Source of the DNA: Fonticula alba ATCC 38817
Lineage: Eukaryota > Protista > Nucleariida
Reading direction: 5' to 3' (one strand)
Length of the DNA stretch: 42,285 nt
NCBI GenBank assembly: GCA_000388065.2
Contig: KB932206.1
The notes beneath the pieces are model-generated. The model saw nothing but the letters and a program-made list of their open reading frames with translations, did not search any database and had not been told where the DNA came from. This document shows positions 1 through 42,285 of the stretch, piece by piece; within the stretch, counting starts at the first letter, position 1; every line of letters begins with the position of its first letter. Made by a program: the position numbers and the translations under genes.

Positions 1-1692
1 CCCCCCCCGCCTTGCGCCGCCCCCTTGCTTTTCTCCCCCACTTGCCCGAGGCGGATACGTGATCGTCTGTGTGTGTGTGTGTGCATGGGCATATACATAT
101 GCGTGTGGCTGTGGATGCACGCTCTCGTAGCCAGGTAAAGTAGTGGACCTCTTTTCTCTCTTAGCACCGCGAAAATGCCCCGCCTCGACGCATGCTCCCC
201 CAAGCACATATGCATGTGCGTGCGCACACGCCCATGCGCATCGCTGTCCCCCCTCCTCCTCTCCCCCCCCCCCCTCCCCGACATCCCCATTCAGCACACT
301 TCCTTAAATCTGGTAACAGGGTTGACATCTGCCCGGGCGCACTCCTCGGCTGGCCCTTCGCAGACGGGTGCGACTTTTTCGTCGTAGCACGCCCCCAACC
401 GCATGGCGCCAGACGGCCGTGCCCCTGTGGACCCCCCTCGCCCGGGGTCTTCCCTTGCTCTCTTCCCAGGGGGCCGGGGCGGATCCCAGGCACACACTCA
501 CCTCGTGCACCACAGGAGCCTCATTCTCGTGGGGGGGCACTTCCCCACGTGCCCAGGCCCTGGACGGTTGGGGCGACGTCCGAGCACACCCACACGCATG
601 CAAATTCCCGCACACATCACGCCTCCGTCCCCCGAGAAGCGCCCAGAGCAGGAGGGCGGGGCAGCTGCACCTACACGCAGGGGACCGCGATCGGGCGCCT
701 TGCACATACGGTCCACACGCGGATCGGCGAATGGGGGGCCTCCAGACGGTCGATTCCTGGTGGGAATCGAGTTTTTCGTTTCTCCACTGGGCCTTCGGCT
801 GTTGCAATACCCGTGCGCCGGTCTGCGGGGGATGTGCCCATCTTCGCGTGCTCCTGTGGCGTGCTGCCTCCCTGCTCGAAGGCCATCCTCAGGGGGGGAT
901 GGGTGAGCGTGTGTGTGTGCCCTTCTTTGCTGCGACCGTGCTCGGTACGCTGCCCCGATCGCACCCAAGGTCTGACCGGTTGCTGCCAGCATCCCTGGCA
1001 GCGGGATGAGTCCACTTCTGTGTTGGCCGCGCTCTCGCTCGGCGTCCGTTTCCCCTTCCCCTGCCCTCCGGTGTGGGGGTCCCGCAGGGGAGGGGGCTGC
1101 CGCCGTGTGGTGGAGGCCTGTGCCCTGTGTCCCGTTTCTGCGCAGGCGCTGAGTGCCCTCTCGCGCGCTCCCGCCCACTTCCCTTCACCGGGTTGAGGAC
1201 GGGGCCGCCAGTCGGGGAGCCCGCGTCCCGGGTGGCCACTTCCTCGCAGCCTCTAAATAGCTGTGGATTGTTACTGAACGAGTCAATTGTGTGCGAGAGC
1301 GAAAGCCCAGAGGCGGGTGTTATCCTTCGGCGTGGCCTTTCCCCATGGCTTCCTCGATCCCACCCGCCTCTATAGCCCCCATTTTCCCGCCCCCTCTCTT
1401 CCCTTCATTTTTAAAAATTGAATTATCCGACACCCCATTTTCCCGCGCCGGCAGGGGGCGCAAAGAAGGAGGGGTGACCGCGCTGCATCGAAATAGCATG
1501 CCCTCGCGCAGGGAGGCGGCAGGGCCCCATATGGGGGGGGGGGGGGAGTACGCCCGCAATTGGAAAAAACACCGAGGGAAGGAAAACACACAGGGGCCCC
1601 CCCCCTCCCCGGGCTCCGGACCAAATACAAGCTGATGTGTGTGTGTGTGTGTGTATGTGGGCACAGGGGATGTGTGCCCGCGAATGTGTGTC

Positions 1693-4030
1693 CTATACCA
1701 CGGCATCCAGCGAGACTGCCACAAATAGGGCCATCATCGCGGACAGAGTGCTGGCGAGAAGGCGCCCGATGCCGGCCAGGGCATCGCTCGCGCGGGCCGA
1801 GGCGTACCCGGTTGGCTCGGGCCCCGGGCGGCCCGGCCAGGCCCGGTCGACCGTGGCCAGCCAGCCACGCTTGCCGCGCAAGGACTGGAGCTGGGATCGG
1901 CCGCGCGAGGGGAGCGATGTCAACTGCGCCAGCACCCCGGCACATAGGAGGTGCACCGATGCATACGCGGCCAACACTTGGCGGACTGCTCGCAGCCCGA
2001 AGTGCAGAGTCACCCGGCAGGGCTGGTCTGGTGCGCGTGCACCCGCATGTGTACGTGTCAGAGCCTCCGTGTGGCGGTTTTCCTTCTTTTTTTTCCTTTC
2101 CACCGACGGCCTCGAGGATTCGACGGCCCGGGGACGGAGGGAGAGGCACCCACAGGCAATGGCGAATGTGGGCCATATGTGAAAGAATGAGACGCACCGA
2201 TGGCCGGCAAAAGACGCATGGCCAGGAGGACGATGCCAAGTGGCCAGCGCGCGATGAAGCGCCTCCAGCGGCCGTGCAGCAGCCCGGGGAAGTGCCCTCC
2301 CGGCTCTTCCCCGGCATCGTCGCTGTCGGCGGTCGCGCCGCCGCGGGTGACCGGGAACCCGGGCAACCCCTCGGCCAGGCCGCCCAGGCGCACAGCCTCT
2401 AAATGCTGCATGCTACGAGGGTCGGCCATGGGTAGGTTGAGAAAAAGGGCACATTGCTCCTCGGAGCAGGGCACAAAGTCGCGCAAGAAGCTGGGACAGG
2501 AGGTACCCCGGTTTGAGGGCCCATGTGCCGGGCATTCGGAGCACCGGTGTGCCTTGCTGGCAGCCAGGAAGTCACAGTCGCAGGGCGCCGCCCGGGGCCG
2601 GTGCCCTCCGGCCAGGGCATCCTCATCCTCCTCGAGCATCGGCTCGGACAATGCCAAGGGGTGATCCACCCGGGAGAGCATCATCAAGAAGGCGGCCACC
2701 ACGCGCAGGCGCTCCTGGCCGAAGGCAGACACGGCACCAGGCTGACTGAGGTCGACATGGGGCGAGTTGGCTGCATATGTGTGCCGGCGTGCGGCCACCA
2801 GGCGCCGGCGATCGCGGATGAGCAGACGCAAGAGACCTATTCCGACCGGTGGTTAGGGGTGCTCCACATCGTGCGCAAGGAGGCCCATGTGTGGGGGGGG
2901 GGGGGGGGGGGGGGGGGGGGCGACAGCGAGCAGCCCGGCCCGAGCCCAATGGCATGACGTACCCTCGATCGAGAGTGACACATCGTCCGACCAATGGTTA
3001 GATCCCGCGGTCCCGGTGACATCGGCTGGCCGCTGGAGCTGTGGCGGCCGGGCCACTACCCGATGCACCAGCGGCAAGTCGAGCAACAAGCCAAGTACCC
3101 GGGCAAGGAGAATCGATGCCATGGCCGCCAGCAGGGACCGATCGGCCGGAGGGGGATCTGCCTCGGCCGAACTGCCGGACCCATGGCCCAGCTTCGGCTG
3201 CCGCCGCGCCGGATGGTCCGCCCCTGGGAATGGTCCCTCGGCAGCAGCGGCAGCAGTAGCCGCGGAGAAGAAGCGCCCCCCAGGCCCGAAGCCCTCCTCG
3301 GCAGCCGCATGGACAGCGGCCGCGGCCGAGGACATTCCACCGGCCGCCGGCGCGAAGAAAGACGTGCCCATGGGCCCTGCCGCCGAGGAGCTCCGGCCGG
3401 CCACCTGTCCCTGCAGGGTCCGATCACGCAACAACACACGCACCGTGGCCAGAGTGCCGGACATCAGGGGATACAGGTCCGTGGCGCGACGGAACACCGC
3501 CGGCCGGGGGAACTGAAAGGACAGGAGGTCCGCCGCATCGGCCGCGCCGCCAATTGAGCCGCCCTCGGCCACGGCGTTGTACGCATGACTCAAGGCCTGG
3601 AAGGCGGCAGTGGCTTCGGGGTGCGAGCTGCCCCGGCAAAGCCCCGTCCGAAGGGGGGGGGGGGGGAAGGCGCCGCACAGGAGGCGGGTCAAGGGGAGGG
3701 AGATGGTTAAAAACCGGCCTGCTGTCGGCTGTCCCACCTACGGGCGGACCAGGGCAGAGGCGGACGGGAGGAGGGAAAAGCCCCCGGGCGGATGGTCAGC
3801 GGGGCGTGAGGCGGTGGGTACCACTTGTCCGGGTGGATGAGGCGCGACCGGCCAAGGAAGGCAAGCCGGACGGCGGCATCCGAGGGGGGCTGGTCCCACA
3901 AGAGCGGTGCCTCCAGGCCGAGGACTTGATATGGGCGGCCGGCACGCGAGTGTTCCAGCACCAACTCGATGATCTCATGCGCCGGGAGGGCATCTCTAGA
4001 GCCGAGGTCGGCTTCGTGGACGGCCGCCAT
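1693..4030 (-). CDS. J-domain (DnaJ/Hsp40 type III) protein, about 615 aa, 4 exons
   Basis: Exons 4030-3822, 3627-2963, 2836-2198, 2027-1693 (1848 nt, in frame, all GT-AG, ends TAG). Splicing rebuilds a J-domain: PYQVLGL...SDAAVRLAFLGRSRLIHPDKC/SHPEATAAFQALSHAYNAV, with the HPD motif. Hydrophobic C-terminus LLASTLSAMMALFVAVSLDAVV. Confidence 0.85.
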
Positions 4031-6807
4031 CTTGGGCGCCGTATTGTGGGCTCGGTGCCTGTGCACGTCTCCCTGTGAGATGCGCTTAGGAGGGGGGGGG
4101 CGGGGGGGAGGAGGGAAGAGGGAGCTGGCCAGGGGGGAGACAGGAAGATGGGGCAGTGGATGGGGAGAGGCGCGATGGGAGAGGGCTGACTGATGATCCT
4201 GTCAGGATCTGGCAGATACGTGGCCGATGAAGCAGGGACACGTGCGGCGTCAGCACACCAGCCTGGCAGGGCGGAGGAACAGGCGTCGACTCGGCCACCT
4301 TCCGTTCCGACGCGGTGGAAGCCGCGGCGACGGAGAAATGAGCAAGCTGATTTGGACACAACCAGGGCCAGGGAGGGGGCGATCATGCCTGGCACTTGGC
4401 TCCAGCCCCGGCTCGGGACACAACACAACGTGGTGCCAAGACAGAGCACCACGACTGGGGGGGCCCCAGGCGCCGTATCCTCGCTCGCTGGGGCTAGTCA
4501 CACAATGGCCTAGATCTCTGGCAGGCACGGGGAACAGAAGCAGGGGGGGGGGGGGGGCGGGGCAAGTGACAGATTGGATCCGCTCCGGCCGGGGTCAGGG
4601 AAGCGGCGAAATGGTCCCACGGGAAGGAGGGGGACAGGGGTGAAGCAAGCTTGGGCCACAAGAGCTTTCGGCGGTGGCCGTGCGGGGAGACCAAATTAAC
4701 AGCACGAGGAGAATGCACGGCCGGTTTCCCCCGAGCGAGGGTGCCCTCATCCAAGGCCGCCCGGGAGATGGCACTCGAGTCGCCGGCCCGTGGAGGCGGT
4801 GGAAAGGGCACCCCGGTCGGTGGCATCCCTTCGTCGGATCCGGCCCCAACGCGCGGGGAGAAGTGTGAAAAAGGGATCCCCAGTTCGCACACTGCGAGTC
4901 CGGCCCGCGCAGGCGAGTCCTCGCATGTGAAAGTTTCCGTCTCCGCACACGGCAGAGCCCCCGGGACTCGAGGGGGGAGGGGGGGGGGGGAGGTCCAAGG
5001 CGGGCGTGGAAAAGGGAGACCGCTGATCGCGTATCGACAGGCACGGCCGGGATTCGCTCCCCGGTTCTCGCCCTCTGCCAGCGAGAGGCCCGCGGTTGTG
5101 GCCTATTCGCCGTGTTCCGAGAGTCTCCAAACACAGGGGCCTGAGCATCCTCCACAAGAGGCGTATTTGTACGCACGTTCTCCGGGCCCCGGGGAAAAAA
5201 AGGGAGGAGGTCCGGTGAGAAATGGGCGCTCCTTTCCGGGCGCCCTCCCAAAGCCGGTCCTGGGGGCGTGTATGGCCCCCCTAGCTGCGAGCAACTCTTC
5301 GCCGCCCTTCCGGCCCCCCCCCCCCAGGGGATGGAACAGACAGCGGTGTCGATGTCCGGATGATGGGATATCGGTCCCTGGAGAAGAGGATGAGCTACGC
5401 GCGCAGGGGGGCGCGGTGCCGGGTTGTGGAAGGCATGCTCGGAAGAGGGAAGTACTACCGTGTGAATGCGGCCGGGCCAGGGGGGGGGGGCCGGAAAGCC
5501 ATCGGCAACGACGCCAGGACAAATGGAGGGCGGGAATCACTCCACCCCGGTGATCGGCGACCAGGCGCAGCTGATCCCAGCCTGCAGGAGCGTGGGCCTC
5601 CGATGCCGGGCTGACCCCGGCCCGGTGGATGCGCCGTGCCCATGATTCTTTTGTGAATGGTATTTGCCCGGGTGGCCGATATGAAAACCTTTACCAAGTT
5701 GGGGATACTTTGCAGTAGCCGGGCAGGATGATCTTCGCGACCTGCGAGTTGGATGTGTGCAGGGCGGTGAAATTGACGGCGGCAGAGGCACCAGCCTCGT
5801 CCAGGTTGGCGTGCCCTCTCCCGGCGCACCGATGCGAATGTGAGGGTAAGTTGCTGGAGTCTCACACTGGGGGTTCCCGGCAACGCCGCGCGCCTTGGGC
5901 CCCCTCCTAGGGGGGGTGGGGCGACCGAAGTGCGTCGTGCCTTGTTGCGTGCTCGCCGGGGCGTGCTGCCGAGCGTGGCATCTCATCCGTGCGCCATCTT
6001 GGGCGTACATCTGTGGGGGGAGGGGGGGCCGGCGCGAGGGACGACAACGGGAGTGCGCCCGTCCCGAGCTCAGCCGATCAACGCTCCCACCGAGCGGCGG
6101 TGGCACCGCAGAGTACACATGAGCCAATCAACCGAGAGAAGATGCTGGAGCATCATGCCCCCCCCTAGCCCCACTCCAGGAGGAGGGGGCGGGGCGGGGC
6201 GGGGCGGGGGGGGGGGGGGGNNNNNNNNNNGGGGGGGGGGGGGGGGCCGGCGCAGGGAAACGAGGCGCCACACCGTTTTCGGGACCTTTTCACAGACGAG
6301 CGCCCAGCCCCTGGTTCTCGGAGGGGGGGATGTCCTTGCGGATAGATAAAATCCGGATTATAATTGACGGGGATCCCTTGCTAACTCGGGTACAGCAAGT
6401 GCCCCGGACTTTGGGGCCGGGCCCTCTACCTCTCTCTCTCTCTCCCCGGAGCCGGGGTCCTCTCTCATTCCCGGTGTCTGCTCACGAGGGACAGGCAGAC
6501 ATGCCCCTCGGCACTTCGCCGGGCCCGCGTCTGGCCGGGCACCCCGCCTGACGGGGACAAGCGGCGCTCCCGGCTCCGGCAGTGGAGGGGGCCACAGGGG
6601 CAGGGTGACATAGTGTCGGATACGTGTCTTCGGCAGCAGAGTCTGCTGCCGGCCCGGGTGCACCTGGCCCTGCGTTCCCATGCAATCTCCAAACGCGTGT
6701 GTACCGGGATGGGCGTGCGCCCGCCCGCCCGCCCTCCCCCCCGGCGTTCTCCATCTGTCATGTCGGGTTTGTGCGGGCGGGCACGCGAGCGTCTGCCGGC
6801 CCGCCCT

Positions 6808-6843
6808 GGTGAGGGGGCCGGCCGGGGGCGGGGGGTGGAGGTG

Positions 6844-6878
<35 letters not shown>
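6808..6878. repeat. G-rich tract followed by a (CT)n microsatellite
   Basis: Visible ggggc runs, then (ct)n at about 6847-6878. Representative of dozens of (CT)n, (CA)n, (GT)n and poly-C/G tracts across the window. Confidence 0.85.
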
Positions 6879-6881
<3 letters not shown>

Positions 6882-8664
6882 CGTCGTTAGGCCACTTCGT
6901 CTCCCTTTCTTCCTCCGGATCCACCGCCGTGGCCCAGCGTGTTTCGGGGAAAATAGCAGCAACGCCACCCCGGGCGTTCAGCGAGGAGACTGCCCCGTTG
7001 TCTTCTGTGGCCGGAGCTGGCCCCGGCTGCGGGCATGATCTTGCCGACTGGGAATGCTCCTCGTGTGAGGTGGCTTTCCAGGTATTCCGGCCGTTGGCGT
7101 GCACCTTCGGCGACAGGCTTTGTAAACTCGCGGGCCCATCCGTCCGGTGGCGGTCATCGGCCTCGTCTCGCTCTGCGGGGAGTCATGATGTCACCATCCC
7201 TGGGGTTGTCATTAATGCTCTCGGCCCTCTTGGGGCCGGCGCACACGCACGAACCCTTCGACGCCGGCCCCGTGTAGGAAAGGGCACACGGCTCCGGGCT
7301 ACCGGCCGGGGAGGATTGTCCCCGCCTCTGCCCTGGTGCCGGGGGCAAAGGGGGGCCGACCGGCGCGGGGAGATATGCCTCATCAAAGTGCGCGTTCCCC
7401 TCCAGGCTCGCCCTAGGTGTCGGGTTCTAGTACCAAGGCTGGAGGACCGAGGGTTTGGCCTCGCTTTCGGTACGTAAAAAGTATGCGCCCGTTCTCATTC
7501 GAACATGTGTGTGTGTGTGTGTGTGTGTGTCTGGCCGTGGCTGTGGCGCCCGGAGATGGTGTGCCGGCGGCTAGGGTGTGTTCTGGGCGCCGGTGCCGAA
7601 GGAGGGGGGGGCTTGTTTCCGGAAGGATGCGAGGCCCTCCCCGCCCCCCCCCCCCGCCCCCCGGCCCCGGCCCCGGCCCCTAGCGTCTTGTGCGGCGGAG
7701 TCGCCGTGTCTGGGCGCCTTTTCCGGTAGAAAATTGACAAGCCCGGACTACCCGGCCACACTGGGAGGATGGTTGCCGGGGGGGGGGGGGGCGCGAGGGG
7801 CGGGGAGATTGGCAGAGGCCCAGGCGCGAACATGGTGCCGGCAACGCCCCTCCCTGGGCGCCTTTCGCGCCCTCCGGCCAGGGCTAGCCCCAGCAGGGGG
7901 AGAGAGAGAGAGAGGGGCCAGCGGGCTGGCTCCCCCTCCGGCGGAGGCTGTGAGATCCCTTCTGGAAAAGGTCGTTTTTTTCCCGTCCCCATGTTCCCTT
8001 CCCATTGTTCCCCAGAAGGGGGGAAGACGGACGAAGAGGCCGGCGAGGGGGAGGCCCGTAGGCCGGGCCGGGAGCTGGGCCCGGTCCCGGTCCCCCGGCG
8101 CGCCCTCCGCTGGCTCGCCGTGCGCCTCCCGCTCTTGCGGGGAGAGGCCGTTGCACGCTTTGGTGCCTCCCCCTAGTGGAGGTACGCGACGCCATATCAC
8201 CAACCTCCCCGGAGGGGTGTACTATATCCCACCACCCCCTGAAGCGTCTGCTCGCACCTGTACGTCACCTCCTACCACCCCGCCTTCTTCTGGCAACGTG
8301 CGGGCTCGCATCCTCCCCCTTTCTTTCTTTCTCTCTCTCCCTCCCTCCCCCCCCTCTCTCTCTCTCTCCCTCTCTCCCTCTCTCGCGGCATCGTGTGCCT
8401 GACGCGCCGTCCTCCCCCCTCTCCCTGTTGCGCACCGCACCATAGCGCTTCTCCTCCCTCTCCCACCTACCTCGCGCCTCCAACTTTTCCTGTCCGGCCC
8501 CCGCACGACAGCCCCGCCCGGACTGCTAGTCCCCGCTTTTCTATGTACGTCCCTGGCCCGACCTTCCGGTCCACACACCTTCTCCTCCCCTCTCCACCAT
8601 GGCCTCGTGTGACTCTCTAACGCGCACCCCTTCCTTGCCCATCTGCCCCCGTCCGGTTCCTAGA

Positions 8665-11250
8665 ATGAGCTCGAAGCGTTCTACAGGGGACACTTCTCTG
8701 AGCGGCAAGAAACAGCCCAACGTCGTGCGTCCCTATTCGCACCCATGTCTGGCCTCGTTCCCTCCCTCTCTCTCTCTCTCTCTTTCTCTCTTTCTCTCTT
8801 TCCCTCTTTCCCTCTTTCCCCCTCTTCTCCTCTCTCTGTCTCCTCTTCCTCCTCCTCTTCCTCCTCCTCTTCCTCCTCCCCCCCTCTTTCATCCCTACCA
8901 GTGTCTGATTCCTCTTCTTCGCCCCTCCTCCCGGACTGCCCCATCCAGGATGAGTACCTGCTGAACAAGCTCATGGGTCTCGGCTTCAAGCGCAAGAATG
9001 TCGTCCACGTCCTGCAGGCCTCGGACAACGAGTTCGATGAGGCCCTGAACATGCTTCTCGATGACCCGACTGCCAGCACCCCCACCAAGGAGTCTGCCCC
9101 GGCCCCGGCCCCGGCCCCCACCCGCCAGGCCGCCGTTCTGGTTCGTCCCCAGTGCTAGCACCTTCCTCTTGTTTCTCCATCCCCCCCCCCTCTCTCTCTC
9201 TCTCTCTCTCCCCTTCCCCCTCCACCTCTCTCCGGTCTGACATGCCTACCGCCCCTGTGCCCAATTGCCTACCCTCGCCTTGTCTTGGCATCGTACAGCG
9301 CATTGGCTCCAAGCCCCCGGCCGCCACGACTCCGGCCGCCCCGGCCAAGGCCGCCTCTCCAGCTGCCACCCCGGCCGCCTCGACGAAGGCCGCCTCCCCC
9401 GCTGCCCCCTCGGCTGCCGCCGCCCAGCAGCCGACCGGCTCTCAGCAGCAGGCCAAGACTCGTCCCGCTGCGGCCGGGCGCACTGCTGCTACCGCCTCCA
9501 CTGCTCCGGCCGCTGCCCAGTCTCAGCAGCCTGCCAGCGCCACCTCTGTCCTGCCCGCCACCGCCCGCTGGGGCGAGCAGGCCAAGGCCGCCGGTTCGTC
9601 CACCGCCTCCGAGACCGGGTCCTCCGCCCAGGAGAGCGCCGACACCTCCACCAAGGCCACCGGCGAGAAGACTTCCACCAAGGCTGCCGCCGCTTCCGCC
9701 GCCAAGGCCGGTCCTACTGTCGTGCGTGGCGCTCCATCCCCTCGCCGATGCTCCCCCTGCCCTCCTTCCGCCCCCGCCCCTGCCCCCCGGTCCATGCGCA
9801 CCACACACAGACACATGCAGGCTCTTCCGGATTCGGCTAACTCGGGCACCCCCTTCCCTCGCTCCCCCGCCCCCCCCCACCCCGCCCCCCACCCCTTCCT
9901 CCGTGTGCTTCCCATCGGCCACAGGCCGCTGCTGCTCCCCTGGCCGAGCCCGTGGACTTCACCTTCCCCGCTGGTTACAAGGCCGAGGCCCTGCTCGATG
10001 GCCACTGGCTGCCGGTTGTCGTCAGCGAGGCCACCGCCACCGGCTACAATGTGGTCTTCCTGGGCTACGAGCACGCGGCCACCGTTCCCTCGACGCACAT
10101 TCGCCCCCTGCAGCTGATCAAGGGCCCTTCCTTCGTGGTCAGCCAGCTGGTGGAGGCTTGCTTTACCCAGGACCAGACTTGGTATTCCGCCATCATCAAC
10201 GCGGTTCTCCCGAACAACCTTTACAGTGTCGTGTACGCCGAGTACGGCAACCAGGAGAACCTGCCGGCCGACCAGATCCGCACCATTTCTTCCTTCTCGC
10301 CCACTTTGTCGGCGGCTGATACCACCAAGCAGGCCGCCGCTGCCCCTGCCGTTGGTGCGTATATGGGCGCACATGCTCCTTGTTACTTCTTCTGCTCGGT
10401 CTTTCGCTCCTTCCTCTTTCGCGGCCTCCCGTGCCTTTGGGATTGCCCCTGCCCGCCGCCGCGCCTCCCCCTCCCCCCCCCGCTCCCCACTCTCACCACC
10501 TCACCGCTCCCTTCCTTTGCCCCCCCCCCGGCCAACGTAGTTTCTTCCACCTACGCTGTCCACGACACCGTTGAGGCTTGCTACACCGCCGATCAGAAGT
10601 GGTACCAGGCCACCATCGTCGCGGACCACGGCAACGGGACCTATCGTGTCATGTATGCCGGCTATCTGAACGAGGAGGACCTGCCCGAGTCGGAGATCCG
10701 CCCGATTTCCGGGGCCTCCGCCTCGCTCGGCATGCCGGCCGTCATCCCCGGGCAGCAGGCCCCCTCGGCCCCGGCGCAGCAGCAGCAGCACACCTACGCC
10801 GTCGGCGAGTATGTCGAGGCCCTTTTCTCTGACGACAACATCTGGTACCCGGCTCAGATTACCGACGTCTCGGGTGACTCGTACACCGTCCTCTACGTGA
10901 CTTACGGCAACAAGGAGGTCCGTCCGCCCAGCTGCTTGCGGCCGCTGCCGGCCTCCGCCGGTGATGCGGCGGCCGCCGCCCTTGCCGGCAGCATGATGCC
11001 CATGCCGGGCTTCACTGCCATGGTGGACCCCCCGATGTCGGTGGCCCAGACGACTGGCGGTGCTTCTCGCCAGCCCCAGTCTTCCAGCGAGGTCCACGTC
11101 AACCAGAATGTCCTTGCGTGCTACGTCGATGGCCACCTCTACCCGGCCGTCATCACCCATGTCCTTGAGAACGAGAAGGGTGTCACTGTGAACTACCTGG
11201 ATTACGCCGACAGCGGGGACCTTCCCCTCTCCGCCATCTACTTCATGTGA
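8665..11250 (+). CDS. UBA domain + five SMN-type Tudor domains, about 604 aa, 5 exons
   Basis: Exons 8665-8724, 8949-9140, 9299-9721, 9925-10354, 10541-11250 (1815 nt, in frame, GT-AG). UBA-like DEYLLNKLMGLGFKRKNVVHVLQASDNEFDEALNMLL (MGF-type loop LGF). Ala/Ser/Thr/Pro linker follows. Five Tudor repeats, e.g. VEACFTQDQTWYSAII...YSVVYAEYGNQENLP. Confidence 0.85.
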
Positions 11251-11946
11251 GGGGCGGATGGGAGTGTCTATGTGCGTGCGTGTACATATGCATGCACATG
11301 TGTGCAACGCGGGGACCACCACCGGTCCCGCGCCGTGCGCTGTGTGCCTGGCCATGCGTACGCCCGCGCCGACCCTCCCGCCTCCCTTTTCTCAGATGTG
11401 CGGCCGCGCATGCGCGCGCGCGCGTTGTGTCCTTGCGCGGGGAGAGCGGGCGAACGGCTTCTCCCTCTCCCTCCTGCCTTGTCGCTCCTCCCTCCCGCAC
11501 CCCTCTGGCGCGCGCGCGCGCGCGCGCAAAGAGGTCACCCCCTTTCAATACCATTTCTCAGTCTCCAGCTCCGCTTCTGTGTTTTGTGTGTCTCTTTCGC
11601 CACCCCCCCCCCCTGCCCCATGCACTATCGGAGACCAGGCAGCCTTCCCCGTGCTTCCTTCCCTGGCTCCCGGTAGTTTGCTTGGGCTCGCTTCGTTTTT
11701 TCTCCTTTTTTTTCTCCCCTTCTTCGGATTGAAAAAGGAGAGGGCGAAGGCACCTACGCCGTTGGTGCCGTCCTTTATTTTTGACAAAGAGTGGCGTGTG
11801 TGTGGGGGGGGGGGAGAGAGAGAATGCGTGTGATGTTTCTTCAAAGACATCTCTCCCTCGGCACCGCCCTTCTCCTTGCCCTTCCTGCTTCTTTCACAGG
11901 GCACGGCTTGTCTTTGCGCGGCCGCCTTTTTTTTTTTGCCCACCGC

Positions 11947-13046
11947 TCACTCGGCACTGGCCGAGGTGGTGGAATTGGTGAAAGCGCTGTCGGCGCCGGC
12001 CTCGCCCTCATCATTTGTGGCCGGGCCATCGGCGTCAGCCTCGCCAGCGTGGCCGGTCGAGGTCAGGGTGATCACCACCCCCGGAGCGAAGGTCTGCTCG
12101 GCGGCCTCCTGGCTCTGGAGCCACTCCAGGGTCAGGCGCTCACGGGCCAGCTTGAACTCAAGCTCCTCAATCTTTCGCATAGACCGTTCGATCGGGGTCT
12201 CGGTGTCTGATGGAGGTGCACATTGGCCGGAAGGGGGGAGGGGGTGAGAGCGAGCGAAGGGCAGAACTAGGGCGGGAATGGTGATTGATATAGCCGCAAA
12301 AGAGGTGGCATTTTGAGGTTTGCCCCAGTCCTGAAGCAGTCATGGGACGCACACTTGAGCAGCTTATCCTTCTTCGGCAGAGCATAGTCCCCGAGAGGCC
12401 CCGGGGCATAGCCCGCCCCGGCGGCATACTCCTGCCAGACAGACTGGAAGGCAGCCTTGCGCTGGGCCTTGGCCGCCTTGTAGAGGGCCTTCTCAGCCCG
12501 GAGGGCCTCCTTGTCGGCCTTCAGGCCAGCCTTCTCGGCCCGAGCCAGAGCCTTATCCAGCTTGACATAAGTTTGCGCCAGGGCGGGGGCGGAAACAGGG
12601 ACAGCGGCAGCGCCGGCATCGACCACAGCCACCTGGGCAACTGGGACCTCGTCGTCCGAGATCGAGGCAGAGGCCACGATCTTGGTCCCCTCGAGAGACA
12701 CCGGCTTCCGAGCCTTCTTAGCGGCGGCAGCCTCTGCCTTGGCGGCCTGCTTCTCGGCCTTGGAGTACTTCTCGGCCTTGGAGTACTTCTCGGCCTTGGA
12801 GTACTTCTCGGCCTTGGCATGCTTCTCGGCCTTGGCATGCTTCTCGACCTTGGCATGCTTCTCGACCTTGGCATACTTCTCAGCCTTGGCGTACTTCTCA
12901 GCCTTGGCGTACTTTTTGGCGGCCTTGTCGGATGAAGACTTCTTCCCGGCGCTCACAGCCGTCGAGGTGGATAGGAGCAGCAAGGTTGCGAAGACCAGCG
13001 CCAAAACCAGCACCCGGCGGAGGGGGAACGAGGTAAGCGACGCCAT
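11947..13046 (-). CDS. Secreted Lys/Ala/Glu-rich repeat protein of unknown function, about 317 aa, 2 exons
   Basis: Exons 13046-12353 and 12206-11947 (954 nt, GTGCGT donor, CAG acceptor, in frame). Signal-peptide-like N-terminus MASLTSFPLRRVLVLALVFATLLLLSTSTAVSA. Strong GC3 codon bias. Predicted coiled-coil KLDKALARAEKAGLKADKEALRAEKALYKAAK. Confidence 0.8.
12750..12911 (-). repeat. Coding minisatellite, 9 x 18 bp, encoding [YH][AS]K[AV]EK
   Basis: Nine consecutive 18-bp units on the + strand such as cttctcggccttggagta. They translate to YAKAEK x2, YAKVEK, HAKVEK, HAKAEK x2, YSKAEK x3. Confidence 0.95.
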
Positions 13047-13799
13047 GATGACGGAGATAAGGGGCAAGCAGGGGGGGGGGGTAGGAGGGAAATGCGGAGA
13101 AAGGAGGCGGGAGGAGGGGACAGGGGAAAGGGATTGCGTGTTTCAAGGGAGAAGAGAGGCAGAGGGGATTCCGTGGTATTGGTCTCCTGCGGGACGCCCG
13201 GTGCGCGCCGATGGGGAGAAACAAAAAGGAGGAAGAGCATTGGCTTTCCGCTTGTCCAAATCCCAGTGGTCAATGTGCACATCCATAGCTCCTGCCCGCC
13301 ACTCCTTCCCCCCCGCCCCCCCCAGCCTGGGCCTAGCCAGGTCCGGAGCCGGACATGCGATCTTGGGGACATCCTGCACACGCAGGTCCATTTGGCTGCG
13401 ATCGGAGCTTCGTGTATCTTTGCCCCGAGCGTTGTGACCTAGACCTGTGCGATCAGCCGAATGCGTGCCGGCCGCACCCAAATATTGAATCATGATTCGC
13501 TGGGGGTCCCTGTCTCCCCCCTGTGAACTGGACAAGGCCCGTCAGAGGGCATGGGTGAACTGCGGAGGGAGTGAGGACACTTCTAGCCCCCCCCCCCTGG
13601 CAGCCGGGGTGACTGATTCGACGCGTGTCGGCCTTCCGCTTGAGAACATTGTCCCCCGCCCCCACGGGTATCCAGGTGGAAATCGTCCTCACTGACGGGA
13701 ATGAGGGGCAAGCGAGGGGGAGGGGGGGAAAGGGGAACAAGGAAGGTCGCGCGCAGGCGTTTTTTCCTTGGAACGCGTGCGGGCCAGCACACACCGACG

Positions 13800-13840
<41 letters not shown>

Positions 13841-14492
13841 CCCGCAGGAATGGCCAGCATGCCGCCCCGCGAGCCGACAACAGGGACACCAAACACCAAG
13901 CCCGGGCTGGTGTCAGAGGGCCTTGCTTGCTCCAACACCTCCATAGTCACATGTCGATTTGGCTGAACACGCCGGAATTCTCGTGCCCGAGGAGGGTTTA
14001 GATGCGCTACCGCGCGAGGCCTCCCGGAGGGTTTCCCCCTCGTTCTGAGTCCGGATGGGGGGCGGCTGAGCGGGCGAGGTCGTTTCTCGCTCTGCACCAG
14101 GGGTGTGGGCCAGGATGGGGGTACACCCTTGTTGACAATGGTGACCTGCGGCTCTGCTCCCACCCGGGCACCCGGTGTCCCTTGGTGTGCTCGGACGTCC
14201 CCGCCTGAATGCCTGTTCGCATGGCTCCCCCCCTGGGGGGGAACCCTTGCGGGAGGCCTCAGCCTGAGGTCTGGCGGTGGGCTTCAATTTCGGCATGCCT
14301 GTTGGGCCTCCACCTCTCGGGGGATGCCTGTTTGTGGCACGGGCGCTAGGCTCCAGTCGGCCCATGCCCGGACGGGGCTCGCACCACGGGGAGCCAATGC
14401 GACTGGCCTCTTGTGCGTCTGCAACTGGGTTCTCTTGTTCGCGGAGGCGTCCCATGCGCAGGGGCACCTTGCCGACTTTCGCCTTCTCCAAT

Positions 14493-14547
<55 letters not shown>

Positions 14548-15200
14548 GCCTCTCGCGCTCGGCTTCTCTGTCTCAAGGGCTCCCACCCAGGGCCGGGGTC
14601 CATATGGCTGGTTTCCCTCTCCCTCCAGACTGGCATCCTCCCCGGCCAGCACTCCCCCCCTCCCCCTCTTTGCCCCTCCACCCTGTGCGCACACACACCT
14701 GCCCCCTTCCTCTCCTCCACCTGCCCTGTCTATCCCTCTCCTCGGGCGGTCGGACGCCGTGCACCGCCCCCTTTTCTCGCCTCCGTTCGGCGCCCGACAC
14801 GCCCCGTCGGGCCATGGGCACATGCGGATGCGCGCCCCCTTATGCATGTTGCCCGTGTGAGCTGTGCCATTTCCTGGCCGCCACGAGGCATTGTCTGGTG
14901 TTGCATCGAAACGCCCACACATGCAGGAAGGCGCTGTCCTTCCCTCCCTTCCCTCCCTCCCCCCCCCCCTCCATAGCCTGTTTCCCTCTCTACTTCCTTC
15001 TCCCTGGCGCATGGAGATGGCGTCCCCGCTCCTCCTTCTAGTTTGCATACGCAAAGCATCCCCCCTCCATCCTCCTTCCATACCCGACACTGACGCTTCC
15101 CCCCTCCCTCCCTCCCTCCCTCCCTCCCCGCAGAGCGCGTGATAGCCCTCGATTCGTCGACCGGCCACCCCCCTCGCACGCTTCCAAGCACCCGAACATC

Positions 15201-17264
15201 ATGTCGGCCAAGTCTGTCTCTTCCACCATTGTACGCGCCCTTGCGCATGGCCGATCCCCCTGTCTTTCCTTCTCCTGTGGGCCTCCCACCGCTGACACTC
15301 CGCTCTTCCCTCCCCCTCTCCTGGTGTGACCGCAGCGCCCCTTCCAACTGCGTGGTCACGCCCGTCCCCTCACGCACGTTCGCTTCAACAATGACGGCGA
15401 CCTGCTGATGACCACCTGTAAGGAGGGCACCTCCCTCCTGTGGTCGTCCTACACCGGTGAGCTTCTCGGCTCGTACGAGGGCCACGGTGGTGTGGTCTGG
15501 TCTTTCGACTTCACCTCCGACTCTCGCAAGATCATCACCGCCTCTGGTGACATGACCTCCCGCCTGTGGGACACTGAGACCGGCAAGGAGCTGCACATGA
15601 TCAGCGCTCCCGTACGTCGTCCGTCTGTCTTGCTTCTTCCCTTCATTCCGTTCCAAAGGGCTGCGGCATTGGTGCCTGCTCGGCGTGCATGTCGGACTGG
15701 CTTTGCTTGTCGGCACATGTGCACGCCCACGCCCACGCCCACGCCCACGCCCACACAAGTGTGCGCACATGCCGGTGTCCGCATTGCTCACTCCCTTCCC
15801 TCTTTCCCTCCCTCTCCCTCTCTGGATTGTCCTACCTGTATGTGTATAGTCCACCGTCAGCGATGCCTCTTTCTCGGTCGGCAACAAGATGTTCTTCATC
15901 GTCACCGTCAACAACATGAACCAGCACTCGAGCATTGTCATCTACGACGCCACCTCCTGTGCGTATTTTTCCTGCTCGCCCTCGACTGCGCTCGTCGCCT
16001 GCACACGCACACGCACACAAGCGCGCATTTCCGACCTTCCCCCTTCGCCTTCCGTGTCATGTCCCCTCTCGTGCGCGCGCCTTCTCACCATACCTGCCCT
16101 TCCGCCGGGGCGGCTCGCCTTCGTAGTCGAGCTCATCAACCGCATCGAGCTCCCCCGCGACCTCCGCTTCACCTGCGCGCTGTGGGCCGACTGCAACACC
16201 CGCATCATTGCCTCTCTGTCTGACCACACCATCGTCAGCTACAACGTCCGGGTACATGCCCATCTTTAGCCGCATCGCTCCCTGACCACGGCCGCCATCT
16301 TTCTGTCGTACTGACCCCTTTTGTGCCTCCCCTCTTCTTCACCCTCATCATCTCCTCCAGACCGGCGAGACCACCGGCCAGGCTACCACCGCTCACAAGG
16401 ATACCATTACCGACATGCAGATGTCCCACGATGGCACCTACTTCATCACCTCCTCTCGTGATATGACTGCCAAGGTACACTTTCGTCCTAACGGCGCTCT
16501 CCCCCCCCCTGTGTCTTCCATGTCTAACTCTCTCTCTCTCTCTCTCCTGGCTTTTTCTTCCGGCTTTCCTCCCTCCACCATGTGGGCGTGCTTCACCTGC
16601 AGATCTTCGACATCCATGAGCTCTCGCAGATCCGCGTCTACACCACCGATTCCCCCCTGAACTCGGCCTCCATCGACAACATCAAGGGCCACATTTTCCT
16701 TGGTGGTGGTCAGGACGCCAGCCAGGTGACCACCACTCACGCCCGCTCCGGCAAGTTCGAGACCCGCATCTACCACGAGGTTCGTATACGGCCCCGTGCC
16801 TCGTGCACTGTCTGCCTCCCTTGCTCTTCGCTCTTTTCCCTTTCTCTGTCTTCCCCCCCCCCCCTGCCGCTTGGCCAAACGGGGAGGAGGGCAATCTCCC
16901 CGAGAGCGCGGCTAGCAGAGTGAAGCCCGCCCCCCCCCCCATCATCACTCTCCCTTCTGATTCCGCTGCTGCTGCCGCCTCTTTCCCCTTCCCATTGTGC
17001 TGACATGTGCCGGCTCTTCGTGCCCGATTCTCCCCCCCCCCCCCGCCCCCGCCCCCGGCCCTCAAAAAGGCCCTTGCCGAGGAGCTCGGCCGTGTCCGCG
17101 GTCACTTCGGTCCGATCAACACCCTGCACGTCTCGCCCCAGGGTACCCACTTCGCCACTGGTGGTGAGGATGGTTTCGTGCGTCTGCACGAGTTCGACCA
17201 GAACTACCATGACTTCAAGATCGAGTTCGATGAGAACTTCGAGCCCTCTGCCGATGTCAACTAA
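15201..17264 (+). CDS. EIF3I: Eukaryotic translation initiation factor 3 subunit I (WD40), about 341 aa, 7 exons
   Basis: Exons 15201-15230, 15336-15611, 15850-15958, 16127-16251, 16361-16474, 16603-16779, 17070-17264 (1026 nt). Recognisable eIF3i/Tif34 motifs: [83 protein letters not shown]. Confidence 0.95.
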
Positions 17265-19401
17265 ATGCGCGCATGCTTTCTGCGGCGTGTGCAGCCTCTT
17301 GTGCCCTTCTCCCCGCCTCTCTCCCCTTCCTTCCCCGCGCGCCGTGCATGGGTGTGCGTGCGCGTGTGTGTGTGTGCGAGGGAGACAAGGCCATGCGCTG
17401 TTGTACATATGCGCGCACGCGCAAGTCCCCCAGCCCCTGGTGAGGGAGAAGGAAGTCCTTGCCTGCTGGGTGCACCCCCCTCCCCCCCCCCCCCCCCCCT
17501 GTTCCTTCTCCCCTCTCCCCTGCACGGGAAGGGGCGAGCCTTTGGGGGGAGGGGTGTGTGCACGCGCCCCCGTCCGCGCATTGTGTCCCCCAATCGTACT
17601 TGGTATGCATCTTCCCCCTCTTCCCTTGCGAGAGACACGGCTTCTTCCTGCGTTGCCTGGGTTCATCTTTCCTTTCTTTTTCTCACACCCCACTCCCTGC
17701 TTTCTTCTCCCTCCTTCGACTGGCGCGCCTCTCCCCCCCTCCCCCTCAGTTTGCACCATATATAAATCTCACAGTATTGTGTGTCCACTCCCCTCTGCGC
17801 GCACCTCCTTCTCTCCCTCTCTCCTTCTGTCTCTTCCCAAAACTCAAAAATACATTCAAATCTTCCTGCTCCCCCTTTCTCGGTTTGTGTGAGGGATCTT
17901 CATCTGGCCCTTTTTTCCTGCAGCGTTGTTGTCCACGGCCTTGCTCCCCCCCCCCCTTGCCGGAGTGTTCTGGCATTTGTGTTCCCTCGGCCAGAGTGTC
18001 CTCCTTCTCTGCCGGAGGTTTAAATATCGAAGTTTTCATTTCGTCAGGTATATCCAGTTACATGTGTGAATGTGCCGCTTCTCCTGGGCGGGCCCAATTT
18101 TTTTCGCCAGGCTCGGGCGCCGCCCCGCTCTGGCCGGTGATCTGGCCGGGCACCTGGCACCCGTGCCGGCTGGTCTCGGGCTGATATCATGCACGTGATA
18201 CACAATCGCATGAAACATCATGGCCCTTCGATTCCCTCAACCTGGCTGGGGCTCCCCGCACAGGTGTGAGGGGAAACGAGGGGGGCCCGAGGTCAGGGTG
18301 GGGGCCGGCACCCACCACCGGCCAATAATAGGAGGATGGGGGGGGGGGGGGGGAAAACGGCGACCTGACGACAAAGTGATGACATGGGTCTGGCTTTTCT
18401 GCGGAGCAGGCTGGCGCGCGGGCTCGGGGGGGGAAGGGAGCATGGGCATGGCGCCATTCGGCCGCAGCCGGCATCCCTCGTGAAGTTGCTTGCGGGCGTA
18501 TGTTGGTTATCAGCCTGTGTGTGAGGGTGGGTGTTCTCCCACCTGGAAGCGTAATTTGTCCAGATCAGCTCACTCCCGCCAGTGGGGAGGGGGGGGGGGG
18601 GAGTGGGCTTTTGCGGGGTTCCGTCCTCTGCCACCCTTGAAGTCAACAAGGAGACCCAAACGCCTGTGCGCCTGTGTTGGGCGCAAGCTTCGCCAGGTTG
18701 ATCGGCCGAATGGATGATCGGAAAACTCCATGGCTTTTGCAGCTTGCTCGGAGTCTCTTCTTCGCGCTTCGTCTTTTCCCAGGCGCGAGGTGTGTCAGCA
18801 CACACGCACACACACGCACACTCACACACACATACACACACACACACACGCGCACACACACACACACATACACACATTATGTCCCTGCGCGGGGATAATC
18901 ATAAGAATGGCAACCTGCTAATGTCAATCTCCCTTTCGCTTTTGTTTCCATCCCTCACACTCCCGTGTGTATCTACAAACTGGCCATGAGGGCTGGTGGT
19001 TTTCTCAAATGCTCGCACACCATTGTGGCAAGCCGCCCAGGCATGCGGGCAATGGCCCAGTCTCCGCCACTCCCTCCCTCTCTGGTTGCTCTCCCTCTCT
19101 CCTTCTCCCTGGCTTTTCCTTCCCCCTCTGCGCTCCTCTCCATTCCCGGCTCTTCGCCCCCCCTCCCCCCCCTTCGTGCCCAAACCGCCCTCCGTGTTCT
19201 GGCGCGTTCGCGGCGGGCGTGACTCTCCACTTTCCTACCTGCGTCCTTCGCGCACGCAAGCTCGGAGCCCGGTCCCCCCGCCCTCCCCCCCTCCCCCTTC
19301 GTTCCTGGAAAGGCCTTCGCATCCTCTGTGAGCGACCAGGCTGACTCCCCCCCCTTCAGCCCCCGGGGCTTCTTTGCTGTCGGCACAGCTGTTGCTCAAT
19401 C

Positions 19402-20466
19402 ATGGCACACAGCCACCAGCAGTCCCCTTACTACACTCTGTCGACTCTGCCACCGTTGGAGTTCGACATGGAGGATCTGGGCAGCTACTACAGTTACCCC
19501 ATGGCGCCTGGGCCTGCGGCTGACTCTCTCGGACCCCTGAATCCCCCATACCATGATGCATTGGGGGAATCCAACCCCGGAGGGGTGCATGTACCACAGC
19601 AGCCACCACCACCGCCGCCGCCACCATCCGCGGTGTCCAGCTCCGGACCGACTCCCTCGCCTCTGCCTCCCTTCTCTTCGCCGACAGCCCTCGGGCCACA
19701 CGAAGTCGCCCCCCCACCGACCGGCCCGGAGTCCCTGGGCTCCAATGAAGGTACGCCCGGTCCTCCTTCGCCCGCTTCCCCCCCCCCCCCCCCCGCCTCC
19801 CTCTCTGTCCTTCTCACATGGTGGGCGTTGCTTTTCCACACCGATTGACAATGGTTCACTCCGATTTCTCCTGCCCCCCCCCTTCCCTTGTCCCTCCCTT
19901 CGTGGCTGTGATGCAGATCCTGGACCGTATGCACAGGTGGGACCGATGTACCCTCCGCCAGGGCCGAGCCATGGCGCCCCGGAGATGGGGCACTTTGCGC
20001 GGGACCATCCTCCCCCGACTGGCCCGGGGCATGTGTCATCGCCTCCGCGATCACCCACCGGGACACCGGCCCTCTCGTCGGCACATCTCCATTCTCACCA
20101 TATGGTCTCGTCGCATGGGCATCATTTGGCCCCAAGCCACGGACACTCCCTCTCCTCGGGACCCTCCCCTGTGTCGGTCCCGATCCACGGCAGCCACCAT
20201 GCCCATCTCTCCTCGGCGCACGGGCATTACCACCTTCCGGCTGGCGCGCCTCCGCCCCTTGGGCCTGTTTATTCCCCGGCCGATCCGATGGTTCACCAGT
20301 CACATCCTCAGCCTCAAGGGGGGCCATCGGCCGTGCAAGACCCCCCTCCGCCCCCTTTGCCAAATGGTAAGTGCCCAGTGGGCCTTTCAGCGTCATGCTG
20401 CATGGACGATTCCCCCCCCCCCCCACACACACATTCCTCTGACACCTCCTCCTGATATTGATGCAT

Positions 20467-20501
<35 letters not shown>

Positions 20502-21172
20502 CACATGGGCACACCTACTACCCAGTTACCCGGCCCGCGAGCACGCGAGAGGATCCGAAGCGCCGGCGCGCGGGCGCCCCGGCCAATGGCAGCGTCACCA
20601 AGCGGAAGCCCACTCGCGGCGCCGGGGCAATGGCCTCCGGGCGAAGTGTGTCCCAGGCGACGACCTCCGGAGTGGCTCCCTCTTCGCCGAGCCCGTCCTC
20701 GGAGCCCAGCTCTCCGGGCCCCTCCTCCCCGGGCCCGGGATCTGACGGTCGAGCTGGCGAAGCTGGCGACACTCTGTCGAGCTCCGGGGCCGTGGTACCG
20801 CTGGAGGTGTTGCGTAAGCGGAACTCCGAATCCTCGGCTCGCTATCGGCGGAAGAAGGCCGCCGAGTTTGACTCCCTGCGTCTGGAGTTGCAGGGTGTGC
20901 AGGATCATCTGCGTCGGGTGCAGGAGGAGCGTGATGCACTCGAGCGCCAGGTCATCATTCTCGGCGAGCGAGTGGCCGAAAAGACTCGTGCTTACGATCA
21001 GCTGTTGGCGGTGTTGGCCGGCAGCGCTGGGCTCGGTCCGACGGTTTCACCGAGCGGCAGTGCCGGCCTGCTCTCCTCTGAGGAGGGTGCCGCCCAGGGG
21101 CCAGCCTTTCCCCCGGTGGCCCCGGCAGCGGCCCCAGCGGCCGGACACATTCTCCGCCCAACCGGCAAATAG
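19402..21172 (+). CDS. bZIP transcription factor with Pro/His/Ser-rich N-terminal region, about 481 aa, 3 exons
   Basis: Exons 19402-19750, 19917-20366, 20526-21172 (1446 nt, in frame). Basic region LRKRNSESSARYRRKK (N-x7-R) is followed by a heptad zipper LRLELQG/VQDHLRR/VQEERDA/LERQVII/L. Confidence 0.85.
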
Positions 21173-21261
21173 CCAGCTCCTCGGATCACCTTCCTGTTCC
21201 TGGCGCGGTTCTCCTTTCCCGAACTGCGAATTGGCCCTTTCTTTTTTTTTTGTAGACAACC

Positions 21262-21333
21262 TCCCTCCTCTTGCCCGCCTTTCCCAGCGGGGCACTTTCC
21301 CTCCTCTTGCCCGCCTTTCCCAGCGGGGCACTT
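21262..21333. repeat. Perfect 36-bp direct tandem duplication (2 copies)
   Basis: tccctcctcttgcccgcctttcccagcggggcactt occurs at 21262-21297 and 21298-21333, about 90 nt after the bZIP stop codon. Confidence 0.95.
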
Positions 21334-23874
21334 GTGTGACTGGCTCGCCTGTTGGTCCACCCCCTCCCCTCCCTTCCCCTCCCCTCCCCTCCCCTCCCCT
21401 CCCCTCTGTCCTTGAGTATGCCCCTGGGTGCCGATGTTGGCGCTATATACACTATGCATCGCATCATCTTCGTCTGCCTCCTGCTGTCAAGGCATTGCAT
21501 TCCTCCCTGCCTCCTTGTCCTCCTGGTCTCCCGGTTGTTCGTGCTCTCTTCGTGCTGCGTCATGGCGGGGGAGGATGGGGGCGGGGCGAGAAGAGGGCCT
21601 CCCGGAGCCGGGGCCGTGAGGAGCGCCACGAGCAGGGCGCGGTGCATGCCAGGACGAGACATTCCCGCATCCTCCTGTGATATGATCACATGTCCACAGC
21701 GATAGGGCCGCGGGGTGTTCTCTTGGCCCTCCTCATGCTGTTGGCCGCGGCGGCCCGAGCCGGCCAACAGCATGGGGAGTCGGTAGGACCCGCCGAGGGG
21801 AGGTCTGTCCTCCTCCGGCTCCTCCTCCGACGGAGCGGGCACGGCCCGCATGCAAGCTTGGACGCCGGGGGGGGGCGGCGGGGCCAGTTCGAGAAACTTC
21901 CTGCCCTTGGCACTGTCAGCGGCGCGCATGTTAAATTGTCCTGAGCCCCCCCCGGCCCCTGTCCCCGAGGGAGGGCTGTGCATTCTAAACCCCCCGCCCT
22001 GCTCGCTGGGTGGCGTCGTGCCAGTGGTCCGGAGGGGTGGTTGGGGCAGCGGTCTCAGTGCCGCGTCCCCCCCCCCCCGGGGTCGTCAGGAAGGGGGTGC
22101 ATCCCACTCTTGCCCTTTTCCGTTTCAGCATGCCAAGCGGCGAGGTAGGGGGGATTAATCGTCTGGTCAATCCTTCGTGGGAGGGGCCGGCGGGGCGGAG
22201 GGAAGGCGCTGGGGGAGCTTGCTTCTCTAACCAACCTTCCCCCGCCCCCCTCCCCAGAGCAAGACTTTGGCCCGGGGAGGATGGTGTGAGTTTGCGGCAG
22301 CCGGGGGGCGGGGGTGGGGCCGGCGCCACGCATGTATGCTCTTGCCTTCGCCCACCTTCAGGAAAAGGCCCGACCGGGCTCCACTTCTGGGGAAGAAGCG
22401 GGCGGGGGGGGGGGAGGGGGACCTGGGCAATCACTGCGCCCGCGGGGGCGGGGGCGAGAGGAGGGCAGGGTGGCGAGCGGCTGAGCGCGGAGGCCCCCCT
22501 CCTGATGGCCCCCCTGGTGATGGTGTGGCGGCGGTGGCGGCGGTGTGAAGGTGGGATGGACGGGCTGTTCCTCGTGTACGGCTCACCCCCTCCCCCTCCC
22601 CCCCCCCCCCCCCCCCCCATGGCTGGGCCCGGTTTCAAAGTGGCAGGGACTAGATCCTGCCCGGGTGGGCAGCAGCCTCACGCCCGCGCAATCATCCGGG
22701 GGATGTGGGGGTGCCTGTGCGTGTCGGGAATCCGGAGGGGACGCGAGAGCTCCAGCAGTCCCCCGGGCAGTGTACTGTGTTGTCTCCAGGCGTCGTGTCT
22801 CGTTCGTTCGCTCGCTCGCTCCACCGGCTCCCCTGGCTCGGTCCTTCTGGTCCTCCAGTGCACTTGGCCACGCTAGACCTAAATCCGCGCGACCTCCCCG
22901 AGACCAGCTTCTGCATTCCTTTTTCTCGCCTGGTCCTGGGCATGTTAATGTGTGCGTGCGCGGGTGCGCGGGGTGGGGATGGACCTCCACCGTGGGACAT
23001 GGTGTGCGCTGGCCAGGCAGGGGAGGAGGGAGGAACGAGAGAAGGAAGCGAGGGCGGGAGGGGGGGGGGGGCGACAACATGCTTGCACACGCCGGACAGT
23101 TTCCACCTGCTGAGCATGCTGGTAGAGCCTGGCGTGCACCGGCATCAGTCTCGATCCGTCCCTATGTCGTCTCCATGTCTCAGGGGTCGGCAGGCCATAC
23201 GCATGTACTCCGACCTCCGACCCGACAGCCAAGTGGTGGTGGTGGCGGGTATGTCTCTCTCTGTGTGTGTGTGTGTATGTGTGTGTGCGAGGGGGGGGGG
23301 GGGGGGGGAAAGTGACGACGGTACATGGTGGGCATGCGCCACCCCGCAGGCAGGGTGTTATCAGAATGTGGTCTACGCTCTAGTCCCAAGGATCTGGGCT
23401 TCACAAATAGCCTCCCTGAGACGCCCCCACTCCCCCTCTTTTCGCGCCCCCCCCCCTCCCCCCTCCTCTCCACCACTCGTTCTTCGCTTCCTCTCTCCCC
23501 AGACTCTCCACGACCTTCTCCCATTCTTCCCCCCCCTTTCCCGAGGCCGCCGCGGTTTCTTTCTCTTCGGATCTTCCCCCCACAGGTGCGCCCCCGCCTT
23601 CCCCTTTCATCGTTATCTGCTCCCCTCCATGCCCCGGGCTGTTGGACAACCACTCGGTCACGCAAGTAGCCCGGTCCCCAGGGCATAAGGCCTCCTTGAC
23701 GCCCATGCCTGATGTGCCCTTGTGTTGGTGTGCCCCCAAGGCTGGGAGGCGGGCACAGCGGCTTACCGGGTCATCGCCCCCAATCCTCCGACGACCTGGC
23801 ACCAACCCGCCCCTTGTGCTAATCCAGTTGTTTGCCTTCTCCCCCCCCCCCCTCTCCGCCCCTTCCCAGTCACC

Positions 23875-25898
23875 ATGTCCGACTCGCGTCAGTCGGCCTT
23901 CCGGAACAACGCCCTCGACAATGACGAGCTGCGCAAGCGCCGCGACTTCCACGCGCTGGAGATCCGTCGCTTTAACCGCACGTCGATGATGATGCAGAAG
24001 CGCCAGGTGACTCCGGTGGTCGACCGCCCGGTTGATGCCTCGTCCGACCCGCACAGCCTGATTGAGCTGACCAACCGGCTGCGCTCCAACGATCCGGTTG
24101 TTCAGCAGGAGACTATCTCCACCTTCCGGCGCCTGCTTTCTGCGCGTACGCCCTTCACCCCCGGTCCTCGTGCCTGGCCTTCTCTCTCTCTCTCTCTCTC
24201 CCCCCCCCCCAGTCCCCCGCAGCCGATTGACCCCCTTCCCTCCTCCCCCTTCCCCCCCTCTCTCTTTCTCTTCCTCCCATCCCTCTCCCACCTCGCCTCC
24301 ACACAGAGGTCGACCCTCCCATTCAGGGCGTCATCGACGCCGGGGCTGTCGATCTGTTCGTGCATTTCCTCCGGAGTGACAACCCGAACCTCCAGTTCGA
24401 GGCTGCCTGGGCGTTGACCAACATTGCGTCCGGCAGCTCCGAGCAGACTGCCGTTGTCATCAGTGCCGGGGCGGTTGCCATTTTCGTGGATCTGCTGCGT
24501 TCGCCCAGCGAGGACGTCCGGGAGCAGGTGCGTCCTTTTCTGGTCCCTCATGAATGCCCCCTTCTCCCTCTCCCCTCCTCCTCCTCCTTCATCTCTCTCT
24601 CTCTCTCTCCGCTCCCCATCCCTGATGGTGGTTGCTAACCCGCATCCTGGATCGCTCTCCCCCCTGTCAACATCTACTTTCCCGTCTGCCTGTTTTTTCC
24701 CTTCCAGGCCGTCTGGGCCCTCGGCAACATTGCCGGCGACTCCTCCGCCTGCCGTGACTTCGTCATCAGCAGCGGTGCCCTGAAGCCCCTGCTGGAGCTC
24801 CTGGACATGGACCCCCCCTCGTCAGAGTCTCTCATGCGCAACGCCACCTGGACCCTGTCGAACTTCTGCCGCGGTCGCAACCCCTCGCCCCACTGGGACT
24901 CCATCAGCCAGTGCCTGCCGGTCCTGGCCAAGATCATTTACAAGGAGGACAGCGACATCCTGACCGACGCCTGCTGGGCTCTGTCGTACCTGTCGGACGG
25001 TGACAACACTCGGATCCAGGCCCTGCTGGATGCCAACATCTGCCGGCGCATTGTCCAGCTCCTGATGTACCCCTCGGATCTGGTCCGGACCCCGGCCCTG
25101 CGGACCATCGGCAACATCGTCACCGGCACCAATGTCCAGACGCAGATGGTCATCAATGCCGCGGTGCTGCCGGCCCTGTCGGCCTTCCTCAACATGGACT
25201 CCATGGCCAACCTGCGCAAGGAGGCCTGCTGGACCATTTCCAACATCACGGCCGGCAACTCCGAGCAGATCCAGGCCGTGCTGGACGCCAACATCTTCAT
25301 CCAGCTGCTGGCCATCATTCACAATGACGACCTGCGGGTGCAGAAGGAGGCCGCCTGGGCCATTTCCAACGCCATCACCGGTGGCACGCCGGCCCAAATC
25401 AACTATCTCATCGAGAATGGCGTCATTCATCCCCTGTGCCAGCTGCTGGATGTCAACGACACCAAGATGATCAAGGTCATCCTCACGGCCCTGGAGCACA
25501 TCCTGGCCGCCGGCAATGACCCGAACCTCGGCGAGAACAAGCATGCCGTGGCCATCGAGCTGGCCGGCGGCATGGACAAGATCGAGGATCTGCAGCAGCA
25601 CGATGATGACGAGATCTACCTGCTCACTTACAACCTCATCCGGATGTACTTCTCCGATGAGGATGCCCTGAGCATGGATGCCGATCACAGTGATGTCTCG
25701 CAGTTCGACTCGAGCTCCATTCAGTTCGGCCATGGCGAGGGGGCCTCGGCTGGCGGCGGCTACGCTGGTGGCTACACCGGCGGCTATGCTGGTGGTGCTC
25801 CGGGCGCCGGTGGCCAGCACATGCCGCCCAACGGCGGTGCCATGCCCCCTCAGGGCGGTGCCCCGGGCGCTGGCGGTCAGCATATGTTCAACTTCTAA
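23875..25898 (+). CDS. KPNA: Importin subunit alpha (karyopherin alpha), about 560 aa, 3 exons
   Basis: Exons 23875-24145, 24307-24527, 24708-25898 (1683 nt). IBB-like N-terminus, then ARM repeats with the Trp/Asn ladder ([83 protein letters not shown]). Ends FNF. Confidence 0.97.
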
Positions 25899-26590
25899 GG
25901 CATATGAGGACACCCTCCCTCCCTCTCCCCCTTCCTCTCCCCCTCCCTCCCCCCTCTCCTTCCCCCCTCCTCTTCAGACTCTCTTCATACTCCGCCCCCA
26001 TCTCTTCCCCTTCGCCCCTCCTCTTGCTTCACCTTTATCTCTCTCCCCCCCCTCTCTCTCTCCATCTCCTCCGCTCCACATTTACCTCCTCCGCTGCGCG
26101 ATGTGCGCCCCCTTTCAAACGTGGCGCCGACTTGGAGGCCGAAAGGAGAGAGTGCCCTGCCGGTGTGGCCCCCCCCCCCCCTTGTTTGTCCTTTATCAGC
26201 CATGCCTGTGGTGCCCTTCTCCTCGCCATTGCTGTCGCCCGTCTTCCTGCGCACACCCTTGCACACCCCGGCGTTCTTGCAATATTACACTCGCCCTCAT
26301 TCATGGTTTTCCTCGTCTCCCTTTTTTTCTCTCGCGGGGGGAGGGGGGACTGGCAACGATCGTGCGTCTGGGATTATGGTGGCAGGTCAGGGGGGGGGGG
26401 GTATTGTACAGATGGAGGGGCGGGCACCAATGGGATGTGGCCTCCGTGCGGCTGGAAGCTGAGGCGAAAGAGGGAGAGGGGAAATCTATCGGGAGGGGGT
26501 AGAGGTGTGGTTTCGGACACGGGGAGGGAGAGAGAGAGAGAGAGGGTGAGGGGTGTGGGAGGGGGCTCACTGCAGGGCGCCAGCCCCTTT

Positions 26591-27928
26591 CTACCGCCGA
26601 CCCCGGCCGCCCTTGACGACACCGGCCCCGGCTGGGCCGGACTTCTTCTTGGGCTCGGCAGCCTTGGCCGTACGACGCTCCTCGCGCTTCTTGAAGGCGG
26701 CCTTCTTCTTCTTCTCCCGATCGGCCTTGTCCTTGGTCCGCTCGCGCGTCTTCTTCAGCTTCTTCAGGGCCGAGGAGCCGCCAGAGCGCTTGGCCGCCTT
26801 CTCCTCGTTGCGCAGGCGGATGTTCTCCTCGCGGCGGTTCTGCTTCTCCCGCTGAACGGTCTTCTCCGCGCGCACGCGCTTGGACCTGGGGTGGTGGAAA
26901 TGCGTGGGGGAGGGTCAGTTGCAAGGTGGGGCAGGTGGGAAGGGGGGGGGGGGGGGCAGCAATTGACCACACTTGGCCCCGTCATGGGGGCAACAAACAA
27001 AGGCCCAAGGTCTTGACGCCCCCCCCCCCCCCCAGTTACAGACCATCCCACGATACCAATGCACGCACCACTCGGTCTTGGTCTTCAGCTTCTTGCGATC
27101 CTTAGTCTTGATGGCCTTGCGCAGCTTGGATGCATCGTCCTTCACGACATGTCCCTCGGCACGGGCCATGGCTGTCTCCCACTCCATGCGCTTGCGGACT
27201 TCCTCCGCCCGGACGGGATTCCGCTCGGCCAGCGAGGCGAGCTTCTGATCGCGCTTCTCCAGCTGGGCGCCGCGAAGAAGGGGGAGGCAAAAAGGAGGGT
27301 TGCACGCATTAGCGAGGGTACCCCGCAGGAATGGACAACAACAACAACAGCAACAACAGCAGCGGCAGCCGCAACAGCGAGCGGAAAGGGGAAAGGGAGC
27401 CATCGAAGCACGCACCTTCTCGAGGGCCACCTTGGGCGTGGTGCGCGGGCGCTTCAGAATGTTGCCGACCACACTGAAGGAGAAGCTTTCCTTGACACTG
27501 TCACGGCCGCGCTTCTTGTCGGCCACCTCCTGGCGAATGATGGACACCTCATCAAGGTCCGCGCCATCGGCCTCCTCATCCTGATCCGAGTCATCGTCAT
27601 CAGCATCATCATCGTGCTCATCATCGTGCTCATCATCGTCCTCGAGATCCGAGTCGGCGAAGGCCGGCGCCGCGCTGATGGGCAGGTGCGTGGCCCGAGG
27701 GACCTTGCGGCTGGCCGAGCTGGCAGCCTTGGCCAGGGTGCGCTTCGCCGGGATGGCTGCGGCCGAAGCCAATTTCCGCGTGCCAGGCGCGGCCTTCTTG
27801 GCGAGTTTACCGGCACCTGGGGCCAGCTTGGCCTTGCCGGCGGCGGGCTTGACCTTGCTGGCAGCTGGCTTCATCTTGCCGGCCGCGGCGGGCTTCGCCT
27901 TGCCGACCATGGCGGGCGACTTGGCCAT
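26591..27928 (-). CDS. SURF6: SURF6 / Rrp14 family nucleolar ribosome-biogenesis protein, about 333 aa, 3 exons
   Basis: Exons 27928-27416, 27262-27069, 26885-26591 (1002 nt). SURF6 C-terminal signature MEWETAMARAEGHVVKDDASKLRKAIKTKDRKKLKTKTEW-SKR...QNRREENIRLR. Basic N-terminus plus an acidic tract. Confidence 0.88.
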
Positions 27929-28066
27929 CTTGCTTTTGGCCCTTGGCGAGACAAGCCCCGGGGCAGAGGGAGGAGGGTAGCGCGTTAGCCAGGACCCGAG
28001 GGTGCCAACAAGGGCGAGAAGAAAAAGGCAACGTACATGAGTACCAGGTGCAGAAGCGTGTCTCTC

Positions 28067-28210
28067 TGTGTGTGCGTGTGTGCGTGTGTGCGTGTGTGCG
28101 TGTGTGNNNNNNNNNNGTGCGTGTGTGCGTGTGTGCGTGTGTGCGTGTGTGTGTGGGCGTGCGTGTGTGCGTGTGTGCGTGTGTGCGTGTGTGCGTGTGT
28201 GCGTGTGTGT
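28067..28210. repeat. (GTGTGC)n hexanucleotide microsatellite containing a 10-N gap
   Basis: Directly visible run gtgtgcgtgtgtgcgtgtgtgc..., upstream of the SURF6 start codon. Confidence 0.9.
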
Positions 28211-29091
28211 GGGGGGGGGGGGTGCGCCTGTCTGCGTGTGTGGGTTTTCGGCAGGGGAGGAGCGAGGTGCAGCAAGGGAAGAGAGGCGAGGAGAGGGAAG
28301 AGCGGGTGCTTGTGATGGATGCATCCAAGGCTTCCCCCGGGCGGCGGTGGCCCGGAGCCCCAAAGGGCATTTGCCATCAGGCATGGGCCTTCGCGCAGCG
28401 TGTGTCCAGGGTGGCCGGAGGTGCGGCATGGGCTGCCAACGCTTGGGCCAAACTGTCAGCCCTGCCACACCGGCCCAGGCCCCCCGGAGGGCATGTGTGC
28501 ATCGGGGGGGGGGGGGGGGGGGGGACGGCGGCGGCGGCGGGAAAAGGGCCGAGCAAGAGGCCGGGGATGCCATGTGGCGGGTCCCGACTGGGCATTCTCA
28601 CCCGGCAGACCCCCCTGGGGGGGGGGGATGGGCGGCGCCAAGCATCACGCACAGGAGACCCACCGCTCTGGAGAACCAGGTCCTGCGAGCGCGGCGCGAG
28701 AATCGAGCAGAGAGGGCGTTTAAGTCCGCACTTGCCCGCCACCTGGACACAAATGCTTGAACCGGGGTGTCCTGCCCCCCTCCCCCACCGAGGAGGATAT
28801 CGGCGCGGGGGCGGGGGCGGGCATGGGCATGGGTGCCTATGTGTGGGGGAAAAAGCCGTCACACTCGCTCTTTTCCCCCTTGCCTAGCTCGCCCTCTTCT
28901 CCCGGTGTGGTCGCTTTGGCCCTTGTGTGCCCGCCCCTCCCGCCAGTGCACAGTCTGGAGGGGGCTTTTTGTGGTGCATTGTTGCGTCCCAACTCACGGG
29001 CAAACATCCCCAATCCCTTGCCGACGTCAGTTTCGCCCTACCTGCATCTTCGCACACGCCTCACCCCCTTTCGCAAGGACACCCCACCACC

Positions 29092-30109
29092 ATGGCCGAC
29101 GAGGAGGAGACTTTCAAGTATGATGTCGGGCCTGCATACCGGCCTCTCCTTCTCTCCCCTTTGTTGCTTTTCATCCGTTGATTGGGCCTCTAACACCACC
29201 CTCCTGCCTGTCTCCCGCTCCATTTGCTCAGCTTCGAGCTCAGCGAGGCCGGTGCCTCGATTGCCGAGAACAGCCCTGTCCGTCCTGCTCCCCCCCCCCC
29301 TTTCTCTCTTTCTCTCTTTCTCTCTTTCTCTCTNNNNNNNNNNNNNNNNNNNNNNNNNNNNNNNNNNNNNNNNNNNNNNCTTTCTCTTTTTCTCTCTTTC
29401 TCTTTTTCTCTTTTCCTCTTCCCCCCCCCCCCTTCCTGCTACACCTCCTTCCTCTCTCTCTCTCTCTCTCTCCTTTCTTGTTCGTACCTGCCATCCTCAC
29501 CGCGCTTCTCCCCCACACCCTTAGATCAATGAGGAGGTTGTCTCCTTCGGCGAGGAGCACGACTTCAGTGGTGAGCACCAGGCCGTCCCGGCCAACCTGC
29601 GCTCGACCTCTCCCTTCATGACCAAGTACGAGTGTGCTCGTCTTCTGGGGACCCGCGCTCTTCAGATCAGGTCCGTTGATTGGCCGTCAGCTGGTCTGCT
29701 TGTTTGTGAAGCCCCACTGGTGGTGGGGCCTTTTCTGGTCTCCCGGCGCCCGGAACTTACGCACGTGTGTGGCTTTCGATCCCCTCCCTCGGTGCATGCA
29801 TAGCATGAACGCCCCGATCACTGTCGAGCCCGCTGGCCTGACGGACCCGCTTGCGATTGCCGAGAAGGAGCTTCGCGAGGGGAAGGTCCCGCTGATTGTC
29901 CGCCGCTACTTGCCCAATGGTAGGTCCATCCGGATTGTGATGCGCGCATGCATGCGTACCCCTGTGCCCGGGGGGAGGCGCCGCGCTGCCAATAGCCAAC
30001 ACTGACCTTTCGCCGCCCTTCTTCTTTTTTTTCTCTCTGGACCCCCCCCCCACCCCCAGGCACCTACGAGGACTGGCCCGCTTCCGAGCTTAGCTACAAC
30101 TACAACTGA
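29092..30109 (+). CDS. RPB6: RNA polymerases I/II/III shared subunit RPB6 (RPABC2/POLR2F), about 127 aa, 5 exons
   Basis: Exons 29092-29117, 29232-29277, 29525-29670, 29804-29919, 30060-30109 (384 nt). Signature [28 protein letters not shown]...[31 protein letters not shown]. Confidence 0.96.
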
Positions 30110-31904
30110 TTGAGTTGTCTCTTCGCTCGCTTCTCTCGGGCTCCTGTGCTTTCGATGCCTTCTCCCGCCGAGTCGACGCCTCCTCCAATCTCTCTCTCTC
30201 TCTCTCCCCCCCCCCTTGCCCTCTTGCGTTGGGGTATGCGCGGGAGTGTGTGCGCGTGTGGACGTGAATGCATCTTTGAGATCCCACTCTCATCCTAGGC
30301 TCCCCCCTTTCTCTTCCACCACCCACCCCCTCCAGCATATTTCCCCCCAATGTGAGGCGAGGGAGAGGAGGCCTGCGCGCGCGCCGGTCGCTGCTGCCCC
30401 CTCCCCCCCCCCCCCCCTTTCGACCCGGCCAGCCGCCGGGCCATGTAAAATATAAAATCACCCAATCTCCGTTGCATGTGCCTCTCCGACATCCATCGCC
30501 GCGGACCGGTTCCATTCCCTTCTGTTCGACTGACCCGGGTGTGCAGGGCAGTACGGGGGGCCCTGAAAGTCGCCGGCCAGGGCAACGCGCTGAGGGGGTG
30601 GGGGGGGGGGGCGGACCGGGAATAGGGGGCCGGGGAGCGCAGCATACAAGAGAGGCTGGAGGAAACGTATGTGTCGATCATGTGACCCAGATATGTCACA
30701 CCACCTCATCCAGCTGCCCGGGGCCAGGCGCAGGCCGTTGGGGCCTGGAGTAGAGAGGGTGCCAGGGGGGGCTCCTGCGGTCACCCAGAGCACCCGCCAG
30801 CGGCGCGGACAAGGCCACGGGGATGGGCAGGCATCGCCCACTGAGCCAAGGAAGGCCTGGGCGGGCGGCCGGCCAGTGCTGGGCGTTCGGCAGGGCAGGG
30901 GGGTGGGGCCGGGCGGGGAAGTTGGGCGCTCCTAGGGTTTCGGCATGCCGCCGGCCGGGGCCTTGGTGTGTCTGCCTTTCGAATGTGTTTATTCCCGCTC
31001 CTGTCCTTGCGACGGAGCGGGTGGGTGGGTGAGTGTGGGGGGGGGGGGGGGTACTTGCCGTAGAGACGGGCAATGTTTCAGCGCTGGCTCGTTTCTTCCT
31101 TGGCCCGGAAGGCAGGCCGCTCGGCTCACATCCGCCCCCCCCCCCCACCTGCTCGAGAGACACACGAATGACTTGGGGCCGACGACTGCTGGCCGATCCG
31201 GGCCGCGAGCCCATAGGGTTGCCTTGGCTGTTGTTGTTGTTGTTGTCGGTTGGGAGGAGTCACGAGGGGTCCTGTCTGGTTCGCTTACCCGGCCCGAGGC
31301 CGTGAGAGGGCGGAGGGATCGGCGGGCAGGCGGCCCGGCTGCCAGGAGCACCCGGAAGCCGGGCGGTCATCTGGGTGATGCCGTGCGCAGGGCCCCGGCG
31401 TGTATATGCACGAGTGTGTCTGACGCTGCTCGGGCCGAGCCCGGGCCGGGCCCCGTGCGCGCGCGCGCACTCACACGGACAGGCCCCGGCTGGCGGAGGC
31501 CCTCCCNNNNNNNNNNNNNNNNNNNNNNNNNNNNNNNNNNNNNNNNNNNNNNNNNNNNNNNNNNNNNNNNNNNNNNNNNNNNNNNNNNNNNNNNNNNNNN
31601 NNNNNNNNNNNNNNNNNNNNNACAGAAGGCGAGATTCATGTGCACCCCCCCTGCTGGCCTGGGCCCGGGAGGCAGCCCCGGCAGCCCAGAACAGCGCATC
31701 CCTCTCTCCCTCCCCTCTCTCCCCCTCCTTCTGTTCTTTTTCTCGCCGCGTCTTCACGCTTTTCTCTGTGAGCACTACCCCCCCCCCTCTTCCTCGGCAC
31801 ACACTGCTTTTTTTCTTGCCCCTTCCCTGCCTTTCCCGGGGCCGCTCTAACCGTCGAGCCTCCTCTGCCTCTTCCCCCGTTCGTTTGCCGCCTCAGAAGT
31901 CACC

Positions 31905-32346
31905 ATGCTCCAGCGCCTTATCTTCTGCAAGCCCAGCACCGCCATGTGCTGCACCATCCTGGCCATCTGCGGCATCATCTTCGGTGTGCGTGTTGACGGG
32001 CTCCCATCCATATGCTGGCTGATGGCCCCCTCGCCTCCCCCGGTTTTCTCTGTTTGCCCGCCCCTTTAGGTGACTGACTCTGCTCTGTGTCGCCCTCTCT
32101 CTCTCTCTCTCCCTCTCTCTCTTTCCCTCTCCCTCCTTCCTCACTCCCTTGGCACAGATCTGCATGGGCCTCGCCTATAAGTTCGAGTTCAGCCAGCTTG
32201 TCAGCGGCCCCGCTGGCCATGTCGCCAACGACCCGGCCGCTGTTGCCACCAGCTGCTTCATCGCCGCTGGCCTCTACGTTGCCTGCCTGCTCGTGGCCCT
32301 CTGCCAGATGGGTCTCAGCAAGGCCAAGGCCCGCAACTCGGCCTAA
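31905..32346 (+). CDS. RNASEK: RNASEK / V-ATPase Vo subunit f homologue, about 89 aa, two TM helices, 2 exons
   Basis: Exons 31905-31985 and 32158-32346 (270 nt). MLQRLIFCKPSTAMCCTILAICGIIFGICMGLAY...ATSCFIAAGLYVACLLVALCQ. The CFIAAGLY...CQ motif matches my recollection of the C-terminal helix of animal RNASEK. Confidence 0.8.
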
Positions 32347-32847
32347 GGACCTCTCCCTTCCTGTCTCCTTCTCGACCCTCCCTCCACATTCTCGATGGAT
32401 GCTTCCCTTCCTTTCGACTCCCCTTCCTCGCGTGGTACTGGTCCCGTCCGGCCGCCCCGGGGGGAGGGGGGAGGGGGCGGGGGGCGAAGCACCGTATCCT
32501 CCCCCTCCGGCAGTGACACGCACCGCCCGCCCGCCCTCCTCCCTCCTCCGGCAGTGGCACGCACTCTCATGTGTCCATGCTGCGTATCCTCCCTCCAGGA
32601 GGGGGAGAGGGAGGAGGCGCGATCTCCTTCAAACCGGCTGACATCGCAAGATCTCATCTTCTTCCCCCCCCCCTCCTTTGACCTTGTTACATAATAAACC
32701 TCCATATAACATACACGTACACACAGGCCGCCGCCGCGTGCACCTTCGCGACTTCCATCCTTTCCCACCACACACAGGGCAGCCATGCCTGTCCTCCTCG
32801 GGCCAGCCGACCGGGCGGCCCTCACTCATTCGGCCACACACGCACAC

Positions 32848-33262
32848 NNNNNNNNNNNNNNNNNNNNNNNNNNNNNNNNNNNNNNNNNNNNNNNNNNNNN
32901 NNNNNNNNNNNNNNNNNNNNNNNNNNNNNNNNNNNNNNNNNNNNNNNNNNNNNNNNNNNNNNNNNNNNNNNNNNNNNNNNNNNNNNNNNNNNNNNNNNNN
33001 NNNNNNNNNNNNNNNNNNNNNNNNNNNNNNNNNNNNNNNNNNNNNNNNNNNNNNNNNNNNNNNNNNNNNNNNNNNNNNNNNNNNNNNNNNNNNNNNNNNN
33101 NNNNNNNNNNNNNNNNNNNNNNNNNNNNNNNNNNNNNNNNNNNNNNNNNNNNNNNNNNNNNNNNNNNNNNNNNNNNNNNNNNNNNNNNNNNNNNNNNNNN
33201 NNNNNNNNNNNNNNNNNNNNNNNNNNNNNNNNNNNNNNNNNNNNNNNNNNNNNNNNNNNNNN
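32848..33262. other. Assembly gap (N run)
   Basis: Continuous Ns. Smaller gaps at 6221-6230, 28107-28116, 29334-29379, 31507-31621 and 36386-36466, most of them flanked by simple repeats. Confidence 1.
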
Positions 33263-33824
33263 CGACGCTCTGGCCTGGGATTGGATCTCTTCCTGCTGTC
33301 CTGCCTCCCCCCACGGCCTCTTTGGGGACCGAAGCCCAGGTTCTGTTCGTGCTGGCCCCTCCGCCTGTAGCATAGTTAAACCTCGTGACCCGCAGCCTCG
33401 TGCACAATCCCAGAAGGACCAATTGCCCATGCATGTGGCTGGGTGCTCCTTCTCTCTCTCTCTCTCTCTCTCGCCAGACCAGCACCGGCATATATGCCAA
33501 CGATCTGGCTGCGAAGCTGCGTGGCTCGCTCCAGCACCACTGTCCTCCCCATCTGGCGGGGAGAGAGAAGCAGACTGCCCGCATGCGTGGCGTGCGGGCT
33601 CGTTTACTGCCAGGTCTCCGGAATCCAGATCTTCGAACCATCTTTTATCGGCCCGGATTCCCGGGGCACGAGGCTTCCGGCCCCTCTTGCAGATTGCTCC
33701 TCCTCTTCCGTCCCTTCTGCCTTCCGGTCTCTCCTCGCCCTCCCCTCCCCCCCTTTCCCCCTCTCCCCTCGCCCCCCCCCCCGGCCTTTGTCGGCTCTCC
33801 CTCGAATTCCTGTCTCTGCGCATC

Positions 33825-36084
33825 ATGAGCGACGCCGCCGTCGCCCCGCCCTGCAGCAGCGAGCTGCAGCGCTTCCTGGTCAAATTCGCCGACTCGCATC
33901 CCGCTTTCTGTGCCCCGGAGTTCCTGTCCGTGGCCAAGGTCTTGGTGCGCCTTTGGGCTTGGAAAGCATCCTCTTTCTCCACATTAATAACCTCGAGATG
34001 TTACCTGCATGTGTACTCGCATGGCCTCGCCGCTCCCTCGCCAAATGGGCCAGGGCATCGAGTGTGCCATCGAGGTGGACGGTCAGCCGGTGAAGGATGC
34101 CTACTCTTTCAGCCAGCCGGTGCGTTGCGTGTCCCCTCCTCTTCTATTTGTCTCTCCCTCTCTCTCCCCCCTCTCTTCTTCTGCCGCTCCTGTCGCCCCG
34201 CACATGGTGGTCCACGATGACTCATCCCTCTTGCCATCCGTCACGCGCGCATTTGGCATGTGAACCCGGATGCTCGCACACGCACAGTCCCCCTTCATTT
34301 ATGTTTACCTGCCGAATGAGGCGGCGGCCCGGGCCATCGCTCGGCGTAGTATCCTCGTTCGGTGCGTTGTCATTCTCGAACAGCAATCTACAGGCACCTG
34401 AAGCATGCCTGTCCTGACCCTGTCCCCCGCCTTCTGCACACACACACACACACACACACACACGCGCCTCAGTGCCATTCTTCGTGAGTGGGCCTCGGCC
34501 ACCTCGTATGAGGAGCTCCTCGACCAAATCCGAAATGACCCCCCCGGGGACATGGTACGCCCTCGATGGTTGGCGATCCGGCAGGCCGCCCATCGGCGCT
34601 GGCCTGCCTCGTGTGATGCTGCGCATGCTGACCGACCATCTGCCACAGGTTGACTTCCCCGCCGGGAAGACCTTCGCCATGCGGGTGGAGGGCTACCATC
34701 AACGCCTCTCGATCGAGTACCAGCGGGAAATGATCAATCGCATTGGCGAATGCTGCCCGCCGGCCGTATACGAGCGAGGCCGTGTGAACTTGCGCTCGCC
34801 CGACGTCACCTGGTGCTTGATCGAGGAGTACATCTCGCGCGGGCCACTGCAGCGGGTGTACTTCGGCACCCGAGTGGCCGAGGGGATCCGCGTGACGGAT
34901 CATCTGCTAGATCGGTTCCGGCTGAACCGCCGGTCGTACCTCGGCACCACGGCCATGGATCCGGAGCTGGCCTTCCTGATGGCGAACATGGCCTGCTCCG
35001 CGCCCGGCCGCGTGGTGCTGGATCCCTTTGTCGGGACCGGCAGCCTGCTGCTGAGTGTGGCGGCCCTGGTGCCGGGGGTGCAGGTCCTCGGCACGGACAT
35101 CGACCCGCGCACGGTGCGCGGCCTGGGCCGGCCGGTGGCCGGGTCCCGGCCAGGGACCAATGCCCTGACCAACTTCCAGGAGATCGGCCTGGCCCATAGT
35201 GTGGATCTGGTGCTGTGTGATGCGTCGCGGTCGCCCTGGCGGCTGCCCGGTTTCACCGGACAGTCGACCGCCCGCCTCGCTGGCTTTGTTGATGCCATCA
35301 TCGCCGATCCGCCGTACGGCGTGCGCGAGAGCGCTCAGCAGCTGACCCAGCGCCTGCGGCCGCGGTCATGCGCCGAGCCAAAGTGCGTGTGCCCCCCCCC
35401 CCCCCCCCCCCCCTTCCGCTTCCCCTGCCGGTCCTCTCGGTCCCGCTGGCTGCCCACCCCTTTGCCTTGCCGTCGCCCATCGTTTCGGTTTCCATCTCTG
35501 ACTTTGGTTCCTCGCTCGCCGGGTTTCTGCTTGATAGTGATGAGCGCTACATCCTCAAGACCAATTACCCGCCGGAGCAGGTGTATGCGGATCTGGTGGA
35601 CTTTGCGGCACTGCACCTGCCCGTGGGCGGCCGCCTGGTGTACTGGCTGGCCGTAATCACGGAGTTCTTCACGCCCGAGGACGTTCCCCGGCATCCGGCC
35701 ATGAACCTTGTGGCCCTGTGTCCGCAATCCTTCTCCCGCTGGACGCGCTTCCTGGTGGTCATGGAGAAGACCCGCGAGCCGGCCTTCGATGCGGGGTCCA
35801 CCACGGCGGCGGGTGGCCCCCTACCGTTGGCTTGTAGCCTGGCGCCTGGAGCTGGCCTGGCCGCGGAGGATCGTGCCTATGTGGAAACCCTGCGCCAGGG
35901 CCGAGAGACATCGTACGGGCAATTCCGCACGCAATACTTCAACACGGCCAAGAACGGCCCGCACGAGCCGGTCCTGCCACTTGCCCCCGGCGAGGGGAAG
36001 GTCCGGCAGACGCGCCGGCGTGCGGCCCCGCTGCCGGATGCCGTCCCCGCCGTCGCGCCGACAGCGCAGCCGGAGGAGCAGTAG
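33825..36084 (+). CDS. TRMT11: tRNA (guanine(10)-N2)-methyltransferase TRMT11/Trm11, about 540 aa, 6 exons
   Basis: Exons 33825-33944, 34054-34119, 34288-34361, 34473-34554, 34649-35382, 35538-36084 (1623 nt). SPFIYVYLPNEAAARAIARRSILVR, THUMP-like region, RRSYLGTTAMDPELAFLMANMA, SAM motif VLDPFVGTGSLL, motif IV DAIIADPPYGVRE, GGRLVYWL. Confidence 0.92.
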
Positions 36085-36646
36085 AGCGAGCCTCGGGGGC
36101 CCATCCTGCGGTTTGCCCCGGTGCTCCCTTCCCCCCCCCCCCCCGCCCCCTCCCCTTGCCCCGCAAGATCGCCACCCGGCGTCTGCCGGCTGTCTGGTCC
36201 AATAGATGCGCGCACGTGACCCTTCTGGAAGTGGGGATTCAGCGTACTGGACGAGCAAACGATGACTTGGTTGGGCACCATCCCTCTGGCTCTTTTCTTT
36301 CCTGGTGGAGGTGTGGGGGGGGGGGGGGGGGGGGGGGGGGAGGGGCCATGGCGGACATGCTGTGTGGGGCAAAGGGGCACAAGGANNNNNNNNNNNNNNN
36401 NNNNNNNNNNNNNNNNNNNNNNNNNNNNNNNNNNNNNNNNNNNNNNNNNNNNNNNNNNNNNNNNNNAAAAAAAAAAGCCACTGCTTTCCAGGCCGCCGGC
36501 GCCTGACGGCCCGTCAGTTCCACCTCCCCTCCAGCGCCAGCCGCAAATAGCTCTCCCTTTTCCTCCTACTTCCTGGCTTTCCTCCCTTTCGCCCCTTGAC
36601 CCCTCGCCCCTTTCTCAGGGCTGTTCACGCCCGCCATCCCGCCATC

Positions 36647-37101
36647 ATGTCCGACAAGAGTTTCCACTTCGAGTCGCAGAACACCGACTTCATCCACCAC
36701 AGCGACTTCCAGGATGTGTCGAATTACTGTGCGTGCGCTTGCTCCCATTGGCTTGCCCGCAACTTCCCTCTTGCGCGACATGCTCTCCCCTCGCAACTCA
36801 TCTTCCCCCTGTTATCTGACCTCCTCCCCCCCTCCGGCAGACCCTGAGGAGAATGAGGATGACCTCCTGGACAACTATGACCCCGAGGGCGCTCGATATG
36901 ATGCGGACAGCAGCGAGCAAACCGCCGCCCAGGAGATCATCGACCACCCGCCACCCTCCTTCAGCGAGTCGGTTGGTATTCCGGCCACCCAGCCAGCTCA
37001 GGAGGCTGGCCCCGCTTCGGAGGCTGGTCCGGAGGTGCGTGTATGGATGGGGTTTCCGCTCTGCTCTTTTCCTTGCTTGGCGTCCTCCCGGCGCCTTCTT
37101 T

Positions 37102-37133
<32 letters not shown>

Positions 37134-40100
37134 CCCCCCCCCCACCTGCTGGTCTAATCTCTCGCTGCCAAACCCACACACATCACCATAGTCCTATGCC
37201 TACCGGCCCAGCCCCCACCATGGCGAGGTGGAGGTCGGTGCCACCCATGTTGGCAGCGGTCCGCTGTATCCCCGCCTGAGTGATGGTCAGCCTCCGGCCA
37301 CCGAAACAACCGAGTCCTTCGCCGCTCCCCCTCGGCCGACCGAGCAGTATATGCACGATGTGCAGGATCTCCGCCAGGCCCCGGGAGCCGTGTCCATTGG
37401 CGCGCACTTCCCCCCGGCCGGTCCCATGGCCCCGATTGGCCTGACGCAGCCCGGCCTCTTCCCGGAGACATGTTTATGCCTTCTTTGGGCTTGGGGCGGG
37501 GAGGGTTGTGTGCTGGATGCCGCTCCTGGGGGGGGGGGGGGCACAAAAGTCTCCCCGCCTGGGACACATTGGGGCGGGCATGGACCGTTTGGGCAAGGGG
37601 CGCAGGATCAGCATGGGTGCCGGCTTCTGTGCCATATTATTTTCTCCTTTCCACTCCAGGCGGTCTGCGTCAGGGGAGCAATTTGAACAAATGATAACGC
37701 CGATCCGGCGCCCCCGACGGCGAGGGGCAGGGGGTCTTTTTCACGAGCCACCAGTTCCTAGCCCCCTTTTTTGCTTGGGGAGGGCGTGGGGGCCCGGGTG
37801 GCTGAGCCGTCGCCCTCCGCACAGGCTTTCGGGCCCATTGGCCCCCATCATCCAAGCATGTTGGCCGTTGCCTGCCCGCCAGCACGCCCCCCTCCCCCCT
37901 CGCCTTGCCGCGCCTGGTGGCGGGGAAAAAAAAAANNNNNNNNNNNNNNNNNNNNNNNNNNNNNNNNNNNNNNNNNNNNNNNNNNNNNNNNNNNNNNNNN
38001 NNNNNNNNNNNNNNNNNNNNNNNNNNNNNNNNNNNNNNNNNNNNNNNNNNNNNNNNNNNNNNNNNNNNNNNNNNNNNNNNNNNNNNNNNNNNNNNNNNNN
38101 NNNNNNNNNNNNNNNNNNNNNNNNNNNNNNNNNNNNNNNNNNNNNNNNNNNNNNNNNNNNNNNNNNNNNNNNNNNNNNNNNNNNNNNNNNNNNNNNNNNN
38201 NNNNNNNNNNNNNNNNNNNNNNNNNNNNNNNNNNNNNNNNNNNNNNNNNNNNNNNNNNNNNNNNNNNNNNNNNNNNNNNNNNNNNNNNNNNNNNNNNNNN
38301 NNNNNNNNNNNNNNNNNNNNNNNNNNNNNNNNNNNNNNNNNNNNNNNNNNNNNNNNNNNNNNNNNNNNNNNNNNNNNNNNNNNNNNNNNNNNNNNNNNNN
38401 NNNNNNNNNNNNNNNNNNNNNNNNNNNNNNNNNNNNNNNNNNNNNNNNNNNNNNNNNNNNNNNNNNNNNNNNNNNNNNNNNNNNNNNNNNNNNNNNNNNN
38501 NNNNNNNNNNNNNNNNNNNNNNNNNNNNNNNNNNNNNNNNNNNNNNNNNNNNNNNNNNNNNNNNNNNNNNNNNNNNNNNNNNNNNNNNNNNNNNNNNNNN
38601 NNNNNNNNNNNNNNNNNNNNNNNNNNNNNNNNNNNNNNNNNNNNNNNNNNNNNNNNNNNNNNNNNNNNNNNNNNNNNNNNNNNNNNNNNNNNNNNNNNNN
38701 NNNNNNNNNNNNNNNNNNNNNNNNNNNNNNNNNNNNNNNNNNNNNNNNNNNNNNNNNNNNNNNNNNNNNNNNNNNNNNNNNNNNNNNNNNNNNNNNNNNN
38801 NNNNNNNNNNNNNNNNNNNNNNNNNCCCGAAGGGCCATCTGGTTTCCCCCCCCCCCCCTCCCCCCTTTCCTGCTCGCTAATCCCCCTCGAATAGGTTACC
38901 TCGAATGCCCTGTCCGGGGATGTGTATACGGTGAAGCGGCGGTTCAGCGACTTCGACAAGCTTTGCAACATCATGCACCAGATCTATCCGACGGTGGTGG
39001 TTCCCCCCTGCCCGGCCAAGAAGATGGTCGGCCGTTTGGAAGGGGACTTCATCGACAGCCGGCGCATGGCGCTGGAGGACATGCTGCGCCGGATCCTGCA
39101 GCACCCGGTCCTGTCGCGGTCCGAAGCGCTCGCGCGCTTCCTCCGCGCCGAGACCATCGCCGATGTGGAGCGTCTGCCTGCGGAGTTGCGCGCGGCCGCC
39201 GCCGCTGAGGGGGAGATCGTGTCGATTGGCGCTGGTGGCGCCAATCCGGGGACGCGCAGCCGGCGCGACTCGGTGGCCTCCACGCACTCGGTGGCCTCGC
39301 AGTACTCCCTGGCGTATGGGCGCCCGTCGTCCGGGTCCTTCAAGGCCGATGCCAATGTCCGTGCCTCCTGGATCGGGCGTCTCATGGACACTCTGGAGCT
39401 GGGCGATCTGGGTGTCATCATCAGGTGCGTGCCCGGCTGCCGGCTGCTGTGCAGCAGTCCAATCCCCAGGTGGAGCAGCTTGTTCCTCGTGCCGCTCTTC
39501 ATTCTCTCCTTTACGCTGTCCTGATCGGCCCTTCGCTCTTCGTCTCCCTTGCTGCATGCAGACACTAACCCTCACTGCGCCCCTTGGATAGCCCGCCTGT
39601 GGACCCGGATCCCTGGTTCTCGAACATGGCAGCTCGCCTGGACATGCTGGAGGTGGACCTGGAGCAGGTCGCGTCGACGGCTGAACGTTCGCGCAGCGCC
39701 TGGCTGGCCCTCGGCTTCTCCCTCGATGGGTATTGGGACGCGGTGGACATGCTTGGGCCGCACACGGCCTTCTTCACCGGTCCTGGGCAGACGGCCGACA
39801 TCTCGTCCTTCGATGCTGGCAGTGAGTTTGGTGGGTCGATCGGCGCATCGGCCTCCAGTGACATGATGGCTTCCGGCGGGGCGGCCCCCTCCTCCCTGGG
39901 CAAGTCTCCGGCCGCCGGTGCGGCCTCGTTGCCCCTGCACCAGCACGCCACGCAGACGGGGGAGCTGCCCATTTTCGATACCCTCAAGCGGCAGGTGGCC
40001 TTCCAGCGGAGTGTCGATTCGCACGCGCTGCAGTCCTCGATGGACTCGTTGGACATTGTGTCTCTCGGCATTGTGGATGTGCACCTGCGCTACATCAGCA

Positions 40101-40779
40101 GTGTGCGCCGGGTTTTGGTGTCGCGCCAGTCCGCCCTCAACGTACGTGGGTTTGCCACTCCGGAATGATGGGACCCCCCTCTTTTTTGTCTGGGATCCTC
40201 TCTCTCTCTCTCTCTTTCTTTATCTTGCTCTCCCTTGCTCTCCTTCTCTCTCTCTCTCTCTCTCTCTCGGTACTCTGATCAGCGCCACATGTGCATGTGG
40301 CCGTATGCACTCGTACACGCAAACTGACTGACAAATGGATTCCCCCCTCCTCCCCCTCTTGATGCTATGCATAGCGCTGGGGCTCTCTCCAGCGCCAGCT
40401 CCTCAGCATCTCCGAGCAGCTGGACAAGCAGCTGGCCAACAACCCCGGGTCGCGGTCGGTCCCGCGTCTGCGCAGTGAGCTGACCCTGGTGCAATCGAGC
40501 ATTCTCGCCACCCGGTATGCCTTCGAGGTGGACTGTGTCCTGGCCCGGCGGGAGATTGAGGACTGGCTGCGGCAGATGTATGTCGATGTCCGGATCCTGA
40601 CCAACCGCCTGAGCCAGCTGACCACCCAGTCTTGGGCGCAGATGGAGGGCCTCTTTTTGAGCCTCGGCACTCGGAGACCGGCCGGGCCTCCGGCCGTGAG
40701 CGAGGCCACCCCGGCCGCGCTCTCTCCCCAGGTGGAGTCCACTCCCAAGGCCACTCACGACCAGAAGGTTGTCCTCTAA
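36647..40779 (+). CDS. PX-BAR sorting nexin (Vps5/SNX1-2-like); middle interrupted by an assembly gap
   Basis: Exons 36647-36728, 36841-37034, 37192-~37471, [gap 37936-38825], 38895-39424, 39592-40141, 40375-40779. PX core VYTVKRRFSDFDKL...PPCPAKKMVGRLEGDFIDSRRMALEDMLRRILQHPVL. DPDPWF at the BAR start, then helical C-terminus. Linking the acidic N-terminal exons to the PX exons across the gap is inferred. Confidence 0.8.
37936..38825. other. Assembly gap (890 N) inside the sorting nexin gene
   Basis: Continuous Ns. The first beta strands of the PX domain are absent from the flanks, so at least one exon probably lies in the gap. Confidence 0.95.
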
Positions 40780-41159
40780 GGATGTGTGAAAGACTCGTGG
40801 CCGGTGCCGTAGAGGGGGCGGCAGGCGGCGGCCCCCGTGCCCACCGCGCCCTGTGACATGTGTGCCGGAGGATGCTGCACTGTGCAATGTGCGGGGTTCA
40901 TCCTCTTTTCCACCTCTTTCCCGCCCTCCCTTCCGATGGCCCCCCCTTTTTCCCCCTCGGGGAGGGGGCCAAGGGCAACAGGAACATGCCACATAGCAAT
41001 ACAAAAGCAAAGCCAAATGCTACACATGTGCTCAGCGAGAACACATATACCGGAGCCGGAGGGGGGGGGGGGGGGGGGGGGGGGAAACACACGGGCGGGG
41101 GGGTGGTTGGGGAGAAAGAGAGCCGCGTATTTTGGGAGGAGGGGTAAAAAAACGCCGAA

Positions 41160-41194
<35 letters not shown>
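41160..41194. repeat. Poly-G homopolymer (about 35 nt) between the convergent SNX and ABC 3' ends
   Basis: Directly visible G run. A second G run lies at about 41060-41084. Confidence 0.9.
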
Positions 41195-41195
<1 letters not shown>

Positions 41196-41309
41196 TGAGC
41201 TCTGCGCGAAGAGAGCACCACTGAGGGAGGAAGGGGGCCCTCATGAAAGGCCAGGCAGGGTGTGCATATCGAGGGCCGGGGAACGGCGCCAGCAGTCAAG
41301 ACCAGCTCG

Positions 41310-42174
41310 CTACTGGATCCACTTGCGCGCGTCGCGCACGACCCACGATCCGCCGCGGAAAATCTCCAGGACCTTGCTCTGAAGACGCTCCTCCTGTTGG
41401 TCATTATGGGTGACAATGACCGCCAGCGACTGGGAGCTGAGTAGCAGCTCCTCGGTGGCCATGGTGGCCTCGGTGTCCAGGGCAGAGGTCGGCTCGTCCA
41501 AGAGCAGGAGATCCGGTCGCCGGGAAAAGGACATTGCGAGGGCTGAGAGAGACGAGGGGGGGGGGGGGGGAGGCACAAAATGCTGGTGAGTAAGCGCGCT
41601 TGCCATCGCCGAACGGGCAGAAGCATCGAGGATGCCATATCGAGGGCAGGAAGCACGACGGACAACCCGGCCAAGACACGTACAAATGCGTTGGACCTCT
41701 CCACCACTCAGCTGATTCCAGGGGGTCTCCCACCGCTCGGGCGAGATAAACAAGCACTCGCCAACCTCGATCGGATCGAGCGAGGGCCCGAGGGATTTCT
41801 CGCGCTGGCTTTGAGAGGACAGACCGGCCGTCCACCGGACCATGTCGCTCGGGGTGTCATCTTGCACCGGCGGCCGCTGGGGAACATACATGACTGAGGT
41901 TCGCCAGGCGGGCTGGGTCACCTCCTTGGGCGTGCTGGATGGCGGGGGACGGCAGGAGGGAAGGTGTGTCAGGGCCAGGGGCGGGGACTTTCTTCCATGG
42001 CAGGCAGGCAGGCAGGCAACAAGAAGAGGAGGAGGCGGAGATCCGGCCGGAAGTGGCATCATACGCACCGGCCATTCAAACGGATGGTCGCGCCGCCATC
42101 GTCCTTCTCCAGGGCAGCCAGGCACTTGAGCAGGGTCGTCTTGCCAGTGCCACTGGGACCACGGACGCAGATGA
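41310..42174 (-). CDS. Stand-alone ABC ATPase (single NBD; STAR1/ABCI17/FetA-like), 5' end not resolved or outside the window
   Basis: Exons 42174-42069, 41934-41684, 41542-41310, all in frame. Walker A GPSGTGKTT, Q-loop MYVPQ, signature LSGGE, Walker B LLLLDE, D-loop PTSALD, H-loop IVTHN. No TM domain after the NBD. Confidence 0.88.
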
Positions 42175-42285
42175 CTATAGCCGGCGGGGCGGGGGGGGGG
42201 GGGGAGGGGCGGGGAGGGCAGGATGTAGACATGTGTGAGCATGGCCGAGCGGACAGCCAAAGACGCCCGGGAACAATGGAGAGGG

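What the first reader, a model, noticed from the sequence alone, without database searches (positions are those of the whole stretch)
8665..11250. UBA + five tandem SMN-type Tudor domains: candidate methylarginine-ubiquitin dual reader
Seen in the sequence: an N-terminal UBA, a linker of about 170 aa rich in A/S/T/P, then five compact Tudor domains of about 50 aa (roughly 9964-10110, 10132-10287, 10552-10707, 10795-10944, 11092-11247), with no catalytic domain. Established knowledge: SMN/SPF30-type Tudors bind dimethylarginine in RG motifs. UBA+Tudor is the TDRD3 combination, but TDRD3 has an N-terminal OB-fold and one Tudor. Multi-Tudor piRNA proteins use longer extended-Tudor units. Inference: this is a multivalent adaptor that could link Arg-methylated RNP proteins (Sm, RGG-box) to ubiquitin-dependent turnover or condensates. 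I do not recognise the architecture as a named family.
Basis: partly seen in the sequence, partly recalled or inferred. Interest (0 to 1): 0.75.

Follow-up and report, generated by a model that had tools for sequence, protein, structure and literature searches.

The report
UBA plus five-Tudor adaptor gene
This is a real five-exon gene of the amoeba Fonticula alba for a non-enzymatic scaffold with one ubiquitin-associated (UBA) domain and five small SMN-type Tudor domains; the same layout occurs in at least three uncultured eukaryotes, so it is a small unnamed family that probably links arginine-methylated proteins to ubiquitin signals.

Summary
The window is Fonticula alba. Exons 8665-8724, 8949-9140, 9299-9721, 9925-10354 and 10541-11250 (+ strand) encode exactly the 604-aa database protein H696_03736, annotated only as "hypothetical / Tudor domain-containing".

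- T2-T4 carry the complete SMN-type cage of four aromatic residues plus Asn.
- T5 has the four aromatics but Asp in place of Asn.
- T1 is degenerate.

A family Tudor profile matches SPF30, TDRD3 and SMN best (E 1e-15 to 4e-14).

The UBA is below Pfam's cut-off in Fonticula. It still folds as a three-helix bundle (pLDDT 80-87) and is clearly a UBA in the relatives.

New here: metagenomic contigs from three further lineages encode UBA-UBA, a low-complexity linker and about seven SMN-type Tudors. In one of them the UBAs and two Tudors lie in a single ORF. The architecture is therefore conserved, not an annotation artefact.

It is not TDRD3 (no OB-fold), SMN, SPF30 or SND1. Binding to methylarginine and to ubiquitin is inferred, not shown.

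Verdict: new variant of a known kind, moderate interest.

The parts
8665..8724 (+). Exon 1 (aa 1-20, MSSKRSTGDTSLSGKKQPNV); the donor follows as GTGCGT
   Evidence: The exon model equals P0001. The conserved Val-Asp dipeptide at the start of the UBA spans the exon 1/2 join and is invariant in the relatives.
8949..9140 (+). Exon 2 (aa 21-84), holding the UBA domain at aa 21-58 (window 8949-9062)
   Evidence: Pfam UBA_7 scores 22.1 bits and UBA 18.7 bits, both below cut-off. PDB hits are RAD23A/B, USP13, UBAP1, TDRD3 and Ddi1 UBA domains. The three-sequence family profile hits UBAP1 UBA2 at 6.9e-6 and the TDRD3 UBA at 2.1e-4. The model shows three helices at pLDDT 80-87.
9299..9721 (+). Exon 3 (aa 85-225): low-complexity Ala/Thr/Ser/Pro linker
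   Evidence: No Pfam family was found. The composition is A 59, T 23, S 21 and P 20 of 170 residues. pLDDT is below 50.
9925..10354 (+). Exon 4 (aa 226-368 plus the first base of codon 369): Tudor 1 and Tudor 2
   Evidence: Pfam TUDOR E 6.7e-9 and SH3_Hsr9 E 2e-4; exon model checked.
9964..10116 (+). Tudor 1 (aa 239-289), with a degenerate cage: L249 L254 F270 Y273 H275
   Evidence: Independent Tudor profile gives 16.2 bits, i-E 3.5e-7 for one sequence. It aligns in register with T2-T5 at 22-27% identity. pLDDT is about 95 in the alignment-based model.
10126..10293 (+). Tudor 2 (aa 293-348), cage F305 Y312 Y329 Y332 N334
   Evidence: 50.5 bits. PDB hits are Drosophila Tudor-SN 2wac at 8.6e-5 and TDRD1 at 1.4e-4. 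Cage.
10541..11250 (+). Exon 5 (rest of codon 369 to the stop codon): Tudor 3, 4 and 5
   Evidence: Pfam TUDOR E 9.3e-21 in 3 stretches, and SMN_Tudor E 2.3e-12.
10546..10716 (+). Tudor 3 (aa 371-427), cage Y383 Y390 Y407 Y410 N412
   Evidence: 43.5 bits. The best SMN_Tudor stretch is 373-415. Cage.
10786..10959 (+). Tudor 4 (aa 451-508), cage F464 Y471 Y487 Y490 N492
   Evidence: 72.8 bits. PDB hits are 2wac at 1e-8, SPF30 at 3.4e-4 and SMN at 4e-3, with the cage residues aligned. Cage.
11086..11247 (+). Tudor 5 (aa 551-604, the C-terminus), cage Y563 Y569 Y587 Y590 with D592 in place of Asn
   Evidence: 29.1 bits. PHF20 Tudor hits at 7e-3. pLDDT is above 90. Cage.

Best explanation
H696_03736 is one expressed five-exon gene for a non-catalytic, mostly flexible scaffold. 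It belongs to a small conserved family built as UBA (one or two copies), a low-complexity linker, then five to seven SMN-type Tudor domains.

Proposed mechanism (inferred). Tudors 2-4, and probably Tudor 5, each use a cage of four aromatic residues plus Asn or Asp to hold a dimethylated arginine in RG/RGG tails. Likely clients are Sm and LSm proteins, fibrillarin-like proteins and other RNA-binding proteins. Several cages on disordered linkers give avidity for multiply methylated clients. The N-terminal UBA carries an LGF loop, which is MGF in the relatives. It would bind ubiquitin, a ubiquitin chain or a ubiquitin-like fold. The protein would then bridge methylated RNP components and ubiquitin-marked partners, most plausibly inside RNP granules, as the Tudor of TDRD3 does in stress granules. 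Tudor 1 has lost the cage and is probably structural.

What is shown: the gene model, the domain identities, the cage residues and the conservation of the architecture. What is inferred: both ligands and the cellular role.
For: Gene and domains.

SMN-type identity. The family profile of 18 Tudors hits SPF30 at 9.7e-16, TDRD3 at 3.6e-14 and SMN at 3.9e-14 over the full domain. Its F/Y/Y/Y/N columns align with the cage positions of those three proteins. Those are the three classic dimethylarginine-binding single Tudors (established knowledge).

Structure. With a 64-row alignment, all five units fold as five-stranded barrels at pLDDT above 90, with linkers below 50.

UBA. Three-helix bundle at pLDDT 80-87. 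The family profile hits only UBA domains in the PDB. The orthologous UBA passes Pfam's cut-off in L001 (UBA_7 31.9 vs 27; UBA 26.4 vs 22.4) and in L003 (UBA_7 27.9 vs 27).

One gene, conserved.
- L003:4259-5902 is one ORF holding two UBAs, a Gln-rich linker and two Tudors.
- In L001 an 80-nt GT..AG intron joins the UBA ORF in frame to the Tudor ORF.
- L009 has the same order of parts.
- The Fonticula UBA is 42% identical to L001's and shares the FDEALN motif.

Expression, indirect. Four runs of one study each hold 0.67 of the sampled 31-mers of 8600-11300. The value expected if all four introns are absent is 0.666.

TDRD3 precedent for a Tudor-driven granule role: PMC2536506.
Against: - No binding was tested.
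- The Fonticula UBA is below Pfam's gathering score.
- The fold search of the small helical bundle was not discriminating: best Z 3.3, with the Ddi1 UBA at Z 2.8.
- T5 has Asp where the Asn sits, and T1 lacks the cage.
- The fold of T1 in the model leans on an alignment that placed canonical Tudors over it.
- The four runs are only guessed to be RNA.
- There is no UBL, PB1, LIR or other docking module that would tie the protein to the proteasome or to autophagy.
Confidence: 0.55

Rival explanations
1. The protein is a multivalent methylarginine scaffold only. The UBA does not read ubiquitin. It serves another protein contact, dimerisation or stabilisation, as some UBA-fold domains do.
For: The Fonticula UBA scores below Pfam's cut-off. 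Fonticula keeps only one of the two UBAs seen in the relatives. The closest PDB match of the family profile is UBAP1 UBA2. Not all UBA folds bind ubiquitin (established knowledge).
Against: The (M/L)GF loop and the helix-3 hydrophobic residues are invariant across the three UBA1 sequences aligned (L001, L003 and Fonticula). L009 also keeps the loop, as MGF. RAD23, Dsk2 and Ddi1, which are ubiquitin-binding UBAs, are all among the hits.
Confidence: 0.25
2. The protein is a chromatin reader. The Tudors bind methyl-lysine, or methyl-arginine, on histone tails, as in PHF20, 53BP1, SGF29, SETDB1 or plant Agenet arrays, and the UBA reads ubiquitinated histones.
For: Pfam also reports Agenet (2e-16), SAWADEE, SH3_Hsr9 and SGF29_Tudor matches. 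T5 hits PHF20 and carries Asp at the Asn position. The Foldseek top hits are AGDP3 Agenet and SETDB1 Tudor arrays.
Against: The family profile scores SPF30, TDRD3 and SMN at 1e-15 to 4e-14, against PHF20 at 1.8e-7. The cage plus Asn signature is the methylarginine type in T2-T4. The Foldseek ranking reflects the multi-barrel layout, with TM-scores of 0.26 or less.
Confidence: 0.12
3. The protein is a diverged TDRD3 orthologue that lost the OB-fold (the TOP3B-binding domain) and multiplied its Tudor.
For: The domain order is the same, with the UBA N-terminal to SMN-type Tudors. The TDRD3 UBA is the second-best PDB hit of the UBA profile (2.1e-4). The TDRD3 Tudor is the second-best hit of the Tudor profile (3.6e-14).
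Against: No DUF1767/OB-fold is present, and only 20 aa precede the UBA. The relatives have 20-60 low-complexity residues there. UBAP1 outranks TDRD3 for the UBA, and SPF30 outranks it for the Tudor. No phylogeny was made.
Confidence: 0.06
4. The fusion is an annotation artefact. The UBA exons and the Tudor exons are separate genes that were joined by prediction.
For: No reads were laid. The linker exons are low complexity.
Against: The UBA and Tudors lie in one ORF in L003. The same order is seen in L001 and L009. The intron phases fit. The conserved Val-Asp spans the exon 1/2 join. The word share of 0.67 matches the fully spliced form.
Confidence: 0.02

Closest known systems
TDRD3 (Tudor domain-containing protein 3)
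   Same: A UBA lies N-terminal to an SMN-type Tudor, and there is no enzymatic domain. The TDRD3 UBA and Tudor are both second-best PDB hits of the family profiles. In TDRD3 the Tudor alone drives stress-granule localisation (PMC2536506).
   Different: TDRD3 has an N-terminal DUF1767/OB-fold and a single Tudor. This protein has no OB-fold and has five Tudors. Its relatives have two UBAs and about seven Tudors.
SMN and SPF30/SMNDC1
   Same: They are the best sequence matches of the Tudor units, over the full domain length and with the same cage positions.
   Different: Each has a single Tudor. SMN also has a Gemin2-binding region and a YG-box, and neither was detected here. Neither SMN nor SPF30 has a UBA.
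SND1/Tudor-SN and the multi-Tudor piRNA-pathway proteins (TDRD1, TDRD6, Drosophila Tudor)
   Same: They share the F/Y/Y/Y/N cage; Drosophila Tudor-SN (2wac) is the best single-sequence PDB hit. The piRNA-pathway proteins also have several Tudors in one chain.
   Different: Those proteins use extended Tudors of about 180 aa with an SN-like part. Here the units are 51-58 aa and are separated by disordered linkers. No SNase domains are present.
Unnamed metagenomic relatives (loci L001/L006, L009, L003/L004/L005/L007/L008)
   Same: The parts come in the same order: UBA, low-complexity linker, array of SMN-type Tudors. The UBA1 motif VD-x-(H/Y)-LL...GF...N-x-FD-x-AL is invariant across L001, L003 and Fonticula. 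L009 has FEEAL at the FD-x-AL position. The Tudors are 36-41% identical.
   Different: They have a second UBA and about seven Tudors. Their linkers are rich in Gln and Pro. L001 and L009 have a Gln/Gly-rich C-terminal tail. Fonticula has no trace of a second UBA. The source organisms are unknown.

Membership tests
TDRD3 | N-terminal DUF1767/OB-fold that binds TOP3B | tested here: not met
   Pfam finds no such domain at E up to 1, and only 20 residues precede the UBA.
TDRD3 | UBA domain N-terminal to the Tudor | tested here: met
   The UBA is at aa 21-58.
TDRD3 | A single C-terminal SMN-type Tudor | tested here: not met
   Five Tudor units are present.
TDRD3 | C-terminal motifs that bind the exon-junction complex and FMRP | not tested
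   No model of these short motifs was available. The protein ends directly after Tudor 5.
SMN | Gemin2-binding N-terminal region and C-terminal YG-box | tested here: not met
   Pfam finds neither PF20636 nor PF20635.
SMN-type (canonical, about 55 aa) Tudor domain | Five-stranded barrel of about 55 aa, with a four-aromatic cage and an Asn after the last aromatic residue | tested here: met
   T2, T3 and T4 meet it fully. T5 has Asp for Asn. T1 does not meet it, having L, L, F, Y, H at these positions.
Extended Tudor (SND1 / piRNA-pathway TDRDs) | A unit of about 180 aa in which the Tudor core is wrapped by an SN-like fold | tested here: not met
   The units are 51-58 aa, the linkers are disordered (pLDDT below 50), and no SNase match was found.
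UBA domain (PF00627 / PF22562) | Score above Pfam's gathering cut-off | tested here: not met
   In Fonticula the scores are 22.1 against a cut-off of 27, and 18.7 against 22.4. The orthologous domain does pass in L001 (31.9 and 26.4) and L003 (27.9).
UBA domain (PF00627 / PF22562) | Compact three-helix bundle with the (M/L)-G-(F/Y) loop after helix 1 | tested here: met
   Helices at 22-30, 35-43 and 49-57 have pLDDT 80-87. The LGF loop aligns with MGF or MGY of RAD23A, UBAP1 and TDRD3.
UBA domain (PF00627 / PF22562) | Binding of ubiquitin or ubiquitin chains | not testable with these tools
   This needs a binding assay.

The most novel reading that the evidence does not exclude
UBA(1-2) plus five to seven SMN-type Tudors is a previously unnamed, conserved eukaryotic family, so far seen in Fonticula and three uncultured lineages. 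It would physically couple arginine methylation to ubiquitin signalling. One example would be gathering multiply methylated RNP proteins and ubiquitinated partners into granules, or clearing them from granules. That would be a TDRD3-like logic built without the topoisomerase arm and with high valency.
Probability: 0.35. Interest if true: 0.6.

Novelty: new variant of a known kind. Interest (0 to 1): 0.42.

Why it matters
Cross-talk between arginine methylation and ubiquitin is known mainly through TDRD3 in animals. A protein in a relative of fungi that pairs a UBA with four intact methylarginine cages, and that is conserved in other protists with even more cages, would be a simple natural model for two questions. 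The first is how valency of methyl-readers drives RNP assembly. The second is whether ubiquitin is read in the same complexes. The finding also gives a name-worthy family to a gene so far annotated as hypothetical. The parts themselves are ordinary, and no function has been shown, so the interest is moderate.

Tried and rejected
- **Word-based protein searches.** I queried the read-through ORF, residues 232-604 and residues 14-66. All three returned only the protein itself and one spurious ABC protein. Low-complexity words probably filled the candidate cap.
- **Full HMMER search.** It gave 987 hits, but the 150 listed are mostly giant multi-Tudor proteins. None of them matches the family's UBA profile locally. 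Ten mid-sized hits scanned in Pfam had no UBA on the same ORF. That says little, because several of them are single exons of split genes.
- **Read laying.** A local tblastn used the window split beside them.
Only the UBA was confident in it, and the search was not discriminating, with best Z 3.3.
- **ESM Atlas.** No usable feature hit.
- **Metagenome scan with the UBA alignment.** It recovered only lineages already found.
- **Synteny.** There is none between the relatives' contigs and this window.
- **Upstream ORFs.** Nine ORFs in 192-7992 have no Pfam family.
- **Literature.** No paper in the library links Fonticula with Tudor, or describes a UBA plus multi-Tudor protein other than TDRD3.
- **Second UBA.** A remnant was looked for in the Fonticula linker and not found.
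- **Spliced protein.** I sent no joined sequence of my own to any search tool. Searches used exon references or the database record P0001. The only joining was a local equality check against P0001.
Full report
**What is there**

The window is GC-rich (about 65%) eukaryotic DNA with CT-rich introns. I read the region by hand and obtained five exons on the + strand: 8665-8724, 8949-9140, 9299-9721, 9925-10354 and 10541-11250. All four introns are GT..AG, and three of the four donors read GTGCGT. A word search with the open frame 9925-11247 returned a 604-aa protein, P0001. NCBI names it "hypothetical protein H696_03736 [Fonticula alba]" and UniRef names it "Tudor domain-containing protein". A local check showed that my exon model translates to exactly that sequence. 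That check was the only time the exons were joined. Every search used exon references or the database record P0001.

**Tudor domains**

- Pfam on the exons and on P0001 gives TUDOR at E 1.9e-29 in four stretches, SMN_Tudor at 1.2e-12 and Agenet at 2e-16.
- A profile seeded with Tudor 4 and grown only on other proteins' Tudors finds five domains in P0001: aa 239-289, 293-348, 371-427, 451-508 and 551-604. They score 16, 50, 43, 73 and 29 bits.
- The five units align in register. T2-T5 are 30-47% identical to each other, and T1 is 22-27% identical to the rest.
- With a 64-row alignment of five-domain fragments from other Tudor arrays, AlphaFold2 folds all five as five-stranded barrels at pLDDT above 90. 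The linkers are below 50 and pTM is 0.31, so the picture is beads on a string.
- The fold of T1 in that model leans partly on the alignment placed over it. Its independent support is the 16-bit profile hit and a Pfam SH3_Hsr9 (Tudor) match at E 2e-4.
- Foldseek returns arrays of small barrels (AGDP3 Agenet, Spt5 KOW, SETDB1 Tudor, MBT) at low TM-scores. This confirms the fold class and nothing more specific.

**Type of Tudor**

I built a profile from 18 Tudor units of this protein and its relatives and searched it against the PDB. The best matches were SPF30 (9.7e-16), TDRD3 (3.6e-14) and SMN (3.9e-14), each over the full domain. TDRD1, SND1 and Drosophila Tudor followed, and PHF20 scored 1.8e-7.

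The columns that align with the aromatic cage and the following Asn of SMN, SPF30 and TDRD3 read as follows:

| Unit | Cage residues | State |
|---|---|---|
| T1 | L249 L254 F270 Y273 H275 | degenerate |
| T2 | F305 Y312 Y329 Y332 N334 | complete |
| T3 | Y383 Y390 Y407 Y410 N412 | complete |
| T4 | F464 Y471 Y487 Y490 N492 | complete |
| T5 | Y563 Y569 Y587 Y590 D592 | Asp in place of Asn |

So three cages are complete, one differs only at the Asn, and one is degenerate. The units are 51-58 aa with no SN-like wrapping, so they are canonical Tudors, not extended ones.

**UBA**

- Exon 2 scores UBA_7 22.1 bits (cut-off 27) and UBA 18.7 bits (cut-off 22.4). It would not be called by Pfam's own rule.
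- Even so, 15 of 17 weak PDB hits are UBA domains, including RAD23A/B, USP13, UBAP1, UBAC1, TDRD3 and Ddi1.
- AlphaFold2 without any alignment gives three helices (22-30, 35-43, 49-57) at pLDDT 80-87, while the rest of the chain stays unmodelled.
- A structure search with that model was not discriminating: best Z 3.3, with the Ddi1 UBA-ubiquitin complex at Z 2.8.
- The decisive support comes from the relatives, described next.

**Relatives**

The exhaustive HMMER search gave 987 hits, dominated by giant multi-Tudor proteins. The closest compact ones (P0047, P0013, P0061, P0062, P0115) are unnamed metagenomic ORFs. I fetched their contigs and found three further lineages with the same layout.

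- **L001.** The ORF directly upstream of the Tudor ORF (5450-6004) encodes two UBA domains. It scores UBA_7 31.9 bits and UBA 26.4 bits, both above cut-off. An 80-nt GT..AG intron (6001-6080) joins it in frame to the Tudor ORF. Two more Tudors follow at 8054-8833.
- **L003, L004 and L005.** These come from three samples. One ORF of 547 aa holds two UBAs, a Gln-rich linker and two SMN-type Tudors. After an intron come a third Tudor unit and four further units, the first of them with a degenerate cage.
- **L009.** The order of parts is the same. Its UBA ORF is 48% identical to that of L001, so it is a separate lineage.

The Fonticula UBA is 42% identical to L001's UBA1 (E 3e-7 pairwise) and shares the FDEALN motif. 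Fourteen columns are invariant across the three UBA1 sequences. They include the Val-Asp that spans Fonticula's exon 1/2 join, which supports that join independently. The three-sequence UBA profile hits UBAP1 UBA2 at 6.9e-6, the TDRD3 UBA at 2.1e-4, and then only other UBAs.

A scan of metagenome contigs with the UBA alignment found only these same lineages. The family is therefore real but rare in what is public. The source organisms of the contigs are unknown. Fonticula has one UBA, with no trace of a second, and five Tudors. The others have two UBAs and about seven Tudors.

**Expression**

The only evidence is indirect. Four small runs of one study, whose RNA status is a guess, each hold 0.67 of the sampled 31-mers of 8600-11300. 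The share expected if exactly the four introns are missing is 0.666.

**How it most likely works**

- Shown: a conserved, non-catalytic chain made of a UBA, a disordered linker of about 170 aa, and an array of SMN-type Tudors with intact cages.
- Inferred from established knowledge of SMN, SPF30 and TDRD3: each intact cage binds a dimethylarginine in RG-rich tails, and several cages on flexible linkers give avidity for multiply methylated RNP proteins.
- Inferred from the conserved (M/L)GF loop: the UBA binds ubiquitin or a ubiquitin-like fold.

The likeliest role is a bridging scaffold in RNP granules. The Tudor of TDRD3 alone is necessary and sufficient for its recruitment to stress granules (PMC2536506). 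Nothing in the protein docks it to the proteasome or to autophagy, so a direct role in turnover is less supported than a scaffolding role.

**Comparison with known families**

It works like TDRD3 without the topoisomerase arm, but it is not a TDRD3. There is no DUF1767/OB-fold, and there are five Tudors rather than one. It is not SMN, because it lacks the Gemin2-binding region and the YG-box. It is not SPF30. It is not SND1, because it has no SNase domains. Whether it descends from a TDRD3-like ancestor is open. TDRD3 ranks second for both domain profiles, but UBAP1 and SPF30 rank first.

**Verdict**

- The architectural reading is supported and extended to a small conserved family.
- The functional reading is plausible but untested.
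- It is a new variant of a known kind. Interest is moderate.

Noticed in passing
window 8599-8664: An in-frame ATG at 8599 lies 22 codons upstream of the annotated start at 8665, with no stop between them (ORF 8599..8964). The relatives begin MSSSKK, MGSTHQ and MARKKK, which favours the annotated Met, but the true start is untested.
   Followed up: partly
window 10355-10540: Intron 4 is 186 nt long, a multiple of three, and has no stop in frame (ORF 9952..11250 reads straight through it). Retaining it would insert 62 Pro/Leu/Cys-rich residues between Tudor 2 and Tudor 3 without breaking the frame.
   Followed up: no
L002:6001-8933 and L011:5001-8526: In two metagenomic contigs, a multi-Tudor ORF of the SMN type (P0013/P0155 with eight Tudors, and P0121) is followed on the same strand by DEAD-box helicase ORFs. 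This may be a Tudor-array plus DEAD-helicase gene.
   Followed up: no
P0087 (539 aa, JGI metagenome): This protein has the highest identity to Tudor 2 (44%). It combines three SMN-type Tudors with two RRM domains.
   Followed up: no
L001:8054-8833 and L009:2567-3394: The relatives end in a Gln/Pro/Gly-rich tail with a few RG dipeptides, '...GGGARGWY' and '...WGGKTQGRW'. Fonticula lacks this tail. It could be a self-ligand for the protein's own Tudors if it is methylated.
   Followed up: no
L001:4004-4603 and L003:2293-2553 (both on the - strand): Both relatives have a PHP-domain gene upstream of the UBA-Tudor gene. This suggests that the two uncultured organisms share gene order. No counterpart was found in the Fonticula window.
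   Followed up: partly
window 6221-6230, 28107-28116, 29334-29379, 31507-31621, 32848-33262, 36386-36466, 37936-38825: These are runs of N, that is, assembly gaps. None touches the gene.
   Followed up: yes
window 192-7992: Nine long ORFs upstream, on both strands, have no Pfam family at E 0.001 or below. The positive GC skew over 2001-8000 suggests a gene on the minus strand there.
   Followed up: partly
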